The notes beneath the pieces were generated by a model that did not search any database, was not told where the DNA came from, and was given only the letters and a program-made list of their open reading frames with translations. DNA of 58,469 nt, counting the filler, from Bigelowiella natans CCMP2755 (lineage: Eukaryota > Protista > Cercozoa), in assembly GCA_000320545.1 (NCBI GenBank). It is 5 parts of 5 records of this genome, joined end to end, with 100 filler letters (N's around TTAATTAATTAA, not from the genome) between each part and the next. Parts side by side here need not be neighbours in the genome. Positions count along the whole stretch, not along the records: positions 41,888 to 58,469 come from ADNK01003568.1; 4 more parts are not named here. One strand, 5' to 3'. Made by a program: the position numbers and the translations under genes. Of this stretch, positions 1 through 58,469 are shown piece after piece (positions within the stretch are counted from its first letter, which is position 1; the number at the start of each line of letters is the position of its first letter).

Positions 1-32
1 CAAAGAGGATCAACTTCTACCCAAACATAGAA

Positions 33-88
<56 letters not shown>

Positions 89-581
89 TATGTGAAAGCC
101 CTTTGCGGTTTAATGACAGAATTCGGCCAAAATGCACATTTTGCAATTATACGCACGCACTTCGAGCTATTGCTTTGGAAGAGAGAGAGGCACATTATAT
201 AAAAGTTAAAATTGATAGTCGCTGAGGATCGGAATTGCTGATGGCGGTGGTGGTGGCGGTGGTGGTGCTACTGCTGTCTCTACTGCCCACCTCCAACAGA
301 GTCTCGTGCTGCTTGGGATCCGCCTTGTTTCCTCCGGGTTGTGTATCTGGATAAGGTGATGATAATGATGATGATGACGATGATAATGATGATGATGATG
401 ATGATATCGATGATAATGATGATAATGATTAGTACAGCATATATTTGGAATGAATCTTTGTGGTTTCGATTCTAATATTGATGGTGTGGCGAGCAGGTAA
501 TACCTAGCAATAGATTTGTGATGTGTACACTCACACAGCGGCCATTCCGCACCAACCTGATCATACCAGAAGCAAGAAAAG

Positions 582-616
<35 letters not shown>

Positions 617-703
617 GTGCGTGTATATATGAATGATATAAAACAGTTATATAAAACCTATGTCCTGTATATGTAATATGTGTGTGTGTGTGTGTGTGTA
701 ACT

Positions 704-746
<43 letters not shown>

Positions 747-816
747 TACAAGTATAAGGGCTGTGCATACTATATATTGTGTTCTGTGCTGTTGGGGGCT
801 GCTTCTGCAGATATGA

Positions 817-857
<41 letters not shown>

Positions 858-1292
858 TATATACACACATATACATATTTCACATATTGACTAGCCATGC
901 ATCGCTGCGAGTCGAGTACTCATCATCGACATCCCGCATCTCCTCTCCCTACCTTGAAAATAGCCCCTTGGGGTGACACACCACATTCAGCACACGCAAC
1001 GAGTCATTCCAGCGCACACTCAGTCAATTTTGATTCGTGCTTACGGCTTGGGAAAACAAAATCGGGCGGAAAAAGGCCGCTAGAGCTGTTCTACGCAACC
1101 GCCATCAACACTCATGCTAAGCATATTAGCATGCACACACCGGAGAAGCGCCCTCCAGACACCATGAGGACGGCCCATCCCGAGTGGGAGGAAAGGTGTT
1201 TCAGCTTCTGATGATGCGAGTACGACAACTTTAGATCGTCCTTGAGTTGCTTGGAAGAGCATTGAAATGAAGGTTTGAGGTAGTCGTATTTT

Positions 1293-1329
<37 letters not shown>

Positions 1330-1617
1330 ATTTGTAGTAGTCGTAGCAGCGCCTCACCTCACGTATGCTCTTCAGATCTTCTCCTCTCAAAGCGGCACGA
1401 TCGCGGGGATCTCGAAGCACCGAGGCATGCATGCTGAGCCATCTCTGCATGGAAAAATTATGATGATGATGATGATGATGATGATGGGGAACGTTGTATA
1501 TACTATATGCGCCAGTCGTATTAACACTTCTATCCCAAGTAAAAGGCTATTATTCTGAACTGTGCGCTGAAAGGGGCATCTTCTTCCCGAATCGGCTTGT
1601 TCTTTCCTCTCTTCCTT

Positions 1618-1657
<40 letters not shown>

Positions 1658-3217
1658 GATTTATTTACTCATCTCTCTTGTTGATATGCCGGCAGCATAG
1701 CCCGAAGAAGCCATACATCCCGAATACTTACATTAGTCTTCTTGTCAATACACACAGCCACCTTCCGTTCATCGCTGGGATCTACTGTTGCTACGTTGAT
1801 TATAAGGGGGAGGGGGTGGAGAAGCAGGATCACTGGGTTTTAGCTTTAAATATGGGTCATTGTATTGAAATCCGAGGAGAAGTAATAATGAGTCTTGCAA
1901 TCATAGAGAAATGTGTTAGAAGAATGGAATTGTATGGTATCTACACACACGCAAAACAAAACACAAAATACCACACGAATGTTGACATATGCAGCATAGC
2001 AATCTCACCCAACAAAACACAAAATACCACACGAATGTTGACATATGCAGCATAGCAATCTCACCCAACAAAACACAAAATACCACACGAACGTTGACAT
2101 ATGCAGCATAGCAATCTCACCCAACAAAACACAAAATACCACACGAATGTTGACATATGCAGCATAGCAATCTCACCCACAACGCCGTGATCGTCTCTGT
2201 TGCTATCGTTACTGCCATTGTCTTCTCCCAGATTCCCCTCATGTAGAATTACATCCCCTTCCCCCTCTACACGCTTAAAGATACCCTCGTCGCCACTCTG
2301 GTGCTAGTAATGATATGGTGATATTATCAAACAGTACAGGTAGTAACGAGACGTGAGCAGGAAGATTCGATGGACTAAAAAATTATGGCTGCAGTGATGC
2401 CTGTTCGAAGCAGCTTGACGCGAATTAGTTCATAACTAACCGATATTGCCGCTTCAAAGTCGGCCTGTGAGGTTATTATCCCCGATCCCTTCCTTGTGGG
2501 CATAGATCACAGTGAAAATGATGCAAAGGACTCAAACGGGCTAGCTGCTACGAGGATGCCGGGTGTGTGCTATGTATTGATTCATGCAAAAAAATGGGCT
2601 ATCTTATTGGCCATGGTACACGTACATGCCATGTTGTTGCAGAGCCAACTGTCGCATGTTGTAGCTGTGCCAATCGCCTCTGGTGTCATGGAATGAAGGG
2701 AGAGAAAGGAGACTGTCAAGGCAATAATATTAGCGGAGGAAAGTAAGTACAATTGATACCTGACATGTCTTCGGTGGTCTTCTCGGGATTTGAAATCTAC
2801 CCTGCATGTCGTGCAGGTAACAACTGCATCCTGCTCGGCATCTAGCGGTTCCCCAGGTTTGGACACCTGCCCGTCGTCTATCCTCCGTCCCTTGTCACGT
2901 AATACTTCGCTGTCTTCACTATCCAAACCTAAGAGCCGCTTTGCTCCCGCAAAAATGGTGAACGGAACGGCTGGGTCGCCCCGGTTGGCCTTCCCTCTAC
3001 TGCGACTCCTTCGTCTCCTCCCCTTCATTATCTTTCCCCGAAGCTTCGTGGGGGGGGAGAGAGGGAGCGGAGTCTTAGTGAGAAATGGACGATTACACAA
3101 ACACATGGAGTTTTTAGCTTGCGACAAGGCTTCGGGCAACGCAACAAAATCAATATCGTGTTCCTGGAAAATGTCGGGGAACTTTCCTGAAAATTCCTTA
3201 ATCCTTCTTCTCCCCAT
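1..3217 (-). CDS. VMS1: ANKZF1/Vms1 peptidyl-tRNA hydrolase-like RQC factor (multi-exon; 3' end runs off window)
   Basis: Manual splicing joins C2H2 finger CTTCRVDFKSREDHRRHV|RGDWHSYNMRQ (2790-2620), then WAVLMVSGGRFS|GAIFK|...THHKSIAR|YTTRRKQGGSQAARD (1190-290). These match the recalled Vms1/ANKZF1 VLRF1 motifs, including the catalytic GGSQ loop. All inferred junctions are GT-AG. Start codon uncertain. Confidence 0.87.
1955..2178. repeat. 56-bp tandem repeat x4 in a VMS1 intron
   Basis: Unit aacaaaacacaaaataccacacgaatgttgacatatgcagcatagcaatctcaccc at 1955, 2011, 2067 and 2123; one substitution (gaatg/gaacg). Confidence 0.95.
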
Positions 3218-3538
3218 TATTGTTGTTGTTGCCTATGTTGTTGTTGCTGTCGCGTTTTCATTGGGAGAGAGCCGTGTCCGGAGCTAAAAACCTCATTGGC
3301 CAGTCCGGAAACGCAATCATTTTCTTCCTTTCGTAACCGATTCGGAGTAGATTTTGGTCGTTGCCGGACTGGAAAAACAGTGGAATTTGTGTGTTTTGAC
3401 CCTGCGACAAAGGTTCTTCTTCAGATGTGAGGATATATCAGTGACGTTTTCCTCAACTGCTAAGTTGCTGCAAAACCCTTCTTTCTGCACACGCACAATT
3501 TATTCGCGAGTGGGGTCCATTTTTCAAAAGCTCAAACA

Positions 3539-3991
3539 ATGTTGACTTGCTTAAAAAGAATCAGGAAAGAGATGAACTCCATTAGCGAACACTCTACTGA
3601 TAATTTCAGTGCAGGGCCTAAAGACCCTAAGGATCTCACTGAGTGGCAGGCGACTATCTTAGGGCCTGCTGACAGTCCATACGAAGACGGAGTCTTTTTT
3701 CTCGATCTGAAATTTCCTCGTGAATATCCATTTAAGCCCCCAATAATCAAGTTCAAAACGAAAATTTACCATTGTAATGTAGATGACAAAGGACGCATTT
3801 GTATCGACATTCTAAAGAAAAATTGGAGCCCTGTGTTGACCATTCCCACAATTCTGCTGTCCCTGAGTTCATTATTGTGCGATCCAAATCCAGATGATCC
3901 TCTTGTCCCGGACATTGCAAAGTTGTTAAAAAACAATCCGAAAAAACATGACGCGACAGCGAGGGAGTGGACTAAAAAGTATGCATCATAG
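3539..3991 (+). CDS. UBC4: Ubiquitin-conjugating enzyme E2, UBE2D/UBE2E (Ubc4/5) class, intronless
   Basis: 150-aa ORF with WQATILGPADSPYEDGVF, YPFKPP, HCN...GRIC(active Cys)IDIL, WSPVLT, PNPDDPLVPDIA and AREWTKKYA; TAG stop. Confidence 0.95.
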   Translation: MLTCLKRIRKEMNSISEHSTDNFSAGPKDPKDLTEWQATILGPADSPYEDGVFFLDLKFPREYPFKPPIIKFKTKIYHCNVDDKGRICIDILKKNWSPVLTIPTILLSLSSLLCDPNPDDPLVPDIAKLLKNNPKKHDATAREWTKKYAS

Positions 3992-4381
3992 CCAATGTTA
4001 GCAGTGACGACAATTTTGTGTGAACACGCAACTCAAACAGCAAGAAAAGTCGACAGATAGTACTGGTTTAACAACATCTCACACTGTCGTTCGCACCGCT
4101 ATGCCTGTTGTGTCCCACAGCTGTACGCTTACATGTGCTTCATTGGATGCGCAAGTAGATTGTACGTGAATTGCACGGTTGATACTTCGCAAGCTTTTAT
4201 TATCATTTGTGTATTGCCGCATGTACGTGGGTGTTATGCCATCCACAAAAAATTCTTTGAAGAAGAATCATTTTCTTAATTCATTAGCATCATTAAGCAT
4301 ATGCAGTACATGCTTGCATGCTAGCACATCTCGATGTCCATCGACTCTGTTCGTCATTACGTCATTATCAAATTAACAACG

Positions 4382-5859
4382 CTACCCATCCCGCTTGTGA
4401 TCGTGATGGGCTCGTAAAGCCCACGTAATCTGTTGTTCCTTTGCAGTGGAGTTAGATTTAATTGTGACATTAGGATGCCCAGGGCACTCGGGTTGCTCAG
4501 TGCCCCAGTCCTGCCATGCAAACGAACCAGGGAAATCTGTAGCAATCGTAATGTGGTATTCCATATCAGTCCCTGGGTATTCGTCAGCTTCGTTTAAGTC
4601 GTAAATTTCCCAGCATGTGTTCGCGATTGCCTCTGAGTATGAATGTTCTTTCCAACTCTGCGTCTGTTCCGGCGGTAGAAGCCCCATAAATGGCTTCTCA
4701 ATACGGATGATACTAGTACGAGCCGGGTCGCCCTTCACACCCATCTCTAATGTCCAAACCCAGTTTTCTGACAACGTGTACTTGGTGTATAGAACCTGTG
4801 GAAACGGATGAAGAAAGGAAGATAGGGAAACTAATAACAACGGTACCCTTTGGGAGCACTGATTACACAGGATTTCTTAGTATTATTAGTCGCTACCTCT
4901 CCAGGTTCACAAGGGTAGGTCTCGCCCGTCGCAGCATGGGCCTCAGTCTCATTGGAGGTGCTATTAAATATTTCCTAGAAAGAAGTCAAAAAATGTGTGC
5001 GTCTAGATGTGTGCGTATAAGATGTGAATTATCTTGCCATAATTCTTGCCAAGGGTGAACATGTGTATTGTGGAAGTACTTACAAAGAAGTATTGCGCTC
5101 CAAAGCACCAGGAGGCGCGCTTCTCCCATTTGGGTAGGTACAATGGCGGTCCTGAGGACCCATCGAGTGGCTCCCCAAGCATAAGCTGGGGCACAAATTG
5201 GTTCATTCGTGCATCGCTACCACTTGGTCTGAGCGGTTAGTCGATAGGTATATACTTTTAGCCAAGACTATCAGAATAATGTAAGGTAGGTACCCTGGTG
5301 GTTGCCAGTCGATATTGTAGTAAACAAAATACGTCGGACCAAGCTTCTTTGGCAAAGCAGGGACATTGAATTCGGCGTAGTGATGCTGTGACATTTCATT
5401 AGACATGTAAGAACATTGTTTCAGTTTTCAGCGATTTTGGCAACAAAATACGGAGAGTTAGCTGCTTTCATTTGTGACTTCAAAGTACCGTCCCTAACAC
5501 CGGGTACTTAACAAGGCTGGAACACGAGCTAGGGTTGCACTGCGACTCCTGAGAGTTGTGGTCACTCTTCCCGAATGGATAAAGTAACGAAAATTAAACT
5601 TTAGTCAGAAACTGGTATATTTCTTACTGCAAAGTCGGTTCGGAAGGAACATTTCGGAACACATACACACCGTAAAGCGAGCCCCTTGCTTGAACCTTGG
5701 ATACCGATGCTTGTGTCCACGAGCCTCTGCATACGAAAGGAAGAGAAGAAGTAATCCCAACCTCTCATAGGCATGGGATCTGCGGTCGGAGAACCAGGCC
5801 GACATCGTTAGTCTTCCCGTTCTGAGGAGCCGGTGATAAACTATCTTCTCAATCTCCAT
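4382..5859 (-). CDS. Secreted protein of unknown function, possibly G1 glutamic peptidase/concanavalin-like fold (about 6 exons)
   Basis: Phase-consistent GT-AG splicing gives LGLLLLFLSYAEA (signal-like)...ARFT|ESQCNPSSC...VLGT|HHYAEFNVPALP...NIDWQPPG|DARMNQFVPQLMLGEP...GAQYFF|EIFNST...CEPGE|VLYTKY...WTLEMG...NTCWEIYD...HKRDG*. The family call is inference only. Confidence 0.7.
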
Positions 5860-6641
5860 CTTGTTGCTATCTTGGCTAAATATTACTGCGGCAATTTACT
5901 GAAAAATAAGTAAATATTACGACTTGAAGACTATCGAGAAAGCGCTCAAAGTCTTTCTTCAAAATGTAAAGTAGATCTAGCTTTATTTATTTAGGTTATT
6001 TTTCCCACAAAGTCTGGTGAGTCATATCATTATCAATATTATTGTTTTTGTTATTTTGTCACTTATCGGATGACTGGTTTATCCTACGAGTATAATCTTT
6101 TCCACGTGGTGTAATAACTAAATCGGGCCGGAAAAAAGGAAGTGTAAGATATAGAGCCGAGAAGGGAAAAACCCCCCGAACCGTTTTATTTTCACCTTTA
6201 TTTTTTAAAGAAAATAGGTCTGGAACGCAATCGAATGTCTCCTAAGCGACAATCTATATACACTGAAAATGAAGGCAATTCGTCGTTCCTGAAAACGAAG
6301 TCAAAAATTCCTTTTACGATTGGCTCATAGGATTGTCTTAGAATGTAAATTGATGGCATTCTCGGTCTAAAGATCGCGTCGATCGCGGTGGCTTACGTGC
6401 GCTGTGTGTGTCACGTAGACATTACTGGGGTCTCTCGTCTTTCTTTCCTTTTTTTCTCGAATCAAAAAGGTATTCTATTAAGCCTATACGACAAGACACA
6501 GAATGAGTTATTGATCTGATATTAACGGCGTTCGATCTGTATCCCGTGTCTTTCCGCTCTCTAGCATCTAACTTGGCAAATCCCCCCTTTATCGTCAGAC
6601 AACCCACTACCGCAGGCTCACATACTAAAACACACGTGACA

Positions 6642-9232
6642 ATGCGCGCCTGCCTTCGCTCCCTCGCCCGCAAAAGCCTTGCTGCCACCGAGCGCAAGTT
6701 CTCCACCGCTCTTGTTCGCCCCGCACTTAGGTCTGTGCGCAGCGCGAAGAAGATGGCCGCAGTGCCAGTTCGCGGATACAAGATTATGAACTTCGGTACT
6801 GCCATGTGTTGATTGATAGGATTCTTCACAATTTGCTTCACACTGCATTCCAAGTTCTTCGGATATGAGCGCGCACATGCTACACTCACATAAGTCCATA
6901 TTCTCAATATTTCCCTTTGTTCTGTTTGGATTTTTGCATACATCGATTCGATGAATAAGGGAAAGAAAAAAAGGGGGGGGGGTATACCAAATGTCTATTG
7001 AAACTGAAACTCTCGAACCCGTCATAATTGTGATAGATAAGTTTTGAATAGCATACCCGCGAAATCTTTCTCAGTTGTCTTAGGGCACTGGGATGTGAGG
7101 AGTAGGAGGGGGAAAGGGAGGGTTGACACTCCTCCTGTCTTTCACAGTACAACTCTACAATTCTTGACCTCCTCCGTTACCTCAAATTTCAGGTGGTACC
7201 GAGGAGAAAGTCATCGAGCGATCTGACTATCCACAGGATAAGTTGAAGGAGATTTTCCCTGGCAAGATGGCAATGCTCGGATACGGTACCCAAGGCCGCG
7301 GTCAGGCTCTGAACATGCGTGATCAGGGTCTTGATGTCATCATCGGTCTTCGCAAGGGCCGCACCTGGGAACTCGCTAAGGAAGACGGATGGGTAAATTT
7401 TTATCTAGAAGAGACATAAATCGAGTGGTAGGAGAGTAGTGGTGGATGAACGTCGATGCTGAACCAAGCATGCATCGATTCGGTGTACTTCTCTGATTAT
7501 CACCCCCTCGTCTCGAATCAGGTTGAGGGCAAATCTCTCTTCGAGATCGAGGAAGCTGCTGAGCACGGGGATGTGATCATGTACATGCTTTCCGATGCCG
7601 GGCAGTCGATGATGTGGCCTAAGATCGCCCCTAAGATCACCAAGGGAAAGACTCTTTACTTCTCTCACGGTTTCTCCGTTGTGTTCAAAGATCTTACTGG
7701 CGTGGCTCCTCCTGAAGGCGTTGACGTCATCCTTGCCGCTCCTAAAGGGTCTGGTACCACCGTTCGTCGCCTCTTCCTTGAGGGCCGCGGTATCAACGCC
7801 TCCGCCGCAGTGTTCCAAGATGCTTCGGGCAAGGCCGAGGAAAAGTGAGTGAGTGTCAGTCTGTCAGTCGGTGAATGATGAGCTCCTCCTTCTCAACTCT
7901 TCTTCTCTACTGCTCTCCCAACAATCCAGTTTCTTTGCTCGTGTTTGAAGCAGTCGCCTGTTGCTGTGATGTGGTGGTGGTGGTGGTGGTGGTGGTAGTG
8001 GTCCTCCTCCCCCTCCCTACCATCATCCGCAATAGATAGCACAAGATCCCTCTTCTTCTAAGACGGTTTTGGTGTTGGTTGTTGTTGCCCCCTCCCCTCG
8101 TATAGGAGCGAGGCCATTGCTATCGCCGTAGGCGCTGGATACTGTTATAAGACCACCTTCGAGAAGGAAGTGAGAGCCACCTGCGACAACACGAAAGCTT
8201 ACATATCGAGCATTTAAACAACATCATTCTTATCCGTCCCCTTAACCCGAGTACTCACCACCAGCATCATCGGTCGCCCCATCACTCTCCTAACAGGTTC
8301 ACTCCGACCTTACCGGGGAACGCGGCGTCCTGATGGGAGGCATCGCTGGAATGTTCAAGGCCCAGTACGATGTGCTCCGGGCTGCTGGCCACTCTCCTTC
8401 CGAGGCCTTCAACGAGACGGTTGAGGAGGCTACTCAGTCCCTTTACCCCCTCATCGGAGAGAAAGGTGCCTTCTTACCTACCTACCTACCTACCTACCTA
8501 CCTAACCTACCCTATCTACAGCAGCCACCACTGTGTTATATGGCTGCTGTGCCATACGAGGCGCTGACACAATCCTGTTCGATTTCCCCCTTCCCCTTCC
8601 CCCTCCCCCTCCCCCTTTTTATTGTTGTTGCCGCTGACTTCAGGAATGGATTGGATGTTCGCAAACTGCTCCACCACTGCCCAGCGAGGTGCGCTTGACT
8701 GGGCTCCAAAGTTTGAAGCAGCCACCAAGCCTGTCTTTGAGGAACTCTATGCAGCTGTTGTTGATGGATCCGAGACGCAGGTTGGTTAATTGAACGATGC
8801 CGTAGTAGTGGTGGTAGTAGTCGGAGGAGGAGAGGAAGAATAATACCGTTTTCTGCTATTTTCCTTCTCCTTTTTTTTTTGCATCCCTGTATATTTTCTC
8901 GTTATGTTAATGTAATTTCTCGAAGATCATTCCATCGCCGTACCCCCATGATTCATCTCACTGTCCATACTTTCCCCCGGCTTCTCTTTCATCATAAGCG
9001 ACGCAACCTTATCTCCCGTCTGTCGCATTGATGGAACATTGAAATTTTGTAATGAAGATTTCGACCTGAAGCTCTTGTTTCCCCCCGCGTATCTCTTTTC
9101 TAGCGCTCGCTTGACAAGAACTCCCAGCCCGACTACCACGAAGAGCTACAGAAGGAGCTCAAGGAGTACGCTGACTCCGAGATGTGGCAAGCCGGCATCA
9201 CTGTCAGGTCTCTGCGTCCCGAGAACCAATAG
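6642..9232 (+). CDS. ILV5: Ketol-acid reductoisomerase, fungal ILV5-type, with mitochondrial-like presequence (about 7 exons)
   Basis: Spliced product MRACLRSLARK...NF|GGTEEKVIERSDYP...GYGTQGRGQALNMRD...EDGW|VEGK...YFSHGF...APKGSGTTVR...|...GERGVLMGG...HSPSEAFNETVEEATQSLYPLIG|...CSTTAQRGALDW...|RSL...VRSLRPENQ*. It is colinear with yeast Ilv5 as recalled. Confidence 0.97.
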
Positions 9233-10365
9233 GCGATGATGATTCATCTGCTCTGCTGCGACGCACGTCGTCAAAAGCCTTATGTCAGTTGGTCCATAAT
9301 TGATGAGGCACGACGATCACGATGATAGGATAATTTCAGCGATGAAGGAAAACGAAGAGGAAGAGAGATATAATTTCTCTCTCGTTGCCCCATCTCTCAA
9401 CCTCACCCCACCTCCCCGCCATTTTCCATTCCGCTCCTCCAGCCGGCATGTCGCTCGCGCGTGTCGGTTGATTTGGCTGAACGTGACCTTACTTTTTTAG
9501 ACTTTACACGATTAATTATAGCATAGATCTATATGCGCATACAAATACAGATATGCTGCAATAAATTATGTAATTTCTTTAAAGACGAATTGGTTACTTC
9601 TTGCCCGTGTGTCCCACCAGCTTATGTATGCGCACGTGTGAACTAGTGTGGTAAGTCATTTGAGGCCCACATTGCGCTTGTGCATGGCTTGCAGCATCTA
9701 TCGCATATCGCATCGTGGCGGTAGCAAAAAGCAAGAAACACAATGGTATGCGGTGTATACGGTATCAAAGCCTAGCTTAGTGTTGCGTAGTAGCCACATG
9801 TTGAAGTGTACTGCTAGACTGCCGCGCGAGCTGTTATATTTTACTGTCACAGTTTGACCACACGCGCTAGCTAGTACGTACGCATGCACAATCCAGCGCG
9901 CTCATGTTGCGCGCATGTATGTAGTGTTGTTTTTCGTATATGTCGATCAATCGCAATGGGACAACTGGACGACATGTAATATATGTGGCGTGCGTGCACG
10001 CTATACGTCGTACATATGCATGCGTGTGTCAGACATGCATGATAGACATGCAATATGATATATATACGGATATATAATGAATAAATTAAAAGTTCGTTCG
10101 ATGGTCATCCTAACGTATAGAGTGCAAAACTGCGCGGCAACGTACAGCGAGTTTATAGTACAGCATCACGTTGTTGTATGACCATCAATGCATTGCCCGT
10201 CTCGCTAATTAGCAGTAACTAGTAGCCGCAGAGCAAATAGAAAAATACGATACATACCACCGCTGTGCACACTAGCTAGCTAGGTACATGCATGTGTCAT
10301 CGCTTGGGATTCTACAAAACACAATGAGTGCACAACAAATATGATAGACACAGTAATACTATATT

Positions 10366-10408
<43 letters not shown>

Positions 10409-10530
10409 CTAGTATTACTGTGTCTATTATAAATACGTACATGTTGCACATGATGTGCATTGTGTACAAGTGCAGGCCTACGTGCTGTTAAAGCTCCGAC
10501 TTTTAGAGGCAGTGACATACGTCGCAAAAA

Positions 10531-12069
10531 TCATGGCGCTGCCCTTACAACCACAACTTCGGTCTTCGCGCCGGACTCTCTTTTGCAGAAGAAGTAATAT
10601 ATCAAGCCAACTGCAGCCACGCCAGCAAGACCTCCGACCACAGCTCCAGCAATTATCCCAGCGTTTCCAGAATCTCCGCTTGCCGAACTGTCCCCATCGT
10701 CCGAAGAAGAAGGGGGGGACGTAGGCACGTTTGAAATTAAAGTAGGATTACCCACAGACGATACGGTTTCTCCAAGGGCAGTGGATAGGTACGACATAGA
10801 CAATGCACTAAGCCCCGAAGCTTCATCCAACGGGGTCCTTGTTGAAGTTGATCCATCCAAAAACGTAACTGTCATGACTACGCTACCCGACTGGAACGAC
10901 AGTTGAAACTTTGCACTGTCAAGAGCTAATGTCGCTGCCAGATTGGTCCTCAGAGAGTCTTTTTGATTGGTGGTGAGTGGCATGTACAAATATGGAAACG
11001 TTATATCAACGCTATAGCTATCTGCTGGCAGATCCGTAGGCTGATCCGTGGGGTTGGGTGTGGGGCTAGGCGTGGGGCTGGGTGTGGGACAAGGCTCAGA
11101 ACAAGTCGTGTGGGTCTGCAACCTGCAGCAGTTTGCACTGTTGCCCCCGCGAGTGAACGTGTAAGGAGATCCACCACAAGCGCAAGCACCACTCGAGCAA
11201 TTCGAGTTGTAGCCTTTGTTAGCACCATCAACTGGACAAACGAGATGACCGGTGCATGAGAGTGAGCACTGGATCCCCGCATCCATGCACCCAAAGTACT
11301 CCACGCCATTGAGGTATCCCGTTTGGTAGGTTCCACCGCACAGGCAAGAGAGGCTTGGGCAGGCGAAATATCCGCTTCCAAGTGAGGAGGGGAGAGTCGT
11401 CCCTGGCGTGCCGCCTGTATCGTATTGGGTCGTGACTGGGGCAGGAGTGGGAATGGCCGTGGGGAAGTGAGTCGGTATGGGGGTTGAAACAGAACTTGAA
11501 GTCGGGTACGGCGTCGGGTTTGGCGTCGGGTTTGGCGTCGGGTTTGGTGTCGGGTACGGCGTGAGACTGTTTGTCGGGTTCGGCGTCGGGTACGGCGTAG
11601 GGTCCGGCGTAGGGTCTGGAGAACTATACCAGATGGATTTTGTAAAGGTCAGGTATGCAGTATACACTGTGTTTTCGCTTGCAATGACGTAGTATAGCGT
11701 TTCGCTAATTCTAGTGTCGCACGGAACGTTTAACGATTGGGAACTGCAGTACGTGTTTACGCAATTGTCGACGGCGAGCCCATTTAAATTGGCGTAGTAT
11801 GTGAAAGAAAGTCCAGAAGCATATCGTTGGTAGTTTGTCTCGTCCATGACATAGACTCTAAGATAATTGTTGCCTGCTGAGTCAGTCCAGGCAAAGTCGA
11901 GGCCACATCCGTTCGAAGGCGATATAAATTTTTCGTGGCTCATAGGCGCGATACTTACACTTGTTGCGGCCGCTTGGGAGTTGTGAAGAATTAGCGCCAA
12001 CAAGGAACGCAAGAGAATGTCACCAAGCATGGGTGCATGAGGGGTGGTTGAAGGATGGATGAGATCCAT
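10531..12069 (-). CDS. Intronless type-I membrane, mucin-like surface protein (signal, beta domain, PT repeats, Cys-rich repeats, SEA-like domain, TM, short tail)
   Basis: 512-aa open ORF. Signal-like [21 protein letters not shown], (PTPN/PTPY)n stalk, 14-Cys block, [39 protein letters not shown], basic stop-transfer KRE. Confidence 0.85.
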
Positions 12070-12240
12070 CCTCCGCAGATCATCAGTACATGCGTTCGTA
12101 AATGGGATTTTAGTGCTGCAACCCCATCATTAGCATGTCTCCCTGAAATATCTGCCTCCTAATTTCACAATCATTGTGTAGAAACCATCATCACAAGGGG
12201 ATGCATCAGTTTTGTTGTTGATGATGTATAAGTTTTAAAA

Positions 12241-13029
12241 GCTCATCTTATTCAGATCTGATCAGATCTGATGATTTGACATCAGATGAACTTCCAACAT
12301 TGGAACAAAATGCAAGGCAACATTGGTAGATTGCGAAAACAAACTACAGAACATGTTAAAAAACGAACCTAGGGTGACATCCTAATCTTTTTGGCAACGG
12401 CAGCGGAAAAAGATTGCATTTATCTCACCCGCACATCATCACATTCAGATCTGATCAGATCGCCAGATGACCTGTGAAACGACGAGGAGAGAAACGAACA
12501 AATAGTGAGTACAGTGAGCAAACAAAAGTAACTTACATCGAACTAATTAAAATACCCGCATTGGAACAAAATGCAAGGCAACATTGGTAGATTGCGAAAA
12601 CAAACTACAGAACATGTTAAAAAACGAACTTAGGGTGACATCCTAATCTTTTTGGCAACGGCAGCGGAAAAGGATTGCATCTATCTCACCCGCACTACTG
12701 TGCGGCAAGTTACCCAAATCCTTGATGCTCTAAGAATATGAGACCGCTTTCTCCCTGCCATTCCGCTATCGCGACAACGCTTTGAGGCGTCGCAGCGGTC
12801 TCTACGATCGTACGCGCACGCAGCGAACGTTCTGATTTCTTTCTCGTCGAAAAGCCGACTATCGGGCAACGGAAATATGTTCGGCTCAGAAAGAAATCGT
12901 CTATATTTTGCACTGCGTCATAGATAAAAACCGTGTCGCGCAGCTGGAAAGATGCGTTTCAAATTTCCTGAACGTTTTCTCCATGGGTGCCGCCATCTGA
13001 CATCTGATCAGATCTGAACGTGGTGTGCA
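12241..13029. repeat. Three copies of a ~38-bp motif with palindromic core TCAGATCTGATCAGAT (two direct, one inverted)
   Basis: Copies at about 12241-12288 and 12431-12469, plus a reverse-complement copy at about 12995-13029. Copy 1 contains the perfect 20-bp palindrome TCAGATCTGATCAGATCTGA. Confidence 0.85.
12298..12694. repeat. 137-bp direct repeat, two copies (12298-12434, 12559-12694)
   Basis: cattggaacaaaatgcaaggc...tatctcacccgcac occurs twice with about 3 substitutions. Confidence 0.95.
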
Positions 13030-13145
13030 GGAGGTGGTTGCTTTCTGCTTCATGTTGTGACCTGTTGGCAACTTCGATGCGTCCCATCGCCATCGTCTTT
13101 CTCATCGCCAACAACCTGTGCATTCCCCACCACCACATTGTATAG

Positions 13146-14627
13146 ATGAATAATTGTGCGGGATCATTCGGTCACAACGTGCAGCAGGGTGGGCCAGATG
13201 ATCATCACTCATACCAACCGCCCAGACCACTGCACACAACATACATATTACAGTCGGTGCAACTCCCTGATGATGATCCTCAACCACATACCTCAACGCA
13301 AGCTACCCAATTCTCTGATAGTGGGGTTGGCGGTGCTGAGGCTGTGGGCGAAGGTTTTGCTGTGCAGTCCCAGGCCTGCAATGACTCTCTATATCCACCT
13401 TCTATGTCAAGTACTTTTGACGATGACGTCGAATATGATGAGACTCGGGCATCTAGTCAACTGTTGAACGATGTTGATGGTGCTGGTGATGACAAAGATA
13501 ACGACAGCGAACGCAAACATGTGTGGACGATCCGCCCGGATGACATGCCACGCGAGTTCCTGCTCAGGCTTAAGTACAAGCGTCCTGTGGGAGGGTGGAA
13601 AATGGCTAAGCTTAAAGAAGTGTTGAGGCCCGCATGCTTTGAGAGGAAGATACAATTCCCTAATTTTAAAAACCCCAGGAAGCATCATTACGTAACAGCA
13701 CTAAAGGAGTTCGATGGCATCGCAGGATTTCGGTTCGAGGAGATGAAGCAGCATAGATGGTCCGCGAGTTGTTATGCTAGAATGTTCGAAGCCATGTTGG
13801 ATGAGAGAGCGAACGACGCGTTCAACCAAAGAGACCGTGCTCCAACTCGCGACGAGAAGAAAGGGAAGGGACTTATGCCATGGGACTATGCTTTCACGAA
13901 GCTAGCAGAAGTGTATAATGACCCGGGTTTCCGTCCTCTCAACATAAGACCAGACAATGTATATGTTAGTAACCTGGATCCTTCTGATATATCATGTATA
14001 CCAAAGACGGCTGCTGTGTTATCTGATAAATGGAAAAGCATTCGTGGAGCGTGGGAACAAACATATGTGGTAGATTACGATGTGTCTAGAAACGGAAAAC
14101 CCTTCGACGAATTTGCCTTCAAAACGGAACAGGGTGCTGCCTTAATATATCTACATTTCGTTCTCCAAGATAGCTACAACAAAATTAAGACCGCCAGTCC
14201 GATGATTCTAGCCCTCAAAGGGATGGACGTCAACCAAAGCGACATTAGAATAGACGGCGATGGCAACGAGTGTAATCACACCAGCTCAAGTCGTAGTGTC
14301 ATCACCGTGAGGCCAAATAAGAACGCTAGAAAGAGGAAAGGCAAATATGAAAGATACGGCCATCGAAAGAGTGCAGGGTCATCGTCCAGCGTTAGCGATG
14401 ACATGGTTAGGGTGGAATACGCCAAAAAGCTAAAGACGGAGAGCATATCTTCTTCGTTGAGGCTGGTGACCGATTTAGAACACTCAATTACTAAATATGA
14501 GAACATATTGGACGATGAATTAAAAAAAGGCACACCAGAAGATTCACGTAAAATAAAAAGAATTAGGAGAATATTAGCAGCATTCGAGAAAAGCATAGAC
14601 AAAGCCATGCGGAGCATGGATGTATGA
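13146..14627 (+). mobile_element. Intronless Myb/SANT-like ORF of PIF/Harbinger-associated type (493 aa); no intact transposase seen nearby
   Basis: Motifs ARMFEAM...APTRDE...PWDYAFTKLAEVYNDPGFRP and LSDKWKSIRGAW...F...LIYLHFVL resemble trihelix Myb-like ORFs of Harbinger elements in stramenopiles as recalled. It also has an upstream HeH-like helix pair and a C-terminal coiled coil. Confidence 0.6.
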
Positions 14628-15349
14628 TACACACATGCATGTACATAATTACATTTGGTGTAAAGAATCATCAAATGATTTAAAGTCAATCTTTTGACAT
14701 GTCGACTCATAAAAGCAAATCATAGACTAGTGATGTATTTCTTAACAATTAATTTGTGCTATCATGGTTTCCTTACCACCCGGGAGGTACATGATTTAGC
14801 TCGTTTTAATTAGCATTACGAGATAATGGCATCACCTTTCAACTTTAATCCATTTATCTCAACCTTCATAATAATGTCGTGAAGGATTTCTATTTACAAA
14901 ATAGTCTCAAGCGATAACTCACAAAGAGAAACTTTTGTAGATAGCATTGATGTACAAAATAATCATCATCAAGATAACGAAGTGTGTCACATGAACACAG
15001 AACAACTCCGTTGAATTCCCTTCTTTCTTCATTGGAAGGGACTTCCAAATACATTTCATTAGAACCTGTCTAGCTGTGTGTGGCTGTGCAAAGCTGCGGC
15101 TACAGCGCTCATATTGCATGCATCTATCGGTTTCGATCTGCAATCATGTCATTCATGTTTGTGAAAACAATGTCAATTATGCGTGTGCGATTGCGGCGCC
15201 CGTGCGAGCGTTATTCGCGCATCTAGTTAGTTCTTTATTTCTTGGTCAGCTAGCTACAATGGTGCGCATCGTTCCTGTCCATGACGGCTTTCTGTTGTTT
15301 GTTTAGCATGGATGTGTGATACGTACAATGGCCTGCCAAATGAAAAGTT

Positions 15350-15700
15350 GTGCGCTGCTATTCTAGTGTTGACAAAATGCACATTGCACATGCCATGCTA
15401 GCATGTGTCAGCCACCGTCGTGCTTGCAGCCTGCAAGCTAGCAAGTCAGTGACGCACGTTGTTCCGAAGCACGCAGCCTGCCTTGACAACGAGAGCGAGA
15501 TGGCGCGTGCGCCACAGCGTTGTTTCCATTGTATGTCTTTCTGCATCATCAGATTTTCATTGCAGAACACGGCAAGAAATGGGGCATCATCATCACATTG
15601 TTCCGCGCAGTTGATGGTTGCTCATTTTTCCCACCCCAAAAATGGACATGCGATGATTTCATTCGACAACGTGCATGCAATCATGTTGCATCATGATGTA
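15350..15700. pseudogene. TpA-depleted hypermutated block 1 with fossil ORF
   Basis: Few TpA, mostly CTAG/CTAT. The + frame reads ...ALFPLYVFLHHQIFIAEHGKKWGIIITLFRAVDGCSFFPPQKWTCDDFIRQRACNHVAS*. Confidence 0.6.
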
Positions 15701-15919
15701 CATACCATGTCCATGACATGTATGTTCTGGGACGACTGGTAGATTTCACCCTTGGATTCGTTGTGTTGATAAGTTAATGATAGAGTAAAATGATCTATTG
15801 TCTTAACGACGACAAGCCAGTGTACGGGTGCTAGATGCAATCAACGCGAAAGCAGCGCAGACTTTCTAAACATATATACTTGTACTTTCTTTGCCCACCA
15901 CCATCTCGAATTACTGACA

Positions 15920-18900
15920 CTACCCATTATTATTATCAGCTGGGTGATGATGAGGAAGGTTCTGTCGACTAGTTGTAAGCGCTCCTGCAGCGACGTTTCT
16001 AGCGCTGCTGTCGCCTCCGCTATTGTTATTGCCGGTGTTAATATTCCTACCACTGCCGCTACCACTTCCACTGGAAAGGCTAATTTTTCGATATTTCCCC
16101 CCCTCCCCCAGTGTCAGCACCAGTCGGTGATTATTGCTACTGGCAGTGGTATTATTGCTCGCCCCGTTGTTCTCCTTGCCACTCTCCTCATAACTGGGGC
16201 TGCTGTGGTGTTGGTGGTGCTGATGCTGGCTGCTGGTTTTGGTGGTGGTGGTGGTGGTGGTGGTGGTGGTGGCGGTGCTGCTGCTGCTGCCGCTGTTCTG
16301 TGCGACGGAAGCGATCTTATTCTCCCCCCCGTCCATTCCACGATCTACCACTTTCCTCTCGCCCTCGCCTCCCCCCCCCCCCCCAACCGCCGGCGTCTCG
16401 GCCTTGAGCAGCATCTCCATCGCCGCGTCTCTCAGCTGCTCGGCCTTCCGCACCACCTCGCTCCCGGGCTGGTTGTAGCGCTTGCAGTTGCTGACCAGGA
16501 GGTTCAGGTCAAACCTCACGGCGGCCAGCGTGCGATAGAAGCGGTTTGCAGCACGCTCCTGGATGGTGGCAAGGCATATCGGCACGGTCACAGCTAGGGT
16601 GTAGTCGGGGTAAGCTTCGAGGGAAACAGGGTAGTGGAACCACATCTCCGCGTCGCTCTCTATCAGCTGCTTCGCCATCTCGCTGACAGCCTTTTGCAGG
16701 TGTGCGGGGAGGACAGGAGGGTGGTAGCACAGCTTATTCTCCAGAGGTATGAGTTCCCACGCGCACACAGTAGTCACCTCTGGCTCTTTTTCCTTCACAT
16801 CTCCGCCTTCAGACTTTCGATCGGCAGCAGCAGCAGCAACCGATGATGCCTTCCCCCCCCCCCCCTTGTGCATCTTGGCTGCTCGCTTTGTCCCATTATC
16901 ATTATCATCATCATCATCATCCGCATCGTCACGCTTTCGCTTCCTGCCTCGGTCGTTATCACGGCCTGGCTCGAACCTGGCCAGTGTTTTACCCTTGTTC
17001 GCCCGGCTCGAAATACGCTTCGTCTTGGTGATGTTTCCATCCTTGTACTCTTGGAGCGGCTCGGGATCCCACAGCACCTGACAGTTATCCCAAGCGCTAT
17101 TCGCGTAACTTTGGGAGTAGTAGCAGTAGTAGTTGTAGTAGTGCCATTAGTAATTAGTATGGTTACTATCATCACTATTTCAAGTCGTCGAGAGGGCGAG
17201 GTTATTGTTTTGTTCGCGACGTTATGCAGAAAGAAGCTTTTGAACAGTTGATTATGAAGATATACATCTTTCACTCTCCTCTCTCGCCTGTTGCTCACCC
17301 CCCCCCCCCCCCCCCTTCAAATATAATTACTTTTTGTCGACGGGCCGGATGTCGATAATCTCGCCGGTGTAGGGATTTTCTTCTCCCTGAAAGTACATCT
17401 TGGCGCGATGACCTGGCCTCCATTTCCGACTGTGCTCCACGCGGCTCTTCAGTACGACATAATCCGCTGCTTCGAGCTGTGCGTATGATACGACGATGCA
17501 CGGTTAGGACGGCGGGAAGCAAGCAAAGCAGGCAGGCTTACAGGGAAGAATAACACCAAGATGATGAAGAAGAAAAATAGGGAAAAAGGGGGGGGGGGGG
17601 GGGGGGGGAGGATAGGCTGTCTTCTTCTTTTTCTTTTTCTTCCTCCTAGTTAACTTGAATCGCAATACTAGCAACAACGTGACACCTTGTGATAATCGAC
17701 AACGATGGAGCGGACTGGATGCTTCCCCTTGCGGACACGAAATTTGGAGGCGTGCGACGTCAGCCTGAGCGTCAGCCGGCAGTAGGCCCGCGGCTGCGCA
17801 TCACCGACTGGGCTTCGGTTTCGATGGTACTCTATCCGCGTCACGATTCCAGTGATTTCAGGAGCGAGGTTCTTCACCTGTTCCCATGGCGGCGGGGCGG
17901 CGTCCTCCCCGAAGACATCGCCCTGATCCTCGAGGGCGGCGCGGTGGCCTTGGTGGAAGTAAACAAGCTCATCGCCGAGCTGCGGCAGCACATTGACGGG
18001 GTCGTACGCGGTGGCCTGGAGCCACTTGAAATCCTGCTCTTGCAGCTGTGGCAACTTCGGATTGGGGGCGGCGTCGAGGTGGAACGCGGGGTTGGTGTCC
18101 AACACCAACTCGCCGCCTTGATCGTCGTCCTCCTCCCATCCCCCTTCCTGCTTCGCCCGCTTCGTTGACCCCGTCGCGTTCGAGGACGACGGTTCTTCGG
18201 AGACCTTGGCGCGCTTTGCTCTTGGGAGGCCGCCTCTCCCATCAGCAGCGGAGGCAGCAGCCTTCCGATCTCTCCTACCGCTGCTTCTTCTGCTGCTACT
18301 ACTACTACTATTACTACTACCACCACCGCCGCCCGACACGACTATGGGGTGACCGCCGTTGGTGGCAGGATGGGCGAAACTATCACGAATGTTGTTGAGG
18401 TTGTTGCCATTATGTGCCAACAATGATGATGATGATGATGATAATGATGATAATTGATGGTGCTCTTGGTGCTGCTGCTGGCGACGGGAAGCGTATTGCG
18501 CTTGTCCTCCGTCGTCATCGTCCCCGAAGCCTCCTAGCCGACGACCGTGTTGTCCTCCTCCTCCTCCTCCTTCCCTACCACTACTGCTGCTACGGGCAGC
18601 GCATCGCTGGCTACTTCTAGCAGGTCTCGCTTGGCGAGTGCGTGGACTTGGTGCATAGTCCTCGTCATCGTCATCGTCGTCATCGTCTTCCTCCTCCTCC
18701 TCCTCATAAACGTATTCTTCGTCGCCGTCGTCGTCGTTCTCCTTGTAGTCTGCTGCATTCGTTAAAGGCCGCCGCCGTGTCGAGTGAGGATTAGCCCCGT
18801 TGTTGTTGTAGCTGCTGCTGCTAACACCGGCGATGTTATTGCTGTAGTTGTTTGTGTTGGTGCGTCTACGGACGACTGTGGAGCCTGCCGCTGTTCTGGT

Positions 18901-20866
18901 GCTACTTACACTACTACTACCATGTCCTCTTCCTCCTCCACCACCACCACCACCGTCAGTGGCAGCGCTAGCAGGCGATGGACGGTTGGGTACTGGCTCT
19001 AGGCGGGGCATGGCTTGCCCATTCGACGATGCATTCTCAGTCATTATTAGTCGTAGCCGTACATCACCCTCCTGATGAGGATGCTTCGATTCCCTCGGTT
19101 GCGGCTGCTGCTGCATCATCTGGCCGGGTGTAGTTAATGCCGTCCCATTATTGCTACCGCCAGAACCGGCAGTCGCTGAGGCTGCTGATACTGCCAGACC
19201 TCCTTCCGCTTCCGATGATTGACCACCACCACCAGCAGCAGCAGCAGCAGGATCAGCAGCAGGCTGTTCATCAGCAGTAGGTTGTTGGTCCACAGGCAGC
19301 AAACGATGCACAGGATACCGAATCTGGGTAAGGGTGAGGCGCTCTTGGACTGGGGTCATGTTGTCATACTTAGGCTCGTTGCGCCTGTCCTCTTCGCTGT
19401 CGCTGTCCTCTCCACGCCTCTGCTCGCGACGCAGCGCCTGTATGTGCTTGGCGAGGTAGTCATCTAGCTGCCTCGACCTGTCACTGACCTGCTTCTGGTA
19501 CTGCGAGAGCTTCTCCGCGTACTCTTTCACGAGGCCGGGGGCGACGGTGGTGACGCCGCTGCCCAGCTGTGGCCTAGGTGGTTGGGGAGGGGGGCCGATC
19601 GACTTGCATTTGGCTCGCAGAAAGTGGGAGCGTGGCTGGTTCACGTAGACATTGCGCTTGCGGTCCATCAGCAGCCCGTTGGGAAGGAGATGCGTCAAGT
19701 GCCCCGTCTCGTGGTCAACCACGACGCCGTCGGGGTTGTACTCGACTTTAAGGTAGTCCCGCTCAAAGAACTGGTCCTCAGGAGCCTCAAAGTACCTCTC
19801 GCGACTGCCGGTGCCAAAAAAGAGTATTTGGCCCTTGTTGGTGACGGCGCAAATATGCTGTCCGTTCTTTGAGAACTGCACGTCGTTGATCGCCGACCCG
19901 GTTCTCCAGGTCTTGACCACTCGGCCTCGGACGCAGTCCCACACCACGACATTGCCACCCGTCCCCGTCGTAAGCACAAGGTTCTCGATGCTCGGGTGAG
20001 GTCGCAGGCACAGCATCCCGGTGTGCTGCTGGTAAGCGCCCAAGTTGTGCAGGAGGGTGACCGACATGGAGTCGTAGATTTTGAGATTGTTCCCTTCGCA
20101 CGCCATCAGGAGTCGATCGTCTAGGCTCCAGGCCACCTCCCCGAGCAAGGTGTCCATCCCCTCCTGATGGCAGTTGATCTGGCCGTAGCACACGTAACGG
20201 CGCCTCAGCTTTGCTCTAGTCAAGCGGTCGGGGCGGACCCAGACCCTGATTCTCCCGTCTTCCGCTGACGCCGTGAAGACCCGGTGCCCCCCGTGAGAGT
20301 ACCCAACACCAGTAACCTCGGCCTGGTGGCCATCCAGCATGGAGAGGAGCATCTCGGCACCTTCGGGCTTGTGACGGCTGGAGAAGATGTGTTGGCGGTA
20401 GTGATCGTCGTCGTGCACCACCCAGCTTTCGAGGTTCGTGTGCTCCTTCATCGCTGTGCGCTCGCGCCACTCGTTCCGGCTGAAGGCGTCGCCGCTTGTG
20501 CCCGGCCAGTACTGCTTGTAGTCGGCCACGAGCGAGAAGATGCGCGCGCTGTGATCGCTGGTTCCCACGACGACCTCCGTGCCGGACCAGTGCAGGTCCA
20601 TCACCGAGCACTGGGCTCTCTGGTTGTTTCCATCCACAAATCGGAAAAAAGAGGGGGAAGGGGGAGGGGAAGGGAGTGGGAAAACACAAACGGAATGAGG
20701 GAAAGAAGAAGAAGAAGGAGAAGGTGATTTGGTGAGATCACCGGCGGATTGGTACCTGGCGTGCTGTGCCCCCGCGCTTGCTTGCGACAATATTTAGAGG
20801 AGGCTCATGAACTCTCTCAGTGTTCCAAACCCTAAAGAAACACGAACACGAACAGAATACAATATG

Positions 20867-20942
<76 letters not shown>

Positions 20943-20964
20943 TAAACCAGCCCGAGAAAATATA

Positions 20965-21019
<55 letters not shown>

Positions 21020-22645
21020 TTATATGTGTGTGTGTGTGTGTGTTTTCTCATGGGGTATTAAAGATGGTAACAGGGAGCATAAATAAATGCCCACAATTTG
21101 TTTTCATATATCTTTGTGTTGCGGTAATTTATTATTAATGATGTTTACTTGGTGGTTCCGTCGAGGGAGATGGAAACGATACGATCTCCTTTCGGCGTGA
21201 ACTTGACCCGCATGACCTCCATCACATGCTCCTGCAAGATCACGATCGTTGCCCTCGTTTCAGTATCCCACAGTCTATAGCAAGAATAAGCAAGGGAGCA
21301 CGTTAGTTTATATGTCAAACACGGTGGTGGTAAAGTAGAGGCCAGTTGGCTACGCGCTCGGAACCTTATCGTCGCGTCATTTGATGAGGAGCACAGGATC
21401 TTTTCATTTGGATGGAGGCATATATCGGTCACCTCCGCCTAATCATGAACAAAGGCTGATGGGCATGCGATCGATAGAATCGAAAAACCATAAAATGCGA
21501 TAAAGGTTGGCTAGAGTAGGAGCGGGCAGCACACGGTCATCAGTAAGACCTTGTGACGACGAAATGTCTTCAGGAGTCGACCATTCAAAGCCCCCCACAC
21601 TTTGATGAGGCCATCGTCAGCTCCCTACAGCATGCCAACGCGTGTAAATATAAATTTTGGTTTCTTCAAAGAAACAGAATACATGTATAGCGTACTACCG
21701 TGTAAATCTTTGTTCCGCATTTCGTGTACGTCACACAGTAAATGGGATGGAGGTGGCCCAAAACCCGTTTCACCTGTGTTTATGGCTTTGGATTTAACAA
21801 AAAAATTGTTTTGCAATCCTGGCACGCCTTTTAAAAAGTATTATTACACACCTCGCGGTATTGTTTAAATGCCATGGACTTTATTTTCCTTCGAGTATCC
21901 ATACGACCCTTACACTGTCTGTTCCTTATAGCTCCAATGACTGAAAGTAATATTTAGTATCGTGTTAGGGCTAATGAAAAGGAACAGAGATCCAAAATAA
22001 CGAGATTACTCGAAGGCCTTGTCTTGCTTTTCCTATACTGTTCCGCTGGATGGGGATGCTCCATTATTTTCGGGACCAGGTTGGAGCCTCCCAAGGCCAG
22101 TAGTCCTGCAACCCTCGGAAGCGAGGGTGATAGCTGCTCCATCCGCATTTGAATTTGTTTATTAATCAACTTTTGCAGAAAATTAACTGGAATATGTCCG
22201 CAACGGCGATCCTGAAATAATATTAGGCAACAATATTACTCTTCTATCGTCCCCAATCCACGTCACCACCATGCTATTTCACCCTGGACCATCCCCACGG
22301 CAGGAAAAAAATGACAAGCTGACCAGCTCTTTGCGGGTCAACAGATACTCTATCCCATCAAAGCCTATCCGGGTTGGTAATCGGCCTGCTTTGCTAAAGT
22401 TATTTGTGAGTGTCTCTGCGATCTCTTTCTCCCCTCTTGCAGCGATGTGCTGGATGACCAAATAGTTTAATTCCCGCTCTGTGGTAGAAAAGCCAGCAAC
22501 AGTATTGTCAACAGAGATGTCGTAAAAACTAGCGGTACAAGGGAGGACACTAGAACTGATGAACTATTTTTTTGAAAAAAATTCAAATTTATCCCAGACC
22601 TTGCTCAATCGACGCCCATTTGGAATAGGTGTCACCCTTGCTCAT
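15920..22645 (-). CDS. BRWD1: BRWD1/PHIP-like WD40 + Tudor-like + bromodomain protein
   Basis: N-terminal ELNYLVIQH...LPTRIGFDG (LisH-like), WD repeats GADDGLIKVW...RLLKTFRRH, PQLGDELVYFHQGH, DYVVLKSRVEHSRKWRPG, and a bromodomain WFHYPVSLEAYPDY...ICLATIQER...YRTL...DLNLLVSNCKRYN; GT-AG junctions. Extra 5' exons up to about 23280 are possible. Confidence 0.92.
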
Positions 22646-23467
22646 CTTCTCCTGAGCCACGCCCGGTGGAGGATCACACTAAAATGTTGTTCTACTGCGT
22701 CTTAGCCTTGCAGTATAGCTCCTTAGAATGGTTCGTGGTTCTTGAAGCCCCCCCCCCTTGTCCTCTTCGGAGCTATAGGCTGGCACACAATGTACTATCA
22801 AGCCCTTATATTTTAGTGATAGCCTTTCCCAGACTCCAGTCAGCTTTGAAAAGGTAATTCCTGTGCCAAGAGGGCCTCGTATTATTCAATAAGACTATTA
22901 ATATGACCTTGACGCAGGAAGTTATTCCTTCGATTCCATTCTGCTTGTAACTTTTTCATCTCAAACATATAGCTTAGACGCCCTTGAAGCCTGTTTGAGG
23001 TTTTACACATTACGACTTGTAATTTTGCTATATTTCAACATTAACAACCTCTATTCGGGCATCCATGTCGGGCTCTACCCAGCAGGCCGCCTTGTGTGTG
23101 TTCTGCCCTTCAGATTTATCGTATGAAATTTCTTTTTTGTGCACTCTGAATACTCTTTCAAAGATGATTCTGATTTCATGTCTTAAGTCCAAATTTAAAT
23201 CTAAATTCTAGTTCGACAGTCATACATGGTTACCAACCTGTCTGAAACTGATGTGGCACCTCCCAATAATGCCAAACTCTCTGCCGCGCTTTTTGCCAAG
23301 ACCGCTTTTTAGTTTTGATCGAATCCCCTTGTGTATGGAGTATCAGAAAGACGACTTGTAAGAACTCAAGACGTAAAGAAAAAAGGGATAGTAAAGGGGT
23401 AGTTTTATTTTATTTTTGCGGTGAGCAGATCGAAAACCACACTTCCCCAATTCATCCGGAGAAGGCC

Positions 23468-24196
23468 ATGGCGTCTCGAGCGGATACGCTCTCTTCGTCG
23501 TCTTCATCCTCTTCCCAGTATCAGATTTTATGGGCCGGCGTCACACGAGCTCAATTGTTTGGGGATCTAATAGCTCAGGGGGGTGACTGCGAAGGACTCA
23601 TTTTCGGGTCTTGGTACAATCAAACTGACACCGCTCTCACTGACTCGCAAGAGGAGAAGGCAGAGACAACCACCGTAACCATTGTTCCATACTTGTTTTT
23701 ACCAATTGATCGTAAGAGTAGATTCTTCAACGCAGAAGGGAAAGTATTGCCTGAATTTCTCAACAAACACGCGTCCAAGATCATTTCACCAGGTATCGAA
23801 CTTCTTGGGTGGTGGAGGCTTCGCGTGAACACAAGCAGAAGAATGTCGCTCCGAGACATTGCCATTAATCGAAGCTTCCATGAATGGAAGAGGGAGACGG
23901 CGTGCACTTTAAAAAAGGCTCATATATTTGGCTTATTTGGGTACGAGAAGTTGATGCAGAACTCGATTCACAGCTGCACGCAAACTTTCTTCCTCCAAAC
24001 AGCAGATGAACGAATACCCAGAACACTGAAGGCGCAAACGCCGAACATAACGCAAAGTTCAGATAGGGAATATAGAAATATAAAACGCATAGGTTCAATG
24101 GGGGGATCCTCATTTGAAGTGTCTGTACCCCATCAGTCACAAGCACGAGAAGCAGTTCAAAACGTCCTTGATAGGATCGACGAGGCCCTTAGATAG
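23468..24196 (+). CDS. ABRAXAS: Abraxas/ABRO1 (FAM175)-like inactive MPN domain protein, intronless
   Basis: GDCEGLIFG, LTDSQ, FFNAEGKV and LLGWWRLRVNTSRRMSLRD match the recalled Abraxas motifs DTEGFLLG, ITDSQ, FYNSSGEV and VVGWYKFRRHSDQIMTFRE. Likely start is ATG 23468. Confidence 0.8.
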   Translation: MASRADTLSSSSSSSSQYQILWAGVTRAQLFGDLIAQGGDCEGLIFGSWYNQTDTALTDSQEEKAETTTVTIVPYLFLPIDRKSRFFNAEGKVLPEFLNKHASKIISPGIELLGWWRLRVNTSRRMSLRDIAINRSFHEWKRETACTLKKAHIFGLFGYEKLMQNSIHSCTQTFFLQTADERIPRTLKAQTPNITQSSDREYRNIKRIGSMGGSSFEVSVPHQSQAREAVQNVLDRIDEALR

Positions 24197-24788
24197 CAGG
24201 CAGTATGGGCTAAAAATCAGCACAGATTTGCCTCTCCTTCATGTTTATGAGTAGTACATGTATAGAATCGAATTCAGATGTTTACTTCCATTTATTTTTC
24301 AATACTATCCTAACGATTTATCCTCGCTTCGTGCTATAATGCGCAGTATCGTAGCTGGCAATTTTACATGCTATCCGTAGCACAAACAACATTGTGTATC
24401 GTAGTAGCAGGATCGCTAGTGCTGCGCAATTTGTGCGGATTGGCACCTATTGACTTTGCGCTTTAATGAGTGCCTACTCACACACATGCAACGTCATGTT
24501 ACAGGCGGTAGCAGCTTGCAATGCTGCGGCAATAAGCAATCGCTTTCTATGTAACTTTATACACATGAGACGGATGTAATGAATAAATTAATTAAATTAC
24601 ATTCTATCGACTAAACATATACTTCACATGCCTGTGCTCACTCATGCAACACATTCTTCACAAACACGTCTCAACATAGGTGTGTGTGTGTATGTGAAGC
24701 ATGTGTGTTGTTATCTAGCCATGTGGGATCAAACGCACGTTCTGTATTACGCTGTAGAATGATTTCCACGACTCGACATCTCGCTGCG

Positions 24789-25585
24789 TCAACGATGCGC
24801 ATTCTCGCCCTGCAGCGATGGTAGTCGGAAAGACCAAAGTTTATCGTCTCGGCAACCAATTAGCAATTTAGTTCCCATCATAATTGGGGATGAGAACACT
24901 TCTCCCTTCATCTTCCAGCGCACCTCTTCCTGTGTAACGATGATCGACGAGCTCTCCTGAGCGTCATTGTTCCTACTGATATCAACATCTACTTCCCTTT
25001 TTTTTCTTGTGAGCGCGATAATACTCACTCTTCCGTCACGACTGCAATATGCTACTCGCACACGCTGATCTCGCTGAATATATGCGGAAGCGTTAGCATA
25101 TGTGACGGCTCCTTGCCATTTTAAACTTAGTGACCTTCTTCATGTTGTCGCTCGTAACCAACGCATCTAGCACAGGCGCAGCAGCGATAGCAGAATAGTG
25201 GTCGTCACTTAAATCCCGCCGCTCCAGGAGAAGATTTCCTATGATGAGCGTGAGATACCGTGAAGGGAGGGATAGGGGACCGAAGGACGAGAGGGTGAGG
25301 GGTGGGTGAGTGAAATCGTCTAATCTAAATTGGCATCCAAAACTGCACGATTAGCAAATACACCGTTATCGACATTCAAAGCTCTCAGCACGCCGTCGTG
25401 GCACCCAAAGAGAACGCAATTAAACGAACGCAGATAGGCGGGGGGGGAGAATATTGGCTTCCGAGACTCTACAGCGAAGCTCCATAGCTGCGGAGAGATC
25501 AGTTATGGGAGAAGTGTTTGCGGGCAGGGTATGAGGATTAGGGAGTGGAAATTATGTGAATTTGTTGAAGATAATGATGACAATA

Positions 25586-25621
<36 letters not shown>

Positions 25622-26917
25622 GAAGAGGAGGAGGATGGTGTCAACGATAGACGAAGATTATGATGATGATGCCGCTAACTACGACTACGAAGACAACGAT
25701 GATATTGATGATATTGATGATGGTGATGATGATGATGATGGTAATGATGACACAAATCATAGCTCTTGTGGACTCACACATATCCTCACCACCACCACTA
25801 CTACTGCTGCTGCTGCTACTACTTCTACTGCTAGTAGCAGTACCGTCGCTCCAGTATCGAAGTCCAGGGAGAACACATAGCCATTCACACATGCAACAAT
25901 TACCTGACGAGAGTTATGTTGATCTGTGTGATGATGAGAATGAGAGTGAAGAGGAGGGGAGGGAGGGAGGGAGGGAGGGAGGAGGAGGGACTGCGGAAAA
26001 ACGGGATAACGACAGGGTAAGTGACCATAACGATGATTACGATAATATCGATCGTAATCATGATGAGAAGGGGGATGAGGGTAAAGCTATGCGGGCGTGT
26101 GTAGCATCTGAATCTAGTTTCACCGCGTGTTTAGAAGAGCAGGAAGAGGTGGAGGAGGAGGAGCTGTTCCTTCTCATACCCACGATGCACGGCGTAGCAA
26201 ATATGGGCGCTCCTGCGCGCAAAATCAAATGTCGTCATATAAATGTTGTTCGCTGAGACCGAGACATGATGGCAACGAGAGAACAACCGACCCGTGTTGA
26301 TGCTCCAAATGGTAATGTAGGTTTCAGAATCTATACGCCTCACGTTGCCCTGTATACATACATAAAACACACACACGCACACAATCGGACAAAATTGTTT
26401 GTGTGCTTGTATCATAAAAAAGATTGTGTAACATTGGCAGTAATAGTAGTGCTACTGGCAGTAGTAGTAGTAGTGCTAGTGGTAGTTGTTGTTGTAGCAG
26501 CAGTAGTAGTAGTAGGAGTAGTAGTAGGAAAGCTGTCCGAGGGCTGATTTACCTTGAGGTCGGCTGCGATGGCACTCATCATCATGCTGCTTCCTATTCT
26601 GCCGTCAGCTGCATTGCCGCCGTCTTCAACATCCCCACTATCATCGTTAGAGTGTGCACGTTTCTGACGATGATGATGATGCAGGGCTACAGATGCAAAG
26701 ATCGGCCCATCGAATGGCAGCTTCCGCACCGCTGTTGCATCATTGGGGCCAGGCTGAGAACAGTCCACCACGTACAGATACCGGTCGTAGCATCTGATGG
26801 GAAAGAAAAAGAGAGGGGGCAAGCTCAATATTCTGAAAGCTTGGAGGCATTGTTTGGTGACGCTGCCAATTGTGCACTGCATCCAGTGACATAAAGGCTG
26901 AATGTTGTGTGTGCATA

Positions 26918-26990
<73 letters not shown>

Positions 26991-27793
26991 TGCGTGTATG
27001 TGTGCATGTGTGTCGTTTTACACCCGTCGCCGTCGGTCCCCCCCCCCCCCCCTCCCCCCCCTCCCTTCCCCTTTCATTATGTCGCAGAGTATACTGGTCC
27101 TCACACAACGCAGACAAGGACAATTGGAATGGCGAGGTGAATCATCACATCCTAGCGCAGCTTACCCAATCCACGCGTACCCCGTGCTCGGATCTACCGT
27201 GGGAGACGCTTTGAAGTGGTCGCCTCCGCGCAGCGTCCAAGCTATCCTGCACACCGCCACATGCATGTTTCATCATAGAGTGCTCACAGTCATTCTTCAA
27301 AGGAATAGTGGTGGCATTTCGTGGACATTTGAGGAATCGATTCCAAAACAAGAACCACCGTTTCTCCAATATGTGAATGCCGTACAGCTTGTTATCGTCA
27401 CACCCAACGACGACCTGCAAGATGTAACTATGCTCACCCAAGTTTAACGCGGGGGCGGGGCATGGTTGTCAGCGGAAGGGGAAGGGAAAGTAAACATAGA
27501 TATGCAAAAAGCGTCGCTTTCAAACAGTATAGTGTCTTGCAATGCCACGCCGACGCTCATCCTACAACGGCGCTAACACCGCGCGACATGATCCCATAAC
27601 CCCTTGGTCAAACGTTTTTCGAAAACGAGATTAACATAAAATGACCGAGTAACATTTTCTTGGCGACCAGGTCGCCCCACCCCATCCTTTACTACTACCA
27701 TGCATCCGTCCTTTGAGACTGCCGCGGTAGATTCCACGCGCCCCCCAAGTGTAAAGGACGAAATTACGCTGCCTGAGAAAAGCAAATTGTATA

Positions 27794-27861
<68 letters not shown>

Positions 27862-28124
27862 TATTGCTGCTGCCTGGAGCGAAACTCTATAGGATTCTCT
27901 ACATTCGTTGCGACATTTCAATATAACGGAGGAAACGGCACTTCACCCTGACGCGCGTCGATAATTTTGAGTTGCCCAGAATGAGAGCCGATCACACACA
28001 AGGATACCTCCAATCCCCTTCCCTGTTACAGCCGCAAACCAGAGATAGAATCGAGAAAGGGGAGAGGGTGAATGAGAGACTCGATTAATCTAAATCGGGC
28101 GAGATCAAACCACCAAGAGGTTGT

Positions 28125-28166
<42 letters not shown>

Positions 28167-28454
28167 TGGCAGCTGCACAATCATGCGAGTGGACTGGCGT
28201 CGATGCAAGCACCTAATCACAACAATTCAGACGATGTAGGAAGGGGGTATGGGGGGGGGGGGGGGGGGATGAAATTTGCCACCAAAGAGGGGGGGGGCGA
28301 AAATGGCGAATGGGGGGGAGGGGTGGCCATTATGTTTATTTTTTTTGCAAGATGGTCAACCTACTTTGATGATGATGATGAAGATATGATGATGATATTA
28401 GGCAGATGGCAAACCCAAATCGACCGACCCCTTCCACTGGAGGAAACGTTTTTT
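24789..28454 (-). CDS. AASDH: AASDH/ACSF4-like C-terminal PQQ-type beta-propeller (5' part lost at gap; one exon has an in-frame TGA)
   Basis: Exons LQWKGSVDLG|ACIDASPL, VIGSHSG, LGGRVESTAAVS, VVGCDD, FKASPTVDPSTGYAWIG, GPIFAS, KPIFSPP...FGCHDG and GEVFSSP...IGCRDDKLW are colinear with the human AASDH C-terminus as recalled. Confidence 0.82.
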
Positions 28455-28602
28455 CTGAATATAAGAATGCTGCCACTATTGGGGCCTCCTCCTCCTTCTC
28501 CTAATACTTTTACTACTGGTATTAATGGTGGGATGCTCCAAATCCGGGGGGCCCCCCCTCCTCTCTTATGGATCAAGCCTTTTTCCCCTCCTCCTTCTCC
28601 CC

Positions 28603-28702
28603 NNNNNNNNNNNNNNNNNNNNNNNNNNNNNNNNNNNNNNNNNNNNTTAATTAATTAANNNNNNNNNNNNNNNNNNNNNNNNNNNNNNNNNNNNNNNNNN
28701 NN
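28603..28702. other. Assembly gap with artificial linker (44 N + TTAATTAATTAA + 44 N)
   Basis: Identical 100-nt structure at all four gaps; the linker gives stops in all six frames. Confidence 0.97.
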
Positions 28703-28800
28703 CCTTCAACTTTTTATCGAGAGATTTGATGTGCTAAGAGGAGGAGAAGAAGAAGAAGAAGAAGAAGAAGAACGAGATAATGATGTGAGATGTGCTACGT

Positions 28801-29028
28801 CTAGTTATCTCTCGGCCCCCGCATCGCAACTCGCTTTGTTCAATGATTATTCTCTTTGCCATTGCCCCCTCCCCCGCCCTCTCTCTTTCCACCACACATG
28901 TACGCTACTACTTCATCTTTTTGCGACAGTTCCAAGGTCATAGAGAATAGCTTCTTCTGGAACTCTGCCGATTTCTTCTTCTCCCTCTCCAACAGCTCAT
29001 TCTGTGTGAGATACACATGACAACAATA

Positions 29029-29075
<47 letters not shown>

Positions 29076-29330
29076 CGCCATCATCATTATCATCATCACC
29101 GTGATCATCACCATCGTCATCATTATCATCATCATCACTATCATCCCAACCGTTTGTTGCGCCAATCGTTTCTTCTGAAGTGCCTCCCGCAGCACCTTGC
29201 TCTGCTCAAGCTAAGGGATGATGATGATGATGATGATTTACGTGAAAACAAGGAATCATCGTTCTTAGCTCATCATGATCGCACGATTCGTCGTTACGAG
29301 AGGAGTGCGACTACGATTATCACCACCACG

Positions 29331-29363
<33 letters not shown>

Positions 29364-29489
29364 CTACTACTACTACTACTATCACTGCTTTTCTGCCTTC
29401 TGCACACGCAACAACAAAGCTAAGAAAAGAACAGAAAAAGAAAGGAAAAGCAGCCAGTTTGAGTCTTCCTCCTCCTCCTCCTCCTCCTC

Positions 29490-29526
<37 letters not shown>

Positions 29527-29631
29527 AGCAATTGTTGTTTTGACCAAGCACCTTCTTCATCCTCGCTTGTCTAGAATCAGACTGCTTTTGCTTCTCAAAT
29601 TCTCCCAGCAGCTTGCGGTGAGACTCGATCT

Positions 29632-29676
<45 letters not shown>

Positions 29677-29913
29677 ACAAAAGGAACGACAAATGTGCTT
29701 CTTCGGCAGCAGGAGCAGCAGCAGCACTCACAAATCATCATCATCATCATCATTATCATCTTTTATTACTACTTGTCAAATTTCCATCATGAGAGGCAAG
29801 TAAAGCACTACTATTACCTCCTCCATGAGCCTTTGGTTGTTGCTTTGCTCCAACTCGAGACTGTGGTGGTGGTGGTGGTGGTGGTGGTGAGATGTTGTTG
29901 ATTATGATGATGA

Positions 29914-29944
<31 letters not shown>

Positions 29945-30187
29945 AAGAGGAGGAGGAGGAAGAAGAAGAATAAGAGCGAATATCAACAGGATATTCTACT
30001 GACGCGTTTGCCTCGACGGCAGCTATTCATTGATTCATGCAAATACAGCCACCTCTCGATGGTGTTGTGATGGTCCTTATTCTGCTCCAGGTTCTGCTCA
30101 GTCAAGTCGTCCACCCTCTCCAGTAACTAACAATGGTGTAGATGGTGATGATTAACAACGAAGATCATGCAGTGATGGTTGTGGTCG

Positions 30188-30219
<32 letters not shown>

Positions 30220-30670
30220 GTGATGGTGATAGTGAGGCTGCCGACCTTGTCCTTGATAGCCTTTGCGTGTTCCAGTCTTTATTGTTTCATCAGTCGTCGT
30301 CCCCAAATCAAGCAATCAAAGAACAACGCACAATATCATTATGACATCGATTGTCTCGTTTAACTGCCCTCTCCCCGCCCCCACCCCCCCCCTTTCTCTT
30401 CCGTTTCCTTTTGTTGTTGTGTGGTCTTTGATGGTTGTCCTACTGTTCTGTGAGAGCTTCAATGTCGTCCTTCTTTTCTTCAAGTTCTCCCTGACACGTA
30501 TGCATGCAGCACAGTAGAAGAGATCCGATCGGCACAACGAAATGTGTTGGCACCGACGACAAGAAGAAGAACAAGAAGAAGAAGAGAAAGAAGAGGAGCA
30601 GAGGAGCGGGAAATGAATGCTGCCAAGTTCAACAGACATGATTGAAAATTTACATAAAACAGCACACACA

Positions 30671-30719
<49 letters not shown>

Positions 30720-31735
30720 GAGACTAAACATGTTGCGTTAATAGCTATGATTGCAACTCTATGGCTGCTATTGAACAAAGAATAAGGGATGGGGAGAGAG
30801 AGGAAATGGCCCCCGTTATTACGGTGAGATTTGCTAATTGATCATTGAGGCGCTCATTCTCGACTTCAAGCTTCCGACCCTGGTTATCGATTGTGAATGA
30901 TGGGGGGAGGGGAGGGAGAGAGAGAGAAAGAGAGGAAGCAAGAAAGACAACGCAATGCAGTTCATACGAGGATCTGACTATGCTATTAATGTGCCTTAAT
31001 CCTATATTGAATTATCGGTTTTGAATGACTTTTATGTGCCCTCCCCCTCCTCCTTATCATCATCATCATCATCATCATCAATCCACAATCTACAATCTAC
31101 AAGCGGTAGAACTTACCAGTCTTCCAAGCATCTTATACTTCCTGGAGAATCATTTACGACAACGACAACAACAACAACATCAGCAAGTGAATGAGTAAAT
31201 GACGCTGGGAAGAAGCATCTGGCATTTGCTCATGAGGCAGTGGCAGCAGCAGAAGGGGGGTAGGACTGCTGATGGGAATAATATGCGCGCCAAAGTACCT
31301 GTTAATAGTCTGGAGATGATCCAACGTCGTGTCGTATTTTGTTTGTAAGAGAGCGTACTGATGACATCATAATAATGACAACGGCAAGAACAACGATAAT
31401 ATTCACGACGACGAGGAGGAGGAGGAGGAGGACAACGAGGAAGAAGAACCAAACGTGAGTGGTGAGAAGAAACCACACACCGCACACACGCACACATGCA
31501 GCAAATATAACTATCAATGTGTGTAAGTGTGTGTGTGCGTGTGTTAGTGTTTTGTGATTATAAGCAGACAAGATAAGACCTACTGAGAGAAATATGGTTT
31601 CTTGCAGGATACTATACATGCGTGTGTTGGGAGATGACAACAATGATGATAACAATAATAACATAATACAGAAGGAGAGACACACCTCGTCAGCCTCAAC
31701 CACCTGTTGGTTTTTCCCTACGAATGATAACAGAC

Positions 31736-31771
<36 letters not shown>

Positions 31772-31788
31772 GATACGCACAACCACAA

Positions 31789-31847
<59 letters not shown>

Positions 31848-32115
31848 ACAAATTGTATTGACCCTCGTGCCGCTTTGCTTCTTCCCTTTCTTTTCGATGA
31901 TACTGCTGCTGCTGCTGTCTGGGTACAATGCTTTGTTGTTGTTGTTGTTGCTGCTGCTGCTGTTTCCTATCACCGAGAGCCGCAGCGGTAGAGCTTGCTC
32001 GCATGCCTCGCCTTCCTCCACTATTTTCACCAACATCTAATAACGTTCTTGGCGTTGTATCGTCGTATTCGCTGTCAAGCTCAGCAACCTGATCGGAGGG
32101 TGGTGGGAATGCATT

Positions 32116-32153
<38 letters not shown>

Positions 32154-33065
32154 TAAGTGTGTGTGTATGTGTGTGCGTGTGTAAGTTGCAGAAGTAGAAG
32201 AAGAAGGAGAAGAAGAAGACGAAGAATGTAAAAGCTGAAGATGAAAAAAGAAGAAAATGAAAAATGAGCTCTTAAGATAGCAGATGAGACGATGATGATC
32301 ATGGATGATGGTGATGGTGATTAATTGGAGATATGGAGCTTGGTGCTACCCCCCTCCCTATATTGCTACCACCTCATCGCTACTACTACAACTACTACTA
32401 CTACAGGCACTATCATCATTCGTCTATATCACTGGAGGAAGGAGAAGCTTTTTAGGGTGTATTGGGCTAAGAGGGAATGGAGACGAAGACTGGTGCTGCG
32501 AAAGTGAATGGGCGCTGCTGCAGCTTCTGATCACACACGGTGGTGTGCACGGCGACAACGGTGGCGATGGGGATGCTGACGGCAATGAAGATGCCAGTGA
32601 TGACGGCGAGAGGGCCGTTGATGGCGGTTTTGGGGAGGAGACCGGAGAGAGAAAGGAGGGCGCTGCTGGAGACGACGGAAACGCCATCATCGCCATCAAC
32701 GGTGATGTTGATGTTGTTGTTATTGTTGTTGTTGTAGTTGTTGTTGTTGCAGGAGCAAATAAAGGGTTTGGTGATCGGAGCTTGGATGGCTTACGTGACA
32801 AGGAGGAAGAGGAGGAGGATAACGGCGACGATGATGATAATGATAATGATGATGGTGGAGGGTGGATGAATATCGCCTTTGGAATAGCCTTTTCCTTTGC
32901 ACAAGTGGCAGCAGAAGGCTTTGGTAACAAGTTCTCCTTGTTGCGGCCCCTCTTCGCCGCTGTCGCTGGTGTCGTGGTGAAGCCCTGCGTCATGGGGATC
33001 GGAGAGTGAATGGAAGATATTTTTGAAGGGGAGGAGACTGAAGTGGAGAGGCTGGTGGGCATTGT

Positions 33066-33108
<43 letters not shown>

Positions 33109-33137
33109 ACAGGAGGCTGCTGTGCTAGAGTTGAGCT
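28801..33137 (-). CDS. Hypothetical protein: Ser/Pro-rich region followed by long coiled coil (many small exons; further 5' exons probable to about 34000)
   Basis: Phase-compatible exons such as YALLQTKYDTTLDHL, GRKLEVENERLNDQLANLT|GELEEKKDDIEALTEQ|LEHAKAIKDK|LLERVDDLTEQN, IESHRKLLGEFEKQK and NELLEREKKKSAEFQKKL, plus a large S/P-rich exon at about 32420-33137. Some junctions are unresolved. Confidence 0.6.
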
Positions 33138-33208
33138 CTACAAAGTAATTCGTCGTGAATCATCATTCAATAATAAATCCAATTATAAATATAACGGGCC
33201 CCGCGGGT

Positions 33209-33247
<39 letters not shown>

Positions 33248-33779
33248 AGAAGAAGGATAAACAAAAACCATGTCCCGCACGTATCCCCACCCACAGCAAT
33301 GAGAAGCCAAAAGCAACGACGATAATCATCATGATGATGGTGAGGATATTAGATTCACAAAGAATTGGTTTCCAAGGCGACCAAAGCAGTTAAAATGTTG
33401 TCCATTTTCATCATCATCATCATCGTTATCGATGACAAGAATCATCATAGAGGTAAAAGGAATAGTAGTAGTAGTAGTAGTAGCAGCAGTAGTAGTAGTG
33501 TCAATGAATAAAATCACGGCAAAATATACCACCCCAACCAGCACCAAGATTCGACCATAATTCCAATGCGGTGGTGGGGTGGATGCAACGAGTGAGAGGC
33601 TCGCAAAAGGCACATCATCATCACGATGGCTCCGTGTACAGGAGGACAAATGTGAAGGGCTTTTTAGATAGGAAGGATGCTCGATATATCGATTGTAGGA
33701 ATTTAAACAAATATACGAGGAGGCGGTGTATGCTTGTGTATGTGTATGTGTTTGTGTTTGTGTGTGTGTTAGTGTGTGT

Positions 33780-33820
<41 letters not shown>

Positions 33821-34141
33821 TCCGCCCTTTCGTATGTACCCGTTCGGAATGTTCATGCCGGGCCGTGATCGTTCCAAACACGTTTTCCCTGACGAGCATA
33901 GGAGGGGGGGGGGGGAGAAAAGCGGTTGTGAGACTGGAAGCCTTCAATCGTACACAATCCAGGCACTACTACTTCTCTCACGACGACAGCGCGGGGCATG
34001 AGTGAATGATTATATGGAAAAATACTATAACCCAGGTAATTCTCCTACTGCTGCTGCTGCTTTACCCCCTTCCCCCCCCCTCCTCCTCCTCCTCCTACTA
34101 CTACTGTTCATACTGGTTATCGGCATCAAGTAAGAGGGCCA

Positions 34142-34241
34142 NNNNNNNNNNNNNNNNNNNNNNNNNNNNNNNNNNNNNNNNNNNNTTAATTAATTAANNN
34201 NNNNNNNNNNNNNNNNNNNNNNNNNNNNNNNNNNNNNNNNN
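34142..34241. other. Assembly gap with TTAATTAATTAA linker
   Basis: Same 100-nt padded structure. Confidence 0.97.
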
Positions 34242-34425
34242 GGGGGGGGTGAAGGGTGAGGAGAGCAACCACTGTCGGTGTAGCCATCTGACTGAGCATT
34301 CTTGGAATCGCAGCCATAACAAAGGATCTGCGAGGTTCTCAGCCTGTGTATGAGGAGTAGAAAGAACGGTGGTGGGAAGAAGAGAAGTAGTATTTGGGTA
34401 TGCTGCTTGTGCGCACACGGAGTGT

Positions 34426-34469
<44 letters not shown>

Positions 34470-35274
34470 CGCGCAAAGCTTCGGTTATTATTGACGAATA
34501 TCTTTCTCTCGAATTTCGTAATAATCTTGCCAAAATTACGAATCTTTCAGCGAGGTCACTATTATAATATCCGCATATTTGGCCGACGATCCCATACCCG
34601 TTTCGCATCTTTGCTCTCGGTTGTTGTGGGCGTCGATGCCCCCCCCCCTCGAGGGTGCTGAATAGGGTTGGTGCCTCTGGCTGGGGGGGGCGGTGCGCGC
34701 TTCGATCGTGATTTGCTTCCGACCTGGTGATGTTGACGGAATACCTCTCAGTCAGGTTGTGTCGTATGATATAAACATATGTATATACATTAATACAAGC
34801 AGAGTCAATGACATCATCCATCTATCAACGTCATCATCTCCTTACCGTGAGCTGCGCATGCACCCACACGTAGAACAACGTGCTGATGACCTGCGATTAC
34901 GATCACGACGACGACGACGAGGAGGAGAAGGAGGAGGAGGAGGAGGAGGAGCGGGAGGATAAGAGACTTAGGCAATCAGCTACAATGGCGTAAAGACTAG
35001 CGTATCATTCATGATCGTAAATGAGTACGAAGATCTTGTGAAACGCCTCCGGGAAGAACTCCATAAAAGATAAGATGTGCCATAAATCATGCATAAATGC
35101 ATTGTAACAACACGTGAGCACACAATATCAGCAGCAGGATGGTGAGAAATCGTTGGTCTTCTTCGCACATTTCTGACCTCTTTCTGGATTACATTTCCAA
35201 GGGAGTTCCCCGAGTGCTCCAGCACACGATCTCCTATCCCAAGGAGCGTCCGCAGCATCGAATTCCAAACCTGC

Positions 35275-35319
<45 letters not shown>

Positions 35320-36170
35320 TGTGTGTGTGTGTGTGTGTGCGTGCGTTCATATCATATTGTGCCTGCAACGTGTATTTGAATTCATTACTATTACTGCTAT
35401 GTATATAATGAATAGACCTCTCCCCTCAGCCGTGTGAAGCGTTGGCTCGCGACATCGCTGAAGATCTTCAGGGCGCGGCGCCGCACACTGTATGACTTTT
35501 GGATTTCCTTCGTTTCCTTCTCGGAAGTCTAAGGTGGTGTTCCGATGATTTTCAGAAGGAGCATCAATCAGCATCAATCAGCACCGATAAAGAGCTATGA
35601 GGGAAGGGAAGGAAGAAAAAAACCCTGAAGCATGTTTACGTGTGAATAGTCCTCCAAATCTAGAAGATGTTATGTTTTCACGGAAATCGCTAGAGCAGGC
35701 TAAACGTATTCCTCTAGGTTCTCACAATCACAATACCCAAAGTGACGTCTTCCCCCCCCCTCCCCGCTCTGCTTACAAATTACCTTTCCCGGTTTAACGT
35801 ATTCCTCCCGGAAGAGTAATGCGATTTGCGAGAATATCTCATTGTAGTAATACGTCTCATTGCGGTGTATAGGCGCTGGTTTGCGCTCATCCAGCAGCCA
35901 CGAAGCATAGACATTTAAGGCCGAGCTTACGACGTCAATATTGGAGAATAGCGGCAAGTTGAAGGAAGCTCCCAAGAACTCCATCATAAACCGCACTTGC
36001 AGGTCTGTCTGCAGGCTCTCCGCAAGTGCGGGCACGTCGGTGTCAAGGTGCTCCACCATTTCTTGGATTATGATTTGCCTCCGCTTCAGCGGAAGCAGGC
36101 CCAAGACGGATGCATTCTTGGACGCGGGGGCGAGATCCTCGCTGCTGATGCCTTCCTTCATCGGTAGCAT
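34242..36170 (-). CDS. RALGAPB: Ral GTPase-activating protein beta subunit-like, N-terminal part (truncated by gap)
   Basis: SVLGLLP...LQTDLQVRFMMEFLGASFNLPL...VYASWL...YYNEIFSQIALLF, VWNSMLRTLLGIGDRVL, VISTLFYVW and DPLLW...WLHR parallel the recalled RALGAPB motifs TSVLHSYP...[22 protein letters not shown]...VYTDW, TWEVLL, LIGVLFEVW and WRHHP. Confidence 0.75.
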
Positions 36171-37669
36171 GCTTCTTTGCGGACCTACGCCGTCGTCGCA
36201 GTTGTTATATCTCGCTTGTATTGGTTATCAATTGATGATAGAAGACAGGCTTGGCTGGAACCCTGGACACGTGAAGGATGATGCCCGCCGCCGACGGCGC
36301 ACGAATCGCCCTCCCTTCAAAGATATCGTGTATTAGGCCATGAGGGGGGGAGGATTAAGGCATGTGATGTGTCCTGAGTAGCTTCACTACTCCACCCGCT
36401 CCCCCCCACTCAAAATATCGTATTTCACGCAAAATTTTGAGCGCTGATTGTGAAAAAGGCCGCTTTTGAGGCCGGTGCGATGTAAGTGAGTGCTGCTGGT
36501 TAGATTCTTCAAGGGAAATATCATAAGCATTGAAAATTACATAGGTCGGAGCACACATTGTTTGGAAGACTGCGCAAGGAAATGAAACACAAGGAAAGAG
36601 CCAAGAGGAATTTTCCTTTGGCTTCGTGTCTTACCTGGTGTGTCCAACACGCGGAAAAAGGAGGTTCAGCGATAGGGGGCGGAATGAACGAATTTAAAGA
36701 CGTCGAGTATTCTCAGATTAGCAAATTCTTTTATTCAAATAGATTCATCGTTAAAATACAGTAGATCTCAGATAAGCGACAGGGATAAAATCAGTTTATA
36801 GCGAAAATTATCCCAATTAGTGCCTCCAAAAAGCTTCGAACCCTAGTGCTTACTCCTGACAAAGATGGTAAAATTAAATCCTGTTAAACTTTAGTAATTT
36901 ACCGCATAAATATTTGCCGTAAATACCAATAATTTCTACTTCAAGAGCTCCCACCAAAGTGCAAGGGGGTTTTTATTGGGCACAATCTTCAGCCGAATAC
37001 ATCTAGAAGCTAAATTCTATAGATACGACTGCGCCCATAGGCTATTCTTACGTCGAATTGTTCTGCTTTTCTGGGATTTTTATGTTTCAGTAAAGCAGAG
37101 TAATTTATATCCTACGACATCGCATAACAGGAAATAATGACTTATTACCAAAATGGCCTTTATATCTCTGATATTCCTGGTATTCTCCCTTGTCGTAAGG
37201 CTAGAACAGGGGGGTATACCTGTGGGAGATGGGGTATTTGGCTCTGTGCATCTACAGGCCTGTACGGGAATGTGAAGGTACGGTACCTCAACACCCTTAT
37301 CACACGGCCGAAGAAATTCGCCAACGGCCCCATCTTGCCCATTATCATAGATCCGGCGCACAGTAATGCCTAAAACGGCATCGGCTCAGAGGCTCCTCTC
37401 AGCACTTCCTTCTCTGTGCGATTTCTCCTGGCTTCCGAATGCGGTATGAGACCAGACAACGTATGGCTCTGGTCACAGCTTCTTGTGCTTCCATACCAAC
37501 CTGAGGTCCCTCAAGAGCAACACCACAGGACTTCCAGAGTGCGAACTAGCAGCAGCAGCAGCAGCAGCCGCAGAAGTCACGCGCAGCAAAGAAGTCCTGC
37601 GAGTAGTGCCCGACATCGACGGCGGATTCTCTCCTTGCCCGCTCCTCCTCCACACCTCCCTGAAGTAAC

Positions 37670-38062
37670 ATGGCCGGCGACTCGCTTTCCGAATGTGCGT
37701 CGAAGAAGATGCCACGGCACAACAAGAGTTCTTCGCTCGCCTCAACTGCCCCACCACCCCCGTGCAATCCAGCCACCCCTGATGTTTCTTCGCGACTTCG
37801 GCGTCATGCTCGAAGTGGTTTTGAGGACGCAGGGGAACACGATGATGAAGAGGGGGTACGCTTGGAGAGAAGAAGCAGCCATGATACGAGCAGTTCTACG
37901 ACATCTTCCATGGACGTTTCGGTCTCAGCTCTCACACCGTCTATCACCAGCGAAGAAGAAGTTGAAGAGACCGAGAAAGGAGGACGTACAACGATAGATC
38001 ATTTCCGAACAGGAGGCGTCCCTGGGATCATATTTGATATCGATGGAGTTTTTAAAAAGAGG
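37670..38062 (+). CDS. HAD class IIA (HDHD5/CECR5-like) hydrolase, N-terminal fragment ending at gap; plausible upstream exons from about 36478
   Basis: PGIIFDIDGVFKKR (HAD motif I, DxDG) followed by a GT donor. Upstream spliceable exons (MSEHTLFGRLRK..., IIPISASKKLRTLV..., GLYISDIPG|LYGNVK|...) may belong to this or a separate gene. Confidence 0.6.
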
Positions 38063-38068
38063 GTACTC

Positions 38069-38109
<41 letters not shown>

Positions 38110-38209
38110 NNNNNNNNNNNNNNNNNNNNNNNNNNNNNNNNNNNNNNNNNNNNTTAATTAATTAANNNNNNNNNNNNNNNNNNNNNNNNNNNNNNNNNNN
38201 NNNNNNNNN
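38110..38209. other. Assembly gap with TTAATTAATTAA linker
   Basis: Same 100-nt padded structure. Confidence 0.97.
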
Positions 38210-38260
<51 letters not shown>

Positions 38261-38273
38261 TTTCCTGGCCTGC

Positions 38274-38447
38274 AACCAATACCTTTGCCGGGAGGATACC
38301 CCCCTCCCTTCGCTTCTCCGCCCTGGAAGGAGGAGGAAGGGGCATGGTAGTCCGGAGCAAGTGCGACAACGGCCTAAGATTATTCATAAAAATACAAACA
38401 TTATGTAACAATGCTGTACAGACACACACACACACACACACACACAC

Positions 38448-38519
<72 letters not shown>

Positions 38520-41293
38520 ACTATAGCACAATCTCCCTCCCACCCCCCAATTTTTTTTCGTGGTTCATCATGTTGCGGTGGATTGGTGTCGGTACAATGT
38601 CCTCGCTGCGCATCGCCTTTTTGCTGCCGTCCTCCAGCAGCACTCCCCATCTGGCCGTTGCATTGTCGGTGGAATATGGGAAAAATAACGCACTCAGAAA
38701 CCATCGCGGTGATGACAAACAACAACAACAACAACAACAACAACAGCAGCAGCAACAACGATTGATGATGATGATGATGATATGATAATGAAAGGGACGA
38801 GCCCAGGAAGGAAGGTAAAGAGCAAAAGCGACGATGGCGGTGATAGAGTAGCGACGCTGCACCGGCAAAACGCCAACAAGATGCAGAAATTCTGCAGTGT
38901 TACAATCGGGGCTAGACCCCAACCAACGGCATCGCGTAAGAATCGAGGCAATCGACGATCTGTTGGAAATCCTTCTGAAAGGGCTTCACGAACGCACGTA
39001 GTTTCGAGGCTCTCCCCTCTTTTTCTTTTTCTTTCTCTCTCTCTCTCCCCCCTCCCCTCGCTCTCTCGCCTTTTCTTATCTTCTGATGACCTTTGCCGTT
39101 CGTCGCCCGCTCCGTCCCCACACCACACCATCACGGTGCCTCGCAAGCCCTGCATGTCACCGCGGACGACACGTACCTAAGGGAGATGATGATGATGATG
39201 TTGTTGTTGTTGATGATGATGATGATGAAGAAGAAGAGGAGGAGGAGGACACAGTATAGTAGTAGTAGAAGAAGAAGAAGAAGAAGAAGAAGAAGAAGAA
39301 GAGGGGGATGATTGCGGAGGGTTGGGTGGTAGAGCGTTGTCGGTTAGCATATGGAAACAAGGCGCATTCACACATGCATACGTGCACACACACGCGCACA
39401 TTAAAGTTTCATCACTTTTCATCATCATCATCATCATCATCATCACCACCATCACAACCACAAGTAGACCAGACGCATGCCAGACTCGCAGTTCCGTACT
39501 ACCTTGCAGCCTTTGTGGATGGGTGGCGCATTGAGCCGCTGCTGCTGCTTGTTTAGAAACGATGACGACGGTGGGGCTCCCGAGGCCGAAGGCGCGGCCT
39601 TTTGTTGATGTCGCCCGCTATGCTGGCTCTCCTCCTCATCATCTTCGCCCAATGCCGGCGTTCCAGTCGGCTGTTTCCTCGCGCCGTGGTCATTATTATC
39701 AGTCTTCTTCTTCTTCTTCGTCTCGATTTGCTTCTTCTTCTTCTTCGTCGAGGGCGAGGGGACCGCTCCTTTATTCGCATTACCCTTGCGGTGCAACGAC
39801 GACGCGGAAGACAGCGCTTTTCCGCGGCCGCCGCGACGGCTAGATGATGCTGCCGGGTTGGCCTTGGAGGATCTTGCGTGGGCGGGGGACTTTTTCGAGG
39901 AGGCCCGGGGCAAGCCTGCTGGGGTTTTTATGGGGGTGTTTATTGCGAGGTGTGCATGAATGTGAGATTGATTGGGTGTTTATTGCGAGATGTGCATGAA
40001 TGTGAGATTGATTGGGTGTTTGGAAGAAAGGGTTCCGGCATCATCATCATCATCATCGTCGTCGTCGTCGTTGTCGTCGCAAACGCACGCACACTCAAGA
40101 CAGAAAGCAATCGTTCGGACAAAAATTCAAATCGATGCACACGGAGATGTGATGGCGACGACGGTGGCGCAGCAGCAGCAGTAGAAGCAGCCGCAGTACC
40201 GCTTGGTTTCGCCGCTTTGCGCGCCTTCGTTGTCGTCGTCGGTTTCTTCCTCGCGCTCGAGATCCTACCACTGCCCCCCCGATTACCACCGGTACTCCTG
40301 CCCTTCGTCGCCCTTGCGACTGTGCCGATGCGCTTTCTCACAGGTTTTCCTTTCATCTTCTTCTTCTTCTTCTTGGGAGATGGTTTTCCCTTTCCCCGCC
40401 GTTGCAGTAGTGGCAGAAGCAGACGGCCCTCCCTCGTTTGCTTTGTTCATCCAGGATCCGTGCCGTGGAGGGGGCACTGTCAGCGTGGGTCGTCGTGGTC
40501 AGTGTCACACCTGCGTCGCCGTCGCAGCCGTCGTCGTCGTCGCGCCCCGGCAAATATTCCAAAAAGTTTCCCGTGCATTCGCTGGTAGCCTCCGGTCGGA
40601 CGTTGTACTCTGAAAAGCTATCGAGGGAGGGAGATGGTGGGGGTAAAGGGCCGGAGGCTTGGAGGGCTCCTTCGTCGCGATTGCTGCGAAAGCCCCCTCC
40701 CCCCCCCCTCCCTCCAGGAAGCTGAGAGGAGGATTGGGAAGCTGGGATGTGCACGTTGGTGGCGCCGGCGGCGTGGCCATGTAAATACCTGGTCGGTGTT
40801 TATGATGGTGAGGGGGGAGGGGGGGTTGCGAGAAAAGGAAAAGGGGGAGGGGGAAAGGAGTAGGAACCATCATCATCATCATCATCATCATCATCATTCT
40901 CTCTCTGGCTCTTCATCATCCTCATCATCATCATTCTCTCCCTGGCTCTTTTTTTATTTCGCTGCTGCGCGCCAACCACTGTTTGAAGGCGTCGAGGGCT
41001 CGAGCGAAGTAGGGGTCCCCCTCACCCCAGGGCAAGGATGCCGCTGCGAGCGCCGTATTGCTTCTCTGCTGGGGAGGGTGGCTGCCAGCAAAGCGATGCG
41101 CCTCCGACTCCTCTCGTGCCTCTCGCGCTGAGAGCGGGTGGTAGCCCCCCCACGCGGCGCGTTTGCCGCTGCCGTTTATGTGCGGTCGCCGCACTGCAGC
41201 AGCAGCTGCAGCAGCTGTGTACAGATAAATTAGATGAGTCGAGTTGGTGTGTGTGTGTGGGCGAGGAAGGATGGTTTTCGGCCGCTCCGCTCC

Positions 41294-41335
<42 letters not shown>

Positions 41336-41520
41336 TGTTTGTGTTTGTGTTCTCTCAGATCAATGGTATTTCGTAGTAATAGTCGTAGTAGTAGTAGTAG
41401 TTACAGTAGTAGTTGTAGTATTAGTTGTTGTCCCCACTACTACTTCTACTACTACTAATACCGCTGCTATTGCTTGCACCTCCTTCCTTTCGAACATGCC
41501 AGCCGATGGGAGTGTCACCG
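38274..41520 (-). CDS. Hypothetical Lys/Ser-rich nuclear protein with KOW/Tudor-like motifs (partial at both ends)
   Basis: Spliced PPIHKGCK|VRVVRGDMQGLRGTV (KOW-like), RWGVLLEDGSKKAMRSEDI and AVVALAPDY...GYPPGK (Tudor-like); Lys-rich NLS-like tracts. Confidence 0.45.
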
Positions 41521-41528
41521 GCTACATT

Positions 41529-41561
<33 letters not shown>

Positions 41562-41673
41562 TTTGTAGCAGCAGTAGTAGTGGTGCCACAACAACAACAA
41601 CAAACAAACACATCGTTGATAAGAAACAATGATAGGTAGCGACTCTGACTTCGACTCCTCAGTTGGGTTAATA

Positions 41674-41719
<46 letters not shown>

Positions 41720-41787
41720 GGGGGAGAGGGGGGGGGTGTCTGTCTCTCTGTCTCTCTCTCTGTCTGTGTGTGTGTGTGTGTGTGTGT

Positions 41788-41887
41788 NNNNNNNNNNNNN
41801 NNNNNNNNNNNNNNNNNNNNNNNNNNNNNNNTTAATTAATTAANNNNNNNNNNNNNNNNNNNNNNNNNNNNNNNNNNNNNNNNNNNN
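41788..41887. other. Assembly gap with TTAATTAATTAA linker
   Basis: Same 100-nt padded structure. Confidence 0.97.
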
Positions 41888-41935
<48 letters not shown>

Positions 41936-41949
41936 CCACTTCTACTCTT

Positions 41950-42619
41950 CTTATGCGACTATTACAACTACAACTACTGTTGCTGCTTCTACTTGTATCA
42001 GCACTCTCGAAGCGATAGTACTGGTCCTCGTCGAGCTTAAAGCCTGATGCAGTGAGGACTTGCTCACCCCCACTTATAGGTTCCACGTAATTCTGCATGG
42101 AGTTAGGAGAGGGAGAGACGGAAGGAATTAAATGTGCGGTTAAGAGAGGGAGAGAGCGAAGCTTTGATTCTGAGCTACTGGAAAATGGAGAGGGAGGAGG
42201 TGAACGTTCCAGTATTTTCACCACTCCCTTGCTTTCCCTCTTTCGAGATAAATCGTACAACACTACTACTAATAATAATCATAATAATCACAATAATAGT
42301 AATAATAACACTGATAGTACTACCACGAATATTGACTTTCTTGAGTCGATTTTTCTGAAACTCCCCATCTACACGATTTTGTGTGTTAAATAATGAGCAG
42401 ACCGCACTCAGTCAGGATGAAGCTCAAGGAGCAAGAAGAGGTTGCAGCATCATGCCGAAAACGTACCTTGGGGTGGTCCACGATGTTGGAAAATATCGTT
42501 CGAATAAGGGTGAAGTAGTTGAGGACTGTCCTGGGCTGTTTGACAAGTTGATCCGATAACACGATCCCAGTGAGAAGAGCGCGGATCTCATTTTCCGTTT
42601 TGTTCTTGCTCTCCGCCAT
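41950..42619 (-). CDS. PUB-domain protein (p97/Cdc48 adaptor-like), N-terminal exons, truncated at gap
   Basis: MAESKNK...LIRTIFSNIVDHPK|MGSFRKIDSRKSIFV|NYVEPISGGEQVLTASGF matches the PUB consensus NI..HP...YR.I.....F...V....GG..L...GF. Confidence 0.75.
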
Positions 42620-43130
42620 TGCTACACGCCTAATTTTCCGCCTGCCTGCGTCATGGAAAAAATATTTAGGGTCCGTCAGGCTACAGCACACATGTTTGCG
42701 CGTGCGTGCGTGTGTGAGGTCAACGTAAGGTAGAAATCGCATTTATCTATTCCGTATCTGCTGCTGCTTTCTCCACGTGCAAAAGGGTGCCTCGAATGAA
42801 CACCCCCACTGTCTCTTCCTACGTCCACTCCCTTGTACACAAAAAATTCCTCCCACCTTGCCCTATTCTCAACGCAGTCCGGCGCTCAAGATTAAAAGGG
42901 ATGGCCCACAATGTGTGAGAAATGAGGGAGGGGAGAGAAGTTTGCCTTCCGTGTTCAAGTGATATTTCCAGCTGCGACAACGAAATAAGCATGTCGCATG
43001 TGGGAATGACGTGATTAGGCAAGTTTCCTTGCTTGTGCATGCGATCTTTTCCACGACGACAACGATCTGTGGATGTCGTAGGGACAGTTGTCATTGACCC
43101 CCTTTCAACTGAAGTTGGCAAATATCAGGC

Positions 43131-44115
43131 ACTAAAGACAATGAAACTAGGAACGGAGGAGTGGCTAGAATGCCATTCTTGATTCCTCATGGTTTCACTA
43201 GTTAGACCTCACTGAAGTTAGTTCGAGGCACTGCATTTCGCACACTGCAAATGTCTTGTCACATTTTGGAAATGTAGTTCATCATCATTGTTCATTGTTC
43301 ATTGTTCAACTGTCAATGGGAGTCCTCGTTGTTTTCAGCTCGAGGCACTGCGTTTCGCACTTTGCAAAGTGTCATGTCATGCAACACTTTGGAAATTTGG
43401 TCGATCAGTGAATTTCTTTTTTTCTTTCAATGGAAACACTTCTTTGTTTCTTTTCAACTTTTTTTCTTTCCCTCACGTGCAGGGAGGACGTGCACGGACG
43501 AGTCAGCGTGTCCCATGACACGACTTGATTCGTGCCTGGACCACAGCCAGAGGCGTGCAGCCACGTGCATGACGATCTGGCACGGTCTGACACTGCCTTG
43601 GAAAAAAAAAAAGCTGCTGGTGCGGCGCTGGCTAGCTAGCTAGCTTGTTCCAGTCTGGCAGTGTTGAGCATGCTGCATGCGTGCTCCAAGCCAGCAAGTG
43701 AAGTTCGTGGTCGCCGCACACACGTGTGCACAGTGCCCTGCTAGCCTGACACGCTTGTGAATTTCACTTGGGCGCAAGTAGCCGGGCTTCTGAGACAGAG
43801 GTGTGCGACGAAGGTTCTGCGTTTCGCAAAAAAACCATTTGATCGATCGCCTGCAGTCGATTGTGTTCAGGTGCACAAAAAAACACGTTCTGCACCCAGG
43901 CCTAATTTGCGCGATCGGTTGGCGTGTTTGCACACCACACCGCCATTGTGGTGGTTGCCACGATTTTTCCATTGTTGCACACACATCACACACCACAGAT
44001 GCTTGTAGTGCGATGCACCCATGCCATCGTCTCGTTTTTCCATTGCCATTGACGCGCGCTTTAGCGTGGCGAACAATGGAACGCAGCCATGACAGTGCGT
44101 AGCGCCGCACTGTTT
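43131..44115. pseudogene. TpA-depleted hypermutated block 2 with fossil ORF and 55-bp imperfect direct repeat
   Basis: By eye, 16 TpA in about 985 nt, all CTAN or NTAG, with CpG abundant. Repeat copies at about 43223-43273 and 43340-43396. Minus-strand frame PIAQIRPGCRTCFFVHLNTIDCRRSIKWFF. Confidence 0.7.
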
Positions 44116-44470
44116 GCATATCCGTGCGATGATGAATGTGTGTGCTGCTAGGCTAGCAGGAGCTAGAGCGAGTGGGATTTTCATGATGCTTTTTGCATCA
44201 AAGGCTCAGGTCGTCAAGTTGCTTACCAACTAGCCCAGCTCTGACAATCATTTGCAACTACACTTATATTTCAGTGTCCCTATTCTCGCATGACCATTTA
44301 ATAGACAGACGAGTCACTTTGTTTCCAATGAAGCAAGATCGAAAGGGTAGTGACATCGACATCTAATACGCACGAGTCAATCTTTATTAGATAAAGTATA
44401 AAGCCAGAAACAATGTTCTTGGTGAATCGTGGAATTACACTGTCATCCTATTTTTCTAACTGTCGCCAGA

Positions 44471-46345
44471 CTATTCGCCAATAATGTATGATATGCCCTG
44501 TTCGAAGACTGCAGCACCCCGGTGGAGGACGGAAGCGCGCCATTTGTCACAATCGGGGTAGAAAGCTCTCAGCAGCACCTGTTTGACTGGTTCCTTTGGC
44601 TTCGTGGACCGGTTCGCGTGCCACCACGCACCCTCATTGATCATTGCCCTGAGGACCGAAATTCCATTCAATGTCCCAAATTCCTGGCACAGACTCAGCA
44701 CTGTTGGCGAGGAGGGAGCGTTGGCAAGCAGCTGCTTCGCGAGAGTATCGCAACTCCCTGCAGTTTCATAGAGAGTCCCGATGGCTGTGTCGCTCGCGTT
44801 CGGATCGGCGACATATTTCGAGCCGAAAATTGCGCGCAATGGTTCTAACAGCCCCGAGTCGTCGAATAGCAAGAGGTCCTGGCCGAACGCCCCCAATCCC
44901 GTATGAACGTCAACGTGTAGCACACGAAAGAGCTCTCTGATGATTTTTTTGGGGGGGAGGGGGGGGGTGGAGATAGCGGAGAGAAAGAAAGAGAGAGAAG
45001 ATAAGATTTCGAATGAAACATTTCAATATTTCCCCCTACGATTCTGGAAACATCAGCGAGAGTTTCATCCAGCTGGTATCTTCGATATACTTGCGAAAGC
45101 GGAGACACATATAACATAGAAAATGACATCATAGCAAAGCTGATGTTTCTCATACCAGTCGGGGGGAGATTGGATGTTATAGAGGGGGCAATAATATTAG
45201 CAGTAGCATCACTAATACTTGTTTGTGCAGCTTAATCCCATGGTTGCAAGCTCTTCAACGAGCATTTGAGGGCCAGGCTCGAGGCGTAACCCTCCGTAGA
45301 ATAAGCCGTTTTTGAACTCATATTGACCGCTCGCAAGGCCCTGTTTCGCCCTTCCGTACCCGTATCGGCAAACATTGTATCCTAGAGTGATGAGACGAGT
45401 ACGTAAGTGCAAGACCAATTTTGATGTCTTTCTCGGACTGATCACGTGGAACATGGGCATGTGAGTAGGCCATATCGACCTAGAAAGCAGTAGAAGCAGT
45501 CGCAGCATGCGTTCTTTGCTGGTACTAGTCCTCCATGCAGCGTCGGGTATATCTCTAGGGGTGCCAAAGAGCGTTCAGAATGCATTGTTCGTTAGTCCGA
45601 TGCTCGTACACAATGTAGCATTGTGAAGAGCTCCTCCTAAACGCGGCTAGTTGTTTGTGTGATAAATCTTACTGTTTCTCTTCCCTGGAGCTAGCATATC
45701 TTCGTGGCGATTTGACCCAAGATGGAAGTTGCGATTCAAATCCACATTGTTCTCGTTGAATTTGCGCAGCCAGGCCATTCCATAAGGGTTTACTGCGTAT
45801 GATTATTCTTATTAGTATTCTCACAATTATTACTATAAATACTATTCTAATTATTATCACATAGCAAAGTGATATTCAACAACTTTGTGCCATCAATGAA
45901 GGGTAAGATGAAATACCTGCATGAACCATGATGATCCTCACACCCTTAGCATTTTCGAGTCGCTTTCTAGCCTTCGCGTTCTCCTTAAGTCGCCTTAAAT
46001 AGTCTATCTGCACCGCTGGGCAAGACATTTTTCCAACATATTAATTAAACTTTCACACACAGCATATGGCAGAAACTCTATAGAATCACCTGAGCCCGCG
46101 AATCCCTCCACTCCATGCACCCCGCTAGTATGAATGAAAATGTGCCTTGGGTTTTCGGATTTGTCTCCAAGCACTGCAATATCTATGGAGAGCACCTCCC
46201 CGCTGGGCCCCCTCTCACCTTTCAAATCCAAGGATCTGGGATGATACGCTTTAATTGCCTTCGCCGCTTCCACGAACTTGCTCCGAGCCTCTGCGTAAGT
46301 ACTAGAAAAAGAACCGAGCCGGGATGGGCAGGCCTTGGATTCCAT
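44471..46345 (-). CDS. DUF2817 / M14-like zinc carboxypeptidase (spliced; start could lie up to about 46540)
   Basis: FSSTYAEARSKF, SGVHGVEGFAGS|AVQ, HA|VNPYGMAWLRKFNENNVDLNRNF, GQYEFKNGLFYGG, HVDVHTGLG, QEFGT and AFYPD. Confidence 0.88.
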
Positions 46346-46631
46346 TTCGCTGTCGTAACCAGTATTGAAACAAGGTGCAGTCTTATGGAACAACCCAACC
46401 CAAGCCGATATGTGGGGAAGAGGAGAGGGTAGGGGGGTGGGGCCCCGTCTTCCGAAATGCTCGGAAGATGACGGGAGTCTTCGACTAGCCCTGCCGGGCA
46501 AAAAATATCAGATGTCGTTGGGTCCATAATCCATGCCATTTTCTCGTACTTTTTGATGTCGCGCACTAGGAAATGGCCGGTCGTGCTGCTGCCCAAAAGG
46601 CCAGTGGCGTCATCTGAGAGAAGCGGCGAGC

Positions 46632-47309
46632 ATGGCACGCTCCTTACTGTCGCTGCGGTCGTACCTCAGAGCTGTGATGGTCGCAGCGACCATCGCGTTA
46701 GTCATGTGCGGCGGTGAGGAAGGTGGGGAGGTGAAGCAGTACATCGAAAACGGAGAGCTTGTCACTGCAGGGAGCGCGGTAGGCAAGCAGTTTTACATTA
46801 GCTATCTCCTTCGTTCCTGATATCTTTCCTCTCTCTGCCTCCCTCCCTCTCACATCCCTTGCCCGGCTTCTCTCCCTCTCCCCCTCCCTCTCCCTCTCCC
46901 CCTCCTCTTCCCCTGCCTCTCTCTCTCTCGCTCTCTCTCTCTCTCTTTCTCTCTCTCTCCCCCTCCCTCCCTCCCTCCTCCTAGGACTCGGAGCGATCAG
47001 AGGCATTCATGAAAAAACGTATCGAGAAGATGCAAGAGCACATGGAGGCTCAAGACAAGTCAGTAAGATTACCCGTAGGGACCTACCCTATTATACCTGT
47101 CGAGGGAGGAGGAGGAGGAGAAGGAGGAGGGAGGAGGAGGAGGAAGGAGGATGCTTGTAGCTTGTCATTCTCTGATCTGTGGTTCGTTTCGAGTTCAAAT
47201 CTTTGGATGCTTTTATTAGGGAAGAGGGTATTCGATTTAAGAGTCCTATTGCTGAAGTTGATCGAGAAGTTGTCGAGGGAAAACTAGGGGTGCTCCTTGT
47301 TTAAAAAAA

Positions 47310-47354
<45 letters not shown>

Positions 47355-47983
47355 TGAGCTCATGTTTATCTGCAAGCGATACTATTTATCTCGTCACCGA
47401 GGTGCTTTGTCTTTTTCTTACACCGGTGTCAGGTTGATCTATCTGCTAAGGGAAAGAATCGTTTTGACGTGCGAAACGTGAGGAAGCTATTCTAGTGTGT
47501 AGAATGGGAATGATGGGAAACTTAGCATACAACTCAAAAAAATGAAATGATATAAATTAATATGAAGCATAAAATCTACAAAAATGATTTCTATCTTTAA
47601 GCTGCTAAATCTTCTCGTCTATCCGTGCACCCGCTCATTCAAGTGTGTGAATGTTCGGCGTTTGCTCTATATATTTGTTCCTTGTTTCGCACACCACCAC
47701 GACGAGCACAGGCAAAGCAGCTACTGCGAGAAGGAGAAACATCCACAGTGTACGTCGTACAAAAAGACAGGTACGAAAGAAGATCATGTCCTGCACCTGC
47801 GGAGTGCTAACGTACCACCTCCATTAGAGGAGACATACATACGACCTATGTTCTCGAAATCCTTTCCCCCCTCCCATCTTTTCCAAGGACCTCCTGGTGG
47901 AGCATTGCGAAGTACTGGGTTTTCAATATCGTCCTCGTGGTATGCTTCATAGCAGATGTATCGATCAACTTGAGTAGTACTGT

Positions 47984-48037
<54 letters not shown>

Positions 48038-48284
48038 CACCTATCAGGGAGGGATATATGCTTACTGCCGGTCACCAATGGCAAAGTATCTAACCGCTAA
48101 GAAGAAAGTCTCCAAAAAACCTGACGCTAAGCGGCCAAAAGGGAAGACGAATAAACGCGCTGAGAACTTACCTGCAGTGGCAAAGGCACCGGCACGGAAA
48201 TCAGCAAATCAGAAAACATCCTCAGCTACGGAAGCGCATATGGTGGAAATTGACCTTCCAACCATCCCGACAGGGGTAGCATAG
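46632..48284 (+). CDS. Hypothetical type-I membrane protein with Lys-rich cytosolic tail (about 7 exons)
   Basis: Signal MARSLLSLRSYLRAVMVAATIALVMCG; phase-consistent exons ...AGSA|DSERSEAF...|...VVQKDR|GDIHTTYVLEIL...WWSIAKYWVFNIVLV|GGIYAYC (TM), then AKKKVSKKPDAKRPKG...*. Confidence 0.65.
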
Positions 48285-48303
48285 ATAGGAATTATGTGTA
48301 AAG

Positions 48304-48355
<52 letters not shown>

Positions 48356-48599
48356 TCATTAACAAATGAATTGATGCCACCATAGCCTCTCTTGAATATT
48401 TTGCTGGTCAAAAAATTTATAATTCCCAAATCAACTGCCGCGCCCGGATAGAAACGTACAGTTGCTCACTTTCAATCAAGAAGATGAAAAAGTTCAAATA
48501 GTAATGTCAGAGAGAGCAAGGATCACGCACAAGAACGAATGTGAACATAAAGTGGATGCTATTTTAGACATTTTGCTTGTATCGCACCTCTGATGAATG

Positions 48600-50026
48600 T
48601 TAGCATGCCTATCTTGAAGTTGCGCATGACGAGCTAAGGTGCCTCAATGTGAGATTGTACGTTTTTCAGTTCTACTTGCTAGATTGTAGCTTTGTTCACA
48701 TTGCCACTCAGCATTGCCATTCGCATGCCATGCACGTCCAATCTAGCAATGCGACACAGCGTGTCATGAATTAGACATTCTAGCGTTGTCAGCAGCCATG
48801 TCGCATGCATCTGTTGCACAGCCAACAGAAACCTGTAACAATGGCCTCCTGAGCATGATGCGCGGGTCAGGCCTCGGTTGAAACCCCCAGAAATACTGGA
48901 AAATCGTCACAAATGATCAAAACGCACTTCACACAATTTTTGTGAGCTTTTGCGGCTAGTTGGTGCGCTGAAACACCTCTGAACGCTCCAAAATGAGCTC
49001 AGATTCACACTCCATCGCATTTGCCAACACATGTGGACATTCCACATGAACAACACTTGTGATTTGCGCCCGCATTTGGTTGAAACTAGGAAAGTGCAGA
49101 ATGACAAATTTTGAAACAAAAAGTTCAACTGAAAAATTGCTCTGTTCCAGTGTTGTGCTCGAATTTTGAGATGCATGCTCCAGTGCTTGTGACATTGGTG
49201 TGGAAAAAGTGTGTGCGACACTCACATGTGTCTTTGCTCGCGAAAACTCAAATTGAGACAAGTCATCGTCTGCAAAAAATGGTGAGGTTTTTTGAAACTT
49301 GAGGCCTCCAAAAAACTTGAAAAGGGGTCGAATGCTGGCATGCTGGCATGGTGTGACTTCTGGACTTTCGCGTGCGTCAGTCTAGCAGTGCGTGTGCGGC
49401 CTGAAAGTTGGTCAGGCATTTTTTCCAAGTGCATTCATGATTTTTGAATCGCCGCTGCGCGTTGCACTGCGCTGGCTAGCTGGGGTTGGCCAAACCATGA
49501 GTGTTGCATTGGCACGGCTAGACGGTTTCTTGACTGCTGGTTGAGTGCCACCACACATGCACGCTGCACGCGTGTTGTTGCTTCTTTGCTGTTCCGCAGC
49601 ACGCTCTGCGGTTCCACACTCATCCACAAGGGGAGTTCACTCGCCAGGATTTCGTTGGTCCTTGTCATGCTCGGGGTGTCGTCAGCTAGTCAGCTGCGAA
49701 AAAAGTTCGATCATTTCGCCCAGAAACTGCATTTTTTCAACAGATTTCACAACGTTTTCCTCAGCTAGCGCTGGCTGGACAGATCTTGAACTTGGAAGTT
49801 TGATCAAGTTTCCACAGGTTCGGAGTCGAAATGGATCGAGTGCAGAGCAAGGATCTGCGAGGTGGTGGTGAACTTGGAGGGACCACAACAACAATGAAGG
49901 GGAGACGCAATTCGAGAGGCCATCTTCATCCCTTTGCTCTGAGTCAAAAAAAAGGCGAAATTCGATGTTCCAACACCGAAGAAAAGAAAATTGTCCAAAC
50001 TGCGTTGTTTGCACATCTAGATCTAG
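48600..50026. pseudogene. TpA-depleted hypermutated block 3 (longest)
   Basis: In 48901-50026 there are only 9 TpA by eye, every one in CTAG; CpG is frequent. Confidence 0.75.
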
Positions 50027-50461
50027 TACAGCTTGTAGTATTACGCACATTTTTCTCCCGATTGATTTCTGGCAATGCGACAACAATGTTTCCTTGTCGT
50101 AGGCCATAGGAAACAGAATCACCGCCTTGCGGCGAACACATGGGGGGGTACCCCATGTCTCGCTTTTCTGAGAGTTTGTGCTTTTCACCGAAGATTGTAT
50201 GTCGTTGAAACGGTCAACGTTACTCTTGTCGGTAACTAGAAGGAGCTCCTCTTTTCTAAGTAGATTCACCTGAAAACGACGAAGACATGTCATTGCTGCC
50301 TCCCCGACACGCGGTTCCATTCCATTTTCACTCAAATTTCTTGAGAAGAAATGCTTCCCGCCGTGTAGCAAAATTTTCACAAATAAGAGGCCCTGGTTGA
50401 AAAAATAATAATGGAGCGGGGCAGCCATCCGGCAGAGCATCAACCTTCGATCTCCGGTCAT
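49682..50461 (-). CDS. 259-aa ORF whose 3' half lies inside the hypermutated block (possible partly mutated gene)
   Basis: Open frame. The 5' part contains Tyr (HYYFF, MAYD); the last ~115 aa contain no Tyr but have Cys/His in aromatic-like positions. Confidence 0.45.
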   Translation of the reverse strand: MTGDRRLMLCRMAAPLHYYFFNQGLLFVKILLHGGKHFFSRNLSENGMEPRVGEAAMTCLRRFQVNLLRKEELLLVTDKSNVDRFNDIQSSVKSTNSQKSETWGTPPCVRRKAVILFPMAYDKETLLSHCQKSIGRKMCVILQAVLDLDVQTTQFGQFSFLRCWNIEFRLFFDSEQRDEDGLSNCVSPSLLLWSLQVHHHLADPCSALDPFRLRTCGNLIKLPSSRSVQPALAEENVVKSVEKMQFLGEMIELFSQLTS

Positions 50462-51595
50462 ATACGCATCCCGAACCTAATTATCTCCCAATCAGAAGAG
50501 TATGACACCTCCGCTAGTTTCTACGCAAAAGCTTTCAGACCCATAAATAACAGCCCAAGGAGCAAACCAAATCTTGGTGGAGTCTGCGCACTTGGATTTC
50601 AGGAGTCTTCTTCTCTAGAGAAGGCGAACTGGGCTTGGGAAAAAAGACAAAAGAAAAGAGAATTGAAGCGGGGAAAATCCTCACCTGGTGCGCGCTTTTC
50701 ATTCGCTAATAAGACAGGAACAACGAAAACCATAAACAGTGTGGAAGAAAAGACGCAGAGTTCAAACGATGAACAAACAAGCAAGATTATGCCACAAAAG
50801 CGAAATTCTACGAAGCCCTTTTCGCCGGATATGTTCCTGAAATTTCATAATGAGAAAAACAACTTAAATGTTACGGAAAATGCGAATCCGTTTTGTGAGT
50901 CGTTGAATTCTTCTTTTGATCATTTCGAAGATTCATCCAGTTCATTTAGTCGTAGCACTGGGAGTTGCTACAGCGCTCGTAGTGGCTGCTCAACGCCTTG
51001 CGCGACATCGTCCACAAGACAACAGTCGACTGGATCTAGAGCTTCTCTCGAGCGCAAAGGTGGGCTTTCAGATAAAGCCAAGTATTGCATTCTGTTAATT
51101 TTAAGGGTAGAGTCGGATGATACAGTGCTTCAGAAAAACCCGCTATCCGGGAAGGAAATCTCACGGATATTGAATAGCGTGTTCCTTCTTCCCGAACCCA
51201 AGAAAGATAGGGTCAGAAGCTATATTAAGAGTCGGAACATTCCTGCGTCCAGAAGCCATCGAGATTCTATAGGTAGAGCAGCATGAATGTCATAGTAGAG
51301 ATGTTGGCTGAGAGAAATATTAGTCTTTCTCTGCCTCGTGTCTAATTTTATTTTCTTTGTTCTAGGACGAAACGAGTACTACAAAGACAAAAAGAAAATT
51401 GAGATAATCCAAGAGAGAATCATGCACTCAATGGAATCACTCGAAAACAAGGTTAGGATGTGGCTAAACGAGAGCTTCTTGGCATCCTCCGGCAAGACAT
51501 CTGCTACCAACTGGAAGAATTATTGGAAAAATCTGATCAGCTGCACGATAAAGCAAAAGAAACATTTTGCTGCCGTGGCACAATTTCTTGAATGA
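50411..51595 (+). CDS. Hypothetical Ser-rich protein with C-terminal helical (HTH-like) and coiled segment, 3 exons
   Basis: 291-aa ORF with donor ATA G|gtagag splicing in frame to RNEYYKDKKKIEIIQERIMHSMESLENK|, then a probable LLGILRQDICYQLEELLEK exon. Confidence 0.55.
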
Positions 51596-52440
51596 GAGGA
51601 ACAAAATTATGCATTGTAAATTAATTTTTACGTGCATGCCTAGAGAAAAATGATTCTTGTATACATCAGCAAATAGAGCGATTTCGAAACAGTTCATGGA
51701 GCTAGTCGTCCAAAAAGTGAAGTACGGGCAAATACTTGCGTAGGTTGCTCTGATTACTAATCTGGCCAATTTCCTCACTGTCAAGCGGTACCTTGTCTTC
51801 TCAGATGGATAATATAAGTATCAAATTATACACTCATGCATGCCCTTGAAGGTTGTTGATAATATATGAAGGGTCTTATAATCACACTAGTACGTGCCAT
51901 GTCGCATGTACGGAAATAGCGCACATTCTGGCCCAATAAGGAGTCCCACAATCTTCTTCTTTGTTGACAATATAGCAACCTTTTCATGTTGCAGATTTGC
52001 ATAGCGTGCATCGTATAGTAGTCTACGCATAGTACTGTGCTACGCTGGCTATGCGTTCACAACGTACTTATGAAATTATACTTATAGCAGTGCAAAGCAC
52101 GCAAATTAAACGTAATCCAACGACGATGCGAAATAATCCTGGGGGAAACCCCTTCGACCAAATCATACATTAAAATTCTGCTCATCTGTAGCAGCGTACT
52201 ACACGTGCAATGCGATGCGCTACATAGCGTGCATGGCAAAGACTTAGCATGAGCAAGAAATTAAGCATGTATCATTAGCATAGCTTGTGGTCGGTCATGA
52301 CCACCAAGCGCGTGCTTGCATTAGGCAGCATGCTAGGCATGTAGTTTTGTTCTAGTTTAGTTTTGATGGCAGCATGTTGGATGCATGCGTTTGCATGTGC
52401 AATGCATGCATGCTTGCGCATTTGCCTTGGGCAGTGCGAC

Positions 52441-53040
52441 AGGCTTTCTAAGTCATGTTGTGCACATTAGGTGCCATGCATGTGTTTAGCATTTGTCATG
52501 GTTTCTTTTGTGCTCAAGTTTGTGGGCACATGTGGGCCTGATTGTGTAGGTGCGCGTTGGCATGCAAAGGTGTGCGTGTTGCATGCGTGGCATGGGGGTT
52601 TCTACATGATGTCACATGGGTTCAGACAGCTTGTCAGTGTGATGTTGCATGTCAGCATCATGCAGGTGATGGTCACATTCTTCTAGCATGGCTTGATGGT
52701 GAAGCGCATGGATGGGGGGGCAGCATTGGGAAGTGATGCAGCCACCCAATTCATGTGCATGTGTGGGGACAAAATGAGTTAGTAAGTTTTGGCATTTTGG
52801 CCCCGCTTGGGCCATTGCGACATGGAAGGTGTTGTGTTGCAAAAGGGAACTTTTGCAGCACAAGTTGGCGAAATGATGTTGGGGAAAAATGTTGCCTTTT
52901 CAATCTGAAAATAGCGTGATGTGATGTGTTTGACTAAGCTATTTGCAGCAAAGTGAAACGCGCGCGCAAAAGTTAAAAGACCCGCGTGCGAGCGGTGATG
53001 TCCTCTTGGGAGCTTGTTTCTGTCAGCATGCATGCTCAAG
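52441..53040. pseudogene. TpA-depleted hypermutated block 4 with fossil ORF
   Basis: 12 TpA in 600 nt, 10 of them CTAN/NTAG. Minus frame ...QAMLEECDHHLHDADMQHHTDKLSEPM is His/Cys-rich. Confidence 0.7.
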
Positions 53041-53860
53041 CTCACAATGTGTTTTCATCATCAGGGTTTTAGTGTTTTTGTTTTCAAAGCTTTGATTACA
53101 TCAACGTGCAACTGCAAGCACCAGCAAGCAGCGCGTCTGTTAGCTAATTACATGGCTTGGCTGCTGAGAGACAGACATGGACAAAGTGACGAAGAGCAGA
53201 TATGGACAAAGTGAAGAGCATGTAAAGCCGTACATGGCTATTGTTCTTATTTCTTAAGCAATGTACTAATGTGCATCATTCGCTTATGTACCTTCTTAAC
53301 TTAGCACATGCTATGCATGCCAATGAGCAACATTGACACGCCATAGCAGGTGCGACAAGCATGGGATAAGCGCGTATACAACACGCTATTTATATGCATC
53401 TGTGAACATCCCTAACTAGCTAATATAGGCATATGTCTCTAAGATCCATATGGCATGTGCATGCGGGCCATATGCATGATCGATGAGTGGCGGTGATGAT
53501 GTAATGCGAGCAGCAGCGATGACCGGCAGCACGCACGCATCAAAATCTGCTGCACGCACATGTTCGATATATACTGCAAGCTAGCAAGGCCGTGACTGTC
53601 GCGCGAGCTAGCTACGGTTATTATAACGCCTAGCTATTCGCGTTCTTGCGTCTCTGCCTCAAATACTGACAAGGCTCATATTCATCATTTTTGTCAGGAA
53701 TGAGTCATAAACCTCTACATGCACGGCTTCCTTAAAAAAAAAGCCAAAAGTTATGATCAGGTTCCAGAATGAGCGCTCGATCAGTGGCAGTTCCAGGTGC
53801 GAGGAAAAGAGATGTGGCGATGCAGTGCTCTGTACTTGAGAGCTATACATAAAAGCTTTT

Positions 53861-54050
53861 TCAGCTGAAGCTTGCTTCTCTCAATTTTCTTAGCTCGTCT
53901 CGTAGCTTTTCCTTCTCGCTCTGATATTATGAAGTAATGCACAGACGCACGCACATGATAGCAAAATACAAGATAAGTGAAGGAAATTTTACATCTCATT
54001 GAATACTCCGCTAAATAATGAAGACGCATTTCATTCATGATTTTTATGTG

Positions 54051-54087
<37 letters not shown>

Positions 54088-54414
54088 ATGTGTGTGTGTG
54101 CGTGTATGTGCGCATGTGTGGTTTTTAGCATTCTATTAATACGTATATCGCCACATATGTACATCTGAATTTTACCATAGAAAAGTGTCCATAATGTAGA
54201 CATACACGCACACAATTTCCAATGCCACTAGCCTATATCTACATACCAAGAGTTCATGGTGCTCGTGGAGGAGCTTCTCGGTGACCTTGTATCTCTGGGC
54301 TTCATACGCACGCTACATTTAGCAGCAGCAGCAGCAGCAATAGCAACAAGAGCAGTAGCAGCGGAAGAAGATTTTAGCACTCATCAAATCGCATTGTATC
54401 CGCCCACGCACACA

Positions 54415-54464
<50 letters not shown>

Positions 54465-55257
54465 GAGACAGAGAGAGAGAGAGAGGGGGGGGGGGGGGGA
54501 GAGAGTGAGAGGCCAATTCTATTCTATCTACGCTCTTCATTGTGAAACACCTGCTCCATCTGGTTTTCCCCGTCTTTGTCGATCTCGGTCTGAAATTGCT
54601 TGCTCAGATCCTCCACCTGAATAAGGAAGGAAAGGGGAGAAGCGTTACTCCTACAGCGAGTACACAGATTGCCTCGATGACAAAAGACGTTCGCATCTTC
54701 TTCTAGAAGAAGGTATCCGACAAAAAACACAGATGATTCTTAGCGCGAACTATAGCATATAATTCAAAATTGCCGCCCTAAAGATAAGTTCAAGATGGGG
54801 AGTCCCGCGGAGAATTCAGGCCGTATTGGAAAATTCGGTCTGCTATTTCCGCTTCGATGATTTTGTCGCGCAAAATCTGTCGGTGTTCTCATTGTAAATA
54901 TGTCTTAAGTTTGCGTAATCTCCTGTTACTGTGTTTTTTTTTAATTAAGATTGTTATGGACTCGGACTCTACTTTCTTCTTGCATTCCTGAGAAACTTTG
55001 ACGTATGCATTGCCTCTCTCATCTGAGACCTGCACGTGACATTGCAATAATGCTCAATGTAATCATCATTCGCCACAAAAAACAAATTTTCACAGAACGA
55101 TCATCATTCGAGGGGAATGGTCTCATTTGGAAGAGCGACAAGGGCAGTAACGAGTGACATTTGACAGCTCAAGATAGCAGATGATATCCAAATGTAACTA
55201 CCTTTTCTTTATCGGTCTCGAGCTGTTTTGTCTGGGCTTGCATTTGCTCTACTCTGT

Positions 55258-55324
<67 letters not shown>

Positions 55325-56170
55325 GAGTGGGGAGGGGGGGAAGGGAGGGTAGAGGGACAAAATGAAAAAGGACAAGGTGGCAAAAGGAGCGGACGGGTTC
55401 AAAGGTAAGGGGGGGGAGATGCATCCGTTGAGAACATATAGAGAAAATATGCTACTGCGCTCCTTACGAGGGATCTATTCTGTTCCTCATATCTTTGAAA
55501 AGCTGCCCGATTGTTCTCTGATCGCGTCTGCTAGCATCCTCTCGGAGCTGAAGAAGAGTTGCAAGGAAGGGTTGAGAAAAAGCAGTATTTTGAGAAATCG
55601 AAAGCACAGCCGCAGTGCAAAAGCAACGAATGCTGCTCACATGTATAGTCGCAACCCTCTAAACAAACCGAATGAGACTGTTAGATATGTCTCCATTCTT
55701 CTATCCATTTGGACATCGTCATGACTTCGGTTCATCGCTTGCATTGATTTTTTAATTTTCATCGAATAGTACCACGGTCAAAGCGTATTTGAGGTTGTCC
55801 GACTCCTCCCCCGACCACTTACCGTTCTGCACGCGCTGCATTTCGTCACGGAACTCGCTAATCTGTTTCAAAGCAGCCACACGGTGTGAAGTGAACATTC
55901 CACCACTACCGCTACACCAGTAGATTATTAGGCTTTAGCACACTTACACTCGCGCAGCAGTCGAAGATACCCAGATGTTGCGATTTGTCAGCCATTCCCC
56001 TACCATCCGCTGACGTGTAGACTACAAGTATCGTAGCTATGGCCGTTACCACAAGCCAGATTCGCCTGAATGTGTTTCGAAGATTGTAAGGCACTTCAAC
56101 GGTTAGCGGGTCAGGGGGGTACCTGAGGGTAGGGGGGGAGTTCCGTCGTACCGACGACGCCAACATCGTG
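53861..56170 (-). CDS. Hypothetical coiled-coil protein with possible TM helix (exon chain only partly resolved; may be two genes)
   Basis: Exons ISEFRDEMQRVQN, LREDASRRDQRTIGQLFKDMRNRIDP|SVEQMQAQTKQLETDKEK|, VEDLSKQFQTEID and AQRYKVTEKLLHEHHELL|SEKEKLRDELRKLREASFS*; upstream FRRIWLVVTAIATILVVYT. Confidence 0.45.
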
Positions 56171-56636
56171 TGCTCTGATTATGGCAATATTATATCGGCA
56201 ATATATCGTAAATTTTTCCAATAACTCTGTGCGATAGTTTCAGCTTGGAGCCCACGAATTGTCTCTGGTGATCTAGGAACTATTTTGCCCTTGAAACTTC
56301 GTCGCTGCGCTTGAGACATGCAAGCATCCTGTATTCATTATCATGCGACATAACGATATTCATGTCGCGCGTTGAAATTGTCCTTCATTTTTCTTCCGAA
56401 AGGCCTTTTTGGCGCCAACGCCCACCCCCGTCGCGTATTCCGTTCCCCGCTCGTGATGAGGTGATAATTAGCGTACCCCTAAGAAAGGATGGCAGCTTAC
56501 CCCTGCCTTCTTTTTCCAACGTTCTAATACGAGATATGATGAACCCGTGCGTGAAGAGGGGCTCGAAACACCTTTGCGGTGTGAGATAAATAAAATGCTG
56601 CGTTTGCTGCTGCTGTTGTTCTTGTGTTTGTGCAAG

Positions 56637-58363
56637 ATCCGTGGCGGAGTGGGAGAGGGTTGGGCCGCCGCTCCTCCAAGATGCCGACACTATGCTTGCG
56701 GCCGTCGAGAGTATCTTTGAGGACGCTCTAGGTGGGGAGATATCATCCACCACCTCCACGCAACAGAATCTTCCTATTACGACGCCAACTTTACGATCTC
56801 TCGCACTCGCACATTCGCACAAACAAACAACCAAACAACACAAATACGCACACACATGATGTGCGCGCACCACCCTTGTACTCGCAGAAAGCGGGGACGA
56901 ATCGAACCTAAAGCGTCTTTTACGCATTGTGGCGACGAATGCAAGGTATGGAGACGATGTTGCATGATTTCTCCCTCCCCCTTACATAGACAAGGTGACG
57001 GAGCGGATGGCAGCTTGTACACAACATGCACACAGAAATATTGTTTAAGCTATCTACTAAATAATAAATACAATAAGTAGATATTCATATCCATAATGCC
57101 TTCTCTTCCCAACTGACTACGCAGCCCGCACCCTCTATTAACGGAGAAGTGCGTACAGCTAATGATGTGCATGGAGGACAAGAAGGACCTCATTCATCTC
57201 CTCCCGCAGCTATGTGGCGATTCTGTGCCCGAGGTACTGAATAGTAGCAACGTTGAGAGATGAGTCCTCATTACCAAAATATCATCCAAAAGCCATCATG
57301 CTCCAGCATTTTCCTGCTGATTGATGTACGCTTCCGCGCAGTTTTCTCTGCTTTCAATTTCGTTCCCCGGCGGTAGGTATCGCTCGTTGTTACGGCCTTC
57401 AAGGACATCTTGGAGGAGTCATCGGAGTACCTGGTGCGTAGTCCCCAAGCACGACGAGAGAGAATGTGAATTGATAATGACCGCGAACACGACGATGCTC
57501 TATGCATGCCCTGCGATCGGCCGCAGCGACTATGTGTCGGACGGAACGAAGAGTCGTCGTCGTTGTTTTTTTAGTTTTTAAGTATTAGCAGTAGCAGTAG
57601 CGTCAGAATTGCATGATTTGCGGCGGGGGCTACACCAGAGAGTAGCTTGTCGTGTATCCTTTCACAATTGGTGCTGCAATATCCACAGCGTCAGGGAAGT
57701 ATCATCAGCTATAACATAGGGGAAAAGAAGACAACCCCTGTTTCTGCATCGTTGAGAGCTTCTCGCTCATCACGCGTATTTGTCGTCTCTTCACATCGTC
57801 ATCGTAGTCAACTGGCTGTTGTAGGTGCCAATCCTAGGTGCTCTGAGCGACCTCGACTTGCCCCCGGAGCTCAGCGACGAGATCTTTGAACTCACGAGGA
57901 AATCCCTCAGGGTGGGTGGGGGGGGGAGAAGGAGAGGAAGGGAGAGAAGGGACGGGGGGGGGGGGGCGGAAGAGGAGTGGGTATGTACTGGTGATGCTGG
58001 TTATATTTTGAGAGAGATGTAGGCTGGTGATGTGCAGATTATGTATCTGTATCTTTCTCACCGCCTCTTTCGCTTGACTCTCCCTCACCATACCTTGAAT
58101 ACTCCATGGTAGGTGGTAAATGAGGGCGATTACCCCTCCGTTGCACGCACGCTACTAGTCATTCTTGATAAAGGCGCGTCGTTCAGTCTGGAAGCGCTGG
58201 AGGCCATTAACGACATTCGAAGGTAGTGATTGATGATGAATCCAATTTCTCGGAGAAATTTGCTCCAAGACTACCCTCAAGAGCATATATCATCTGTGCT
58301 TTCTTTCGTCATTGGATTGCTTCCCGCCGTATTTTTGAACGCGTGGTTGGTATTGACGTTCAT

Positions 58364-58396
<33 letters not shown>

Positions 58397-58469
58397 CACG
58401 CACACACACGCACACACACACACAGGCACTCGACGACGATTAGCCCGCACACGATGTCTCTGATGCTGC
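56637..58469 (+). CDS. FANCD2: Fanconi anemia group D2 protein, N-terminal solenoid exons (both ends incomplete)
   Basis: LTEKCVQLM...KDLIHLLPQLCGDS|VSLVVTAFKDILEESSEYL|VPILGALSDLDL...|VVNEGDYPSVARTLL...EAINDIR|...LNAW parallels the recalled human LTTKIMQLI...HDIITSLPEILGDS...LTVPILDVLSSL...EDLPVIIKFIL...EVISELR...SEAW. Confidence 0.8.

What the first reader, a model, noticed from the sequence alone, without database searches (positions are those of the whole stretch)
48901..50026. Candidate undescribed genome-defence mutator: TpA erased except in CTAG, CpG retained ('reverse-RIP' A-to-G hypermutation)
Seen: in about 1125 nt I count only 9 TpA, all in CTAG, whereas roughly 70-80 would be expected from the A/T content. 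CpG stays common and TpG/CpA words (catg, tgca, gcac, acat) are in excess. Flanking genes have normal TpA. Established: 5mC deamination depletes CpG and fungal RIP creates TpA from CpA; neither fits. Inference: a process converts TpA to TpG/CpA (A-to-G on either strand) in the palindromic context D-T-A-H and spares CTA/TAG. This could be a DNA adenine deaminase or a modified-adenine mutator aimed at foreign or repeated DNA. TadA-derived DNA adenine editors are known to favour TA context, so such chemistry is feasible.
Basis: partly seen in the sequence, partly recalled or inferred. Interest (0 to 1): 0.85.

Follow-up and report, generated by a model that had tools for sequence, protein, structure and literature searches.

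The report
TpA-erased tract from alga's hypermutator
A 1.1-kb stretch between two genes of the marine alga Bigelowiella natans has lost every TA step except those inside CTAG. This is the end product of a TA-to-TG/CA DNA hypermutation that a 2026 preprint measured directly in this species, and the CTAG exemption is a new clue to how the unknown enzyme reads DNA.

Summary
Window 48895-50026 (1132 nt) holds 9 TpA, all within CTAG. About 78 are expected from composition and about 60 non-CTAG TpA from the flanking DNA (P about 1e-26). CpG is normal, and TpG and CpA are each 1.5-fold over. TA+TG+CA is conserved (0.197 against 0.192), so TA was converted to TG/CA. A second saturated tract lies at 43276-43778.

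The DNA is Bigelowiella natans nuclear genome. A 2026 bioRxiv preprint (10.64898/2026.01.13.699255) reports, from mutation-accumulation lines, a roughly 1000-fold hypermutation of A>G/T>C strictly at TpA in integrated viral DNA. It also reports genome-wide TpA-poor, CpA+TpG-rich windows.

The preprint does not mention the CTAG exemption. Survival here is graded: DTAH is lost first, CTAH/DTAG more slowly, CTAG not at all. In the preprint's own mutation table, an A followed by G accounts for 23 of 235 events against about 25% expected. This points to a D-T-A-H target. It does not fit ADAR (which favours UAG) or the ADAT2 precedent (GAA).

The tract itself is intergenic. It has no detectable viral, transposon or repeat signature, so why it was targeted is unknown.

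The parts
48895..50026 (.). Saturated hypermutated tract 1 (the finding). There is no TpA outside 9 CTAG sites. RhoTA is 0.12, Rho(TG+CA) 1.51 and CpG o/e 0.80.
48638..48894 (.). Left shoulder of tract 1, partly depleted. The surviving TpA are mostly CTAG or half-sites (3 CTAG, 3 CTAH/DTAG, 2 DTAH).
43276..43778 (.). Saturated tract 2, 503 nt. Its only TpA are 4 CTAG, three of them in GGCTAGCTAGCTAGC. RhoTA is 0.13 and Rho(TG+CA) 1.59. It lies downstream of the DUF2817 gene.
42888..43275 (.). Left shoulder of tract 2, partly depleted. It contains copy A of a local ~85-nt duplication. Its two TpA correspond to CA and TG in copy B, which lies inside the core.
   Evidence: (family D5).
50305..51884 (+). 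Expressed orphan gene next to tract 1. Its exons are 50305-51273 and 51363-51884, and the product is 363 aa (P0154). TpA is normal, and the 5' end of the assembled transcript lies 279 nt from the tract edge.
44360..46389 (-). Host DUF2817 gene with six mapped exons. It identified the organism and serves as a control for normal TpA (introns have RhoTA 0.90).
52340..52900. Third TA-poor zone, not a pure case. It is GCATG-rich, with TG 0.159 against CA 0.096, CpG fraction 0.020 (o/e 0.39 in window 52388-52887) and TA+TG+CA 0.275. Another process or a motif-rich sequence is superimposed.

Best explanation
The tract is B. natans nuclear intergenic DNA in which the species' locus-targeted TpA hypermutation has run to completion. 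On both strands, the A of 5'-TpA-3' was changed to G, so TA became TG or, read from the other strand, CA. This continued until no substrate was left.

The mutator reads a four-base window. A C two bases 5' of the A, or a G immediately 3' of it, slows the reaction several-fold. When both are present, which for both strands is true only in the palindrome CTAG, the site is effectively immune. CTAG is therefore the only TpA left.

What is shown:
- The composition and the mass balance.
- The graded survival of TpA contexts.
- The species identity.
- From the preprint, the de novo TpA-specific A>G/T>C hypermutation in this species.

What is inferred:
- That this tract was hit by the same process.
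- That CTAG immunity is an intrinsic substrate preference of the mutator.
- That the chemistry is adenine deamination in DNA (A to inosine, read as G).
- That the target was chosen because it is, or was, a silent relic of foreign or mobile DNA.
For: Species: the DUF2817 exon is 99% identical to a cluster that holds B. natans protein Bigna1 92009. Three JGI-held transcript contigs (one product carries an MMETSP name) map at 99.7-100% identity.

The process is known in this species. On scaffold 10, 210 of 211 mutations are A>G/T>C, as are 20 of 20 on scaffold 146. They are essentially all at TpA, at a rate of about 1e-7 to 1e-6 per site per generation.

Conversion rather than avoidance: TA+TG+CA is 0.197 in tract 1 and 0.207 in tract 2, against 0.192 in the background. 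TG and CA rise about equally (115 against 98, p = 0.27), as in the mutation-accumulation lines (91 A>G against 115 T>C at TpA). CpG is unchanged.

Context rule, density relative to background:
- DTAH: 0 in the cores, 0.16 in the shoulders.
- CTAH/DTAG: 0 in the cores, 0.64 in the shoulders.
- CTAG: 2.85 in the cores, 2.16 in the shoulders.
All 13 core survivors are CTAG (Fisher p = 1e-16). The three-class chi-square for the shoulders gives p = 2e-7.

Independent support comes from my hand count of the preprint's Table S2. An A followed by G (rows TAG plus CTA) accounts for 23 of 235 TpA events (9.8%), against 24.7% of TpA sites in ordinary DNA of this piece (p = 9e-9).

Polarity: in a local duplication, both TpA of the copy outside the core are CA or TG in the copy inside it.
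Against: - No reads, polymorphism data or paralogues are available for this tract, so the A>G direction at this locus is inferred, not observed.
- The tract shows no viral, transposon or repeat signature. There are no Pfam hits. IMG/VR gave no relatives. The protein search gave no homologues. The tracts are not similar to each other.
- At 1.1 kb it falls below the preprint's cluster definition of at least three consecutive 1-kb windows.
- CTAG is enriched 2-3-fold, not merely retained (13 against 4.6 expected, p = 9e-4; 11 if the CTAGCTAGCTAG run is collapsed, p = 0.007). Pure sparing does not predict this.
- The background for the +1 G test comes from this piece, not from the viral scaffolds.
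- In Table S2 the two orientations differ (TAG 3 against CTA 17, p = 0.003), and this is unexplained.
- Shoulders and cores were delimited after looking at the data.
Confidence: 0.8

Rival explanations
1. The hypermutation process is the same, but CTAG survives because it is protected, not because the mutator dislikes it. Protection could come from site-specific methylation of CTAG, from a protein bound to CTAG, or from dedicated repair of the I:T or G:T intermediate in that context. In the protein-binding version, the bound protein may be the one that targets the mutator to the locus.
For: CTAG is enriched 2-3-fold in cores and shoulders rather than only retained. 10 of 13 core CTAG sites carry a G before or a C after the tetramer. 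A model with only a +1 G penalty of about 0.3-0.4, as estimated from Table S2, predicts under 45% CTAG survival once DTAH is exhausted. That is far below what is seen.
Against: Half-sites (CTAH/DTAG) decay at an intermediate rate. De novo events are already 2.5-fold poor in +1 G. Additive per-strand context effects explain both observations without any extra factor. No methyltransferase or CTAG-binding protein is known or seen here. The enrichment rests on 13 sites, three of them in one short repeat.
Confidence: 0.12
2. The signature is the same, but the primary lesion is on thymine rather than adenine. For example, a TET/JBP-type dioxygenase could oxidise T in TpA to 5-hydroxymethyl- or 5-formyl-uracil, which mispairs with G or is misrepaired, giving T>C. 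In that reading the disfavoured context is a C immediately 5' of the target T.
For: TpA is its own complement, so A>G and T>C cannot be told apart from sequence. The counts are symmetric. From my own knowledge, not tested here: dinoflagellate DNA carries 5-hydroxymethyluracil preferentially at TpA and TpC, and 5-formyluracil promotes A:T to G:C transitions. The context preferences reported for adenine deaminases do not match well. The amphioxus ADAT2 paper reports GAA for that enzyme on DNA and describes broad adenine context for ABEs, and ADAR favours UAG (PMC2532740).
Against: There is no evidence of thymine modification in chlorarachniophytes in the papers I searched. Deamination of A to inosine gives exactly A>G with no transversions, which matches the 230 of 231 transitions. 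The preprint's authors identify an ADAT2-like protein with the DNA-permissive Asn.
Confidence: 0.12
3. The tract is not mutated in place. It would be either a piece of DNA that arrived with this composition, or a regulatory region kept TA-free by selection, for example to avoid TA-targeting transposons or nucleases.
For: The tract sits just upstream of an expressed gene. No ancestral copy is available to prove conversion.
Against: The conserved TA+TG+CA sum and the equal TG and CA gains fit conversion. The shoulders grade by context exactly as a kinetic process would. A mutational process with this signature has been measured in this species. I know of no genome with TpA confined to CTAG. Selection would have to remove all 15 other NTAN words on both strands over 1.1 kb of non-coding DNA.
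Confidence: 0.04
4. It is a sequencing or assembly artefact, for example systematic base-calling errors at a modified motif.
For: None specific. Modified bases can bias some platforms.
Against: Independent transcript assemblies agree with the flanking window sequence at 99.7-100%. The preprint mapped Illumina reads of 16 samples to the same reference, with 90% of it callable and low SNP density outside the viral regions. The pattern has kinetic shoulders and recurs in tract 2.
Confidence: 0.01

Closest known systems
TpA-targeted hypermutation of integrated NCLDV and virophage DNA in Bigelowiella natans (Mettrop et al., bioRxiv 10.64898/2026.01.13.699255, 2026)
   Same: The organism is the same. 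The signature is the same: TpA to TpG/CpA on both strands, TpA depletion with CpA+TpG enrichment, and CpG untouched. The tract meets that paper's RhoTA cut-off (0.12 against <=0.43) and sits at its Rho(CA+TG) cut-off (1.51 against >=1.52).
   Different: This tract is short (1.1 kb, against 25-186 kb regions and clusters of at least 3 kb). It is saturated: RhoTA is 0.12 here and 0.45 in the NCLDV insert. It has no viral or transposon genes and lies between expressed host genes. It also exposes a tetranucleotide rule (CTAG immune, half-sites slowed). The paper does not mention that rule: 'CTAG', 'context' and 'tetranucleotide' have no occurrences in the text or in the held supplements.
[quoted passage not shown]
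   Same: It is a genome-defence-type, locally confined, dinucleotide-specific transition hypermutation that ruins a stretch of DNA and leaves a compositional scar.
   Different: RIP changes C to T, mainly at CpA. It creates TpA and lowers GC, needs duplicated sequence, and acts before meiosis. Here TpA is destroyed, GC rises, and no duplication is evident.
ADAR hyper-editing of double-stranded RNA
   Same: It is an A-to-G (inosine) change with a preference for U/T 5' of the edited A, occurs in clusters, and is used against viral and repeat sequences.
   Different: ADAR acts on RNA, so it leaves no genomic scar. The UAG triplet is edited more often (PMC2532740). Here TAG is the least mutated triplet (23 of 235) and CTAG is immune.
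ADAT2/ADAT3 and TadA tRNA adenosine deaminases, and TadA-derived adenine base editors
   Same: Their natural target, A34, follows the universal U33, which is a U-A step (my own knowledge). ADAT2 of amphioxus and evolved TadA can deaminate DNA. The preprint proposes the ADAT2-like protein Bn78255 as the mutator.
   Different: Amphioxus ADAT2 prefers GAA for adenine in DNA, and ABEs are described as having broad adenine context compatibility (PMC10354150). From my own knowledge, not tested here: natural ADAT substrates such as tRNA-Thr(AGU) and tRNA-Ser(AGA) carry C32-U33-A34-G35, which is exactly the CTAG context that is immune here. No enzyme is encoded in this window.
AID/APOBEC cytosine deaminases
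   Same: They perform host-directed deaminase hypermutation of foreign DNA with a short sequence context.
   Different: They change C to U on single-stranded DNA, giving C>T/G>A, in TC, CC or WRC contexts. Here CpG and the C-containing dinucleotides show no loss.
CTAG avoidance in bacteria linked to very-short-patch repair
   Same: The same tetranucleotide, CTAG, behaves as an outlier among TA-containing words because of a context-specific mutation or repair process.
   Different: The direction is opposite. In enterobacteria CTAG is the rarest tetramer, whereas here it is the only TA word that persists and it is enriched 2-3-fold.

Membership tests
B. natans TpA hypermutation footprint (Mettrop et al. 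2026) | Located in the B. natans nuclear genome | tested here: met
   The exon at 44471-44923(-) is 99% identical to a cluster that holds jgi Bigna1 92009. The next relative is Lotharella oceanica at 52%. JGI-held transcript contigs map with introns at 99.7-100%.
B. natans TpA hypermutation footprint (Mettrop et al. 2026) | TpA depletion (RhoTA <= 0.43) coupled with CpA+TpG enrichment (Rho >= 1.52) | tested here: met
   Tract 1 has RhoTA 0.12 and Rho(TG+CA) 1.51, which is at the cut-off. Tract 2 has 0.13 and 1.59. TA+TG+CA is conserved.
B. natans TpA hypermutation footprint (Mettrop et al. 2026) | Changes at the locus are A>G/T>C at TpA (de novo or polymorphic) | tested here: inconclusive
   The only evidence is a local 85-nt duplication, in which 2 of 2 TpA in the outside copy align with CA or TG in the inside copy. 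No reads, strains or paralogues were available. Two degenerate probes found nothing in the JGI collection.
B. natans TpA hypermutation footprint (Mettrop et al. 2026) | The target is of foreign (viral, transposon) origin | tested here: inconclusive
   No Pfam domain was found in any ORF of the tract. IMG/VR gave no relatives, and the protein search gave no homologues. The terminal inverted repeat is weak (p about 0.03-0.06). Saturating mutation would erase such signals, so their absence is not informative.
B. natans TpA hypermutation footprint (Mettrop et al. 2026) | Cluster of at least three consecutive 1-kb windows | tested here: not met
   The saturated core is 1132 nt, or about 1.4 kb with its shoulder. 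The cluster table S10 is truncated in the held copy, and no scaffold-165 gene appears in the held lists.
Fungal RIP | C>T at CpA, creating excess TpA and depleting CpA/TpG in repeated DNA | tested here: not met
   TpA o/e is 0.12 and CpA and TpG are 1.5. No repeat partner is present in the piece.
5-methylcytosine deamination (CpG decay) | CpG depletion accompanying TpG/CpA excess | tested here: not met
   CpG o/e is 0.80, within the range of the flanks. The TG/CA gain equals the TA loss.
ADAR-type editing | Preference for G 3' of the edited A (UAG), with a double-stranded RNA substrate | tested here: not met
   TAG is the least-hit triplet in Table S2 (23 of 235 against 24.7% expected, p = 9e-9), and CTAG is immune here. 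The change is fixed in genomic DNA.
ADAT2/TadA-type deaminase as the agent | An HxE-PCxxC deaminase acting on these loci | not testable with these tools
   No such gene lies in the window. The candidate Bn78255 is named only in the preprint. Context data for ADAT2 on DNA (GAA) do not match T-A-H.

The most novel reading that the evidence does not exclude
CTAG is not only spared but accumulates 2-3-fold in the saturated tracts. That leaves open that CTAG palindromes take an active part in the system. They could be the footprint of a CTAG-binding or CTAG-modifying factor that marks DNA for the mutator, or shields the sites from it. This would be a restriction-modification-like logic in a eukaryotic nucleus.

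A linked possibility is that the mutator's reach extends well beyond viral inserts to many short intergenic patches next to active host genes. Three TA-poor zones lie in these 16.6 kb, two of them saturated.
Probability: 0.12. Interest if true: 0.85.

Novelty: new member of a known kind. Interest (0 to 1): 0.5.

Why it matters
The phenomenon is remarkable. It is a regulated, locus-specific, TpA-specific A:T-to-G:C DNA hypermutator in a eukaryote, which works in the reverse direction to fungal RIP. It was reported in 2026, so this tract is a further instance and not a discovery.

What this tract adds is a saturated end state that reads out the mutator's substrate window (D-T-A-H, with CTAG immune). 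Re-reading the published mutation table shows the same bias (+1 G under-hit 2.5-fold). That gives a concrete biochemical fingerprint for testing candidate enzymes. It already argues against an ADAR-like preference and does not fit the ADAT2 precedent.

It also suggests a sharper genome-wide detector: runs with no TpA outside CTAG, in place of 1-kb Rho windows. Such a detector would find short footprints like this one. These lie below the preprint's 3-kb cluster threshold, in ordinary intergenic DNA.

Tried and rejected
- A word-indexed protein search with the DUF2817 exon found nothing because of the length filter. The exhaustive search solved the species question.
- Rfam and tRNA scans of the piece gave no hits.
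- The bacterial promoter and terminator scan is uninformative for a eukaryote.
- Pfam on all ORFs of 60 aa or more in and around the tract gave nothing at E <= 1.
- Two tract ORFs found no relatives in IMG/VR.
- The 264-aa ORF that spans the right edge has no homologue, and not even a matching database entry for itself.
- Two degenerate probes (TG written as TR, CA as YA, to catch unmutated copies or transcripts) found no match in JGI metagenome and transcriptome contigs.
- blastn between the three TA-poor zones found only chance-level hits, so they are not copies of one repeat.
- Terminal inverted repeats at 48913-48940 and 49987-50016 score at p = 0.03-0.06, which is not convincing.
- I tried a product-side analysis (CTGH/DCAG against CCAH/DTGG) to decide whether the -2 C or the +1 G matters more. 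It was too noisy at this size.
- The B. natans gene model P0151 is not in the contig index, so no further genomic DNA of this species could be fetched to test the CTAG rule on independent tracts.
- The preprint's cluster table S10 is truncated in the held copy.
- CpG decay, RIP, an ADAR-type process, a sequencing artefact and selection against TA were all considered and rejected, for the reasons given under rivals and membership.
Full report
**1. The observation**

Window 48895-50026 (1132 nt) contains 9 TpA, and every one lies in CTAG. All 15 other NTAN words are absent. Mononucleotide shuffles give 78 +/- 6.6 TpA, with a minimum of 53. At the non-CTAG TpA density of the rest of the 16.6-kb piece, 59.6 are expected, so P(0) = 1.3e-26.

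CpG o/e is 0.80-0.81, similar to the flanks. TpG and CpA are each 1.5-fold over expectation.

Controls within the same piece show the effect is local:
- Introns of the neighbouring genes: RhoTA 0.90.
- Exons: RhoTA 0.67.
- Two other intergenic stretches: RhoTA 0.69 and 0.77.
- The 278 nt between the tract and the next gene's transcript: RhoTA 0.66.

The right edge is abrupt, at 50026/50027. The left edge grades over about 250 nt. A second saturated tract of 503 nt lies at 43276-43778 and keeps only 4 CTAG. A third TA-poor zone at 52340-52900 has a different make-up: it is GCATG-rich, TG greatly exceeds CA, and CpG is depleted. I do not count it as a clean case.

**2. What the DNA is**

The piece has microsatellites and spliced genes, so it is eukaryotic.

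- An exon of a DUF2817 gene is 99% identical to a protein cluster that contains Bigelowiella natans model Bigna1 92009. The next relative is Lotharella oceanica at 52%.
- Transcript contigs held by JGI map back with introns at 99.7-100% identity.
- The DUF2817 gene occupies 46389-44360 on the minus strand, with six mapped exons.
- An expressed orphan gene (363 aa, P0154) occupies 50305-51273 plus 51363-51884 on the plus strand. It has no Pfam domain and no homologue other than itself among 5.8 billion proteins.

The tract is therefore intergenic. It ends 279 nt upstream of the 5' end of that transcript. Tract 2 lies downstream of the DUF2817 gene.

**3. What is already known**

A bioRxiv preprint (10.64898/2026.01.13.699255, version of 14 April 2026) reports a mutation-accumulation experiment in B. 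natans.

- Of 302 nuclear single-nucleotide mutations, 231 fall in an integrated NCLDV (scaffold 10, 186 kb) and a virophage insert (scaffold 146, 25 kb).
- Those regions mutate at about 1e-7 to 1e-6 per site per generation, roughly 1000-fold above the rest of the genome.
- 230 of the 231 are A>G or T>C, essentially all at TpA.
- Only some lines show the activity.
- Genome-wide, the authors find 324 TpA-poor predicted CDS. [quoted passage not shown]
- They propose DNA adenine deamination and name an ADAT2-like protein as the candidate.

The process is real, but it is no longer undescribed.

**4. Does this tract carry that footprint?**

- RhoTA is 0.12 and Rho(TG+CA) is 1.51 for tract 1. The values are 0.13 and 1.59 for tract 2. 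These meet or touch the preprint's cut-offs.
- The fraction TA+TG+CA is conserved: 0.192 in the background, 0.197 in tract 1 and 0.207 in tract 2. Conversion of TA into TG/CA predicts this. Loss of TA to arbitrary sequence does not.
- TG and CA rose about equally (115 against 98, p = 0.27). Both strands were therefore hit, as in the mutation-accumulation lines (91 A>G against 115 T>C at TpA on scaffold 10, my count).
- A local ~85-nt duplication straddles the edge of tract 2. The two TpA in the copy outside the core align with CA and TG in the copy inside it. This is a small sample, but in the predicted direction.

**5. The new detail: CTAG**

The preprint never mentions CTAG, context beyond the dinucleotide, or tetranucleotides. 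This holds for the text and the held supplements. A literature search for CTAG together with 'TpA depletion' found nothing.

Here survival is graded by context. Densities relative to the background of the piece are:

| Context | Cores | Shoulders |
|---|---|---|
| DTAH | 0 | 0.16 |
| CTAH/DTAG (half-sites) | 0 | 0.64 |
| CTAG | 2.85 | 2.16 |

All 13 survivors in the two cores are CTAG (Fisher p = 1e-16). The three-class distribution in the shoulders differs from the background at p = 2e-7.

The preprint's Table S2 lists the trinucleotide around each new mutation. My hand count for scaffold 10 is:
- A>G: TAA 32, TAC 22, TAG 3, TAT 34.
- T>C: ATA 33, CTA 17, GTA 30, TTA 35.
- Non-TpA events: four T>C (ATG 3, ATT 1) and one C>T.

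Adding scaffold 146 and the nine scattered TpA events, the base 3' of the edited A (both strands folded together) is A 74, C 57, G 23, T 81. So +1 G accounts for 9.8% of events, against 24.7% of TpA sites in ordinary DNA of this piece (p = 9e-9). That baseline is borrowed from host DNA. The viral insert is already half-depleted and so should be enriched in protected contexts, which makes the test conservative.

A penalty for +1 G alone (about 0.3-0.4) cannot explain full CTAG survival once DTAH is exhausted, because it predicts survival below about 45%. A simple model does fit. In it, -2 C and +1 G each slow the reaction on their own strand, and their effects multiply. Rough values from these small counts are f_G about 0.35 and f_C about 0.13. 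Half-sites then decay at about a quarter of the DTAH rate, and CTAG at about 5%. These numbers are indicative only, because cores and shoulders were delimited after looking at the data.

**6. Mechanism**

Shown:
- A TpA-specific A:T>G:C hypermutator exists in this species (preprint).
- This tract has the exact compositional end state of that process.

Inferred:
- The tract was produced by that process.
- The target window is D-T-A-H.
- The chemistry is A-to-inosine deamination in DNA.

The context rule is useful for testing candidate enzymes.
- ADARs edit UAG triplets preferentially (PMC2532740). That is the opposite of what is seen here.
- Amphioxus ADAT2, the precedent cited for DNA editing, prefers GAA for adenine. 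The same paper describes ABEs as having broad adenine context compatibility (PMC10354150).
- From my own knowledge, natural ADAT substrates such as tRNA-Thr(AGU) and tRNA-Ser(AGA) present C32-U33-A34-G35, which is the immune context.

The ADAT2 candidate is therefore not supported by the context data, though it is not excluded either. Because TpA is palindromic, a thymine-directed route (oxidation to 5hmU/5fU followed by mispairing) gives the same signature and cannot be ruled out from sequence.

**7. Why this tract was targeted**

This is unknown.
- It is unique within the piece.
- It has no domain hits.
- It has no relatives in IMG/VR.
- It has no protein homologues.
- Two degenerate probes found no match in JGI transcript or metagenome contigs.
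- A terminal inverted repeat near both edges is only marginal (p = 0.03-0.06).

A relic of a mobile or viral fragment, degraded beyond recognition, is the default reading, but it is an assumption. Three TA-poor zones in 16.6 kb, all between genes, suggest that short footprints may be common. They would be missed by the preprint's rule of at least three windows.

**8. Unexplained**

- CTAG is enriched rather than just kept: 13 against 4.6 expected, p = 9e-4, or 11 with the CTAGCTAGCTAG run collapsed, p = 0.007. CTGG/CCAG is also about 3-fold over.
- Possible reasons are the ancestral sequence, slow accumulation of CTAG as a mutational sink (ordinary C>T at CCAG/CTGG with no way back out), or an active role of CTAG sites.
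- In Table S2 the two orientations of the same event class differ: TAG 3 against CTA 17, p = 0.003.

**9. Verdict**

The phenomenon is already published, so this is a new instance of a known kind. It carries one informative addition, CTAG immunity and a D-T-A-H window, which can be checked at once against existing data.

Noticed in passing
window 43276-43778 (shoulders 42888-43275 and 43779-44300): A second saturated TA-free tract of 503 nt. Its only TpA are 4 CTAG, three of them in GGCTAGCTAGCTAGC. It lies downstream of the DUF2817 gene and is not similar in sequence to tract 1.
   Followed up: yes
window 52340-52900: A TA-poor zone packed with GCATGC/TGCATG words. TG greatly exceeds CA (0.159 against 0.096). 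CpG fraction is 0.020 (o/e 0.39 in the 52388-52887 window), and TA+TG+CA is 0.275 against 0.19 elsewhere. This is not explained by TA-to-TG/CA conversion alone. CpG decay or a motif-rich element may be superimposed.
   Followed up: partly
window 50305-51884 (+), intron 51274-51362: An expressed orphan gene (363 aa, P0154, found in JGI-held transcript assemblies, with an MMETSP transcript name) with no Pfam domain. It has no homologue other than itself in the 5.8-billion-protein search. Its TpA content is normal, although it adjoins the hypermutated tract.
   Followed up: partly
preprint Table S2 (scaffold_10 rows), read: The two orientations of the same event class differ: A>G in TAG occurs 3 times and T>C in CTA 17 times (p = 0.003). 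Four T>C events are listed in ATG or ATT contexts, although the text says all events fall on TpA.
   Followed up: partly
window 48913-48940 and 49987-50016: An imperfect inverted repeat (about 28 nt, ATG..CAAA..AACGCA..CAATTTT) sits roughly 20 nt inside each edge of tract 1. This could be the remains of transposon termini, but it scores only p = 0.03-0.06 against shuffles and random window pairs.
   Followed up: yes
window 50364, 50705, 44906, 44577, 45540: The window and the JGI-held transcript contigs differ at five positions. All are C/T or G/A transitions, four of them at CpG/TpG sites, and none at TpA. Ordinary genic polymorphism therefore differs in kind from the tract signature.
   Followed up: no
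window 46828-46977, 47313-47351, 47988-48038, 48307-48352, 54052-54121 with 54400-54506, 55265-55360, 58351-58443: There are dense (CT)n, (GA)n and (CA)n microsatellites and long G runs in the intergenic DNA. They include a (TC)n(TG)n block at 54052-54121 that forms an inverted pair with a (CA)n(GA)n block at 54400-54469, 278 nt away.
   Followed up: no
window 41889-42278 (-): A weak PUB-domain match (E = 3e-4, below Pfam's cut-off) in an ORF cut by the edge of the piece. It is probably an exon of a further host gene flanking tract 2.
   Followed up: no
cores 43276-43778 and 48895-50026: CTGG/CCAG is about 3-fold over the background expectation (21 against 7.1), alongside the CTAG enrichment. 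GCGCTGGCTAGCT occurs in both tracts (49461 and 43625).
   Followed up: partly
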